Source: Squalus acanthias (taxonomy: Eukaryota). From it: DNA of 64,000 nucleotides. Below, piece by piece: positions 1-64,000 of the stretch; position 1 is the first letter of the stretch; every line of letters starts with the position of its first letter. Below the pieces are notes generated by a model. That model was not told where the DNA came from and made no database searches. It worked only from the letters and a program-made list of their open reading frames with translations. Where the stretch lies: contig CM059432.1 of the NCBI GenBank assembly GCA_030390025.1, forward strand, positions 33,730,001 through 33,794,000, written 5' to 3'. The position numbers and the translations under genes were made by a program.

Positions 1-102
1 GGATCAAAGTTCGATAAATGGAGTTGAGGTACAGATTAGCCATGCTCTAATTGAATGGCGGAGCAGACTTGAGGAGCTGAATGGCCTACTCCTGTTTCTA
101 TG
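1..102 (+). mobile_element. CR1 LINE 3' end fragment
   Basis: GATTAGCCATG..TTGAATGGCGGAGCAG..GAATGGCCTACTCCTG..CTATG matches the 3' UTRs of other CR1 copies in this window (e.g. 26200-26290). Confidence 0.7.
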
Positions 103-1357
103 AGTGGGTGGCTGGTAGATCAAGCTAGAGAAGATTGCTGAGGTATGGTTGAGTGAGAATGTGGAAAGATTTAAAAACAAGAACAAGGATCTTGAAGTCG
201 ATGCACTGGGAGACAGGGAGTTTAAGGACAGGGATAAAGGGTGTGGTGATTTAATTTGAGAGCAAAGTTCCTGATTTTTAAAGGGTGGAGGAGGAGGTGG
301 CTGCTGAGGAGGGCAGAAGAAAATGAATATCTTGTGAGGAAGGACTGAAGATTAAAGACCTAACTACTTGGTCATACAGAAGACCATAGTTGTTTCCCAG
401 TATTGAATTGCCTGTTGACAGTCAATGTCCAGGCTCACAGATGGAAAATGGTCACTGGGGTGAGCTTTTGTAGAATTATCAGTGTCATGAAACCGTACTC
501 CAGCACTAGTCAGGCCTGCAGGAGAGAAGTGAGGTATAAAAGGAAAGATAACTTTGCTTGCAACACGTGTTACCATGGTCCTCTACAGAGGATGGTGCAA
601 TGATGTGGGCAGTGAATTAGCAGCAACGTGCAATGCTACCAATGATTTTTTAATCATTTTAACAAAAGCCTAAATACAAACAGCTTTGGAATTTTATTTG
701 CGGCAGCAGATTTATGGGGTGTAATTTCTCTCAGTGATACCAGTAATAAACGCGGTGTGAAATTCCTTTGTGGGCTGCTCATTAACCCATTTGAAGTCAG
801 AAAATGTCTTACATTTTCAGCTCAGCATGTTGATTTGACTAGTTTGTTACAAATATTGCTGAGACCATGTTCGACTCTCAGTGCCTACAACACAGATGGT
901 TTCCTGCAGCTTGGCATGTTGCTGCTGAAGGACAATCTTGGTGTTAAAGCTTCCCCTGACTACACTGAGCCCGTCTGTGAACTTCCTAACACCCCAGCCC
1001 TGCTCCTTTTCGTATGGGTTGGCAATGTTTATTTAGGAAACTACTGCCTGGAAGTAATGCCTTGGGATACTACCACACAAACTCTTAATAGGTCTAAAAT
1101 TTATTCCTGCACTATCTTAGTGGAGCGGATACCCTGTTTAAAGTAAATATGTTAACATCTTACAATGTAATTTTAAGATCTATATACTTATCAAATATAA
1201 CAACATAGAGAGCATAGAACGAGAAAAGTCCATTCAGTCCATCAGGCCCACTCTTTTTATAGGCCATGTATAATCTACCTTATCATGGCTTTTACCCCCA
1301 CCCATTTAATCTCCGTCCAGAAGACCATGTGCAATCTACCATGAACTCTACAAAGTC

Positions 1358-1770
1358 AGCTTGCATTTATATAGCACCTTTCACAAGGCCAGGACATCCC
1401 AATGTGGTGCAAAACCAATTAAGTATTTTTAAGGTGTAGTCAATGTTGTAATGCAGGGAAGCGCAGCAGTCAGTTTGCACATTGCAAGGTCTCACAAACA
1501 GCAATGAGACTAATGACCAAATAATCTATTTTAGTGATGTTGGTTGAAGGATGAACATTGGCCAGGACAACACCCCTGCTCTTCTTCAAATAGTCCACCT
1601 GAGACGGCAGATGGTGCATCCGTTTAATGTCCCATCTGAAAGGCAGCACCTTTGACACTCCTTTTGTATGACGCTGAAGTGTACACCTAGATTACATGCT
1701 CAAGTCTCTGGGTGGGTCTAGAACCCATGACTTTCTGACTCAGAGACAATAGTATTACCACTGAGCCATG
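1358..1770 (-). mobile_element. Deu-domain SINE (SacSINE1/AmnSINE1-like) with L2-type tail
   Basis: Same sequence family as 1850-2188, with tRNA-like head near 1710-1770 and reverse-strand tail GCTATATAAATGCAAG. Confidence 0.65.
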
Positions 1771-1849
1771 GTTGAAATATGAAAGGCATTAATGCAGAAT
1801 CAATTGAGGTGGTTAGAAAGTAAGGGTATTAAGGGATATGGAAAAAAGA

Positions 1850-2188
1850 AAGACTTGCATTTATATAGCGCCTTTCACGAACACCGGATGTCTCAAAGCG
1901 CTTTACAGTCAATGAAGTACTTTTTGAAGTGTAGTCACTGTTGTAATGTGGGAAAGGCGGCAGCCAATTTATGCACAGCAAGCTCCCACAAACAGCAATG
2001 TGATAATGACCAGATAATCTGTTTTTGTTATGTTGGTTGAGGGATAAATATTGGCCGGGACACCAGGGATAACTCCTCTGCTCTTCTTCGAAATAGTGCC
2101 ATGGGATCTTTTACATCCACCTGGGAGAGCAGACGGGGCCTCGGTTTAACGTCTCATCCGAAAGACGGCACCTCCGACAGTGCAGCAC
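1850..2188 (-). mobile_element. Deu-domain SINE (SacSINE1/AmnSINE1-like)
   Basis: Reverse strand reads GGAGGTGCCGTCTTTCGGATGAGACGTTAAACCGAGG..AAAGATCCCATGGCACTATTTCGAAGAAGAG (Deu core) and ends in the L2-like tail GGCGCTATATAAATGCAAG. Confidence 0.75.
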
Positions 2189-2402
2189 ATGCTGGACAAC
2201 AAAGAGGACATGAAGTTGTGATTCGAGCTGCCATGGCTAACAAAATGACAGAGATGGCTCAATAGCTTACTCTGGTTTCTATGTTCCAATACACTCAGCA
2301 CTAAATTGGCTGAGCTTAGTTAACTCAGCACAGACTAGGAATCAAACTTGAGACCTTCATAATCTGTGTGGCTCACTGCCTTAACAAGCTGAACTATTAC
2401 GA

Positions 2403-2835
2403 TAGCAAAATACTGCGGATGCTGGAAATCCGAAATAACAACAGAAAACGCTGGAAAAACTCAGCAGGCCAGGCAGCATCCGTGGAGAGAGAAAGAGAGT
2501 TGACGTTTCAGGTCGATGACCTTTCATCAGAACTGGGAAGAGCTGGAAATCAAATAGATTTAAGGCCAGGGTAAAGCTGGGAAAAGGGGGAGGGGATAAA
2601 GGAACAAAGGAGGAGATGAAGAGACATTAAGAGATATGCAAGGCTAGAGGTGGTGTTAATGTGACAGATTAAGGCTGAATGAAGTGTGAAATCCACTGGC
2701 AGAATGAAGGACAGCTGCCAGCTTCATGGAGGAAAAAAAAAGGTGGGGGGGACAAATAAAAGGGTGGATAAAATAAAATATAAATGTGATTGGAGCTGAG
2801 GTTATGATCTAAAATTGTTGAACTCGATATTGAGT
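2403..2835 (-). mobile_element. Penelope-like element pLTR-derived repeat
   Basis: 2403-2565 is nearly the reverse complement of 36364-36527 and contains a hammerhead core. Confidence 0.6.
2498..2534 (-). ncRNA. Minimal type I hammerhead ribozyme motif
   Basis: Minus strand AGTT-CTGATGA-A-AGGTC-ATC-GACCT-GAAA-CG-TC-AACT: stem I AGTT/AACT, stem II AGGTC/GACCT, palindromic ACGT stem III, GUC triplet. Confidence 0.75.
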
Positions 2836-5186
2836 CCAGCTGAACTATTAGTTGAGCTGCCTCTGCACATACATACAATTAGGAAGAATATATACATATA
2901 ATTAACAAGAAAAACAACTGAACAGGACTGCACACTGAGCAGGAATATACCCTCACAGACTCCTGACAGGATATAGGATCAAGTTTGTCATCCGATTGGT
3001 GAACTTATCTCTCAATCACAACCTTTCTTGTATTTCTCCATTTTACCAATACTGCAATGGTCATTGCTCTTCTGAACTTTTGTCTTTTGTTATAATCTGA
3101 ATGTGCCATCCTACCCACTCTTCCTCCTTTCTGTAGCCTCATTGCACTGAAATCAAGACTCATTGCCCAGCCTCATAACCTATTCTTTCCAAGGATCGTG
3201 GAACTCTTCATTTCTTTCATTCTTCCTGTAATAAACAGACTTTCAAAATCCCAAACTTGATGTCGTCGCAGCATGACATCTCGATTTACTCTATCTTTGC
3301 TCCTACTCTTTTCAACCTTGCTGGTGCCTTGGACCTTTGCCTGGGATTCCCAATTGAAAAAGAATATGCTCATATCAACCTATGGAATCATTAATCTTAA
3401 AACTCCTTTAGAGAAGAAATAAAACCTGAAGAATGAAGTCACTTGGATTAGGAACTAGAAGGCGGTGAATGTGAAATGGTACTTCGGTAAGACTCAACAC
3501 TTAGGAACTGGGTGGCACAGTGGCTTTCACTTGCCTTTCAGCACTGGAACCTGGGTTCAAATCTCTTCTGTCAGATGGCTGTAAGAGTCCTACATGAAAT
3601 GTGTTTGGGCATCAGCCATCCAGTTCCTAGTGGGCATGGGCCTACAGTATAAAATTGCCCCTCATTTGGCACAAATTGCCAATACCACTCAGTGAGGCCA
3701 CAGGATGGCTGGTGTGTGAAATGAAATAAATGCCACACTGGTAGGGGGTGGGGTGCTGTTCTGAGGTTAGGATTGCGGCATGTTGTTAAGGTAGAGGGAG
3801 CTCAGTGGGCAGAGGATAGCCAAATATTTTAAGAATTTATCTGCTGATATTAATATCTTGTCGTAAATATGTGACATGTTTGCTGATAAAATCAGAAAAG
3901 ATGACAGACTGACAGGGTTCTGGATGCTGAACACTGCAAACAGGAATAACTGAGGTAAAATACAGCTTTGGTTTGTAACTGCATGATTGCAATGGTAGCA
4001 TCATAAATCCTGCATAATGGGAGTGAATGTGAAGTGATTTGATAGAATGGGATATTATGCTTGGATCCCATGTATGTTTGGGTCAGGTCTGTGCTGATGT
4101 TAGACTTGGCTTGGTTTAAGAGTCTCCCTTGATTTTTGCTACCAATCAATTTTCTGTTGCTTTGAGTTAATAGATTATTTAATACACAGTAATTATTTTG
4201 TTATTGGATATTGTAAATTTTCATTATTTTTAGATTAAGAATAGAACCATGTTTACAATCCAGTAGTTTGGGTCCAGTCTATCCCGTACACCGGTTTGAG
4301 TTGGGTCGTTATATGTTATCAGAAAATATTGCAATGATAATCACCCAGTAATTTAATGGGAAAATACACTCGCTAGTATGCTACTGAATCTTATAGACCA
4401 GGAAGGTTTTACAATTGATTCCCAATTTGTACTGTCAGCTGGGGATATAGTGGTCATTACAATTGGCCTCAGAAACCTTGAGTTAGGAACGGGGGGAAAA
4501 ATCAGCCAGCGTTGCCAATGACTCTTGCTGGATAGTGCAAGTGTGTGGACGTTAGGTGAGGACAGGATTGGTAGTCATAGAATCATAGAATGTTACAGCA
4601 CAGAAGGAGGTATTCCGGCCCTTTGAAAGATCTATCCAATCTCTCCGGCATGGACTCGATGGGCTGAATGGCCTCCTTCTGTGCCGTTATGACTCTATGG
4701 GGGAAAAATTCAGTTGCTTTGCGCCTCCCAGAATGGGGCGCAAAGCAACTAGTGCCTGGGTGCGGCGATGTTTGCGCCGCTCGCGAAATTGACCAGAGTT
4801 TTTGCGGTGGCGCAAAACTCTACTGCCCCGATCTCCTGTGCCCGCAGATCATGACATCAGTCGAGCGTGCAACTCCCCGGTGGCACCCCGGACCGGATAT
4901 TGAGTGGCGCCCCCCTCCTTTCCGCCTGCCGCAAGCAACAACAGGGAGACTGGAACATTTTCCAGTCGGTAGGGGCTGGGGGGTGCTATTTAAAGGCGCC
5001 CCCTTCCTGCCTTTTTTTGTGGGAGACGTTTTTTCACCATTCACTCTGACAGAGAAAGATTCTGAGAAAGAGAGAGAGAGAGACTTCTGCATAGAGTCAA
5101 TGCTGTGTGAAGTAGTTTTGGCTACTGAGCATCACTTTGCAGGTTCTTTTGGATTTGACCTTCATTACTTTGATTGTCAAGAGACT

Positions 5187-6350
5187 GTGGGGGCTGCACT
5201 GATTCAGGGCGTCGTCCTGCGTCTGCAGAATCGGAGGCATCAGAGTCGCAGAGAGAGAGTGTCAATCATGGCCAGACGGAGGAGGGCCAACAGGCCTCTG
5301 CACAGGAGACCTTACCCTCCCAGAGTATTCCGGGAATAATTCTCCTTCATTAATTTGTCTGAGGAGCAGTGTTTGTGCAGGCTGCGCTTCAGCAAGGAGG
5401 TGGTCACTGAGCTCTGCCACCTGCTGCAGCCAGATCTGCAGCCTCAACTGAGGACCAGGACATCTCTGTTGGTGGCAGTGAAGGTCACAGTGGCTCTGAA
5501 TTTTTATGCCACTGGCTCCTTTCAAGCAGCTACTGGGGACATCGCCAATATCTCCCAGTTTGCGGTCCATTGCTGTATCTGGCAGGTCACCAATGCCCTC
5601 TATAAAAGGAGACGCCAGTACATCTCTTTCCCAGTGACCCGGGCCAAACAGCATGAACGCGCATTGGGCTTTGCGAGGATAGTGGGCTTCCCCATGGTGC
5701 AGGACGTCATTGACTGCACGCATGTGGCATTGCGGGCACCGCAGGAGAATGCAGAGGTTTTCCAAAACTGCAACAGGTTCCACTCCTTATATGTCCAGTT
5801 GGTCTGTGACCACAGACAGCTGATACTCGCTGTCAATGCCCGCTATCCTGGCAGCAGCCATGATGCTTTCATCCTGCGCCAGACTGGTGTGCCAGAGCTT
5901 TTCCAGGCAACGCATCAGCCAAGTGGTTGGCTCCTCGGGGACAAGGGTTATCCACTCTGCACCTGGCTGATGACACCGCTCCGTAACCCCAACACCCCTG
6001 CTGAGCTGCAGTACATTGAGAGCCATCTCGCCACCAGGAACATAATTGAGCAGACGATTGGCGTGCTCAAGCAATGGTTCCACTGTCTGGACCACTCAGG
6101 AGGAGCCCTGCAGTACTCGCCTGAGCGAGTCTCCCTCTTCATAGTTGTGTGCTGCATTCTTCATAACCTGGCAATCCTCAGGACCCAGCCAATGCCACCA
6201 GGCCTTGGTGCACCACCGGAGGAGGAGGAGGAGGAAGAGGAGGAGGAAGAGGAGGAGGATGATCAGCAGCAGCACCAAGGCGGGAGGGAGGCCCACAATG
6301 TTGAAACTGCAAGGGTAGTCCGTCAAAGACTGATAAAAAGCCACTTCTAG
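5187..6350 (+). pseudogene. Harbinger (HARBI1-like, DDE_Tnp_4) transposase with one in-frame stop (5337-5339) and a GTG start
   Basis: Motifs VIDCTHV, PGSSHDA, LLGDKGYP, RNIIEQTIGVLK, CCILHN and an acidic C-terminal tract; ORFs 4668-5339 and 5355-6350 share a frame; paralogue at 44640 starts ATG GGG GCT. Confidence 0.9.
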
Positions 6351-6588
6351 GCCCCTACTCAGGAAATGGCTTCTGGCATGGAGAACAACATGATGGAAAG
6401 CAACCCCTATAGCCGGCCAAGGCAGCAATGATTCCAAAGGCCAAACATGTACGTTTTCAATACAAAAACTTTTTTATTTTACAAACTCTGTGTGTGTCAT
6501 TTCTTCATGACAAACTAATAGAAACAAACACAAAACATCATTAATTAACATAACTGGTTCTCACAACCTGGAGATAATGGCCAAAACG

Positions 6589-8416
6589 CTAAACAAAAGT
6601 TATTACACGAACCTTGGCCTTTAATAAAGGCATTCCCAACATTTCGTCAGACCTCCTACTTTTTGCCCTTCGAGGGTGATCTCCTTCCCTTGCGCACTTC
6701 CCCCTTCCCACCCTACTGCTCCTCCGTAATGGGGCCCCAGTGGCTGCAGCAAGGCTGGTGGAAGGCTGCTGAATGTCAGATCCTGAGACTACAGATGCCC
6801 TTGAAGGACGCCCTCGACCAGCTCTGGGCCTGGAGGGCTCGGCTGCAGACTGCACCAACTCTGCACGGGCAGCAGCAGTCTGGGCTACAGGCGGTGGCAA
6901 GTGCAATGGGGAAGTGACAGTGGTGGCAGCAGGAATGCTGTCATCTTGAGAGAGACCAGCACCTCCCTGCTTGACCGACACACTGGCACTCCCACGGGGC
7001 AGCACCTCAGCATCCGGAGCAATCTGCTGGAGCACTGATTGCTGGCCTGCTGCGGCGCCGTGAGAGCCCCGGGGAAATGTGTCTGAACCAGCGACGATGG
7101 CAGCAGTCAGTGCTTGCGTGGCCTCAATCTGAGACTGCATGAGACCAGTCTGAGATTGTATCACGGCAGCCAGTGACTGAATTGCAGCACTAAACATTTG
7201 TGTGGCATCCGCCTGTGCTGCAGCGAAGTGCTCCACACTCCTTGCCAGTGCATCAATGCTTTCGGGCACCCTTCCCACTGCACCCATGAGCTGAGTGTGC
7301 ATGTCCACCGCCTGGGTGTCCATTTCAGCGATGAGCCGCTCCTCCTCTGCGTCCAGTGCAGCAGGACTCGCTGGCCTACTCTCCCTCCGGGGAGAAGGCC
7401 CCCGAGCTTCCCTACCCCTATCACGTTGCTGCAGCCCGCTGGGTCCCGGAGCTTCACACTCATCAGACCCTTCCCCCCCGCTCCCCTCCAGGGAAGACGT
7501 GGTCCCAGTGTGGGCATGGGCTTCCTCGGGAGAGGGTGGCGCTGAGGCTCCGGCTTCCTCTTCCTCCTTGCCTGCGGCTTCGCTCCCACTGGCAGCTTGA
7601 GGGCCTGTCTCCTCAGCTGGTGAATCTCCATCTGAAAGCAGGGAGGTACAAGAGTGGCTTTAGTGTGAGGATAGGGGGGCAGTAAGGGAGGAAGGAGTGG
7701 AGCGATTTAGTAAGTTGGATTGAAAGTGTCAAAGGCTGGTGTTGTGAGGGACAAGTGGAATGAGAGAGAGAAAGCTGATGACCTTAACATTGCTGTCCCG
7801 AACGGGGTCGAGCTCTTCAGGGGCGACGGGACCGATCACCTGGCTTGCCACAATCCTGTGGACGCGCGCCTCAAGATCGCTGAGGGGTTGCAGCTGAGGC
7901 AGCCCTCCACCCATCCGTTGCTGCTGTCTCCTGTTATGAGATAGCTTGGCCTGCAAGACAAAGGACGGCGTCTGAGTAAATATACAGCCATGGTCTTTCC
8001 TGATGTGCCTCCCATAGTTGAATAGCCCTTACTGTATGCAAAGTGTGGAATGTGCGTGTGTGTTTTATGAGAGGGCCATAGGTCTTGGATGAGTGTTGGG
8101 CATTGGGGTTTTAAGACCCTCTGGCCATAGAGTGAGGTTGAAATGGAGGGATGGAGAGGTATTGAAAAACAGCCACTCACCCTGACGACCCGAGTGAGGT
8201 CATTGAACTTTTTGCGACATTGAGTATGGGTCCTGGTCACCATGCTCCTGGAGGAGACGTGCTGAGCCACCTCCCTCCACACTCTTCTGTAGTCGCGCGG
8301 CAATGGCCTCCTGCCACTCTCAGGGTGCAGTATAGCTCTTCTGTGCTCCACCGCGCCAACCAGAGCCTCCTAGCTTACTCGCTGAAGCGCTGAGCTCGTT
8401 CTCTCACCCTCTCCAT
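6589..8416 (-). pseudogene. Harbinger Myb/SANT-like DNA-binding protein gene, 3 exons (~8416-8181, 7950-7783, 7631-6589), disrupted
   Basis: Exon 1 MERVRERAQRFSE..VEHRRAILHPESGRRP..WREVAQHVSS..RTHTQCRKKFNDL; splice sites AGG|GTGAGT, TTGCAG|GCC, AAG|GTCATC, TTTCAG|AT; stop and frameshift near the start; exon 2/3 phase off by one base. Confidence 0.8.
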
Positions 8417-9341
8417 AGTCCTTGGCTGGAAAATTTAGGCACAGGTCTCTCCAGGCCGAGATTCAAGGCTCCAATGAGCAGGATGTGGCTGGAGAGCAAG
8501 ATCGATCCTCCCCTGTAAGAACTGGCCGACGCCAGTGTGTCTGTGTTCCATTGCTAACTGACATCACCTGCGCTGCGCCCGCGCTCTGAGTTAGCGCCTC
8601 GCTCCTCAGCCTTTGGGCCTTAAGACAGGTGTGTAGCGCCTGATTTAGCGCTCCAATCACCCCCAGGGGCGATAAAAGCCAAGTTTGCAGTTGGAGGCGA
8701 TAATTAGCGCCAGGCGCTAAACTTTGCGCCCGGCCGATAATTGCGCCCCAAACGGGGCGATACCGAATTTCTCCCCCCCCATGACTCTAGCCCCACTGCT
8801 CCCGCTCTTTTTCCATAGCCCTACTGCGTGTCGTTCCATGCAGTTGAATAGCCAATTGACATTGTGGGTTGGGGGGATTCTGTGATCTGCCTAAAATCAG
8901 ATGGGATCGCAACGTAGAATGAGAGTAAATTTGGGGCAGTGAGGCCTACCACCGCTCCACCACCCCAATCGGGATTTCCCTCACCTTGCTTAACACCAAT
9001 AGGAACTTTATTGGGCGCTCCTTCCCTGTCCGCTGCATGCGAATGGCGACGGGAGGGGTTTGGGCCTTGGTCCCCAGGGGATTTCCTTCCCATCTGCTTT
9101 TTCCTGCGAGCACCATGGGGAAGGTTGGTCCCAGGAACTGGTTATGTCTGTTTGGACCAATGATTGAATAAATGAAGTTCCATTTTCATTACATGGGATT
9201 CTAGGAAAAACAGAAGTGAGATGAGCTATTCGTTCATTTATATTTGTGGTGGTGTTTGTTGTGGAAGAATATTGGTCAGGACACCAGGAGGGCTCCAGCT
9301 CTTGCGTCATTCTAAAGGTAGGACAGGGGTGCAAATACTCT

Positions 9342-11115
9342 TTTTTTAAATTCGTTTTTATGGGATGGGGGCGTTGCTGACAGGGCCAGCATTTATTGCC
9401 CATCCCTAATTGTCCTTGAAAAGTTGGTGGTGAGCTGCCTTTTTGAACCGCTGCAGTCCGTGTGGTGAAGGTACTCCCACAGTGCTGTTAAGGAGGGAGT
9501 TCCAGGATTTTGATGACAATGAAGGATCGGAGATATACTTCTAAGTCAGGATGGTGTGTGACTTGGAGGGGAACTTGGAGGTGGTGGTGTTCCCATGCGC
9601 CTGCTGCCCTTGTCCTTCTAGGTGGAAGAGGTCGCGGGTTTGGGAGGTGCTGCCGAAGAAGCCTTGGTGAGTTGCTGCAATGCATCTTGCAGATGGTACA
9701 CATTGCAGCCACGGTATGCCGGTGGTGGAGGGAGTGAATGTTTAAAGTGGTGGATGGGGTGCCAATCAAGCGGGCTGCTTTGTCTTGGATGTTGTTGGAG
9801 CTGCACTCATCCAGGCAAGTGGAGAGTATTCCATCACACTCCTTACTTGTGCCTTGTAGATGGTGGAAAGGCTTTGGGGAGTCAGGAGGTGAGACACTCG
9901 CCGCAGAATACCCAGCCTCTGACCTGCTCTTGTTGGCACAGTATTTATGTGGCTGGTCCAGTTAAGTTTCTGGTCAATGGTGACCCCCAGGATGTTGATG
10001 GTGGGGGATTCGGGGTAATGCCGTTGAATGTCAAGGGGCGGTGGTTAGACACTCACTTGTTGGAGATAGTCATTGCCTGGCACTTCTGTGGCGCGAATGT
10101 TACCTGCCACTTATTAGCCCAAGCCTGAACGTCATCCAGGTTTTGTTGCATGCGGGCATGGACTGCTTCATTATCTGAGGAGTTGTGAATGGCGCTGAAC
10201 ACTGTTCAGTCATCAGTGAACATCCCCATTTCTGACCTTATGTTGGAGGGAAGGTCATTGATGAAGCAGTTGAAGATGGTTGGGCCTAGGACACTGCCCT
10301 GAGGAACTCCTGCAGCGATGTCCTGGGGCTGTGATGATTGACCTTCAACCACCACAACCATCTTCCTTTGTGCTAGGTAGGACTCCAGCCAGTGGAGCGT
10401 TTTCCCTCTGATTCCCATTGACTTCAGATTAACTAGGGCTCCTTGATGCCACACTCAGTCAAATGCTGTTTTGAAATCAAGGACAGTCACTCTCACCTCA
10501 CCTCTAGAATTCAGCTCTTTTGTCCATGTTTGGACCAAGGCTGTAATGAGGTCGGGAGCCGAGTGGTCTTGGCGGAACCCAAACTGGGCATCAGTGAGCA
10601 GGTTATTGGTGAGTAAGTGCTGTTTGATAGCACTGTCGATGACACCTTCCATCACTTTGCTGATGATTGAGAGTAGCCTGATGGGATGGTAATTGGCTGG
10701 GTTGGATTTGTCCTGCTTTTTGTGGACAGGACATACCTGGGCAGTTTTCCACATTGTTGTATAGATGCCAGTGTTGTAGCTGTACTGGAACAGCTTGGCT
10801 TGAGGCACGGCTAGTTCTGGAGCACAAGTCTTCAGCACGATAGCCGGGATGTTATCGGGGCCCATAGCCTTTGCTGTATCCAGTGCTCTCAGCCATTTGT
10901 TGATATCACGTGAAGTGAATCGAATTGGCTGAAGACTAACTTCTGTAGTGGTGGGGACCTGAGGAGGAGGCCGATATGGATCATCCACTCGGCACTTCTG
11001 GCTGAAGATGTTTGTAAACGCTTCAACCTTGTCTTTTGAACTCACGTGCTGGGCTCCACCATCATTGAGGATGGGGATATTCATGGAGCCTCCTCCTCCC
11101 ATTAGTTGTTTAATG
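9342..11115 (-). mobile_element. Non-LTR retrotransposon (CR1/L2 group, distinct family), RT region and 3' end
   Basis: ORFs 10455-11189 (KAMGPDNIP, PVHKK, QFGFR, DFKTAFD) and 10206-10454 ([14 protein letters not shown]); AATAAA and A-rich tail near 9345-9400; continues at 13529-13800 beyond the nested CR1. Confidence 0.85.
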
Positions 11116-13528
11116 GTGTGGAGGACGAATTCTTGGAATGCATGCGAGATGGTTTCCTGGATCAGTATGTGGAGGAACCAACCAGGCAACAGGCTATTCT
11201 GGATCTGGTACTATGTAATGAGAAAGGGCTAATCAATAATCTTGTGGTAAAGGGGCCTTTAGGGACAAGTGACCATAATATGATTGAATTTTACATTAAG
11301 TTTGAGAGTGATGTAGTCCAATCTGAAACTAAGGTCTTCAATCTAAACAGAGGAAACTACAAGGGTATGAGGGTCAAGTTGGCCATGGTAGATTGGGAGG
11401 CTACACTAAAAGGTATGAAGCCAGACATACAATGGCTAACATTCAAGGAAATAATGCATAATTTGAAACAAACATATATTCCTCTAGGGCATAAAAACCC
11501 AATAGGAAAAGTGATCCAACCATGGCTAACAAAAGAAATTAAAGCTAGTATTAAGTCAAAGGAGGAAGCTTTAAAAGTTGCCAGAAAAAGCGATCAGCCT
11601 GAGGATTGGGATCTTTTTAGAAATCAGCATAGGGGGACCAAGAAATTGATAAAGAAAGGGAAAATGGAATATGAGCACAAACTAGCGAAAAATATAAAAA
11701 CGGATTGTAAAAGCTTCTATAGGTATGTGAAAAGGAAAAGACTGGCGAAGGTAAATGTAGGTCCTTTACAGTCAGAGACGGGAGAATTTATAATGGGGAA
11801 TGAGGAAATGGCAGCGAAATTAAATAAGTACTTTGTTTCTGTCTTCATGGAGGAAGACACAAAAAACCTCCCAGAAATACGAGAAAACCAAGGGTGTGGT
11901 GAGAATGAGGAACTTAAAGAAATTATTATTAGTAAAAAAACAGTACTAGCAAAATTAATGGGACTAAAAGTCGATAAATCCCAAGGACCGGATGACCGAC
12001 ATCCTAGGGTTTTGAAAGAGGTGGCCATTGGTATAGTGGACGCATTGGTTGTCATCTTCCAAAATTCTATAGATTCTGGAACGGTTCCTGCAGATTGGAG
12101 GATAGCAAATGTAACCCCACTATTTAAGAAAGGAGGGAGAGAGAAAACGGGGAACTACAGACCTGTTAGCCTCACATCAGTAGTTGGGAAAATGCTGGAA
12201 TCTATTATAAAGGATGCAATAACTGGGCACTTAGAAACTAATAGTAAGATTGGGCAGAGTCAACACGGATTTATGAAAGGGAAATCCTGTTTGACAAACC
12301 GATTGAAGTTCTTTGAGGATGTAACTAGTGGAGTAGACAAAGGGGAACCGGTAGATGTGGTGTATCTGGATTTTCAGAAGGCCTTTGATAAGGTCCCACA
12401 CAAGAGGTTGGTGAACAAAATTAGGGCACATGGAATTGGGGGTAATATACTAGCATGGATTGAGAATTGGTTAACAGACAGAAAACAAAGAGTAGGGATA
12501 AACGGGTCTTTTTCAGGATGGCAGGCTGTGACTAGTGGGGTACCGCAAGGATCGGTGCTTGGGCCCCAGCTATTCACAATCTATATCAATGATTTGGATG
12601 AGGGGACTAAATGTAACATTTTCAAATTTGCTGATGATACAAAGCTAGGTGGCAGTGTCAGTTGTGAAGAGGATGTGAAGAGGCTTCAGGGGGATCTCGA
12701 CAGGTTCAGTGAGTGGGCGAGAACATGGCAGATGGAATATAATGTGGATAAATGTGAAGTTATTCACTTTGGTAGAAAAAACAGAAAGGCAGAGTATTTC
12801 CTAAATGGTGAAAGATTGGGGAATGCAGATGCTAAAAGGGACCTGGGTGTCCTTGTACATGAGTCACTGAAAATGAATGTGCAGGTGCAGCAAGCCATTA
12901 GGAAGGCAAATGGTATGCTGGCCTTCATTACAAGAGGATTTGAGTACAGGAGTAAAGAAGTCTTACTCCAATTATATAGGGCCTTGGTCAGACCATACCC
13001 GGAGTACTGTGCTCAATTTTGGTTTCCTTACCTAAGGAAGGATATACTTGCCATAGAGGGAGTGCAATGAAGGTTCATGAGATTGATTCCTGGGATGGCG
13101 GGATTGTCATATGAGAAGAGATTGAGTAAACTAGGCCTGTATTTTCTTGAATTCAGAAGAATGAGAGGGGATCTCATTGAAGCATACAAAATTATTACAG
13201 GGCTTGATAGGGTGGATGCTGGGAGAATGTTTCCCTTGGCTGGGGAGTCTAGAACCAGGAGCCACAGTCTCAGGATAAAGGGTAGGCCATTCAGGACTGA
13301 GATGAGAAGAAATTTCTTCACACAGAGGGTGGTGAATCTTTGGAATTCTCTACCCCAGAGGGCTGTGGAGGCTCAGTCATTGGGTATATTCAAAACAGAA
13401 GTCGATAGATTTCTGACTAGTAAAGGCATCAAGGGATATGGCAATAGGGCCGGTGAATGGAGTTGAGGCAGAAGATCAGCCGAATGGCCTACTCCTGCTC
13501 CTATTTCTTATGTTCTTATGTTCTTATG
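11116..13528 (+). mobile_element. 5'-truncated CR1 LINE with near-intact ORF2, nested in the older LINE
   Basis: ORFs 11106-13070 and 13077-13466 share a frame separated by one TGA; motifs [27 protein letters not shown]; (TTCTTATG)n tail. Confidence 0.95.
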
Positions 13529-13800
13529 TCCACCACCATTATCGTCTGGATGTGGCAGGGCTGCACAGCTTTGATCTGATCCGTTGATTGTGGGATCGCT
13601 TAGCCCTGTCTATAGCATGCTGCTTCCACTTTTTAGCATGCATGTAGTCCTGTGTTGCAGCTTCCCCAGGTTGGCACCTCATTTTTAGGTACGCCTGGTG
13701 CTGTTCCTGGCATGCTCTTCTACACTCCTTATTGAACCAGGGTTGGTCCCCTGGCTTGATGGTAATGGTAGAGTGAGGGATATGCCATGAGGTTACAGAT
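13529..13800 (-). mobile_element. Continuation of the LINE at 9342-11115
   Basis: ORF 13539-13838 (KPGDQPWFNKECRRAC..RIRSKLCSPATSR) runs into the sequence on the other side of the CR1 insertion. Confidence 0.8.
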
Positions 13801-13934
13801 AGTGACTCTTGAGTCACTAAAGAGGTACGATGCTGCAATGGGTGGAGGGTTGTAGGATTTTAAGGAGGAATGAGTTAGATGGCCTGCCCTATCTCAACTT
13901 CTTGAACTTTAATGTCCACCTAAACAGGCATAAA

Positions 13935-14500
13935 ATTACATAGAAATTACAATGTGGAAATGGGCTATTGGGCCCAACTGCTGGCATTTATCCTCCACAT
14001 GAACATTTGTCCTAATCCCATGTATCCACCCTGTTCCCATATCCCTTCATCCCCTTTTCTTTCTTCCATCTATCCAATCTAACCTTGAATGTTGACATAG
14101 TTTCTGCCTCAACCACTAACCTGAAAGTGAATTCCACAGCCCCACAACTCTCTGTGTGAAGAAGTTTCTCCTGCACTCTTCTAAATCTCTTACATTTAAT
14201 CTTGTACCTGTGGCCCCTCCTAGACCCCCTCAACTACTGGAAACAATCTGCTTCTATATAACCTGTGCCCTCCTCACATAATTTTAAACAATTCGATGAT
14301 ATAGCCCTATAATCTGCCTTGATCTAACGGAAATAGTCCTGATTTCTTTCTTCATCTTGTATTTTGTCATACCAGGCAGCATCCTAGTGAATCCGCACTG
14401 CAACCTCTCCAGATTCTCAATATCCTTCCTATAGTGTGGAACCCAGTACTGCACACAATAATCTAACTGAGGTGTTATGAAGGTTTTAGATAGGCTCATC
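13935..14500 (-). mobile_element. Degenerate CR1 3' fragment
   Basis: PQLDYCVQYWVPHYRKDI and RGHRYKI..KGYGNRVDTWD. Confidence 0.8.
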
Positions 14501-14661
14501 ATTACCTCTTGGCTGCACTGGAGTGCTACCCTAGATTGTGCATTTAAAGTCTGATGTGGGGCTTGAACCCACAACCCTCTGGCTCAGAGACAAAAAGTGC
14601 TAACTGATTGAGCCAAGCTAACGCAAGAAGCTCATGAACAGTTTACACCTGGGAGAATAAT

Positions 14662-15374
14662 GGCCCGTATTTTCCGACCCCCATGGGTGTGTACAAGCTG
14701 TGTACAGACCCGTAGGGGCCTCGCAAGTGCATGCGCTGAAAACCGGCACTTCCGATCTGTCAGATCTTGACAGATCATCCGCCTGCCCAGGAAAAGGGCC
14801 TCTGCGGGTGGAGAGTTCCGCTTTCTGCACAATCTCCACCCGCTGAAAACCCTTAAAAATCTTACGCCTGGTAAAAGCAGGCATAAGGCCTGCTTTTACC
14901 AGCATTAAATTTTTTTTCACTCATTTATAATTTTAAAAGACTTTTAAAAAAGGTAAGTCTATTTTTAGCCCCATAAAAAACTTTAATTATTTTTTTCAAA
15001 AAATTTAATTTTTGTTTAATGTAATTGTAACTAATTTTAAATACGTGATGATTTTTTAAAAATGTATTTAATGTTTTAGTGTATTTTTTGACTGATCCCC
15101 ATTCATACTTTTGACGGGTCTACGCTGAGAGACCTGTCAAAAGTGTGAAGTGTGATTCCCTTCTTTGATTGGTTCCCCATGGCCCATGTGATCCCAGGGA
15201 CGCTTGCGAACTGCTGACGCCGCTGGGATACCTGGGCCTCGGCGCGCGCGCGCACCAGGAGAGGCCCAGGAGCGGAAGTGTTGGGACCTACAGAGCCAGC
15301 AGGTAAGTTCGTAGATTTTTTTCCAGATCGGAGGCATCCGCACGCAGGAAGCCTCCGATCGGAAAATCCGGCCC
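14662..15374. mobile_element. Non-autonomous Harbinger-type DNA transposon (MITE-like, 713 bp)
   Basis: TIRs GGCCCGTATTTTCCGA / TCGGAAAATCCGGCCC; 3-bp TSD AAT (14659-14661, 15375-15377); several internal hairpins. Confidence 0.8.
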
Positions 15375-15644
15375 AATATGTATTGTGGGGCGGCTCAGCT
15401 GGCACTGGAGGAATCTCAAACCCTCCATTCCATGTGGTGAGAGAGAAATGCCAGGAATTGCTGGCACACAAGAGGGGAAAGGACAGGAGCAGTGGGAGAT
15501 GGTGGCCTCCCCTGTGTTGTATCCACTGTTGGTACAATATGGCTAAACAAGGAATCTGAATCACTCCTGAGTCATTATTTATTTTTACTCTCAGGGTGAG
15601 GAAGGGAGAAAATCAAGGAGAAAATAAATAAAAATTAGAAAGAA

Positions 15645-16060
15645 GGACTTGCAATTTATATAGCTCCTGATCACCTCTCTCAGAATACAATAACTGCAGT
15701 GTTCGTTATGTAGGCGACGTGCACAGCAAGATCCCCAAAACAGCAATAAGAGGAATGGCCAGTTAATTATCATTTTTTCGATGATGTTGGTTGAGAGAAG
15801 ATTCCGCCAGCATGACATTCACCTCCAGCGTTAGTGGCTGTCTAGTCTAGGATACCGGGAGAATTCTCTGCTTGTCTTCTGAAAAGTGCCACGTGATCTT
15901 TAACGTCCACAGAACAACTGGGACAGGCCTTCGGTTTAACACCTCAATCCAAAGGACTAGACCTCCCACTGTCTCAGTCCTGTACTTCAATGTCAACCTG
16001 GCTCATGTGCTGGTGTCCGGGAATGGGATTGGAACCCACCATCTTCTGAGAGGTGAGAGA
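15645..16060 (-). mobile_element. Degenerate Deu-domain SINE
   Basis: Partial matches to 1850-2188 (GACTTGCA..TATAG, GCACAGCAAGATCCC, GGCCTTCGGTTTAAC). Confidence 0.5.
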
Positions 16061-16994
16061 GTGCTTGAAACTCGTGCAATCCCAATCAACAGCCACAAGA
16101 TGTCACTAGCGCCCCCTTTTCCCCCACCGCCCCGTAAGTTTTAATTGCAATGACAGCGCCCTGCATCCTGGCGGCATGGAGTGCAGCGTCAGGCATTCCC
16201 GGCACATTCGAGTCTTGTTTTTGCAGCTCTGCACTATCATCGCTGTAGTACAGTCTGTCAGTGACCTCTTAGACTGTCCACAGCACTAATTAAGGGTGGG
16301 GCTCTCCGTTCCACACAACGCACTGAAGCCAGATATTGTGTTTTGAGTCTCTCAACTTGCTTCTTGTTTCAAAGCAAAATATTAGAATCCAGATTTCCCA
16401 CAACCTTTGCCTTTCATTAAACCAGATGCGGGGATTTAAACAAAACATGAGATTGTTCTGGGTTTTTGCGAGGCCAGTCATTATAGGATCTAATTATTTT
16501 CCAGTAAGTAAAAGACAATTTCCAATTTAGAAAGTCCGATACCTAATCTTTTGTGCCTGACTATAATTATGTGTCTGAGGAACAGACTTCCTTATTTTCT
16601 TGGTTTAGTTCAAATTAAGAGAGATTAGACTCAGTAAGATGTCACCCCCAGCACGGAGGTACGTCAGATGCTTTTTTTTACAACCTCTTCTTTCAACTTT
16701 CTGCTCTCCTCACCTGAGCGCGGTGACCCACAGGCATCAGTCACACCCCGCCCCCCAACTCCCACAGAACCTTGCTCGAGAGGTCATCCTTCATATGTGA
16801 GGATCGACAGTGAATGTTGACAGGCGAACTGACCATCTATTTGACCCAAGCATGCACTGACCAGCAAGGGTCACTGGCTAGAAATCAGAGGCATGAGGCT
16901 TGGCAGATTATTTTCCTCCCTCACTCAAGGGCACTGGGACCTTCTTGGTCCATGTGACTCAGTATTGCATTGCACACTGACATTATCAATTCAA

Positions 16995-17295
16995 CAACTT
17001 GTTTATATAGCTCCTTTAACAGGAAAGCGCCCCAAGGTACTTCACAGGAGTGTAATCAGAGAAAAAATGACACCGAGCCGAAGAAGGAGACATTAGGACA
17101 GGTCACCAAAAGCTTGGTCAAAGAGGTAGGTATTAAGGAGCATCTTAAAGGAGGAGAGAGAGGTGGAGAGACGGAGAGGTTTAGGGAGGGAATTCCAGAG
17201 CTGAAGGCACGGCTGCTAATGGTGGGGGGAGCAAGGTTGGGGGTTGTACAAGAGGCCAGAAACGGAGGAACGCAGAATTCTCAGAAGGTTGTAAC
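16995..17295 (-). mobile_element. L2 LINE 3' fragment
   Basis: Same family as 34490-35400 (GACCAAAAGCTTGGTCAAAGAGGTAGG..GGAATTCCAGAG). Confidence 0.55.
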
Positions 17296-17894
17296 GCTAA
17301 TACTGTTCCTCTCTCCACAGATGCTGCCTGATCTGCTGAGTGTTTCCAGTATTTTCTGTTTTTATTTCAGATTTCCAACATCCGCAGTATTTTGCCTTTG
17401 CATCTATTTATCTCCAGTCCATTTACATTGTCTGCTTCAATGATCACAAAATCGCAAGATAGTTTCAGACCAACAAGACCCGATGGCTCATTTGATCTCT
17501 TCCTTCTAGAATGCCAACCCTACTACCTTACATTACAGCATCTCACTGTTTCTAAAATCAGTCCAATGTATTGGTTGCAACCACCCTTTCGGGTAAGCAC
17601 TTCAGGCTGTTGATCCCCCTCTGCATAGAGGAATACTTCCTGGTGTCTGTCCTTTATCTGTCCCCTCTTGTCATTCTGTATTGGCACATCTAAATATAAT
17701 TCTCCACATTTACCTTCTCTGTCCCATTAAGTGTCTTATATATCTCTATAAAGTCATTGAGACATCTCTTTATATCAATTCCTTTTTCATGGCTCATTTT
17801 TGAACACTGGGGATTAGCCTCATTGCTCTCCTCTGCACTGCTCCCAGGGACTAGCTTGTCCCCCTTATGTTGTTAACATACACTGTATGCCTTG

Positions 17895-18142
17895 AGAACA
17901 CCATCACCTCCAAGATCCCTTCTAAGTCACATACCATCTGGACTTGGACATATATCACTGTAGCTTCATCGTGGCTGAGTCAAAATCCCAGAATTCCATA
18001 CCTAATACCGTAGTGGGAGCACCATCAGCCCAAGGACCGCAGTGGTTCAAGGAGAAGGACCACCACCGCCTTCTCAGGGTAACTGAGGTTGTGAAATAAA
18101 TGCAGCCTTCCCAGTATTACCCACACCCTGAGAACAATTAAT
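17895..18142 (+). mobile_element. 3' end of the LINE family at 9342-11115
   Basis: GAACACCATCACCTCCAAG..AAGTCACATACCATC..GGTTCAAG..CACCACC..CTTCTC matches the reverse complement of 9360-9600. Confidence 0.65.
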
Positions 18143-19429
18143 AAAATGCTCTCCTGATGCCTCAGCATGTACATGGCCTTCTCTGTTCTGCCAGCCTTCC
18201 TCCTCTTAACGTCCTCATTTTTAACTTGTGTCCCTGGGATTTGAACCCTTCACCATAGGGAACAAGCAGCGCAGCATTTAAATTCAAGATGGGAATAGCA
18301 TCAGCCTCAATGCCCCCTTCCCCGGCTTCTGGTCAACAACAACGCACACTTATATCACACCTTCAATGTACCAAAACATCCCAAGGTGCTTCGCAAGAGA
18401 GGAAGAAAATCGGTGGCTGAACAAGTATTAGGAGATGAGTTGGGGAGGTGATTGAATGTATGAAAGGGATGGGGGGGTCGCAGAGGCTTGTGAAGGTGCG
18501 CAGAGAAGGCAGAAGGATTTAGAAAGAGAATTCCAGAGTGCAGGGCACGTGACGGGTGAAGGCTCCATGTGCAATGATGGAGTGGAGGTAAGATAGTCCC
18601 CACTCAGAAGAACTCAGGGTATTTGCTGGGATGGAAGGTAGGGAGAGTAGAGCAAAACCACGGGGGGATTTATAGATGAGCACCAGGAGCTTGAAATCAG
18701 TGCGTTGCGAGACGGGTAGCCAGTAGAGCTCGGCGAGGAGAGGGGTGATGGGTGAATAGTTTTTAATAAGGGATAGATTGAGGGCATCAGTTCACAGATT
18801 AGCCTTGGAGAGAATTCTAAACACATGCCGAGTGAAACTGTGTACAATGACAGCCAGAAATATTCTATTTCTTAGTCCCTCAGCTTCATGAGAACAAAAA
18901 GTAAATTCAACAAATCCCATTGTTTTCTTTCTCTTTTGTTCAGAAGAGACCTCCAGAGCAGTAACACCTCGTGTGTCCTTCCTCCAGAGCCCCTTCCCCT
19001 AACCCACCCACTGCAGTGTCCCAGCACAAAGCCAGCCGTCTTCCTGACATAAACACCTGCTTCCTCCTTCTTTAATCACCGTGTCTCTCCTGAAGGCAGA
19101 ATCGCTTATATATGTGCTACTGCCTCTTGAGTTTAACTGCAGTCTTGCACAATTTTATTTTCTTTGCCTTGTTTTTAACACATCAGCAAATAAAATCAGT
19201 GGACTTTCCAAGATTCTAAGGGGCGCAGCTAAACTGAACTCTAGCAAACTGTCTGGCAGAATCTCAAACTGTAACCAGGGACTATGGTTCTGAACTCAGA
19301 AAAAAGAAGGGAAACAGAAAATTTATTACAGAATTTGGTGTAGGTTGTGCTCATTTTATGCCCAAAGAACGGGCGCAAAGTGTACCAATTTCTCCCCAAT
19401 TTACCTTTAACTGGAATAGAGATCTGAAA

Positions 19430-20200
19430 CTACAGTTATGAGAAGAGACTTGAGATACTGGGACTATTTACATAGAATGACGTAGAATGTCCATCACAGA
19501 AACAGGCCATTCAGCCCAACTGGTCCATGCTGGTGTTTATGCTCCACACGAGCCTCCTCCCACCCCTCTTAATCTAATCCTATCAGCATAATCCTCTATG
19601 CCTTTCTCCCTCATGTGTTTATCGAGCTTCCCCTTAAATACATCGATGCGATTCGCCTCAACTACTCCTAGTTCTAGAGAAAAGAGCTGGAGTGGAGATG
19701 ACTGAGGAGATTTACTGGAGGTTTTCAAGATTATTAAGGATTTAATAGGGTGAAAAAGGAGATTCAGTCACAGGGGGTCATCACTTGAAAAGGGATGAGG
19801 AGACAAGTTGGTACAAATGTCTTTCCAGAGAAGGCCAGGCAGCATCTGTGGAGAGAGAAACAGAGTTAACGTCTGTGACCCTTTGTCAGAACTCTCTCCA
19901 CAGATGCTGCCTGGCTTGCTGAGTGTTTGCAGCATTTTCTGTTGTTAATTCAGATTTCCAGCATCCGCAGTATTTTGCTATTCTTTACAGAGGAGGTTGT
20001 TCAAGCATGGAATGCTTTCCCACAAGGAATGGCTGAAGCTAGGGTGGTTGCAATTTTGAAGAAAAATTGGATAAATAATTGAAGCAGAGGAAGATGTAGG
20101 GCTATGGGGAGACTGCAGAGCAGTGGGATTGGTTTGGATTACTCTATAAAGGGCTAGCATAGATATGATGGGCTGAAAAGCCTCTTCCTGTACTGTAAAT
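19430..20200. mobile_element. Nested CR1 3' fragments (both strands) with a Penelope-type insert at ~19830-19980
   Basis: CR1 C-terminal remnants (FKGKLDKHMREKGI); GATGCTGCCTGG..CAGATTTCCAGCATCCGCAGTATTTTG shared with 36445-36527. Confidence 0.6.
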
Positions 20201-20303
20201 TTTTGCTGTTCTATTGTATTTCATACAGAATAAATCACAGATTAGCACAGCACCACAATGGTCCATCAAGTCTGTACCGGCACTTTTCTTCATATGAGCC
20301 ACC

Positions 20304-20586
20304 TACTCTAATCGTACTCCCCTGCTCACTCTCCACGCCCTTTAATATCCCACCTGGTCTAGTCTTCCTCTTCTGCTCACTCCCCATACTCTTTAATATC
20401 TCACCTAGTCTAATCCCACTATCCTACTCACTCCACATGCCTTTTAATATACCAACTAGTCTAATCCCACTTTCCTGCTCACTCCCCATACCCTTTAATA
20501 TCCCACCTAGCCTAATCCCATTCTCCTGCTCACTCCCCATACCTTTTAATATCCCACCTGGCCTGAGCCCACTCTCCTGCTCACTC
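20304..20586. repeat. 51-bp minisatellite, ~5.5 copies
   Basis: Unit TAGTCTAATCCCACTTTCCTGCTCACTCCCCATACCCTTTAATATCCCACC; 17-aa periodicity in ORFs 20203-20694 and 20424-20669. Confidence 0.9.
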
Positions 20587-20859
20587 AGTACCAGGGATTT
20601 TGAAGCAATATTCTTTTCACTATATATTATTGATAGACTGCCTGGTTTGGTGCTGTGCAGGCTAAACAATGATGGAAGGTGTGTATTTGAGTAATATCAT
20701 AAACTAGGAGAGGAAACTACTGCCACTATGTAATGTTATAGTATACACATTTATAGATGTTCCTTTACACCACTTAATATCATTGCTTCATTTCAGTGTG
20801 AGTATGTAATTTAGAAATGACCTCTTAATGATCAATCTCTGTCAATGCTGTGAAAGAAA

Positions 20860-21095
20860 TAACTTGCATTTATATAGCAATTTTCCTGACCTCAGGACAT
20901 CCCAAAGCACTTTACAGCTAATGAAGGACTTTTGAAGTGAAGTCACTGTTGTAATATAGGAAACGCGACAGCCAATTTGCACACAGCAAGATCCCACAGA
21001 ACGGCAATGAAAACAATGATCAGGTCATCTATTTTAGGTGTTGGCTGAGGTATAAATTTTTTACCAGGACACTGGGGTGAGCTCCCCTGCTCCCC
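20860..21095 (-). mobile_element. Deu-domain SINE 3' half
   Basis: Matches 1850-2080. Confidence 0.65.
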
Positions 21096-21785
21096 GTCAA
21101 AATTAAGCAACTGTTTACATTGAGAGCGCATACCAACTGCAAGGTGACGTTTGTAAGCAGAGCCTGAGGCCATCTGCGTAAGGCTGTTTTAAAACCTGTA
21201 ATAATTAAAATTCTTTATCATTCAGTTTTGAATTTTAATAAATCTAAAACAAGTTCAACATAAGAACAATATGTGCGATGGTGACAAAGGAATGATTATC
21301 TTTCATCCCCCTCCACCATGCATGGTACCCTGTGCCTGAAAAGGAACAGTATATCTCCATTTCCTGGCTGGGGTCATTTGCACGGCCCGGGGGTTCCCTC
21401 CTGAGAGAGAGGCCTGAGAAAAAAAGAGGTCCTTCTCCCTTCATACTTTTATAAGTTGTACATTTATCCATTTACTGGGCTAACCTTTTATTTTAATTCA
21501 TTCTCGGGCTGTGGGCATCACTGGCAAGACTTGCATTTGTTACCCATCATCTGCTGCCCTGAGAAGGTGGTGGCAGGCTGCATTCTTGAACCATTGCAGT
21601 GGTATTGAGGCAGCTGAATGCCTTGCTGGGCAATTTCAGTGAGCAGTTAAGGGTCAACCACATTGGCATGCCACTGGAGTCACACATAGGCCAGACCGGG
21701 TAAGGACAGCAGGTTTCCTTCCCTAAACAAGACTGAAAACTTGAAGAACTGGCAAGTCCATCAGTGTGACTATATCCATCGAACT

Positions 21786-21935
21786 GGGGGCTCCCGTAGC
21801 ATAGTAGATAGTGCGCTTGCCTCGCAAGCAAGAGAACTCAGGTACGATTACCAGGTGAGCAATTTTCCTTACTCCAAATGCCTCTGTTCGCCAAGCAGTA
21901 AGTAGGAACCTGGGTGTTAGCTGATTGGCGTATTG
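21786..21935 (+). mobile_element. tRNA-derived SINE head (old)
   Basis: GGGGGCTCCCGTAGCATAGTAG (A-box-like) and GGTACGATTACC (B-box-like); no complete cloverleaf. Confidence 0.4.
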
Positions 21936-22505
21936 CTTTCCGGGATAATAGTTCTGCCATGGTGGATAGCGAGTGGTATGGCCTTCTCTGTTTCCTTGAC
22001 ACCAGGTTACACTGCCTTCTGCCTCAGGGTGAGGTTGTTCGGGGACAGCACCTTGTACCCTGTATAAAAAAAGTTCACATACCCGGGTGTTTGCATATCA
22101 CATATGAAAGGCCATGTTCAACAAGAAAGGGCAAATTATTATCATTATCCATCAGACTTCTGGGGTGCTCTGCGCATTTAAGGGCTGAGAGGAGACCTGA
22201 GGCCCAAGGATTGTGCTGGGGAGAAACAAACTATCCATAGATCTTCAGGGTGCTCCTGGAACCAGCTCTTTTTTGGGGGGGGTGCTTCATGGACGTTCAC
22301 AGAGGAAAGTGAGATAGGAGGGCCCATGCTACCACAGGCCTAGGCCAAGTGACACCCAATTGGTGAACCTCCTGAAATCTCAGAGTAGCATAGCTGTGGG
22401 TGGGACGTGGAGACTCCATTCCCATTCTGTGCCTGCCGAACTCTACATTTATCTCTGGAGACGTAGATGTAGATGTGATTGGATGGAAGAATAGCTCCAC
22501 TTATT

Positions 22506-23143
22506 GGGCTGGATTTTGATACTGGGGCGGGTTGGGGTCGTGTCATCCACTTTTCGTGTTATCCACCCGACTGCAATTGGATGTGGGAGATTGATGCAAT
22601 TTTCACCTAATTGGGCAATTGAGTTCCAGCATGTGGGAACCCATGACCCAATTAGTGTTTTCAGTCTGAAAGTCGCCTCTGATGATATCATCATTGCTGC
22701 TGCATTGAAGGTCTTCAGAGACTGCCTGGCCTTTGCTGTGAGAGGACCTGGATGCAAAATGAGCAGCAGCCCTAAGTCTGCTCCCACATATTTTTACACC
22801 ACCACTCAGAGAGAGAGAGAGAGAGAGATCCAGCCAGCCAAATGTGCTCCCTCCAGGTTTCACAATCATGGTTCAGAACAGGCGTGCTTCACGTAGAACA
22901 AGGGTTAAAATCACAAAGGCCTTTCAAAATGGCATTATAGAGCCAATTTAGTGCTTGTTAAGGGCCTTAACAACCTATCCCGTCTCTTAAAGGCGGGACG
23001 CAGTCGGGACCAGCAGACACGATTTCATGAAAATTGCGTGGAGGCGGGATGGAGGCGGACTTGTGCCCGCCCGCCAGTTTTCGCAATTTTAACCCCCCAC
23101 ACGCCTCCAAACCCGCCTCCACGGGTCAATGAAAATCCAGCCC
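22506..23143. mobile_element. Non-autonomous Harbinger element (family of 47497, 48289 and 55893)
   Basis: TIRs GGGCTGGATTTT / AAAATCCAGCCC; internal sequence shared with 55893-56680; TSD not clear. Confidence 0.85.
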
Positions 23144-23654
23144 TTCGTGTGGAGCAACACTGCAAGTAGATCCAAAAGGAACGTGCTTACGATTTCAATA
23201 CACATGGCAAACAGGGAAACTCTTCCCCCTCCCTTTGGAACAAATCCTAGCTGTACTTGCCAGCCTCAACTGCCTTGGTGGAAATGAGCCCAATAAAAGC
23301 TGTGCGTGTTAAGCATTGTTAAATCCTTGTTAAAGAACAGCCTCAATAGAATCACTCAGTGCTGCCCAGCTTGGAGTAACAAAACAAGTTTCGCTGATCA
23401 AAACCAGTGAGTTAGTCACGTAAAGGTCTGGCGCAGTGTCAACGGCTCTCCACCTCACTGGCAGGAGTGCAACAGTGCAGCTGAGTTTTTGTCACCGCGA
23501 CCTGGGTTCCGCGGCAACCATCGGCAATCCCTGGGCTACTCCTGAAGTTATGGCAGGAATAGGCTGGAAGGGATGTGGATTTTCAGGGCCTATGATTTTA
23601 TCTATTCCAAGTGGCTTTGGTTTATTTAGTGAATGAATGGTGGCAGCATTTCCA

Positions 23655-26290
23655 TACATGTGACTCCACTATTTAAGAAAGGAGGGAGAGGCAGAAGCAG
23701 AGGGTAATGGTTGATGGGTGTTTTTGTGACTGGAAGGTTGTTTCCAGTGGGATTCCACAGGGCTCAGTACTAGGTCTCTTGCTTTTTGTGGTATATATCA
23801 ATGATCTAGACTTGAATATAGGGGGTATGATTAAGAAGTTTGCAGATGATACTAAACATAGAAACATAGAAACATAGAAACTAGGAGCAGGAGTAGGCCA
23901 TTCGGCCCGTCGAGCCTGCTCCACCATTCAATACGATCATGGCTGATCATCCAAATCCAGTACCCTGTCCCTGCTTTCCCACACAGGGAAAAATCGGCTG
24001 TGTGGTTGATACTGAAGAAGGAAGCTGTAGACTGCAGGAAGATATCAATAAATTGGTCAGGTAGGCAGAACAGTGGCAAATGGAATTCAATCCGGAGAAG
24101 TGTGAGGTATTGCATTTGGGGAGGGCTAACAAGGAAAGGGAATACACATTAAATGGTAGGACACTGAGTAGTGTAGAGGAACAAAGGGACCTTGGAGTGC
24201 ATGTCCACAGATCCCTGAAGGTAGCAGGCTAGGTAGATAAGGTGGTTAAGAAGGCATACGGAATGCTTGCCTTTATTAGCCATGGCATAGAATACAAGAG
24301 CAGGTGGGTTATGCTTCAACTGTATAAAACACTAGTTAGGCCTCAGCTAGAGTACTGCGTGCAGTTCTGGTCACCACACTACAGGAAAGATGTGATTGCA
24401 CTAGAGAGGGTACAGAGGAGATATACAAGGATGTTGCCGGGAGTAGAGAATCTTAGCTATGAGGAAAGACTGGATAGGCTGGGTTTGTTTTCCTTGGAAC
24501 AGAGGAGGCTGAGGGGAGACCTTATTGAGGTGTATAAAATTATGAGGGGCCTAGATAAAGTGGATAGAAAGGACCTATTTCCCTTAGCAGAGGGGTCAAA
24601 AACCAGGGGGCACAGATTTAAAGTAATTGGTGGAAGGTTTAGAGGTGATTTGAGGGGAAATTTCTTCACCCAGATGGTTGTGGGGGTCTGGAACTCACTG
24701 CCTGAAAGGGTGGTAGAGGCAGAAACCCTAACCACATTTAAAAAGTACTTGGATGTGCACTTGGGATGCTCTAACCTGCAGGGCTACGGACCAAGAGCTG
24801 GGAAGTGGGATTAGGCTGGATAGCTCTTTGTTGGCTGGCGTGGACTCAATGGGCCAAAATGGCCTCCTTCCATGCTGTAACTTTCTATGATTCTATGAGA
24901 GAGAAAATGGGGAACTACAGACCAGTTAGCCTGACATCAGTAGTAGGGAAAAATGCTAGAATCTATTTTTAAGGACGTGGTAACAGGGCACTTAGAAAAT
25001 AATAATAGGATTGGGCAGAGCCAACACGGATTTATGAAAGGGAAATTGTATTTGCCGAATCTGTTAGAGTTTTTTGAGGTTGTAACTAGCAGAATAGATA
25101 AAGGGGAACCAGTGGATGTGGTGTATTTGGATTTTCAGAAGGCATTCAATAAGGTGCCACACAAGAGGTTATTAAACAAAATTAGGGCTCATGGGAGTGG
25201 GGTAATATACTAGCATGGATTGAGGATTGGTTAACGGACAGAAAAAAGAGAGTAGGAATAAACGGTTCATTTTCGGGTTGGCAGGCTGTAACTTGTGGGG
25301 TACCGCAAGGATCAGTGCTTGGACCTCAGCTATTCACAATCTATATCAATGATTTGGATGAGGGGACCAAATGTAATATATCCAAGTTTGCTGATGATAC
25401 AAAGCTGGGTGGGAATATAAGTTGTGAGGAGGATGCAAAGAGGCTTCAAGGGGATATCGACAAGCTAAGAACATGGCAAATGGAATATAATGTGGAGAAA
25501 TGTGAAGTTATCCACTTTGGTAGGAAAAATAGAAAAGCAGAGTATTTTTTAAATGGTGAGAGATTGGGAAATGTTGGTGTTCAGAAGGACCTGGGTGTCC
25601 TTGTACACGAATCACTGAAAGTTAACATGCAGGTACAGCAAGCAATTAGGAAAGCAAATAGTATGTTGGCCTTTATTACAAGAGGATTTGAATGTAAGAG
25701 TAAAGACATCTTACTGCAATTATAAAGGGCCCTGGTGAGACCACACCTGGAGTACTGTGTACAGTTTTGGTCTCCTTACCCAATGAAGGATAGACTTGCC
25801 ATAGAGGGAGTACAATGAAGGTTCACCAGACTGATTCCTGGGATGGGGGGATTGTCCTATGAGGACAGATTGAGCAGACTAGGCCTATATTCTCTAGAGT
25901 TTAGAAGAATGAGAGGTGATCTCATTGAAACATACAAAATTCTTACAGGGTAAATGCAGGGAGGATGTTTCCCCTGGCTGGGGAGTCCAGAACCAGGGGT
26001 CACAGTCTCAGAATAAGGGGTTGGCCATTTAGGACTGAGATGAAGAGAAATTTCTTCACTCAGGGTGGTGAATCTTTGGAATTCTCTATCCCAGAGGGCT
26101 GTGGAGGCTCAGTCGTTGAGTATATTCAAGACAGAGATCGATACATTTTTGAATATTAAGGGAATCAAGGGATATGGGCATCGTGCAGGAAAGTGGAGAT
26201 GAGGTAGAAGATCAGCCATGATCTTACTGAATGGCGGAGCAGGCTCGAGGAGCCAAATGGCCGACTCCTGCTCCTATTTCCTATCTTTTT
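23655..26290 (+). mobile_element. Three-level CR1 nest: outer CR1 (23655-23690 and 24898-26290), inner CR1 (23691-24897), minus-strand CR1 tail (23853-23985)
   Basis: FKKGGR|EKMGNYRPVSLT split across the insertion; ORFs 24242-24814, 24953-25213, 25315-25725; (TTCTATGA)n and (AACATAGA)n tails. Confidence 0.9.
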
Positions 26291-26291
26291 A

Positions 26292-26505
26292 TGTGGACAC
26301 GCTGTTTGTTTGCTCATGGTATTGGTGCGCTCATGGTATTGGTGCGCATGTGGTGATTGTGTGCATGTGGTATTTTTGTGCTTGTGGCGTGTGTGTGCTC
26401 GTGGTGATTGTGTGCTCATCATGTGTGTGTGTGTGCTTGTGGTGTTTGGGTCCACATCATGTGTGTGTGTGCTCGTGGTGTTTGTGTGCACATGGGGCAC
26501 ATGCT
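26292..26505. repeat. GT-rich degenerate minisatellite
   Basis: Repeated GTGTGCTCGTGGTG(A/T)TTG-like units. Confidence 0.75.
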
Positions 26506-26814
26506 CAATAGGGGAGATTTTCCACCGCCAAGCACTGGCGGAACAAATATGCAGAGTACGGGGGGAGTGTAGAAAATATTGCACTGACTAATTAAAATGT
26601 GCCGGGAACCGGGATTATGGGGGACCAGGGGGTCGGCACTGCTAGAGAGCATGAGCCTCGTTACCCCTTTAAAACAATATGTTAATGAGGGCGGGGCTTC
26701 TCTGTCCTGCATTCTCTGTTGGTTCTCTCCACCAACGCTATATCATTGCTGAGCACTCGTATCAAACAGGTGTACCTGGAAACTGACTTCCTGGTCTGCA
26801 ACACAGAAATTCTT

Positions 26815-27270
26815 AAAGCTGCAGAGGAGATTTACTAGAATGATGAGGGACCACAGTTATGTGGAGAGACTGGAGAAGCTGGGATTGTTCTACTTAGAGC
26901 AGAGAAGGTTAAGGGGAGATTTAATATTGGTGTTCAAAATTATGAAGGTTTTGATAGAGTAAATAAAAAGAAACTGTTTCCACTGGCAGGAGGTTTGGTA
27001 ACCAGAGGACACAGATTAAAAATAATTGGCAAAAGAACAGAGGGGGAGATGAGGAGAAATATTGTTACAATCTGGAATGCACAGCCTGAAACAGTGGTGG
27101 AAGCAGATTCAATAGTAACTTTCCAAAAGGAATTGGATATAAACTTGAAAAGGAAACATTTGGAGAGCTATGGGGAAAGAGTGGAGCAAATGGGACTAAT
27201 TGGATCGCTCTTTCAAAGAGCCGGCACAGGCACGAGGGGCTGAATGGCCTCCTTCTGTGCTTTAAGATTC
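26815..27270 (+). mobile_element. CR1 3' fragment
   Basis: TRGHRLKIIGKR..; 3' UTR GAATGGCCTCCTTCTGTGC. Confidence 0.8.
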
Positions 27271-28229
27271 TAGGACTCTCTGAAAAAGAGGAGTTTGTTT
27301 GCAGTATTTTCACGTCCATTTTCTCAGTCAATATATTTCTGCTCAAATGAAGAAGAAAACACATTTTCACCTGGTTCTGGGTAATAAAGCAGAGTAAGTA
27401 GGAAGCCTAAAGGTCGGGGAACATTATGGAAACAGTGACCCGAATATAATTAGGGTCAGTGTAAGGAAAATGAAAAGTTGAGGATAGGGCATTTGACTGG
27501 AAATAAAGGTTAATTATAAAGAGTTGGAAAGGGACCTTGCTCAGGTTAAATGGAAGGAAAAAATTGACAAATAGAACTGTAGATCAGCACTTGGAAATAT
27601 TTAAACAGGCGATGAAATGATGATTGTTCTGGTAAGGAATAAAGGAACTAGAGTTCTATGAGTGACTAGGAATATTAGATCAAATTTTGGCTTTTCACAT
27701 GCTTTTCTCCATTTTCCTACTTTAATTTTTTTTGTTATTTAATTGTTCTTTATTCCCCACTAAAATATCATTTCTACCATCCAACAGGTTCCTGCTTTTC
27801 TATGATTATTTTGCAGATTGTTCAACCCATTAACTTTCTCCTTGTATTTAGATTATCCCCCATTTGTATTTCCAGCCAGGTTGCCGGTGCTCGGGACTGA
27901 TGCAATACCCAGTGGTACCTCCTCCTCTGAGGTGTCTTCTCCTTCTGTGGGCTGCTGCTGCTGAAAAGAATCTAGAAGAAAGAGAAAAGGGACAAGATTT
28001 AGGATGACACTGAGACAGGACAGTAGCAGATAGCAAGCATCACAGTGCAGCACGATGTAGTCAAGCTGCCTGATTGTTTATTATTCTGAGGTTCATGGAG
28101 GGGTGCAGAAGTCAGAGTCAGAGACGCTGTTCAGAGAAGCCCCTGGCCTTAAAATGTCCTATTCCAACTGCTCTGGAGGGACCACTGGTCTCCAGCGCTT
28201 GCTGCTCCAACTCCAACAGCACCATGGGT

Positions 28230-29570
28230 TTGGCTTGTCTGACCAAGATGGACATTCATTCCTCCACCACCACGCACTGCGGCTGCAGTGTGTATTATCT
28301 ACAGGATGCACTACAGCAGCTCGCCAAGTCTTCCTCGGCAGCACCTCCCAAATCGTGACCTCCACCACCTAGAAGGACAAGGGCAGCAGGTGCATTGGAA
28401 CACCATCACTGCCAAGTTCCACTCCAAGTCAAACATCAACCTGATTTGGAGATATATTATAAGAACATAAGAATTAGGAGCAGTTTATAGGCTATACGGG
28501 AGGAAGAAGGGGAGGAAGGCCTGCAGTACCACGGCGCGACGTGCCGCAACGCATGGCGCTGTGGCAAAATAGCACCGCGATATTCACTCGCAGCGCCCCA
28601 AGAGGGAGGCGGGGCGCTTCCAGTAGCACCCCGCTTCCCTCTTGGAGCACTACCAATGAATTTCGGCCACTAAAAGTAGTGCCCCAGTGAAGTTAGCGCC
28701 CCAAAAGGGGCGCGACTCAATTTCTCCCCCCAGAAATCTATCTATCTCAGACTTGAATATACTCAACGACTCAGCATCCACAGCCCTTTGGGGTAGAGAA
28801 TTCCAAAGATTCACAACCCTCTGAGTGAAGAAATTCCTCCTCATCTCAGTCTTAAATGGCCGACCCCTTATCCTGAGACTATGCCCCCTAGTTATAGACT
28901 CTCCAGCCAGGGGAAACAACCTCTCAGCATCTAGCCTGCCAATCCCCCTCAGAATGTTATATGTTTCAATGAGATCACCTCTCATTCTTCTAAACTCTAG
29001 AAAGTATAGGCCCAATCTACTCAATCTCTCCTCTTAGGACAACCCTCTCATCCCAGGAATCAATCTAGTGAACCTTCATTGCACCGCTTCTAAGGCAAGT
29101 ATGTCCTTCCTCGGATAAAGAGAGCAAAACTGTGCACAGTACTCCAGGTGTGGTCTCACCAAAGCATGGTACAATTGTAGCAAGAATTCCTTACTCTTGT
29201 ACTCCAACCCCCTTGCAATAAAGGCCAACATGCCATTTGCCTTCCTAATTGCTTGCTGTACCTGCATGCTAACTTTCTGTGTTTCCTGTATGAGGACACC
29301 TAAATCTCTCCGAACACCAACATTTAATAGTTTCTCACCATTTAAAAAAATATTCTGTTTTTCTATTCTTCCTACCATATATTGTTCATTCGTTCAGTAT
29401 CGCTGGGTCAAAATCCTGGAACTTCTTCCCATTGTAGGAGTACCTTCACCACATGGGCTGCAGCGGTTCAAGAAGAAGGCTCACTAACACCTTCTCAAGG
29501 GCAACTAGGGATGGGCAATAAAAGGGTGGCCTTACCAGTGACGCCCACATCCCTAGAATGAATATAAGGT
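28230..29570. mobile_element. LINE 3' end (+; 28230-28458 and 29380-29570) interrupted by a minus-strand CR1 (28459-29378) that contains a Harbinger terminal fragment (~28497-28731)
   Basis: ORFs 28650-29024 and 29076-29378 are CR1 ORF2; GCGCCCCAAAAGGGGCG..AATTTCTCCCCCC resembles the right end of 4699-8779. Confidence 0.8.
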
Positions 29571-30009
29571 CTTACTGCTTTCCCTTGTGTTGTGTGCTGT
29601 CTTGTCCGACAGAGAGAGAGAAGAGGTGAAAATTAGTGAGTGTCTCCTACGAAGGGGAGTGCATCTGTGTGGGGCTTCTGCTTGCTGTGCAGATGCTGAG
29701 AGGAAGAAGAACCAAGAGGCAATCAGGATGAGGAGGTATTGATTGGAAAGCACGTGCTCAGAGGAAGGAGCCATGAGAGAAGTTGGTGAATCTGCCAAAG
29801 ATACCAAGTGAGAAGAGAATGGTGCTAGTGGCTGCTGTGAAGGGAGCAAGGAAGATGTGAGTGTGTGTTTGGAATGAGAGTGAGAACTGGTCTAGTATGG
29901 CCTTGTGCTGGTTGGTGAAGGATGCGATGGATGGGAGGGAATTAGTTAGAGTGGTGGAGGAGGGATGACAAGTCTGTTGCCATGTATTCTTGAGAGAGCT
30001 GGAGAAAGG

Positions 30010-30245
30010 AAGAGCTGTACACTCCCTTGCTACTCTTGAACTGCTTCCTGCACTGGATCCAGATCCTGGGGGCGATACTCCTGAGCTGGCCATCTCTGCA
30101 GTGTCTCTCCATGCCTGGTTGACTTGGTGTTTAGGGATCCTCCTGGCACTGGCTAGAAAGAAAACTTCCGTCCTTGTTCTGACCTCTTCCAGCATGATAT
30201 CCAGTGAGGCCTCAGAGAACCTGGGGTCCTTTCTGCGACTCGTGC
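30010..30245 (-). pseudogene. Harbinger Myb/SANT exon remnant
   Basis: PRFSEASLDIMLEEVRTRTEVFF..QVNQAWRDTAE resembles Myb exon 1 at 8181-8416 and 48569-48808. Confidence 0.55.
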
Positions 30246-30779
30246 TGAATCAGATTCTACCTCCATTACTCCTAAAGTGAATTCAACCAGAAGGAAATGC
30301 AACCTCACTTTGAGAGTTGCACACATCAAGATCCCACAAACTGCAATGAGAAAATGAGAAGTCAATCTCTTTTTGGCTGTGCTGGTTAAGGGATGGTGAG
30401 ACACCAGGATAACTCCCTTGCTCTTCTTCAGCCTCGGTTTAAAATCCCATCCAAATGACGGCACTGCTAACAGTCAGCGCTCCATCAGTACTGCACTGTA
30501 ATCCCAGTCTTGATTATGTGCTCAAATCCTGAAGTGGGGCTCGAACCCACAACCTCTGATTCAGTGAGAGTGGCACCACTGAGCCAGGGCTGGCACAAGG
30601 CAGGACAGCGTCAAGGGAGCTTTAGTTTTGGGATTGAGAAGTGCCATGTGTCATTTTCCTCATGACGACATCATGAAGCGATTTGCGCCATGACACAGTG
30701 TATAGAAAAAAATTTGCCCGCCGTCTTTTCATGAAGATGTCGCCCCTTTAAAGGAAGCAGTTTGTTGTAAGGACCGCAA

Positions 30780-31110
30780 TAAGAACATAAGAAGTAGGAT
30801 AGGAGTAGGCCATACGACCCTTCGGGCCTGCTCCGCCATTCAATAGGATCATGGCTGATCCGAACCTAGACTCACGTCCACTTCCCTGCCCGCTCCCCAT
30901 AACCCTTAATTCCCTTATCAGCTAGGAAACTATCTATCTCCGTTTTAAATTTATTTAATGTTGCAGCTTCCACAGCTCTCTAAGGTAGCAAATTCCATAG
31001 ATTTACTACCCTCTGAGTGAAGAAGTTTCTCCTCATCTCAGTTTTGAAACGGCAGCCCCTTATTCTAAGATTATGCCCCCTAGTTCTAGGTTCACCCATC
31101 AGTGGAAACA
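30780..31110 (-). mobile_element. CR1 3' fragment
   Basis: FPLMGEPRTRGHNLRIRG..NFFTQRVVNLWN; AAGAACAT tail. Confidence 0.85.
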
Positions 31111-31699
31111 AGCAATGTTGCATTAGTACTAGTTTTTCTTTTTTACAAAGTATTGTCACCCAGCCTGATACAACATGTTGCTTTTTGAGATTTTCTTTTT
31201 CCCACCCTTTGACTTTCAATCCCCTTTAGTTATCACAGGTCATAAAAGACTCTTGCCAGGACCAGGCAGTCTATGAGCTCAGAGTCTTTCAGGAAAAGCC
31301 TCTCTCTCTTTGCTCTCAGACGTTGCTCCTAGAGGCCTGTGGTTTACAAGGGGGGAACCCACCCATTTCCTCTCCATACCCTTCCCAGGCATGACAAAGC
31401 CAGCACAGCCGGGGCCCGACTGACTTCAGAGGAGACCATTGATTATAAAGTTAACATAATTAGATGCCGTCTGTGCCCATCCTTGCCAGGCTTTCCCAGC
31501 CCAGCCACAGGAAGATAAACAACTACATTACAATCTGGGAAAGTGATATGACTCAAAACCAGGACAGGATTCTGTACAAGACTGTGGGCCCAATTTTCTC
31601 TCTGTCATGCTGGCAGTGGTTTCTTCTTGCACCTGTGACGGGACAAAGAATGTGGACTTTGCGGCCCAGGTCCAATAGGCGTTAAACATCTGAGCTTCT

Positions 31700-32023
31700 C
31701 CCTATCGCTGTAACCTCCTCTAGCCATACAACCCTTTGAGAACTCTGCGTATCTCCAACTCTGGCCTCTTGTGCTTCCTTCATCCCACCATTGGCGGCCG
31801 TGCCTACAGCCATCTAGGCACTAAGCTCTGGAATTTCCGCTCTAAACCTCTCTGACTCCTCACCATCTTCCTCCTTTAGACCCTTCTTAAAACCTACCTC
31901 TTTTGACCTATCCTAATGTCTCCTTTTTGGACTTTGTGTCAATTTTTGTCTGATTATGCTCTTGTGAAGCGCCTTGGCATGTTTTACTATGTTAAAGGTG
32001 CTATACAAATGCAAGTTATTGTT
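31700..32023 (+). mobile_element. L2 LINE 3' end
   Basis: Ends GTGAAGCGCCTTGG..GGTGCTATACAAATGCAAGTTATTGTTG, the tail shared with the SINEs. Confidence 0.6.
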
Positions 32024-33837
32024 GCACCATAGCCGCCTGGTGCAATGCTAATATGTAATAGTTGTGTTTACAATACTGTCACATATATAAAATGTTGGCT
32101 GACCTCAATGGAAAAAAAATGAGAATCCAGTTTGGACGAAGAAGGCCAATTGGAGCTTTTTACCATCCACCTGATGAGGCAGGCAGAACCTCTTGTGGTG
32201 ATGCAGTGGGTCAGTTGTGGCAGCCGGTGAAATGGGTCGAGCCAATTTTAAAGGGACTAGCGGTCCTTAAATTGTGCCAGGTGCAAATTTCCCATTGACT
32301 CTGAATCAGCCCAGCCGCACATAACCAGCACGTGGAGGATGTTGGGAGGATGTTGGAAGAAGGAGGGGCAGATCGTCTAAAGCGGATCCATTATTGTCCA
32401 TTCCATCTGCCTCCCACCATTTCAGTTGCTCTACTGTCTCTCCCTTTCAGGTGGTACAGAGGCGGGAACAGTGGGAAATTTGCCAAATACCCAAGCTTCA
32501 CCCATCACCAGCATTTACACGTGGCACAGCCGGGAGTGAGCGAGCAGCTGTCATTGTAAGCAGGGTGAGCAGAGGAAAATCTTGGTGGCCAACTTTAGGG
32601 GTGAAGATTTGGCAGTAGGCTTCAACACCTCTGAGGTCCCATGAAGGAGAGTGAGTAGGAGACTTTTGCGACGAGTCTTGATTTTCAACACAATGATGAT
32701 GCACGGAGGAGGAAGACTGTAGGGGTTGACTTATTTGGAGCACAGAGGAACAAGAGAGGAGGAGCCATGATCACAGCAGCATTGATAAAATAAACTTTGA
32801 CATCAACAGGAGGTAAAAATGGTAAAGTATTCTATCCCCCAGGACTCAGATCTCTCTCTTCAATGAACATAGAAAAAATCACCACAAAGATATAAATGAA
32901 ATTAATCAAAATCCCATCTGCTTCTGATAGCTGCCATTGACTGGAAGGAATCTGTTTTCAGACTGGTTTCAATTGATATCTTAAGTTCTCTAATAAATAT
33001 ACTGAAATGTTGGCCTGATTTCTCTGGGAATTTAATTCCCAGTCTCTCTTAGTCGTAGGAAACACCTTATTAAGGGACAAACAGACCTTGCTCTGCCAAG
33101 CTTGGTCCTGCACGAACGTGGTCAACTGGTGTTTCTTCCACATCTGCGTAAGCTGAACAGCTGCCCAACCCCCCTGCCGGGTAATTATATACGGAACATT
33201 GCCTACAGCATCCTGCTAGGTTGGGCTTCAGCCACCACACTGAAACTAGGTACTGTTAAAAAAACACGGCAAAAACATTCACTCCAAGGAAAGATGGTTT
33301 TGGAGTTTTTGTTAACTCTTTCATCCAAAGCAATACAAGCGGAGGCTGAATGAAGAATTCCATTGATGGCATTGTGATATGAAACCTGGGAGCGACTTGT
33401 CACCTGGAACTGTTGTGTGCTAGTCAGATTTAGAGTCAACCCTCACTGGTTAAACCGAGGTTACTGCAGTCTGCGTTAGGATGTGGAAAACTTGAGCTGT
33501 GCCAGCTGGCATCCACCTAAATTTCTCCAACAAAAATGTGCTCTTTCTCGCACCTTTTTCTTTTCTCCATGTGCTTCTTACCCCCTTGCGCTGAACCTCC
33601 CAACCCCTCCTCTCCTCCCTCCTGGCTCCTCACTTGAAAGCAGTGACTCCTGCTGGGGCACAGCTGTATGAGCGGCAAAGCAAATAATCTCCGGTGCCTC
33701 ACCTATTGTGGCACAGCAGCGGAAGAAGTGGCTGCTCTCTACGTGTGAGTACAGGCAGTGAGTGCTGGTAGGCTATTGAACCATGGGGGCAGCACAGCTG
33801 AGCTAGCACCTTTCCCCATGTGGAAAGAGAAGAAAAA

Positions 33838-34118
33838 ACTTGCATTTATATAGCGCCTTTCATGTCCTCAGGATGTCCCAAAGCGCTTTACAGTCAATGA
33901 ACTACTTTTGTAGTGGAGTCAATGTTATAATGTTACATTGTAGATCATTTGTGCACACTACGGTCCTACAAATACCATGAGATAATGACCAGATCATTTG
34001 TTTTAGTGATGGTGGTGGAGGATAAATATTGGCCAGGTCACTGGGGAGAACTCCGCTGTTCTTCGACACGTGCCATGGGATCTTTTATGTCTGCCTAAGA
34101 GGGCAGGCGGGGCCTCAA
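33838..34118 (-). mobile_element. Deu-domain SINE
   Basis: Matches 1850-2145. Confidence 0.65.
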
Positions 34119-34484
34119 TAGCCATCAGACTTGTCCAAGCATTTGAATCATTGCTTAGGAACTCCACAGGTCTGCTTGATAAGAGCTCTGGGTGAACCAT
34201 GATTATAGTGGAGCTCTGCTACTGCTGAGTGTAGGTTTCTACGAGGTGTCGTTAGCCGGTTCTGCAGTGGATTTCTCGTTCCTCAACCTTTGACTTGATT
34301 GGTAGGGTTAAATAGGGGAGAATAGTTGACTGATGCAAGAAAAAAGCATCGTGGCAGCTGCCATGGTGAATGGCCGATCATCACATACCACAGTTGAACA
34401 TTTATTGAGTGGTAATCTTTGGGATTGATGAAGGTGGCAGCATTGCAGGCGGGAGCTCATCAATGACACTCTGAATTTGGGGCA

Positions 34485-35395
34485 ACAACAACAACTTGCA
34501 TTTATATAGTGCCTTTAACGTAGTAAAACATCCCAAGGCACTAAACTCTGGAATTCACAAAAATTGACACTAAGCCAAAGAAGGAGATATTAGGACACAT
34601 GACCAAAAGCTTGATCAAAGTGGTAGGTTTTAAGGATCGCCTTAAAAGAGGACATAGAGGTTGAGAAGTGGAGAGGTTTAGGGTGGGAATTCCAGATGTT
34701 TAGGGCCGAGACGGCTGAAGGAACGGCCACCAATGGTGGGGCAAAGGAAGTGGGGGATGCACAAGAGGGCAGAGTTAGAGAGACGCAGACCCACAACAGC
34801 AATGAAATCTCAGAGTTCTCAGAGGGCTGTGGGGTGGAAGAGGTTACAGAGCTAGGTAAGACCAGGAGATAGGGTTGGCATCTTAAGGATCTTACATGCC
34901 ATTAACAAAGAAAAATGTCGCAAAAAATCTTCACGGGAATAGTCAAAAAAGGACACTAACCCAAACAAGGAGATAATAGGCCTGGTGACCAAAAGCTTGG
35001 TTAAATAGATGGATCTTAAAGGAGGGCAGAGAGAGGTGGAGGGTTGGAGGGATTTAAAAAGGAATTCCATAGCAGCTGAAGGCACTGCCGCCACTGGTGG
35101 GATGAAGGAAAGGGTTTGCACAGGAAACTGGAATTGGAGGGTTCAGACGGGTTGTAAGGCTGCAGGAGGTTACAGAGACAGGGAAAGGTGAGGCTATGGA
35201 AGGATTTAAACACAAAGATAAGAATGTTACATTTGAGGCACTGGGGGACCAGGAGCCAATGCAAGTCAGTGGGCACGAGGCTGGCGAATGGGCAGGATAT
35301 GGGATGGGATAGGATACATCAGCAGAGTTTTGGGTGAGGTCAAACCTACGAAGGGTGGAGGATGGGAGGCTGGCCAGGTGAGCATTGGAATATTC
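34485..35395 (-). mobile_element. Two tandem L2 3' fragments
   Basis: (CAA)n tail; LHWLLVPQ..FKSFH; segment repeated at ~34560-34850 and ~34940-35180. Confidence 0.6.
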
Positions 35396-36394
35396 CTGAG
35401 GCTCTCAACTGTTTCAGAGGGGAAATTTGGCGGACAGGAATTTCCCCTTTCGCCTGCCCCCTCCTCCCGAAAATAGGATGATGTCCAGAACCAGGGATAA
35501 CTGGATGGGACTAAATCATACATCACTTTTCCACCAGATAGCAACATACTTGTGCCTGAAAATGGATCGGTAATGAGATAAAAATCGCCCCTAGAATGTT
35601 TGTATTTGAATTGAGCGGTTGGTGCCTTCCTTGAATATCCATCATCAGACAAGCTAGTAATTGTTGCAACAATTTAGGCAAGTATTTGATTTCTGTGAGT
35701 GAAGCTAGTTTTTAATCCCTTATGTGCCATGGCAGAATTTTAAAAAGGAAGCCATACCAAGCGAAATCTTGGTTAAAGATGCTTTATTTTTGGCACAGCC
35801 CCCTTAATCTTCATTTATTTCAAATTGTGGATACAAACGTATCTTGGTACATTAGCGCTATTACAGTAGTCAACTTTATAGCAAGAACGGTCTTTCCATG
35901 TAGATCTTTTGCCCAGTTGTTTCCAGCTCCACTTTGACCTGCAGCTTTATTTAAACTGCAGTCAGTGCTTAGTACAAACTGTAACTCCACACCACTTAGA
36001 AGGGCTTAAGTACACAAAAGGTAATTGAACATTAATGAGGTGTTGTTTACTTATTTATTTTTGTTCTTGGATTCAGTGCACTTTAATGAGGAGCGAACTA
36101 GTGAGTCAGCACAGCAGTTTCTGTCTGAAATAAACGGAGCACTTAAGATGCTACAAACGACAATTTTGAAATTGACATTAATGCAAATAGTTATTGGTTA
36201 TCTCTTTTTGCCCGGTATGAGCGACTGCCCGTTTTAAGTGTGCATGTTTTAAGTCGTGGGGCATGTATTCTGATTGTGGATTTATGGATGTGGGCAGAAG
36301 AACAGGTTAGCAGCTGAAGGGGGAGGAAATCGAAGGATGATGCTCAAAGAAATGCTTAGTCTCCCTTAAATCTATTTGATTTCCGGCTCTTCAC

Positions 36395-36431
36395 AGTTCT
36401 GACGAAAGGTCATCGACCTGAAACGTTAACT
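36395..36431 (+). ncRNA. Minimal type I hammerhead ribozyme motif in a Penelope-type repeat (36364-36527)
   Basis: AGTT-CTGACGA-A-AGGTC-ATC-GACCT-GAAA-CG-TT-AACT. Confidence 0.7.
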
Positions 36432-36539
36432 CTCTTTCTCTCTCCACGGATGCTGCCTGGCCTGCTGAGTTTTTCCAGCGTTTTCTGTTGTTATTTCAGA
36501 TTTCCAGCATCCGCAGTATTTTGCTATCGTATTAGAGTT

Positions 36540-36810
36540 TATCTGGACGTAGATGATCCTATAGCACTATTCGAAACAGAGTTCTTCCCAGTGGTCCTGG
36601 CCAATATCTGTCCCTTAACCAACATCACTAAAAAACAGATTTTCTGGTCATTGATCTTATTGCTGTTTGTGAGACCGTGCTGTGCCCAAATCAGATGTTG
36701 CGTTTCCCAATATTACAACAGTGTCTACACTTCAAAAAGTACTTCACTGGCTGTGAAATGCTTTGGGATGTTGTAAAGTGTGACAGGTGCTATATAAATG
36801 CGAGTTCTTT
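36540..36810 (+). mobile_element. Deu-domain SINE 3' part
   Basis: Reverse complement of 1850-2120; tail GGTGCTATATAAATGCGAG. Confidence 0.65.
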
Positions 36811-36920
36811 CATTACATAGGAACATCGGATTTTCTAGACAAAAAAAGAATCTAGTTCACCTTCTACCAGCCTGATAGTCGCATGATACAACGATAATGA
36901 AGTTGTTGACTAATCATAGC

Positions 36921-38528
36921 GGAGAAGTGTGAAGTGATGCACTTTGGGAAGAGTAACATGGAAAGACAGTATACTATAAATGGCACGATTTTGAAAAGTG
37001 TAGATAAGCATATACACAATTTGGGCTGGATTTTCTCAATGGAGACGAGTTGGAAGCGGGACTGCTGCTTGTCGGGTCAATGTCCCGCCTCCATCATCTT
37101 CTGGCCAACCAGCGTGATTTTCCCCTGATTGACCTTGTTAAGCCCGCCCTGCGGGCTCAGCAGGCCAATTAGGGGGGAAGTCACTGACAGAGCACATCAA
37201 CGTCTGACGTGCTATCTGTCAAGACTTCTTGAAAGAACAAATGTCAGTGTTTGACAGCTCTGTGAAGCTGTCAAACACTGGCATTCTCTATAGTTTGATG
37301 AGTACTTGTGTTCAGGACTCATCAAACCTTTCAACTTTGTAGATTTCAGATGGCTGTTGGGTCAGAGGATCCAACAGCCAGTCTGTGAAATCGACAAGGA
37401 AGATGTCGGGTCTCCCGATCCAGGGTGGATGAAGGCTGTAGGCAGAAAACAAGGTAAGTGAACATTTTTTAACACTTAGCGCTCACCTTCCATACTTATC
37501 ACTCCACACTTGCACCCATCACTCATCGCTACATCTTACTTTCAGTTGCCTCTGACCCCCACAGAGCTCCTTCACATCTCCTCCAACCCGGCAGGGATCT
37601 CCAAGGTCGGGAAGCCTTCACCTGAGAGGGTAAAATGGCACTAATCCTTTATTCTGCTTGTTAACTACCTGTTAACAGGCAGTTAAAAGGATTTAATCCC
37701 TTTCCCGCCTCCAGGAGACGGGACCCGAAGCAGCACATCTTCCCGCCTCCTGGCACAAGGGCACGGAGGCAGGATGGGGTCGGGTCAGCCCCCACTTTCT
37801 GCTACTTTACCGGCAGTCCCACCTCCATGCCCGTCTCCTTGGGGGTGAGAAAACCCAGCCCTCTGTGTCCGTATACACAAATTTTTAAAGGAGGCAGGGC
37901 AAGTTGACAAGGTGGTTAAAAAAGCATATGGGTTACTTGAGTTTATAAATATAAGATTAGAATATAAAAATGAAGAGATCATGCTAGAACTTTATAAATC
38001 ACTGGTTAGGCCTCAGCTGGAGTATTGCGGACAATTCTGGGCATCACATTTCAGGAAAGATGTAAAGGCCTTAGAAAGGGAGCAGAGGAGATTTACCAGA
38101 ATGTTACCAGGGATGAGGGACTTCAGTTATGAGGAGAGGCTGGAAAAGTTAGGACTGTTCTCCTTAGAACAGAGAAGGTTAAGAGGTGGCCTAATAGAGG
38201 TTTTCAAGCTGATGAGAGGTTTTGATAGAGTAGACAGAGAAAAATTATTCCCCCTGGCAAGTAGGTGAATAACTAGAGGTCATGGATTCAAAATCGTTGG
38301 CCAAAGAACTAGAGAGTTGTCAGGATCTGGAACGCCCTACCTGAAAAGTTGGTGGAAGCTGATTCCATAAATAATTTTAAAAGGGAGTTGGACAGGTGCT
38401 TGAGGAGGAGGAGGAACTTACAGGGTTACGGACAAAAAGCAGGGATGTGGGACGAAGTCAAAGAGCTAGCACAGACACGACGAGCTGAATGGCCTCCTTC
38501 TGTGCTGTAAGTTTCTACGATTCTATGA
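36921..38528 (+). mobile_element. CR1 3' portion interrupted by a DNA transposon
   Basis: EKCEVMHFGK (36921-37010) resumes at 37870 into ORF 37912-38268; TTCTATGA tail. Confidence 0.85.
37023..37861. mobile_element. Non-autonomous Harbinger-type element with internal hairpin array
   Basis: TIRs GGGCTGGATTTTCTCA / TGAGAAAACCCAGCCC; inserted into a CR1. Confidence 0.8.
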
Positions 38529-39634
38529 TAACAATCAATCCCTATAAATTAGTCTACAACAGACCCAGACATGAGGCGAGGAAAATCCCACATCTAAATC
38601 CATGAAATTTAGGACCCCTGTGGATCCTTTGGTTTGTGGAGGGTCCTGTTGGAAGTCACACTATCAGGTTTGTTTGTGTTCCCAATGGGCAAAGTCAGAG
38701 GAAAATAAGGTAGGAGTGGGGATGAACGCCCCTCCTACCTCTTTCACGTCTTTACACAGGGTCTGTGCCTGCTGCAGGCACAGGCCCTGTAATGCTGAGT
38801 CGGGGAAGCCTCTGGAATCTTAGGGCAGTGCAGAGGGAGGGGGAGGATGGGGAGGCCTGAAACAAATGGTCGCTGCCTCCATTTCCTTTTCACGGTGTGT
38901 GGGAACTGAGCCTCAGGAAGAGAAAAGTCTGCCCTCTGGTGTTCACCCCTTCCTCTAGGGTAAGGCCTGTCCTCTGCTAATTGACTCCTCAGGTGGTCCA
39001 GTTGAGATTTGGAGCAGAGCGAGCTGGAGATGATGAGTCCCACATTCTCCGATTGCAGTGTGTTAATATACCAGTGTGGTGTGGTGTGGTGTGCTGCCAG
39101 GCTGTCCGCAGAGCAAGCTGAAACAAAACTTAATGAATTCCAGAGCTGGCAAGCAGCCAAACCCAGAGCTTGTGTAACATTACAAAACCTCTGGAGATCG
39201 AGATCATTATCTTGAAACTTCTGGCATAATTTAGACCTGATTGTAGTATTCATGAGGTGCTTAACGATGCATTTTCAGATGTAAGCATAGGGATGTGTAA
39301 AATGTAGAGGCAAACAGTCCACGCAATGAACAGGAGAGTTGGGCCTAGTTAAAAATCAGAAGTCCCATTCACCTGGTAGTTGATAGCAGCAACTCTCACT
39401 GAGGAATTGAACTGTACAGATGTGTGTGATCATTGTGGTTCATCTGACTTCTCCCAATTGCTCTAATTCATGCAACAAAGGTGGTTTCACCGAGGCCAGG
39501 CCCACACTACTCCACAAGGGTACTAGACCTAGAACCGGAAAAGATTCTGCAGTCCATTTGTCCCAAAAACGAATATCTCTCAATAGCTCACTCCCTTAAA
39601 TATCCAATTCTCCAAGCACCATAAAAATGATGCT

Positions 39635-39912
39635 AATTACATAGAATTACATAGAATATGCAGCACAGAAACAGGCCATTTGGCCCAACTAGCCTGTGCT
39701 GGTGTTTATACTCCACACAAGTCTCCTCCCATTCCATCTAACTCATCTCAGCCTTTCAACATATCTTTCTATTCCCTTTTCTTTCATGTACTCATCTAGT
39801 TTCCTTTTGAAAGCATCTAAGCTATTTGCCTCAATCACTTGCGAGTTCCACATTCTAACCATTCTCTGAGTAAATAAATTTCTCCTTATTTCCTTATTGG
39901 ATTTATTAGTAA
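39635..39912 (-). mobile_element. CR1 3' fragment
   Basis: RNLFTQRMVRMWNS..FKRKLDEYMKEKGI; ACATAGAATT tail. Confidence 0.75.
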
Positions 39913-39914
39913 CC

Positions 39915-40760
39915 GGCCTAGAAATAAGACCCGAAAACGGGCGGTGGCACCGCGGGGCGAGATTTTCTCGCGCCTGTTTAGAAAGCGCAGGCAGCACGTT
40001 ATTTTGGTGCTGCCTGCTGGTATGAATGATTTTAGTGCACAGCCCAGCGATGAACGCGCTGCTTCAGGCTGTGCGCTCAGCAGGAGGCCCAATGTCGCGT
40101 CTCTGTAGCGTTGCTGGAGCGAGGCTGCATTCTCTTATAGCAAGGCTGTCATTTTTGAAAACAGTCTCAAGCCCTTAAAGGTGAACTGCCATCTGAAAAA
40201 ATAATTAACAATCATTCAAAAATAGGTAGTCTCTAGCCCTTAAAGCTGAACTGCCTTCTGAAAAAAAAATTAAAATCATTTCAAACGAGGCAGTCTTCAG
40301 CTCTTAAAGCTGAACTGGAAGAGAGGTCCTCTACCCACAGGGGGCCAGCAGGCCCTCCAGAAAGAAGGATGTGGGACCAGATCGCTGAGGCGGCCACTGC
40401 CAGCAGTGTCGCCCTCAGGACCTGGCTCGAGTGCCCAAAGAAGTTTCATGGCCTTAGTCGAGTGGTCAAGGTCAGTGAATGCATCCTCAAAAGCCATCTC
40501 CCACCAACTGCACCAGTAGCCTCACATACTGCTCAATGCACGACCCACCCTATCACTCACCTAACAACATTCTCTGCCAAACACGAGGCACACCTCACAT
40601 TCTAACTTCACCTCACCCCCTTGGAGGAGACGGTGCTGGCCATTCTTGGCAGGGGCATGGCTGAGCCCTTGGCCAGTGGCAGGGCTAAAAGAATACAAGA
40701 TGCCGGTATCCTCTTAAGTTATCCTCCTTGTCACATCCCACTTCCCCTTTATCCCACAAT
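39915..40760 (+). mobile_element. Truncated Harbinger element with Myb/SANT remnant
   Basis: CpG-rich terminus; MWDQIAEAATASSVALRTWLECPKKFHGLSRVVK followed by donor AAG|GTCAGT; exon 2 remnant LEETVLAILGR. Confidence 0.65.
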
Positions 40761-40789
40761 CTCTTCTGATTTACAAGCTGCACATGGTG

Positions 40790-43700
40790 TAAGAATGCAG
40801 GGTACTTGACTTTTAGAAGACATAGGGAGAATGGAAAAGGAGGGAGTGGGTAGCCCTGATAATAAAGGATGGGATAAATACAGTAGATAGAAAGAAAGCT
40901 TGGAACACCAGATCTCAAATCACTTTGGGTGGAGCTAAGAAACAACAAGGGGCAGAAAACACTGCTGTGAGTAGTTTATAGGCCCCCTAACAGTGGTTGT
41001 AGTGTCGGGCACAGTATAAATCAGGAAATTAGAGGTGCATGTAACAAGCATAATACAGTAATCATGGGGGACTTCAATTTTCATATAGACTGGGCAAACC
41101 AAATTTGCAGCAATAGTGCAGAGGACGAGTTAATGGAATGCATTCAAGATAGTTTTCTAGATCAGTATGTCAAGGAACCAACTAGGGAACAGGCTATTTT
41201 AGATTTAGTATTGTGCAATGTGACTGGGTTAATTAATAACCTTGTAATAAAGGACCATCTGGGGAGCAGTGATCATATGATAGAATTTTATATTGAGTTT
41301 GAGAGTGATTTAGTTAAGCCTGAAACTAGGGTCTTAAATCTGAACAAAGCAAACTTCATAGGTATGTGAGGCGAATTGGCTAAGGTAGGTTGGGAAACTA
41401 GATTAAAAGATATGATGGTAGATAAGCAATGACAAACATGTAAAGAAATAATTCATAATTCACAGTCCCTTAAGGAATAAAAACCCCATGGGAAAAGTGG
41501 TCCACCCGTGGCTAACAACATAGAACATAAGACATAAGAACATAAGATGTAGGAGCAGGAGTAGGTCATTTGGCCCCTCGAGCCTGCTCTGCCATTCAAT
41601 AAGATCATGGCTGATCTGATCTTGGCCTCAATTCTACTTCCCTGCCCGCTCCCCATAACCCTTGACTCTCTTACCATTCAAAAATCTGTCTATCTCCACC
41701 TTAAATATATCAAATAACCCAGCCTCCACAGCTCTCTGGGGAAGAGAATTCCAAAGATTCACGACCCTCTGAGAGAAAAAATTCCTCCTCATTTCCGTTT
41801 TAAATGGGTGTCCCCTTATTCTGAAATTATGCCACCTAGTTCTAGATTCCCCCACAAGGGGAAACATCCTCTCTGCATCTACCCTGTCAAGCCCCTTCAG
41901 AATCTTATATGTTTCAATAAGATCCCCTCTCATTCTTCCAAACTCCAATGAGTATAGGCCCAACCTGCTCAACCTTTCTTCATAAGACAACCCTTTCATC
42001 TCCGGAATCAACCTCATGAACCTTCTCTGAACTGCGTCCAATGCAAATATATCCTTCCTTAAATAAGGAGACCAAAACTATATGCAGTACTCCAGGTGTG
42101 GTCTCACCAACGCCCTGTACAGTTGTAACAGGACTTCCCTACTTTTATACTCCATTCCCTTTGCAATAAAGGCCAACACTCCATTTGCCTTCCTAATTAC
42201 TTGCTGTACCTGCATGCTAACTTTTTGTGATTCATGTACAAGGACCCCCAGATCCTTCTGTACCTCAGCATTTTTTAATCTCTCCACATTTAAGTAATAA
42301 TTTGCTTTTTTATTTTTCCTACCAAAGTGGATAACCTCACATTTTCCCACATTATACTCCATCTGCCAGATTCCTGCCACTCACTTAGCCTATCTATATC
42401 CCTTTGGAGATTCTTTGCATTCTCCACACAATTTACTCTCCCACCTATCTTTGTATCATCAGCAAATTTGGCTACATTACACTCGGTCCCTTCATCCAAG
42501 TCATTAATATAGATTGTAAATAGTTGAGGCCCCAGCACTGATCCCTGCGGCACCCCACTAGTTACACTTTGCCAACCTGAAAATGACCCATTTATCCCGA
42601 CTCTCTGTTTTCTGTTAGTTAGCCAATCCTCTATCCATGCTGATATATTACCCCCAACCCCGTGAGCTCTTATCTTGTGTAGTAACCTTTTATGTGACAC
42701 CTTATCGAATGCCTTCTGGAAATCCAAATGCACGACATCTACTGGTTCCCCTTTATCCACCCTGCTCGTTACATCCTCAAAGAATGCCAGCAAATTTGTC
42801 AAACATGATTTCCCTTTCATAAAACCATAAATCTGCTTGACTATATTATGATTTTCTAAATGTCCTGCGACCACTTCCTTAATGATGAACTCCAGCATTT
42901 TCCCAATGACAGATGTTCGGCTAACTGGTCGATAGTTGCCTGGTTTCTGTCTCCTTCCTTTCTTAAATAGGGGCGTTACATTTGCGGTTTTCCAGTCCGC
43001 TGGGACCTCTCCAGAATCCAGGGAATTTTGGTAGATTACAACCAACGCATCCACTATCTCTGCAGCCACCTCTTTTAAGACTCTAGGATGCAGGCCATCG
43101 GGCCCAGGGGACTTGTCCACCTTTAGTCCCATTAGTTTGCCTAGTACTTTCTCTCTAGCGATAGTGATTGTTTTAAGTTCCCCCCCACCCCAATAGCCCC
43201 TTGATTATCCATTATTGGGATTCTTTTAGTGTCTTCTACCGTGAAGACCGATACAAAATATTTGTTCAAAGTCTCCGCCATTTCCCTGTTTCCTATTATT
43301 AATTTCCCAGACTCTTCCTCTAGGGGACCGACATTTACTTTAGCTACTCTCTTCCTTTTTAATAACCTGTCGAAGCTCTTACTGTCTGTTTTTATATTTC
43401 TTGTTAGCTTACTCTCATAAGCTATCTTCTTCTCTATCATTTTTTTATTCGTCCTTTGCTGGTTTTTAAAAATTTCCCAATCCTCTGGCCTTCCACTATT
43501 CTTTGCAGCATTGTATGCTTTTGTTTTCAATTTGATACCATCATTTCCTTCCTTAGTTAGCCACAGATGGTTCATCCTTCTCTTAGAGTCTTTCTTTCTC
43601 TCTGGAATATATCTTTGCTGAGAGTTATGAACAAGAGAATTTAAAGCTAGTATTAGGTTAAAGGAAGACGCTTATAATATTGCCAAAAATAATAGTAAGC

Positions 43701-43985
43701 CTGAGGATTGGGAGGATTTTACAATTCAGCAAAGGAGGACCAAGAAATTGATAAAGAGAGAGAAAATAGAATATGAGAGTAAACTAGCAAGAGACATAAA
43801 ATAGATTGTAAAAGCTTCTATAGGTATGTAAAAAGGAAGAAATTAGCAAAAGTAAATGTGGGTCTCTTACAGGCTGAGACAGGAGAAATTATGATGGAGA
43901 ATAAGGAAATGGCGGAGACATTAAACAAATACTTTGTATCTGTCTTCACGGAAGAAAACACAAAAGACATTCCAGAGAACTTGAG
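40790..43985. mobile_element. CR1 (+; 40790-41517 and 43630-43985) interrupted by a minus-strand CR1 (~41518-43629)
   Basis: Endonuclease GDFN/SDH (41064-41369); minus ORFs 41634-43575 are ORF2 with FADD; AACAA on both sides of the junction (uninterrupted site CCGTGGCTAACAAGAG at 62093). Confidence 0.9.
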
Positions 43986-44148
43986 CACAGAGCTTGGAGA
44001 CAGAGCTTCGAGACAGAGCTGGCAGAATGCAAACAGAAGGGATTGCAAGCAGAGTGGAAGAATTTGGTGAGTGCAGGAATTCAGTGGAGAGGAGGAAGGT
44101 GGGTGAGATGTCTAACTGAAAAGGAGGAGTGGAGCCACAGAACCCAAG

Positions 44149-45820
44149 GGAGGGAAAATTCAGTACCTTAGCGCCTCCCATTAGCACCAGCAGCTGACGC
44201 TAATGGGGCAGTAATGCAGTAGCGCTATGGCAAGGCGAATACAGTGATGCTCGGCAAATCCGGACCCCCCATTGTGCCACTAGGACGAGGTACCACCGGG
44301 AACTTCAACGCCAGGCAGATCGTGACGTCAGTGAGCGTGCAATGCTCACTGGACGCCCGATCTGTGAAATTGATTGTCGCCACCAACTTAGTGCCTCGAT
44401 AGGGAGAACTGGTGTGAAGCAGGCGGAAGCCGGCTCCAGGGATGTTATTTAAAGGAATCATAAGTAATGAGTCGCAGCTGTCAGGTTAGTGCTGTTTTAT
44501 TGCTTTCTTGTCAGTTTGACATTGTGCAACAGTTTAATTCAGTAATTTAAAGGTTATTTTGTATCAGGAGTGTTGTGGTAACTAAAAAGTAGTTACATTA
44601 TTCTTAAAAAAAATCAAACCGCTACACTTGGTTACATTAATGGGGGCTGTACTGGCAGTTGACCTGGCCCTCCAGGATCTATGGCGGAGGGAGCGGAGGC
44701 AGCGAGAAAGATTGGAACATGTGGCCAGAGGAAGGAGGAGGACCATCAGGGCTCTCAACAGGAGGCCTTACCCTCCAAGGGTATTCCGACAGCACTTCTC
44801 CTACCTCCAATTAAGCGAGGAGCAGTGTATTAGAAGGCTCTGCTTCACCAAGGAGGTGGTCACAGAACTCTGCCATCTCCTGCAACCAGACCTCGAGCCT
44901 CAGATCAGGGCGACCACGGCTCTCCCAGTGGCAGTCAAGGTCACCGTCGCCCTCAGTTTTTTCGCCAGCAGATCCTTCTAGTCTGTAACAGAAGACATAG
45001 CTAACATCTCGCAGTTCGCCGTCCATCACAGCATCTGGGAGGTCACAGAGGCTCTCTATAGTAGGAGAAGGGACTACATTTCCTTCCCCATCACCAGAGA
45101 GAAGCTGGATGAGCGTGCATGTGGCTTTGCCAGGATAGTGGGATTCCCCAAGGTGCAGGGCGTCATTGACTGCATCCACGTGGCTTTGAGGGCAGCGCAT
45201 AACAATCCCGACATCTTCCGTAATCGCAAAGGCTACCACTCACTTAATGTACAGTTGGTGTGCGACCACAGACAGCGAATCCTCAATGTGAAAGCCCGCT
45301 ATCCTGGCAGCAGCCAAAATGCCTTCATCCTGTGCCAGCTTGAGGAGGACGAAGAACAGGAGCGAGAGAGGAGGCAGCCACTCAATCGGCCTTCCAGAAG
45401 GGTGGTCCGTGACCACCTCATCAGATTGCGGTTCCAATAAATTAAACCCCAGATCCTCATTGCTCACCACATCCCCATCATTCCATCCCTGTCACAGGCC
45501 ATATCACAGCACAAAGCTGAAATGAGACACACCACAAAAGAATCCAAACTGAATTAATAAATTTATCAATAATCAGTGAACACATATTTACAACAAAAAT
45601 ATTAACTATGCACCCTTGTGCAATCCCTTTGTGCATCTCGTTACTGTGCCTTTGTTTACTCTAGTGCTCCTACGAAGTGTTGGCCCAGTGGCGGCATCAG
45701 GTCTGGGTCACCATGGTCTCGCTGGGAGTCTACCATCCTTTGCAGACTGGAAATGATGGGCTCCATGGTGTGCGCAGAGCCTTGTGCAATGTTGGAGGCG
45801 GACTCCTCCACGCTCCTTAT
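44149..45820 (+). mobile_element. Internally deleted Harbinger with transposase pseudogene (44640-45440)
   Basis: Left TIR-like GGAGGGAAAATTC; RRPYPPRVFR..KEVVTELCHLLQPDL and GVIDCIHVAL..YPGSSQNAFIL paralogous to 5187-6350; GDKGY and the E motif are deleted. Confidence 0.85.
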
Positions 45821-47496
45821 CATACTAGAAAGGCTGGGTATGCTTAGAGTGGACTAGTCGCCTGGTCCAGATGGTTTGCATCCCAGGTTGCTAAGGTAAT
45901 TGGGGGAGGAGATAGCGGAAGGGCTTGCCATAATTTTCCAATCTTCCCTAGATGCGGGGGAGGTGCCCGAGGATTGGAAAGTGGCAAATGTGACACCATT
46001 GTTCAAGAAAGGATGTAAGGACAATCCTAGTAACTACAGCCTGGTCAGTTTAACATCAGTGGTGGCTAAAGTTTTAGAAACAATAATCAAGGAAAAAATT
46101 AAAGGGCACTTGGAAAGCGTTAAGCTAATTAAGGAGAGCCAACACGGATTTGTAAAAGGCAGATCGTGTTTGACTAAAGTAACAGAGAGAATTGATGAAG
46201 GGAAGGATGATCAGCCATGATCACATTGAATGGCGGAGCAGGCTAGAGGGGCCGAATGGCCTACTCCTGCTCCTATCTTCTATGATTCTATGATTCTATG
46301 AATGCAATGGATGTTGTCTACATGGATTTTCGGAAGGCGTTTGACAAAGTACCACATAGAAGGCTGGTTAACAAAATTGAGGCTCATGGAATAGGTGGGT
46401 CAGTGGCAGCTTGGATAAGGAATTGGCTTAAGGACAGAAAACAGCACGTTGTGGCAAATAGCTGTTTTTCAGACTGGAGGATGGTAGATAGTGGTGTTCC
46501 CCAAGGGTTAGTGCTGGGGCCACTGCTTTTTTTGATATATATAAATGACCTGGATATTGGAATAGAGAGTAGAATTTCTAAATTTGCCAATGACACCAAA
46601 CTTTGGAGTGTGGAAAACAGTGATGATGATACTAATCGACTGCAACAGGACATAGAAAGGCTAGCAGAATGGGCAGACAAGTGGCAGATGGAATTTAATA
46701 CAGAGACGTGTGAGCTGATACATTTTGGCAGAAGGAACAGGGAGAGGCTATATACACTTAATGGCACAGTTTTAAAGAGTGTGCAGAGACAGAGGGACTT
46801 GGGAGTTAATGTGCATAGGTCCCTGAAGGTGGCAGGATATATTGAGAGAGTGGTTAACAAAGCATATGGGATCTTGGGCTTCATAATTAGAGGTATTGAG
46901 TACAAAAGTAGAGAAGTTATGCTGAACCTTTATAAAGCGCTGGTTAGGCCACAACTGGAGTATTGCGTCCAGTTCTGGTCACCACACTTTAGGAAAGTTG
47001 TGAAGGCCCTGGAGAGGGTGCACAGGAGATTTACCAGAATGATTCTGGGGATGGGGGATCTTAGCTACAAGGAAAGTTTGGAGAAGCTGGATTTGTTTTA
47101 ATTAGCGCAAAGGAGGCTGAGGGGTGATTTGATAGAGGTGTACAAGATTATGACGGGTTTGGATAGGCTAGACGGGGAAAGGCTGTTCCCACTAGTTGAT
47201 GGTACAAGGACTAGGGGACACAGATTCAAGGTTTTGGGCAAGAGATACAGGGGGGATGTGAGGAAAAACTTTTTTACACAGCGAGTGGTGATGACCTGGA
47301 ATTCGCTGCCGACGGAAGTGGTGGAAGCGGACACACTCAATGTTTTCAAGGGGAGACTGGATAGGCACTTGAGGGAAATAAACTTGCAGGGCTATGGGGA
47401 TAGAGCGGGGGAATGGGACTGACTGGATTGCTCTAGAGAGAGCTGGCACGTACTTGATGGGCCGAATGGCCTCCTTCTGTGCCGTTATGACTCTAT
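45821..47496 (+). mobile_element. CR1 ORF2 3' part, with a short CR1 tail inserted at ~46200-46300
   Basis: ORFs 45900-46220, 46298-47101 and 47129-47422; ends in TATGACTCTAT tail. Confidence 0.9.
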
Positions 47497-47909
47497 GGGC
47501 TCAATTTTGCCAGGCCCGAGGAGGCAGGAATGGAGGCGTGTGGGGTGTTAAAATTGCAAAAAATGGCGGGCAGGCCCAACCCCGCCTCCATCCCGCCTCC
47601 GAGCAATTTTCCCAAATGCGTGGTTTCTAATCCCGTCTCCGTCCCGCCTCCAAGAGGCAGGATAGGCCCTTAAGGCCCTTAACAACCACTTAATTGCCTC
47701 TATAATCCCATTTTGAGAGGCCTTTCTGATTTTAACTCTTTTCTGACGTGATGCACGCCTCCTCTGAAACACAACGGTGAAACCTGGCGGCAGCACACTT
47801 GGATTGCTGACTATCAGCTGCAGGTCCACCATTAAGAAGGAGATTTGATCAATCATCATTCTGGGGGAACTTTTAGCAGTCATAGCCATTGTTGTGGAAC
47901 TTTGGAGCC

Positions 47910-47957
<48 letters not shown>

Positions 47958-48277
47958 GGTGGTGGTGGTGGTGGTGGTACAGGTACAAAAATAATCTGGG
48001 AGCAGACTTAGGTCTCCTGCTGCTCATTTTGCCTCCAGGTCCCTCTCACAGCAAAGCCCAAAAGCTTCCCAGTCTTTGCAGACCTGCAATGATGACATCA
48101 TCAGAGGCGACTTTCAGACTGAATAAACTAATTGGGTCATGGGTTCCCACATGCTGGATCTCAATTGCCCAATTAGGGGAAAATCAAATAATTCTCCCAC
48201 ATCCAATTGGAGTCGGGTGGCTAACATGAAAAGCGGATGACACGACCCCAGCCCGCCCCAATGACAAAATCGAGCCC
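47497..48277. mobile_element. Non-autonomous Harbinger element A (781 bp)
   Basis: TIRs GGGCTCAATTTTGCCA / TGACAAAATCGAGCCC; TSD TAT (47494-47496, 48278-48280). Confidence 0.9.
47910..47978. repeat. Compound (TAG)n(TGG)n microsatellite
   Basis: Directly visible in the sequence. Confidence 0.95.
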
Positions 48278-48288
48278 TATGACTCTAT

Positions 48289-50856
48289 GGCCTCGATTTT
48301 GCCATTGGGGTCGGGCTGGGGTGTGTCAAGTGGTTTTCGTGTCAGGACCCCGACTCCGATGTGAAGTGGGAAAAAAGTGCGATTTTCCCATAATTGGGCA
48401 CTTGATTTCCAATGTGTGGGAACCCCTGGCCCAATTAGTCTTTCCATCCTGAAAGTCGCCTCCGATGACATCATCAGTGCTGCTGGATTTAAGGCCTGCA
48501 AGCAGCCTTGCTTCTTCTGGAGACTGGAAACGCTTTGGACATTGTATGAAGGACTTCATTTACCGACCATGTCCACCAGCAAGCAAAAGTGTGCACCTCG
48601 CTTTGATGAGCCCTCCCTCCAAGCTCTGGTGCAGGGAGCAAGATCTAATAAGGAGGTGCTCTTTCCTTCCTCAGGGAGAAAAAAGCCACCACAACAGACT
48701 AAAGCTGTGTGGCTGCAAGTGGCCCAGGAGGTCAATGCCATCTCTATGTGCTGCAGAACCTGGCTGCAGTGCAGGAAGAGTATTCATGACCTTTTCCTCA
48801 CAGGAAAAGTGAGTATGACTTTCTCATCACCCTCAATCTCATCCCCATCGCCTCTCCTCACCAGCACTCTGCTTTGCCAACCTCTTCCTCCACATCCCAC
48901 TTGACACTGACATCCCTGCACCCTTACCCATTCCCTCTCTCTCTATGGTCACATTCACTTAACTATTAGACCATGCAGCCCTCACACTCCCTATCACTGT
49001 GACGCAATGACAACAACTTACAACACACAGGGAGGGCCCTTTGTCTCCTTCTAAGCATCTATGCTGTGGATTCTCTACACTCACTCCTTCATTCTCACTC
49101 AAACTCCACTTGTGTCCCTCATTGCGGGAAAAGAGAGCCCACATTAAGAGGGAAAGAGTGCCGACATGAGGAGGGCCACCCTCAGTAGCCCAGCTCACCA
49201 CCTCGGAGGAGGTGGCCCTGGAAATTGCCGGGATCGAGGAGGATTCCCAAGTGGGGGACGGACAGGCGGGTGCATCACAGCAAGCTGGTGAAAGAATAGT
49301 TTGGCATCTCTCTCATTGACATTGCATGAGTGACTGATAATGATTCTGATGCTCTAACAGATTGACTTATGATCATCTGCATAATTCAATGTGCATGCAA
49401 CCTTTACCTCACATCTTTAACTCTTTCCTTTACTCCCCCACAGGACCATTGAGAGCCCCCGTCCCCACTGTCCAGGAGGAAGAGCCTGAGCTTCCAGACT
49501 CCTCAGAAGAAGCTGCAACCTCTGAGGGCGCTCCGTCAGCAGAATTAAGCGCACCCTGCACCAGCGCAGACACTCACACCTCGGTGGGACCTTCAGGACA
49601 TAGAGTAGAGTTGTCACCTGGTGTATCACAGCTCACAAGTGAGCATCAGCAGATCGTGGAGACAGGGACAGCAGTGGAGAGTCCTCGTCACAGTGGAGCG
49701 GTGCTGGAACTCCAGGAACAGGTGCAGTAGTCTCTAGCAGGTTTTGTCTCCAGGGTCGCTGCGAATGGAGGAGTCCATCGCTAACATGAGCAGAGCCTTT
49801 GTAGAGGCGTTGGTGCATGAACGCATCACCATGGAAAGGATGGCAACCTCCTTGGAAAGGATGGTTACCTCCATGGTAAGGCTGGCTACGGTAGTCACTT
49901 GGGTGTAATGTTGTGTTTAATTTTGAAAAGCCATCATTTGCTTATTGTCATAAAAAATTCTGATGGCAAACTGTTGCAGTTGTGGCGTGTGTCATTTCGC
50001 TAATGGGACTTCCACATTGAGGGCTTAGGGCGACTTGCAATTGTCAGTATGGTAGTCAGAGTGATAGGAATCCGCAGGTTCTTGGCCATTGTCGATGGTC
50101 AGATAAGAAGGTGCGAGGCAAAATTGTTTGATTGTGCAGGCTAAGCAAATCTGGCCAAGATGAGTGCGTCCCTTGCATCCCGGGCAGCAATGTGGTCGCG
50201 CACTGGCGCCTTCTGGCCTGTGCAGCTTCAGGTGGGTGAGCAGCAGCTTGGCGCTCCTGTTGTTGCTGCTGCTGTTGGTGGTGCTATTGTTCATGGTTCT
50301 GCTGCTGCCACGGCTGGTCTTCGTCCAGGAGGAAAGGAAATAAATGGTTCCCATGCGCTCAGTCAAGGTGGCGAGAGGGGTTTCCCAGGAGGTCACACTG
50401 GAGATGGGTGTCACGCTCCAAACTTCCACAACAATGGGTATGCCTGCTAAAAGTTCCCCCAGACCTGAGACAACAAAGTTCTGCCACCTGCAAATGATGA
50501 TTGCTGAAAACTCCTTTTTAATGGTGGAGCTGCAGCTGTTAGTAAGCAGTCCACTTGTGAGGCCGCCAGGATTCACTGGCGTGTTCCAGAGGAGACGTGT
50601 AGGACGTGGGAAAAGTGGTAAAATCAGAAAGGCCTCTCAAAATGGGATTATAGAGGCACTTAACTGGTAGTTAAGGGCCTTAAGGGCCTATCCCGCCTCT
50701 TGGAGATGGGATGGAAACGGGGTCAGAAAACACGCATTTGGGAAAATTGCTCGGAGGCGGGATGGAGGTGGGATCGGGCCCGCCCGCCATTTTTTGCGAT
50801 TTTACCACCTCACACGCCTCCAATCCCGCCTCCTCGGGCCTGGCAAAATCGAGCCC
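48289..50856. mobile_element. Internally deleted Harbinger element B (2568 bp), inverted relative to A
   Basis: TIRs GGCCTCGATTTTGCCA / TGGCAAAATCGAGCCC; TSD TAT (48286-48288, 50857-50859). Confidence 0.9.
48569..49890 (+). pseudogene. Myb/SANT-like gene of element B (spliced, disrupted)
   Basis: MSTSKQKCAPRFDEPSLQALVQG..WLQVAQEVNA..RTWLQCRKSIHDL; donor AAA|GTGAGT at 48808/48809; exon 2 EKRAHIKRER from ~49128; exon 3 after CCCCACAG at 49444. Confidence 0.75.
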
Positions 50857-50869
50857 TATGACTCTAAAG

Positions 50870-51501
50870 AATGCGTAGTGCCAGTAACTGTGCTGATGCC
50901 TGCGGGTGAGACATGTGATGTGTTCTTCCTCCTCCTGTTCTCCCGCCTCGCTCTCTACGGTGCCCTCAGAGACAGGCTGCTCAGGTGCTTGCTCATTATC
51001 TGAAAGCATAAAGGCACAAGAGTCGGGTTAAGGGGAGGGGAGGGGAGCAAGAAGGGAGAAATGCATGCATACGGCATTATTAGCTGGAAAGTGCGAAACA
51101 CTTGTGGGGTGAGGGGGAAGGGGGATGTGAGAAGAAGAAGTAGGGATGAACATACCGTTGTTGTTCCCAAGGGGGTCAACATCACCGGTGGCCACGGCAT
51201 TCACTACCTGGCGCCCAATAATCTGCTGCACTCTATTCTACAGCTCAGGCAGTGGTTGGGTTTCGGCTTGTCCCCTGCCTGTGCGCTCCGCTCATGACCG
51301 CAGTGCTGCCCGAGACGTGCTGCACTACTTCCCTCCATGTGGTGCGGAAGACTTGCAGCGACGGCCTCCTGCCACTTGCCGGGTAGAGCACTGCCCTCCG
51401 TCTCTCCACAGCGATCACCAACGCCTCAATGCTTGATCGCAGAATCTGCGGGCTCTCTCCCTGAGTAAGACCCGGGCGCCAAAATCTGTAAGACTAGGCC
51501 C
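50870..51501 (-). pseudogene. Harbinger Myb/SANT gene remnant and probable terminus
   Basis: Minus strand ARRFCDQA..AVERRRAVLYPASGRRP, QQIIGRQVVNAVATGDVD and an acidic exon 3 remnant, paralogous to 6589-8416. Confidence 0.6.
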
Positions 51502-51519
51502 TTTACAGTATTCCGGTCT

Positions 51520-52144
51520 GATCGTTACTTAGAGTTCGGACTTGAACCAGAATGAAGACAATGAGACAATATTCAGGGTAACTACTTCTTTACTTAAAAT
51601 CAGTCAAGTTTACAAGCAAGCATAAGCTTCAACGAGCAAGCATAAGCATACATACGTACCAACACCAGCGAGTGACCCGTTCAGCAGTGACTAGTAGGCC
51701 CTTCTTTCTGTGCGACCAGTTAAGTCATCCGACTCACTGCAGCAGTCCCAAGCGTTCCCTAACTGTTTCCTTTATACCAAAACTTGGCAGGCCTCCCAAT
51801 GCATACGCGTCCCAGACCACGTTGACGATTGTTCAATCATGGGTATCTCTTCTCCTAATCTGTAGTCAATGAGCCTCAAGGCCGCTTGCGCCATGTCTGA
51901 AGGGGTTGCAGAAGTTCCTCATTGTTCAATCAGCTTAAAGCTTTGTTTTGCAGAACTCTCGAGGTCCTGTCTGATGAGGTTGCAGAGGTTAACTAAATCT
52001 GTAGACAAAGGGCTGCTTATACCATGTCTAAAAGTGTTAGAGAAGTTAACTAAATCTGTTTAAAGGTTTGTTTGCAGAACTCTTGAAGCTTGCTGGTACA
52101 TTAAATTCAGCCAAGTCACAACGAACAGTGAATTATATCTTACA
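51520..52144 (-). repeat. 3' LTR
   Basis: Starts TGTAAG on the minus strand at 52144, right after PPT-like GAGGGTGGA; TATAAA (51771-51776), AGTAAA (~51588-51593), U3 direct repeats TTGCAGAA; outer edge uncertain (51487 or ~51520). Confidence 0.8.
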
Positions 52145-53099
52145 GGGTCCACCCTCAAGTGGCTGTGTGCCCGAACCTTCGGGTCACAATCACTTACGCT
52201 TCTTCGTTGTTTTCTTATACCCTTGTTTTCTGTCGCAACTTGACCAATCTTTGCTGCTTGTGTCATTGCTGGCGCGGCAAGTTATTATCAGCAGGTATAC
52301 CGCAATCACCAGCTGAACAACGACCAAGACATGGGAGATAATCCTTATCCATGGGTCGACCTCGATATCCCTACCGATATCCCACCAGGACGAGTCATCC
52401 CCAACCTTGGATATTTCTTTTCGTAATTCACGGTTCTCCTGAGCCAAGGTATAATAATGCTTCTGGGATTGATTGACTCGTCTCATTAATTCTGCCAAGT
52501 GTTCTTGCAGTGGTGGGATGTCAAAGCCGAACCGAGTCACATACTGGTGCAATTGCTCTTTTAGCTCATCCTCTACAGTAATATTCACTTGCTCATGCGA
52601 ATATATGCTTAACAGCACCCGTGCCCCAGGCCTAACAGGTCTGACTGGGATAAAGCAAAATGTTCCCGCCGCAATAGGACAGGTCAGGTTATCACTGTAC
52701 TGGTATTCCCGGTGAATAGTGGTGACACACTATTCACCTTTCCCTCGGTAAGCTGACCTTATCGGGGAGTGCCATCCCGGAGTAACTTTCATGGTACAAT
52801 TCCATTCTATCCTATCCCAAGTGAACCCACAAGCGGGGGCTACGTGCTCTGCCACATCGTAAGGACAGACGAACGTATCTTGTATCTGAGCACATCCGGT
52901 GAGATCTAGGGCCACCCATTTGGTCCTGTCCACCTGGGCCACATACTTCGGAGGCTCGTCATACTCGACCAAATGGCCACCTCGACGCACCCCTACGTTC
53001 TCCATGCGAAACAAGGGGCTTGGGGTCGTTTTCTCGGGCAGGACCAGATAATACAGCACAATCCCTAAAAGGGTGAAGTTTCTCTGCCTTTGTAAGTCA

Positions 53100-53570
53100 C
53101 GATGTGGAGATGCCGGCGTTGGACTGGGGTGGACAAAAATGAGAAGTCACACAACACCAGGTTATAGTCCAACAGATTTATTTAAAATTACAAGCTTTCG
53201 GAGCTATCGCTCCTTCCTCAGGTAGAGTTACTGTGAGACAATCTACCAGAATTCACAGAATATAAACACAGAGAAAATGCAGAGATTCAATCTATCCCTA
53301 CATCAAAGACATACTAAGAGCACAGCCAAGACAATGAGATGTGTCCCAGGGGGTCCAACGTGTCAAAACACCTGCTGGCTGCATATCCTCTCCATTTGGG
53401 TTTGTTTCTTGTGTTTGTTTCTTGTGTTTGTTTTTTTAAAAAGCTGGAAAGACCGGCCATGATGTCAAGTCACGTTCTGTAGCGTGACATGAACCCGATA
53501 TCCCGATTGAGGCCGTCCTCATGAGTGCGGAACTTGGCTATCAGTTTCTGCTCGATGATTTTGCAAGTCG
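53100..53570 (-). mobile_element. Penelope-like element fragment within env
   Basis: EQKLIAKFRTHEDGLNRDIGFMSRY resembles a GIY-YIG C-terminus; pLTR segment with hammerhead motif and AATAAA. Confidence 0.7.
53189..53224 (-). ncRNA. Minimal type I hammerhead ribozyme motif
   Basis: Minus strand TAC-CTGAGGA-A-GGAGC-GATA-GCTCC-GAAA-GC-TT-GTA: stem I TAC/GTA, stem II GGAGC/GCTCC, palindrome AAGCTT. Confidence 0.65.
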
Positions 53571-54169
53571 GTGATTCGGACCTAAAACTGTCCCAATTCT
53601 TCATTGGGCCTGGCCGAGGATTCACACATCCATATATCCCCTCGTGTTCTCGCCACCGCCGTGGCCAGCACAACATAGTTTCTCCCTCGCCTTCCGATTG
53701 AGTTGGGCTTCCTAGATTTCCCCAGGGGTCCCCTATCTGGCGGTAACTGGTTTAATCACCCGTTTTCGCTTGGATGAACCACACATGTGGTTGGCTGGTG
53801 GTGCCATTTCTACACTTTATGCATACTCCTCTTCCCTCCCAGACCTCGCACGTGGTCACCCACACTGTCCCCGAGCAATTCGTTTCGCACGTACCTGAGA
53901 TGGATCAGAGAGCGACTTCCCGTGCGGTACCTTGGGGCACAGCTGCCGGGACAAGGGTGATCTAGCTTTATATCCTGAACCTCTGGACCCTCTACATGTT
54001 ATCCTCACTGCCGCCATCCCTATGCTGAGTATTACGCCGCACAACAACCAAAATAGTTTCCCCATTTCCCTTTTTGCCTTGGTCGGGCCTGTGAGAGAAG
54101 GGAACAAAAACGGAGTGTTACTTCTGGCCATGTACCCCCCTTCACCCCACCTACTGGCCTCTCAGACCT

Positions 54170-55560
54170 ATATAGCCTGTATCGTTTTGGAGGACGTCGG
54201 GGACGCGTCCTCAAATTAGACGGTACCTGTGGAGGCGCCACACCAGGTGCCTCTGCTCCATTATTCGGGGGAGGCGCTACATTGGACGCCTCCTCTGCCT
54301 CATCCCATTCAATAGGGCGAGTCCGTCTCACCAGGCTCATGATCGTTACCTGCACTTTGATTTCTTGACCTGCTGGTGGGCTGAAAAAGCTTTATTTGGT
54401 TAATGTGGAACTATTTGACTTTCTTAGGCAGCTGAACTGCATATACCATGTGGCTGGCTTTGTCAACGATGTTATATGGTCCTTTGTAGAGAGTTTAAAG
54501 AACTCCCACCCTCGCATAGTTGCGCACCATCACCTGGCTTCCTACCTCCCACTCCTGGGGTTTGTTTGGAGACAAGTTTAGTCGATTTCGCTGATGGGCC
54601 CTCCGATACTATGGGCAGCCCTCAGGTGTACCTCTTTCAAGGTTTCCCACAGATTGCTCAGGAACTTATCCCTGGTCACCTCCTCAATCTGTCTGTCCGT
54701 CAATGTGGGGACCAACAGGTGGATGCGGGTTTGCATGGGTCTCCCAGTTACAAATTCATGTGGGGAGTAACCCGTTCCTTTGGACTCTTTATTGCATATT
54801 CCCATAAGGATCAGGGGGAGTACCTCATCCCACTTGGCGGGGTTATCGTTTAATTCTTTATGCAGAACCAGTTTCAGTGTACAGTTCATTCTCTCCACAA
54901 TTCCTGACGACTGTGGGTTGTGAGCCACGTGCCATTCTCCCTCAATCCCAAGCAACTTCAGGGTAGCCTGCATCACTTGACCCGTGAAGTGACTCCCCTG
55001 ATCCGACTCCACCACCCGAGGAAGTCCCCATCTGGAGAATACCTCCCTAACTAAGGTCCTGGCTGTCCATAGTGCCGTGGCCGACTTACCTGGGAAGGCT
55101 TTCACCCATTTAGTAAAGTTGTCCACCAGGATCAGACAATACCTGTTGCCTTTCCTGGTGGTGGGCAGGGGCCCAATAACCTCTATTTGGACACACTGCC
55201 ATGGTCTCTTGGACCGACATGTGCGCCCTAAGGGAGCCTCTTTCTTGTGGGGGTCGGGACTGTTGGCTGCACATATCAGACAGTTTTTACAAAAGTTCTC
55301 TACGTCCTCCCTCAGGTGGGGCCACCACCCCACCTCCTCTACCCATTTCCAGGTCGTTTCTGGTCCAGGGTCTCCTGCCCCCCGGTGCCCCCGTGGGCTA
55401 GTTGCATGAATTCCTCCCGGTATCCTTCAGGCATGACCCACCTATCCCCTTTAAATAACATGTCTTCCCGTACTTTCACATCCCTGGCCCCATAGGGCCC
55501 CTCAATGGGTTGTCCTTTTCCCTTTTCCACGAGGACCGCCTTCAGCACTGCATCCTTCAG
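54170..55560 (-). pseudogene. pol: Integrase (degenerate HHCC, DDE core, GPY/F module)
   Basis: WWPHLREDVENFCKNCLIC; PWQCVQIEVIGPLP; ESDQGSHF; SSGIVERMN; downstream YKGPYNIVDK..FHINQIK. Confidence 0.9.
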
Positions 55561-56165
55561 CTATAATGTTTTAAGGTCTGGGGGAAGGGGAACGGTAACG
55601 GGTGCTGGGGTGACTGCTGCCACCATTCCTGATTGGTATAGGTCCCACGGGACTCCCTTCTCCGCCCCTTCCCTAGCCAGTTTGTCCGACCTTCTATTTC
55701 CTTCCCATCTGGGCTCTACTTTAGAGTGGGCCTTCACCTTATGGATACAGTATTCTTCACCTACGCTTTCCACGGCCTCCATTATGGTTGCCAGCATCGG
55801 GGCGGTTACTAATGGTCTACCATCCGCTGACTTAAAACCCCTCCTGGACCAGATGGCCAGGTACTCCGTGCAAGAGTTACATGTAAACATATGGGCTGGA
55901 TTTTGTCTTGGGGTCGGGTTGGGATCGTGTTACCCGCATTTCGTGTTGCCCCCCCGACTCCAGATTAATGTGGATGAATGATGCAATTTTGACTTAATTG
56001 GGCAATTGAGTTCCAGCATGTGGGAACCCATGAACCAATTAGTAGTTTCAGTCTGAAAGTCGCCTCTGATGATGTCATCATTGCAGCTCAGAGACTGCCT
56101 GTTTGGTCTCAGAGATTGCCTGGCCTTTGCTGTGAGAGGACCTGGATGCAAAATGAGCAGCATCT

Positions 56166-56201
<36 letters not shown>

Positions 56202-56890
56202 GAGAATTTTTTTTGCAACCAAGTCCTCCCAGGCAGTCTCTGAAGACATTCAATGCAGCAGCATCAGAGGTGACTTTCAGACCTAATACTACTACTACCT
56301 TCATCACAATACTACTACTACCTTCATCACATCTCCGTTGTAATAGTGGACCTGCAGCTGATAGTCAGCTATCCACTTGTGCTCCCGCCAGGTTTCACTG
56401 GCGTGTTTCACATCAGGCGTACTTCACACGTCGGAAAAGGGTTAAACTAGCTAAAACGTTTCAAAATGGCATTACAGAGCCAATTTAGGGCTTGTTAAGG
56501 GCTTTAATGGCCTCTCCCGCCTCTTGGAGGCGGGACGGAGTCGGGAACCCCGCGACCGATTTTGTCAAAATTGCGTGGAGGCGGAATGGAGTCAGGATGG
56601 GGTCGGGACCCCCGAATCTGCAACTTTAACCCCCCACACGCCTCCAAACCCGACTCTACGGGTCATTGAAAATCCAGCCCATAGCGTCTGAGCAGATCGT
56701 ATAGGGCGGGGGAAACTCTGTAGGGTGTGGTACCACGTATGTTATGGCTGCTAATTCCGCCTGTTGGGCGCTAAGGGTGGTGGGCAGTGAAATTGCCAAT
56801 TCCACTCCCTTCTGTGGGTCATAAATTCCACACCCTGTTTTGCATTCCCCTTTCTCTACAAAACTGGATCCATCCACATATATGTCGCGC
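55561..56890 (-). pseudogene. pol: RNase H domain split by a MITE
   Basis: IYVDGSS, SAQQAELAAI, YTICSD | WSRRGFKSADGRP, HKVKAHS, GNRRSDKLAREGA. Confidence 0.9.
55893..56680. mobile_element. Non-autonomous Harbinger element inserted in RNase H
   Basis: TIRs GGGCTGGATTTT / AAAATCCAGCCC; flanks ATAT and ATA; same family as 22506-23143. Confidence 0.9.
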
Positions 56891-56911
56891 CCCTCGGGGT
56901 GAATGCCGGAT

Positions 56912-58085
56912 TTAAATCTGCCATTCGTTTCCCATACCCCATACCCCTTCGACTGTGCATGTGTGGGGTTCTCCCTGATAATTAAGGTTGGCCGCTAACT
57001 TCGGGTCACTTATCATTTTTACCCTCAGGTCCATCCCTTCCAGTTGGAGTGTCCACCTAGCAATTCGGGTGCTAGAGACCGTTCCTTCCTTAATTCGGCC
57101 TTCTAACAGGAGACGGGTCGGCGTATGATGGGTGAGGAGGGTGATGGGCTGCGTTCCCGTAAACACCCAGAAGGTAGCGAGCAAGTGCCACTCGCAGGGA
57201 GAGTAGCCCTTCTCTACCTCCGACAGTACCTTAATGGTCTCAAGTGCCCATTAGTTTCCTGCATGAGGACAGCACTCAGGTTGGTGTCCGTTGCTGCCAC
57301 CTCCAGGCTAAAGTCCTTCCTGGGGTCCACGGCCCCTAGGGTCTGTAAGTCTCTTTTCAGCTGCACAAAGGCCTCCTCACAGTTCTCGTCCCACTCCCAT
57401 TCTACTCCTTTTCTTAATAACCTCAGCAAGGGAGCCACAGTGGCCGTGTAATTTTCTATAAATTCTCAGCAGTAACCTGTTAGACCCAAGAATGACCGCA
57501 GGGCAGTAACTGACCCTGGGCGGTGCAACTCCTGGATTGTTCTACGCTTCGCCTCATCTATGGCATGCTCCCCTGGTCTAATAGTTAATCCGAGAAACTG
57601 GACTTCCTTTTTTCCTTTCTGAGCCTTTTTGAGGTTTACTTTGAAACCCACTACCTTTAGCAATTCCAGCAGTTCTTCCAACAATACCTCATGCTCCTCC
57701 TCATTCTCTGAGAACAATAATAAATCGTCCACGTATTGGATAAGTTGCTCTGCTTACTAAACTTGGTCAGGCACTTGGCCATGCACTGGTGGAAAATAGA
57801 CGGACTGTTGTGGAATCCTTGTGGCAGGCAAGTCCACGTGTATTGTTGGCCCTTGAAGGCGAACGCAAACTTATACTGATCCTCGAGGTGTAGGGGAGTC
57901 GAGCAGAATCCGTTTGAGATGTCCAGTGCTGTGAACACGGTGGCGGGGTTAGGGATATTGCTGATCAAGTCAACTACGGCCACCACCGTGGGAGCGCCAG
58001 CGGGGATGTTTTTATTGAAGACTCTGTAATCTATAGTCATTCGCCAAGAAGCGTCTGGTTTCTTGACCGGCTAAATCGGGGAATT
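56912..58085 (-). pseudogene. pol: Reverse transcriptase and tether (degenerate RNase H-like) domain
   Basis: KKPDASWRMTIDYR, LDISNGF, YTWTCLPQGFHNSP, YVDD (57724-57735), LRSFLGLTGYC; tether FSLEVAATDTNLSAVLMQ..RIARWTLQL. Confidence 0.92.
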
Positions 58086-58439
58086 GACATGTGTCGTGAG
58101 GGGCCTCAATATCCCTTGCTCCACCAAGGATATAAATGCCTTTTCTAGGTCTTTCTCTGCTTCCTTGGGGAACGTGTTCTGCTTCTGTGATCTAGACATC
58201 GGTTCCCCCACCCCCCCTCATGTGCACTTCCATTCCTGCCACCCAGCCACAGTCATGTTTGTGGGTGGCAAAGGTCCCATTTTGTACCAGAGTCTGGTAT
58301 CTTTCGGGTACCCTGGTCACCAATGTTTCCAGGTCATAGGGTCCCGCGGGCGTCACCACCCACGCCTCTCCATGTCGCGGGGGTATCACAACTATCTCCT
58401 CGTTATCATCCACTCCTCCCTATAGACAATCGTTCTCCA

Positions 58440-58790
58440 TGCCCACTATAACATTATGGGCCAGCATCCAATCCGAGCCTAACACCCCCAGGCCCGGCAG
58501 GTCCCATTTCATTAATATACAAGTCCACTTTGTTTGGAGGGTCCCACCTTAAAACTTAAAGGTTTTGACACCGCCCCAGTCACTGAATCGCCCGTAATAC
58601 CCCCTAGAACATAGGGATTTCCACGACCAAGGAGACCTCATTGGGGAGGGAGAGTGGATCACCGTACTCGATGCTCCAGTATCTACTAGGTAGTCCCCCC
58701 TCTCCCTCAACGGTGATATCTATACACGGTCATCCCCAATCATCGTACCTGAGTGGCCACAGGTACTCGGGCCAGGCGCAGCCCCTTCAT
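58440..58790 (-). pseudogene. pro: Retroviral aspartic protease remnant
   Basis: Minus strand YLVDTGASSTVIH (~58672-58692) and a downstream GVLGSD motif; frameshifted. Confidence 0.75.
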
Positions 58791-58837
58791 GCTCGGGGTT
58801 CTACGCTGTCTTTCCTTTGGGCCGCGTGGACCTTTCC

Positions 58838-59565
58838 CTAGGGTGTCTCATCCCGCAACTCCCTCAGACACTCCTTCATACATTTGGTAAATAGTTTGGT
58901 CACATCCTCTTGGGTGGGGGCACTTGGTCGAGGTCCCGTTGTCTTTGGGCCCTCTGACTTCCCCTTTCTCAGGAGTCTACAGGAGCATGCAAAATGTCCT
59001 ATGCCTCCACCGTTATAGCACTCTCGCCCCTGGGTTCCTCCTTTCGTTGCCGCCCCCTCTTGTTGCCACCTTCGGGGTGATCCAGCACCGGGTCCCTCAC
59101 CCTTAATTTCACAGACCTTGCCCTTTGGTTTATTTATCAGCCCGGTGTTCTTTTTATCCACCTGCCGTGCTTCGAAGCACAGAGTCATTTTCCGCAATAC
59201 CCTGGCCTCAGTATTGGTATTATCCTCTGGGTCAAAATCCGCCAGAGCGGCTTGCAAATAGGGCAGGCTGTGGGAGATCAGGGTGCGCAACCAGTGATTA
59301 CGCGGCTACCCGTCCAGCCCTCCGCTATCTATTGTTATTCTGCATTATAAGTCGGCCATAATCTATCGGCGAACACTGCCGACAACTCGCACCAACCTTT
59401 GTGTTACTTCCGCCAAAGCCTGGAAAGGGTCTCCCTTTCCCTGCCGCATAGCCTGGATGCTTCTTAACTTTAGCGTGTCATAATTACCCTCTCCTCTTTT
59501 GACTTCCTGTGGGAGACCAGTGAAAACGCCAGGACTCAAAGTAAATAGCAGTAAGCGCTTCCTTT
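58838..59565 (-). pseudogene. gag: gag C-terminal part
   Basis: Degenerate zinc knuckle ECYNGGGIGHFACSC upstream of the protease; 5' part replaced by CR1. Confidence 0.7.
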
Positions 59566-60590
59566 CATAAGAACATAAGAACATAAGAAATAGGAGCAGG
59601 AGTAGGCCATTTGACCTCTCGAGCCTGCTCTGCCATTAAATAAGATCATGGCTGATCTTCTACCTCATCTCCACTTTCTTGAACTATCCCCATATCCCTT
59701 GATTCCCTTAATATTCAAAAATCTATCAATCTCTGTCTTGAATATACTCAATGACTGAGCCTCCACAGCCCTTTGGGGAAGTGAATTCGAAAGATTCACC
59801 ACCCTCTGAGTGAAGAAATTTCTCTTCATCTCAGTCCTAAATGGCCGACCCCTTATTCTGAGACTGTGACCCCTGGTTCTAGACTCCCCAGCCAGGGGAA
59901 ACATCCTCCCTGCATCTACCCTGTCAAGCCCTGTTAGAATTGTTGTATGTTTCAATGAGATCACCTCTCATTCTTTTAAACTCTAGAGAATATAGGCCTA
60001 TTCTACTCAATCTGTCCTCAGAGGACAATCCCCCCATCCCAGGAATCAGTCTGGTGAATCTTCGTTGCACTCCCTCTATGGCAAGTCTATCCTTCCTTAG
60101 GTAAGGAGACCAAAACTGTACACAATACTCCAGGTGTGGTCTCACCAGGGTCCTATATAATTGCAGTAAGACGTCCTTACTCTTATACTCAAATCCTCTT
60201 GTAATAAATGCCAACATACCATTTGCTTTCCTAATTGCTTGCTGTACCTGCATATTAACTTTCAATGATTCGTGTACAAGGACACCCAGGTCCCTCTGAA
60301 CACCAACATTTCCCAATCTCTCACCATTTAAAAAATACTCTGCTTTTCTATTTTTCCTACCAAAGTGGATAACTTCACATTTCTCCACATTATATTCCAT
60401 TTGCCATGTTCTTGCCCACTCACTTAGCCTGTCTATGTCCTCTTTGCATCCTCCTCACAACTTACATTCCCACTTGGATATATTACATTTGGTCCCCTCA
60501 TCCAAATCATTGCTGTAGATTGTGAATAGCTGAGGCCCAAACACTGATCCTTGCAGTACCCCACTAGTTACAACCTGCCAACCCGTAAAT
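59566..60590 (-). mobile_element. CR1 3' portion inserted in gag
   Basis: ORFs 59924-60400 and 59665-59964; (CATAAGAA)n tail. Confidence 0.9.
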
Positions 60591-60607
60591 GACCTCATCC
60601 AGGCCAT

Positions 60608-60828
60608 TTTTCTCTCTCTCTCTCTCTGTCTCTCTCTCCCCCTTCGATTCCCTCTCTCTCTCTATCTCTCTTTCCCCCTCCGATTCCCCCCTCTCTCTCT
60701 GTCTCTCCCTTCGCTTCTCTCTCTATATATGTATCTCTCTCTCCCCCCCCTCCAATTCTCTCTCTCTCTGTCTCTCTCTCTCCCCCTCTGATTCCCTCTC
60801 TCTGTCTCTCACTCCCCCTCCGATTCCG
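60608..60828. repeat. CT-rich simple repeat with CC(C/T)TCCGATTCC-like units
   Basis: Directly visible in the sequence. Confidence 0.85.
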
Positions 60829-60909
60829 ATGGAGAGAGTTCCCGATTTCCACTACTTTTTGTGTGAAGAAGTGCTTCCTGACATCAACCTAGAATGGCCT
60901 CGCCCTAAC

Positions 60910-61055
60910 GTTAACAATTGTTCAATCATGGGTATCTCTTCTCCTCATCTGTAGTCAATGGGCCTCAAGGCCGCTTGCGCCATGTCTGAAGGGGTTGCAG
61001 AAGTTCCTCATTATTCAATCAGCTTAAAGGTTTGTTTTGCAGAACTCTCGAGGTC
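60910..61055 (-). repeat. Fragment of the putative 5' LTR
   Basis: 146-bp direct repeat of 51821-51966 with 6 mismatches counted by eye. Confidence 0.85.
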
Positions 61056-61059
61056 AGCA

Positions 61060-62155
61060 GGATTCAGGAAAGAGTAAATTTAAAAGCAGCAAGAGGAATG
61101 TCAAGGCTCTAGAACAGAGTAGAGTTTGGGTAAAAATAAGCAGAGTGGATCAGGAAGGGACAGAGAGAGTAACAAAGGTAATAAGGCATCAGTGACTAAG
61201 GTGATATCAGGGAAAAATAGAAATAAGTCAAAGCTAAAGGCACTATATCTTAATTTGTGAAGCATTCGCAACTAAATAGATGAATTAATAGCGCAGATAG
61301 AAATTAATAGGTTTGATCTAATAGCCATTATAGAGACGTGGTTGCAATTTGGCCAAGGTTGGGAACTAAATATTCCAGGATGTTTAGAAGAGATAGGCAA
61401 AATGGAAAAGGAGGAGGGGTAGCCCTTATAATAAAGGATGGGATAAAGACAGTAGAGAGAAAGGATCTTAGCTCCGAAAATCAAGAAGTAGAATCAGTTT
61501 GGTTGGAGCTAAGAAACAGCAAGGTGCAGAAAACATTGTTGGGAGTTGTTTAGAGGTCCCCAAACAGTAGTTGTAATGTAAGGCAGAATATAAATCAGAA
61601 AAAAAGGGGCGCATGTAACAAGGGTAATACAGTAATCATGGGGGACTTTAATCTGCATATAGACTGGGTAAACTAAATTTGCAGTAATAGTGTGGAGGAC
61701 AAATTCATGGAATGTATGCAAGACAGTTTTCTAGATCAGTATGTTGAAGAACCAACTCGGGAACAAGCTATTTTAGATCTAGTATTGTGCAACAAGAAAG
61801 GGTTAATTAATAACCTTATAGTAAAGGGGCCTTTAGGGAAGAGTGACCATAATATGATAGAATTTAATCTTGAGTTTGAATGTGATTTAGTTAAATCCAA
61901 AACTAGGGTCTTAAATCTAAACAAAGCAAACTATGTAGGTATGAGGGGCGAGTTGGTTAAGGTAGATTGGGAAACTACATTAAAAGGTCTGATGGTAGAC
62001 AAGCAATGGCTAGCATTTAAAGAATTAATACATAATTTACAACAAATATACATTCCTTAAGGCACAAAAACCCCACAGGAAAAGTGGTCCAACCGTGGCT
62101 AACAAGAGAAGTTAAAGATAGTATTAGATCAAAGGAAGAGGCTTATAATGTTGCT
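61060..62155 (+). mobile_element. CR1 5' ORF2 (endonuclease) region, degenerate
   Basis: IETWL, FRRDRQNGKGGGVALII, GDFN, LGKSDHNMI. Confidence 0.85.
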
Positions 62156-62384
62156 AACATCTTCCAGCCTTTCTAAAATTCCCATTTTTTTGCTCCAAGA
62201 GGGAAATGGAGCGCAAAATCAAGCGCTTCACTTCCTTCTTGGAGTGCAAGAGGGGGGGAAGTTCACGACCCGGGGTGCACAGCTCAGCAGCGCCACGCAC
62301 TGGGCTGCGCGGCGCTGACGTGTTGCAGGGGCTCTTCCCTGAATTAAAGGGAAGGGCCCCACGCTGCAAACTCTGCAGTTTTTT

Positions 62385-64000
62385 TTTACTTACCAGTGTG
62401 GTAAATAAGGTTGGTGAGCTGCAGGCGCAAATAGACACATGGGAATATGATGTTGTGGTGATAACAGAGACCTGGCTCAAAAAAGGGCAGGATTGGGTAC
62501 TAAATATTCCTGGATATAAGGTGTTCAGGAAAGATAGGGAAGGAAAGAAAGGAGGTAGGGTGGCAGTATTGATTAAGGAGAATATTACAGTGCTGGAGAG
62601 AGAGGATGTCCTGGAGGGGTCAAGGACAGAATCTATTTGGTTAGAGTTGAGAAACAATAGAGGTGCCATTACACTACTAGGTGTACTCTATAGGCCGCCA
62701 ACTAGTGGGAAGGTTATAGAGGAGCAAATTTGCAGGGAAATTACAGAGAGGTGCAAGAACTATAGTACTGATAATGGGGGACTTCAAATATCCTAATATA
62801 GTCTGGGATAGTAATAGTGTAAAGGGCAGAGAGGGGGAAGAATTTCTGAAGTGTGTTCAGGAGAACTTTCTTGATCAGTATGTTTCCGGCCCAATGAGGA
62901 AGGAGGCATTGCTGAATCTGGTTCTGTGGACTGAGATGGGTTAAGTGGATCAAGTGTCAGTAGGGGAACATACAGGGAACAGTGATCACAGTATCATAAG
63001 GTTTCGATTAGCTATGGAAAAGGACAGGGAGCAATCTAGAGTAAAAATACTTAATTAGAGGAAAGCCAATTTCAATGGGTTGAGAATGGATCTGGCCCAG
63101 GTAAATTGGAATCAAAGATTGGCAGGCAAAACTGTAATCGAACAATGGGCTGCCTTTAAAGAGGAGATGGTTCGGGTACAGTCGGGGTACATCCCCACGA
63201 GTGGGAAAGGTAGGGCAACCAAAGTCAGAGCTCCCTGGATGATGAAAGAGATAGAGAGTAAAATGAAGCAGAAAAAAGGAGTGTATGACAGATGTCAGGT
63301 TGAGAATACAAGTGAGAACCAGGCTGAATATAGGAAGTTCAGAGGGGAAGTGAAAAAGGAAATAAGTGGGGCAAAGAGAGAGTATGAGAATAGATTGGCA
63401 GCTAACATAAAAGGGAATCCAAAAGTCTTCTCTTGGCATATAAATAGTAAATGGTTAGTAAGAGGAGGGGTGGGGCCGATTAGGGACCAAACTGGAGACC
63501 TACACATGGAGGCAGTGGGCATGGCTGAGGTACTAAATGAATACTTTGCATCTGTCTTTACCAAGGAAGAAGATGCTGCCAAAGTCATGGTGAAAGAGGA
63601 GGTAGTTGAAATACTGGATGGGATAAAAATTGATAAAGAGGAAGTATTAGAAAGGCTGGCTGTACTTAAAGTAGGTAAGTCACCAGGACTGAATGGGATG
63701 CATCCTAGGAGGTAATTGCGGAGGTACTGGCCATAATCTTCCAATCCTCCTTGGATACGGGGGTGGTGCCAGAGGACTGGAGAATTGTAAATGTTACACC
63801 CTTATTCAAAAAAGGGTGTAAAGATAAACCCAGCAACTATAGGCCAGTCAGTTTAACCTCGGTAGTGGGGAAGCTTTTAGAAATGATGATCCATCCGGGA
63901 CAAAGTGTGGCTTAATTAAGGGAAGCCCGCACGGATTTGTTAAAGGCAAATCGTGTTTAACTAACTTGATTGAGTTTTTTGATGAGGTAACAGAGAGGGT
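62385..64000 (+). mobile_element. CR1 ORF2 (endonuclease to start of RT), degenerate; runs off the window
   Basis: VVITETWL, LYRPP, APWM, LNEYFASVFT, KSPGLNGMHP, NYRPVSLTS. Confidence 0.9.

Follow-up and report, generated by a model that had tools for sequence, protein, structure and literature searches.

Which retroviral lineage left behind the broken env gene that lies on the minus strand of a Squalus acanthias contig, and what kind of fusion protein belongs to it? The question arises within a window, by which we mean the whole 64,000-nt stretch analysed here (assembly GCA_030390025.1, contig CM059432.1, positions 33,730,001-33,794,000 of the forward strand). A first-pass annotation of this DNA had noted an envelope remnant that looked unlike the gamma-type Env, and had gone on to propose from its F-like layout a lineage akin to the lokiretroviruses in a probable cartilaginous fish. 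Our analysis upholds much of the former and leads elsewhere on the latter. The locus is a decayed provirus copy of a multi-copy family, with the following features (positions are those of the window, listed from the 5′ to the 3′ end of the provirus).

60908..61055, minus strand: an LTR piece of 148 bp, probably what is left of the 5′ LTR, with 6 differences from the 3′ LTR
59567..60907, minus strand: LINE pieces, which we take from their motifs to be of CR1 type, and a microsatellite, together replacing the leader, the primer site and the 5′ part of gag
58838..59566, minus strand: 3′ remnant of gag, its single zinc knuckle decayed, 58% identical to the gag frame of copy L043
54236..58735, minus strand: pol remnant comprising protease, RT, tether, RNase H and integrase (Pfam RVT_1, RNase_H, rve and Integrase_H2C2)
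55891..56679, no strand assigned: a repeat insertion of about 790 bp splitting RNase H, seen as a gap against other copies and with copies of 70-81% identity elsewhere in the window
53624..54065, minus strand: env N-terminal remnant with its ATG at 54065, a signal peptide, a broken start of the surface subunit and an Ig-like 'EGIYGC' motif
53565..53623, no strand assigned: a 59-nt stretch between the env start and the Penelope piece, matched in the loci compared only by the window itself
53101..53564, minus strand: 3′ fragment of a Penelope-type retroelement inside env, 94.9% identical over 466 nt to L079:2199-2658
52190..53100, minus strand: env C-terminal remnant with Cys-rich F1-like domains, a linker, a heptad repeat, an anchor and a basic tail, from reading of the frame
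about 52510-52403 and about 52339-52283, minus strand: the env heptad repeat and the anchor, respectively
51487..52144, minus strand: 3′ LTR of 658 bp (TGTAAGA...TCTTACA) with a purine-rich tract ahead of it; similar LTRs flank other copies

The C-terminal env remnant is a 302-codon frame (minus strand, 53098-52193) with a single in-frame TAG at 52732-52730, the one stop noted earlier, and the cysteine-rich motifs, linker, heptad repeat and transmembrane helix quoted in the first-pass annotation are all found in this frame. The anchor likewise stands, the best 19-residue hydrophobic window (mean hydropathy 2.7) beginning at residue 254; the stretch ahead of it, formerly put at about 270 residues, measures about 250. 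The remnant is 74% identical to residues 307-586 of P0002, the natural frame of a sister copy. Its N-terminal counterpart, with a pyrimidine tract and a CAG acceptor 24 nt upstream of the ATG, is 70-77% identical at the nucleotide level to three other copies as far as 53624-53625. Between the two parts lie 523 nt in the window, against 1.0-1.05 kb in two copies and an interrupted stretch in one, and in sister copies the segment that is missing here carries the furin site and the fusion peptide. The proposal that a Penelope fragment had taken their place proved correct: the matching genome element, L079, has a frame with an RT match, and from this and a GIY-YIG-like motif we assign the 'Penelope' label to 53564-53101. 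The window env has been broken both by the insertion of Penelope sequence and by the loss of about 1 kb. Since the furin site, fusion peptide and HR1 are missing and the remaining frame has an in-frame stop, it is dead, and this copy cannot make a working Env.

The absence of gamma-type signatures reported in the first pass extends well beyond the window: neither an ISD-like (immunosuppressive domain) pattern nor CX6CC is present in the window frame, in three natural sister-copy frames or in the full-length Env of the sister family described below. The one exception among the 11 proteins scanned is a frog homologue, where a CX6CC pattern falls within the anchor region. In gamma-type Env an ISD is followed by CX6CC ahead of the anchor (PMC9967133); the earlier statement that epsilon-type Env shares both is mistaken, as exogenous epsilonretroviruses carry neither according to the same source.

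The remainder of the provirus is likewise decayed. Its pol has 10 in-frame stops over 8 aligned segments, and the gag remnant terminates in a TAG that is in frame with the start of pol. The 3′ LTR has 7-bp inverted ends. If the 148-bp piece is the true 5′ LTR, its 4% divergence would translate to roughly 9 to 90 million years at the two rates used in PMC7947760 and PMC4422223. Immediately past the 3′ LTR there are 14 bases (51486-51473, minus strand) similar to the beginning of the primer-binding site found after the 5′ LTR of copy L089; they could be either a tandem-provirus junction or part of a repeat at the insertion site. The 64-kb window has no tRNA genes. It does hold a broken transposase (44586-45440, plus strand), presumably of Harbinger/PIF type on the strength of its motifs, with related non-coding repeats at 48286-48484, at 50511-50856 and inside pol at 55891-56679.

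Elsewhere in the genome the C-terminal env piece has at least 150 matches, most of them with stops. All 150 that were scored, out of 9240 candidates, have E below 1e-42 and hence are not chance matches. Further, at five places the env and RT queries match within 3.7 to 5.2 kb of each other, implying that env and pol travel together. A younger sister family (L070-L074, L036, flanks L081-L086), whose RT shares about 75% identity with the window piece, carries LTRs of about 1.65 kb; in all six pairs compared these are 99.2-99.9% identical. It also has long open pol frames. Here the intact env that the first-pass annotation had proposed to seek in other copies is indeed found: 4 of the 11 stretches of this family examined have an env frame that runs uninterrupted from its ATG for about 783 residues.

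The sister-family Env begins with about 220 residues ahead of the F2-like segment, a part that includes a DEGIYVC motif. Pfam Ig_3 (E 0.013) and the ESM Atlas (0.80-0.81) both point to an Ig fold in this part, and there are hints in homologues, namely a shark protein named 'Ig-like domain-containing' and a V-set match at E 0.045 in another; a single-sequence model of the N-terminus (pLDDT 34.5) was unusable, with fold matches of Z up to 7.0 to assorted beta-sandwiches. Taken together, the signs of an Ig-like domain are weak but consistent. Some lokiretroviruses have an smc-like gene ahead of gag; in the window the 5′ part of gag is lost, and the Gag of a sister copy has a coiled-coil-like N-terminus, with no match in Pfam and none by BLAST to two lokiretroviral N-termini, and sister copies have one zinc knuckle (Pfam E 0.04-0.05). 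A search for expression listed no RNA run. Fourteen sequencing runs contain over half the words of the sister-family env, eight of them guessed to be RNA, and contigs assembled from sequencing runs span its pol and env. One contig, from one of four runs, connects a GT donor lying within the LTR with an AG acceptor that stands 14 nt ahead of the sister env ATG (L093:521 to 7559); with a short side of 21 letters and a run not recorded as RNA, this is a hint, not evidence. The primer-binding sites differ between the older (L089) and the younger (L084/L085) families, and we take them to be Lys-like and Arg-like, respectively.

What, then, is the fold of this Env? The sister copy P0002 is a natural 586-residue frame in which RRRR precedes a hydrophobic peptide and then a long heptad repeat, and it served for the structure prediction and Foldseek search that had been suggested for the window frame. 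The AlphaFold model, a monomer built from 41 natural sequences (pLDDT 70.8, pTM 0.58, with 132 residues under pLDDT 50), retrieves paramyxo- and pneumovirus F at E 9e-12, all 36 of the rows listed being F proteins; the TM-scores of the monomer model to F are low, at 0.28-0.37 in this search and 0.28-0.44 overall. With VIA-align, the model matches PIV5 F at Z 11.1 (rmsd 6.5, 335 aligned) and foamy Env at Z 10.0 (rmsd 5.1, 288 aligned); every one of the 16 rows exceeding Z 6 is an F protein or a foamy Env, while unrelated proteins begin at Z 5.1. In the ESM Atlas a Fusion_gly cluster comes first (0.93, 205 features), with a low recognition value. These three lines bear out the earlier view of a layout that is not gamma-type and resembles F1. 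A fold search of a viral library, in which the top match is nameless, likewise returned F proteins, arthropod-virus glycoproteins and baculovirus F, and with them three retroviral Envs, those of WEHV1 at E 1.6e-11, WDSV at 6e-7 and feline foamy virus at 1.5e-4, which suggests that the walleye epsilonretroviruses WEHV1 and WDSV may have an F-type Env too. Furin site, fusion peptide, HR1, domains I-III, HR2 and anchor are all present in sister copies, the domains being taken from the model. Thus, the Env of the family is predicted to be a fusion protein of the paramyxovirus-F type (class Ib).

Pfam and PDB sequence searches with single proteins gave no envelope family, PF00523 included, for P0001-P0004 or P0186, and a word-index homologue search with P0002 gave no match. 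Run against the genome, PF00523 had no match, and no positive control responded either. A representative homologue search returned 44 proteins at E up to 0.001, a few of them chimeric or unrelated; the 16 Env homologues looked up comprise 10 from sharks or rays, 3 from frogs and 3 without an organism name. Profile A2 retrieved 9 proteins, of which the 6 named are all from sharks or rays. Many sharks, rays and frogs carry relatives. Among 46 proteins, the single-protein searches gave one weak Baculo_F match (E 0.0011) and one GP41 (0.041). The P0041 cluster, with 16 members from the frog Mantella aurantiaca that are mostly 677-residue Env homologues, is a young multi-copy frog family with the same kind of Env.

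The lineage of the provirus is a separate matter, for which we turned to Pol. The reference rows of our RT trees (one SnRV, four lokiretroviruses, class I and ERV-L-like elements) were labelled by eye from motifs in the supplement of PMC7947760; the foamy-type row, a single long branch, was taken from the same shark genome, and the trees were built without Odin, lentivirus, MLV or exogenous foamy rows. In a 52-row tree, for which 45 homologues were chosen from 120 listed and joined by the window piece and 6 frames from the genome, the family forms a clade (100/100) inside the retroviruses (100/99), with the lokiretroviruses outside as their sister. A 28-row mixture-model tree agrees, with the family again inside the retroviruses (100/99) and the lokiretroviruses a separate sister clade. 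The AU test rejects a union of the family with lokiretroviruses (p 0.034 and 0.0002), with class I (p 0.0009) and with foamy viruses (p 0.026, on the one long-branch row). The family lies apart from the class I, foamy and ERV-L rows; its node with SnRV is unsupported, at 44-57% bootstrap, and the backbone inside the retroviruses is a polytomy. The family RT is 50-55% identical to coelacanth and frog elements, its nearest relatives, ahead of SnRV at 45%, lokiretroviruses at 37-39% and the foamy-type RT of the genome at 33-35%; it shares the motif LPQGF with SnRV, where lokiretroviruses have PFGY/L. The homologues of a sister Pol include frog, coelacanth and turtle elements annotated 'NYNRIN-like'. 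Four long open Pol relatives (P0091, P0096, P0099 and P0105), two of them from birds, lack the catalytic YxDD and are possibly OVEX1-like co-opted genes of the same broad group.

Could the locus nonetheless be a lokiretrovirus, the first in a cartilaginous fish? Its F-like Env, a motif chain that by eye is that of the Loki-Str Env and a dual RNase H (tether plus RNase H, seen in the window as Pfam RNase_H and tether similarity) would all fit, the last being common to all retroviruses. The family tether (up to 40% identity to lokiretroviruses, against 25% to SnRV) and integrase (36-39% against 32%) are closer to the lokiretroviral versions as well. The earlier remark that no cartilaginous fish had been reported as a host also agrees with the original screen, in whose supplement 0 of 6 chondrichthyan genomes are positive (PMC7947760). 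However, lokiretroviruses are defined by an RT clade that is sister to all other retroviruses. As the RT of the family lies inside the true retroviruses, with the lokiretroviruses as sister outside, and as an F-like Env is no lokiretroviral marker, the loki reading fails, and we regard it as very improbable. Further, when the genome was queried with lokiretroviral Pol, the best matches reached 34-41% and those examined all belonged to the family group (29 of 25526 candidates scored, after a strict first pass). The family also differs from Loki-Str in the stop that splits gag from pol and in the extra Env residues before the F2-like part. Scans of viral contigs with the family RT and with lokiretroviral Pol gave no match. 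A related proposition is that the family represents a separate deep lineage, not particularly close to SnRV, together with its 'NYNRIN-like' kin of frog, coelacanth and turtle, the loki-like tether, integrase and Env being either ancestral or swapped. The RT polytomy and the nearness of frog and coelacanth elements, rather than SnRV, speak for it, as do the tether and integrase similarities, a weak split (55/88) in the integrase tree that sets SnRV, class I and ERV-L apart, and the reported proximity of the lokiretroviral integrase to CGIN1 (PMC7947760). Yet no supported node joins the integrases of the family and the lokiretroviruses in that tree (38 of its 41 rows used, without CGIN1), the backbone of which is unsupported; moreover, clade Huo is already broad, covering class III ERVs of all vertebrate groups in the account of PMC6001957, such that the distinction may be one of naming. 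We consider this reading unlikely, though deserving of some weight.

A cartilaginous-fish foamy virus has to be weighed as well, all the more as the first-pass annotation had held that a best profile match to foamy Env or TLV_coat would tell against its own reading. Profile A1 does find foamy Env as the best solved structure (E 1.5e-4), in keeping with the structural Z of 10.0, and both A1 and A2 score the foamy-type env of the same genome at 20-21 bits (shuffles at most 5.1). On the other side, profile A2 does not recover foamy Env among solved structures at E up to 1. PF03408 (positive control E 9.5e-22) finds not the family but 11 other matches over the cut-off (L052-L059, L075, L077 and L079), which are foamy-type ERV remnants separate from it. 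The RT distance and the rejected pairing given above also run counter to it, and a gag-stop-pol layout is not a foamy trait. Nor is the zinc knuckle, according to PMC2717909. There is hardly any chance, in our estimation, that the family is foamy. We hold instead, with good confidence, that the locus is a dead provirus of a true-retrovirus family, likely related to SnRV (class III, 'Huo'), with an Env that is predicted to be F-type (class Ib).

Briefly, for a virus of such a family we would envisage the following course. Readthrough of the gag stop would yield Pol, and env would be expressed from a spliced RNA using the acceptor just ahead of its ATG. The Env would then be cleaved by furin at R-x-x/R-R, a motif that is seen in sister copies. 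The freed hydrophobic peptide would insert, and fold-back of HR1 and HR2 would fuse the membranes, as in F and foamy Env (PMC11468914). The extra N-terminal part, with its likely Ig-like domain, would probably serve in receptor binding, because the copies examined showed no separate attachment gene.

As a locus, this is an ordinary dead copy, and the evidence does not support lokiretroviruses in sharks. Its wider interest lies in the fact that an F-like Env is seen in lokiretroviruses, foamy viruses, SnRV-type viruses and, by fold search, walleye epsilonretroviruses, and that the F-type Env of the SnRV-related shark ERV group has no family model. Wang and Han favoured the view that lokiretroviruses and true retroviruses had gained env independently, since the Envs of the two groups seemed unrelated (PMC9040795). 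Since then, foamy Env has been shown to have the F fold (PMC11468914). The presence of such an Env, alignable to SnRV Env, in a third branch within the orthoretrovirus-like part of the tree, together with the walleye fold matches, shifts the weight towards a single ancestral F-type env. We would give an even chance to the hypothesis that the F-type Env is the ancestral retroviral fusogen, which gamma- and beta-type Envs replaced later. If this were true: (i) the F-type Env would persist in lokiretroviruses, foamy viruses, SnRV with the shark and frog ERV group, and the walleye epsilonretroviruses; (ii) each lineage would have a different receptor-binding add-on, here likely an Ig-like domain before F2; (iii) the present family would form a bridge lineage, its RT being retroviral and its tether and integrase loki-like. 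The idea can be tested directly on those young copies that have open env frames. On the practical side, screens with gamma- and beta-type queries alone, such as the anamniote Env survey, miss an Env class that is widespread in sharks, rays and frogs. In the literature searched, with most subscription papers outside its reach, we found no statement that the Env of the SnRV clade or of the walleye viruses is F-like.

Among known systems, a first comparison is with SnRV, whose genes we took from a 10,688-nt viral contig that matches the SnRV row at 99% identity and has the SnRV length stated in PMC12193657. Against profile A1 its Env aligns with hhalign at 93.5% probability (E 2.4e-7, 275 columns), from the pre-furin segment across the furin site and the Cys positions through the Cys-rich region, and it scores 8-9 bits against the family profiles, with 100 shuffles reaching at most 1.9; pairwise BLAST of the family Env against it is not significant. 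These profile comparisons argue that the two Envs are homologous. Both also have gag, a stop and pol in one frame and one zinc knuckle. They differ in that the SnRV Env has about 1,100 residues and the family Env about 780 with a short tail, that the Gags have little similarity outside the zinc knuckle, and that the tether and integrase of SnRV are not close to those of the family. SnRV also has accessory ORFs and a complex splicing pattern. SnRV-related ERVs are known in elephant shark as CmiERV lineage I (PMC4422223), and 'Spuma' ERVs have been reported from catshark (PMC10699275). Lokiretroviruses (PMC7947760, PMC9040795) share with the family an Env of the F type (in which a signal peptide, a furin site, a fusion peptide, coiled coils and an anchor are present), the dual RNase H and a similar tether and integrase; in Loki-Str gag-pol is one open frame and the F2-like part of Env comes right after the signal peptide, whereas the family has about 220 residues first. 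Foamy Env (PMC11468914; PDB 8OZH, 8RM0, 8RM1) is comparable in the F-fold domains I-III and in the Cys pattern of the C-terminal ectodomain. Its receptor-binding domain, however, is inserted just upstream of the furin site, unlike the extra part of the family Env, which is N-terminal to the F2-like segment; the ordinary signal peptide of the family Env, its Gag and its RT set the family apart too. The walleye virus Envs are described in PMC9967133 only as distinct from the gamma-type. Finally, paramyxo- and pneumovirus F proteins resemble the family Env in predicted fold and in the succession of parts, which runs from F2 through the cleavage site, the fusion peptide and HR1 to the Cys-rich domains, HR2 and the anchor, while sharing 8-14% identity with it; the family adds to this common plan an extra N-terminal part and a retroviral carrier.
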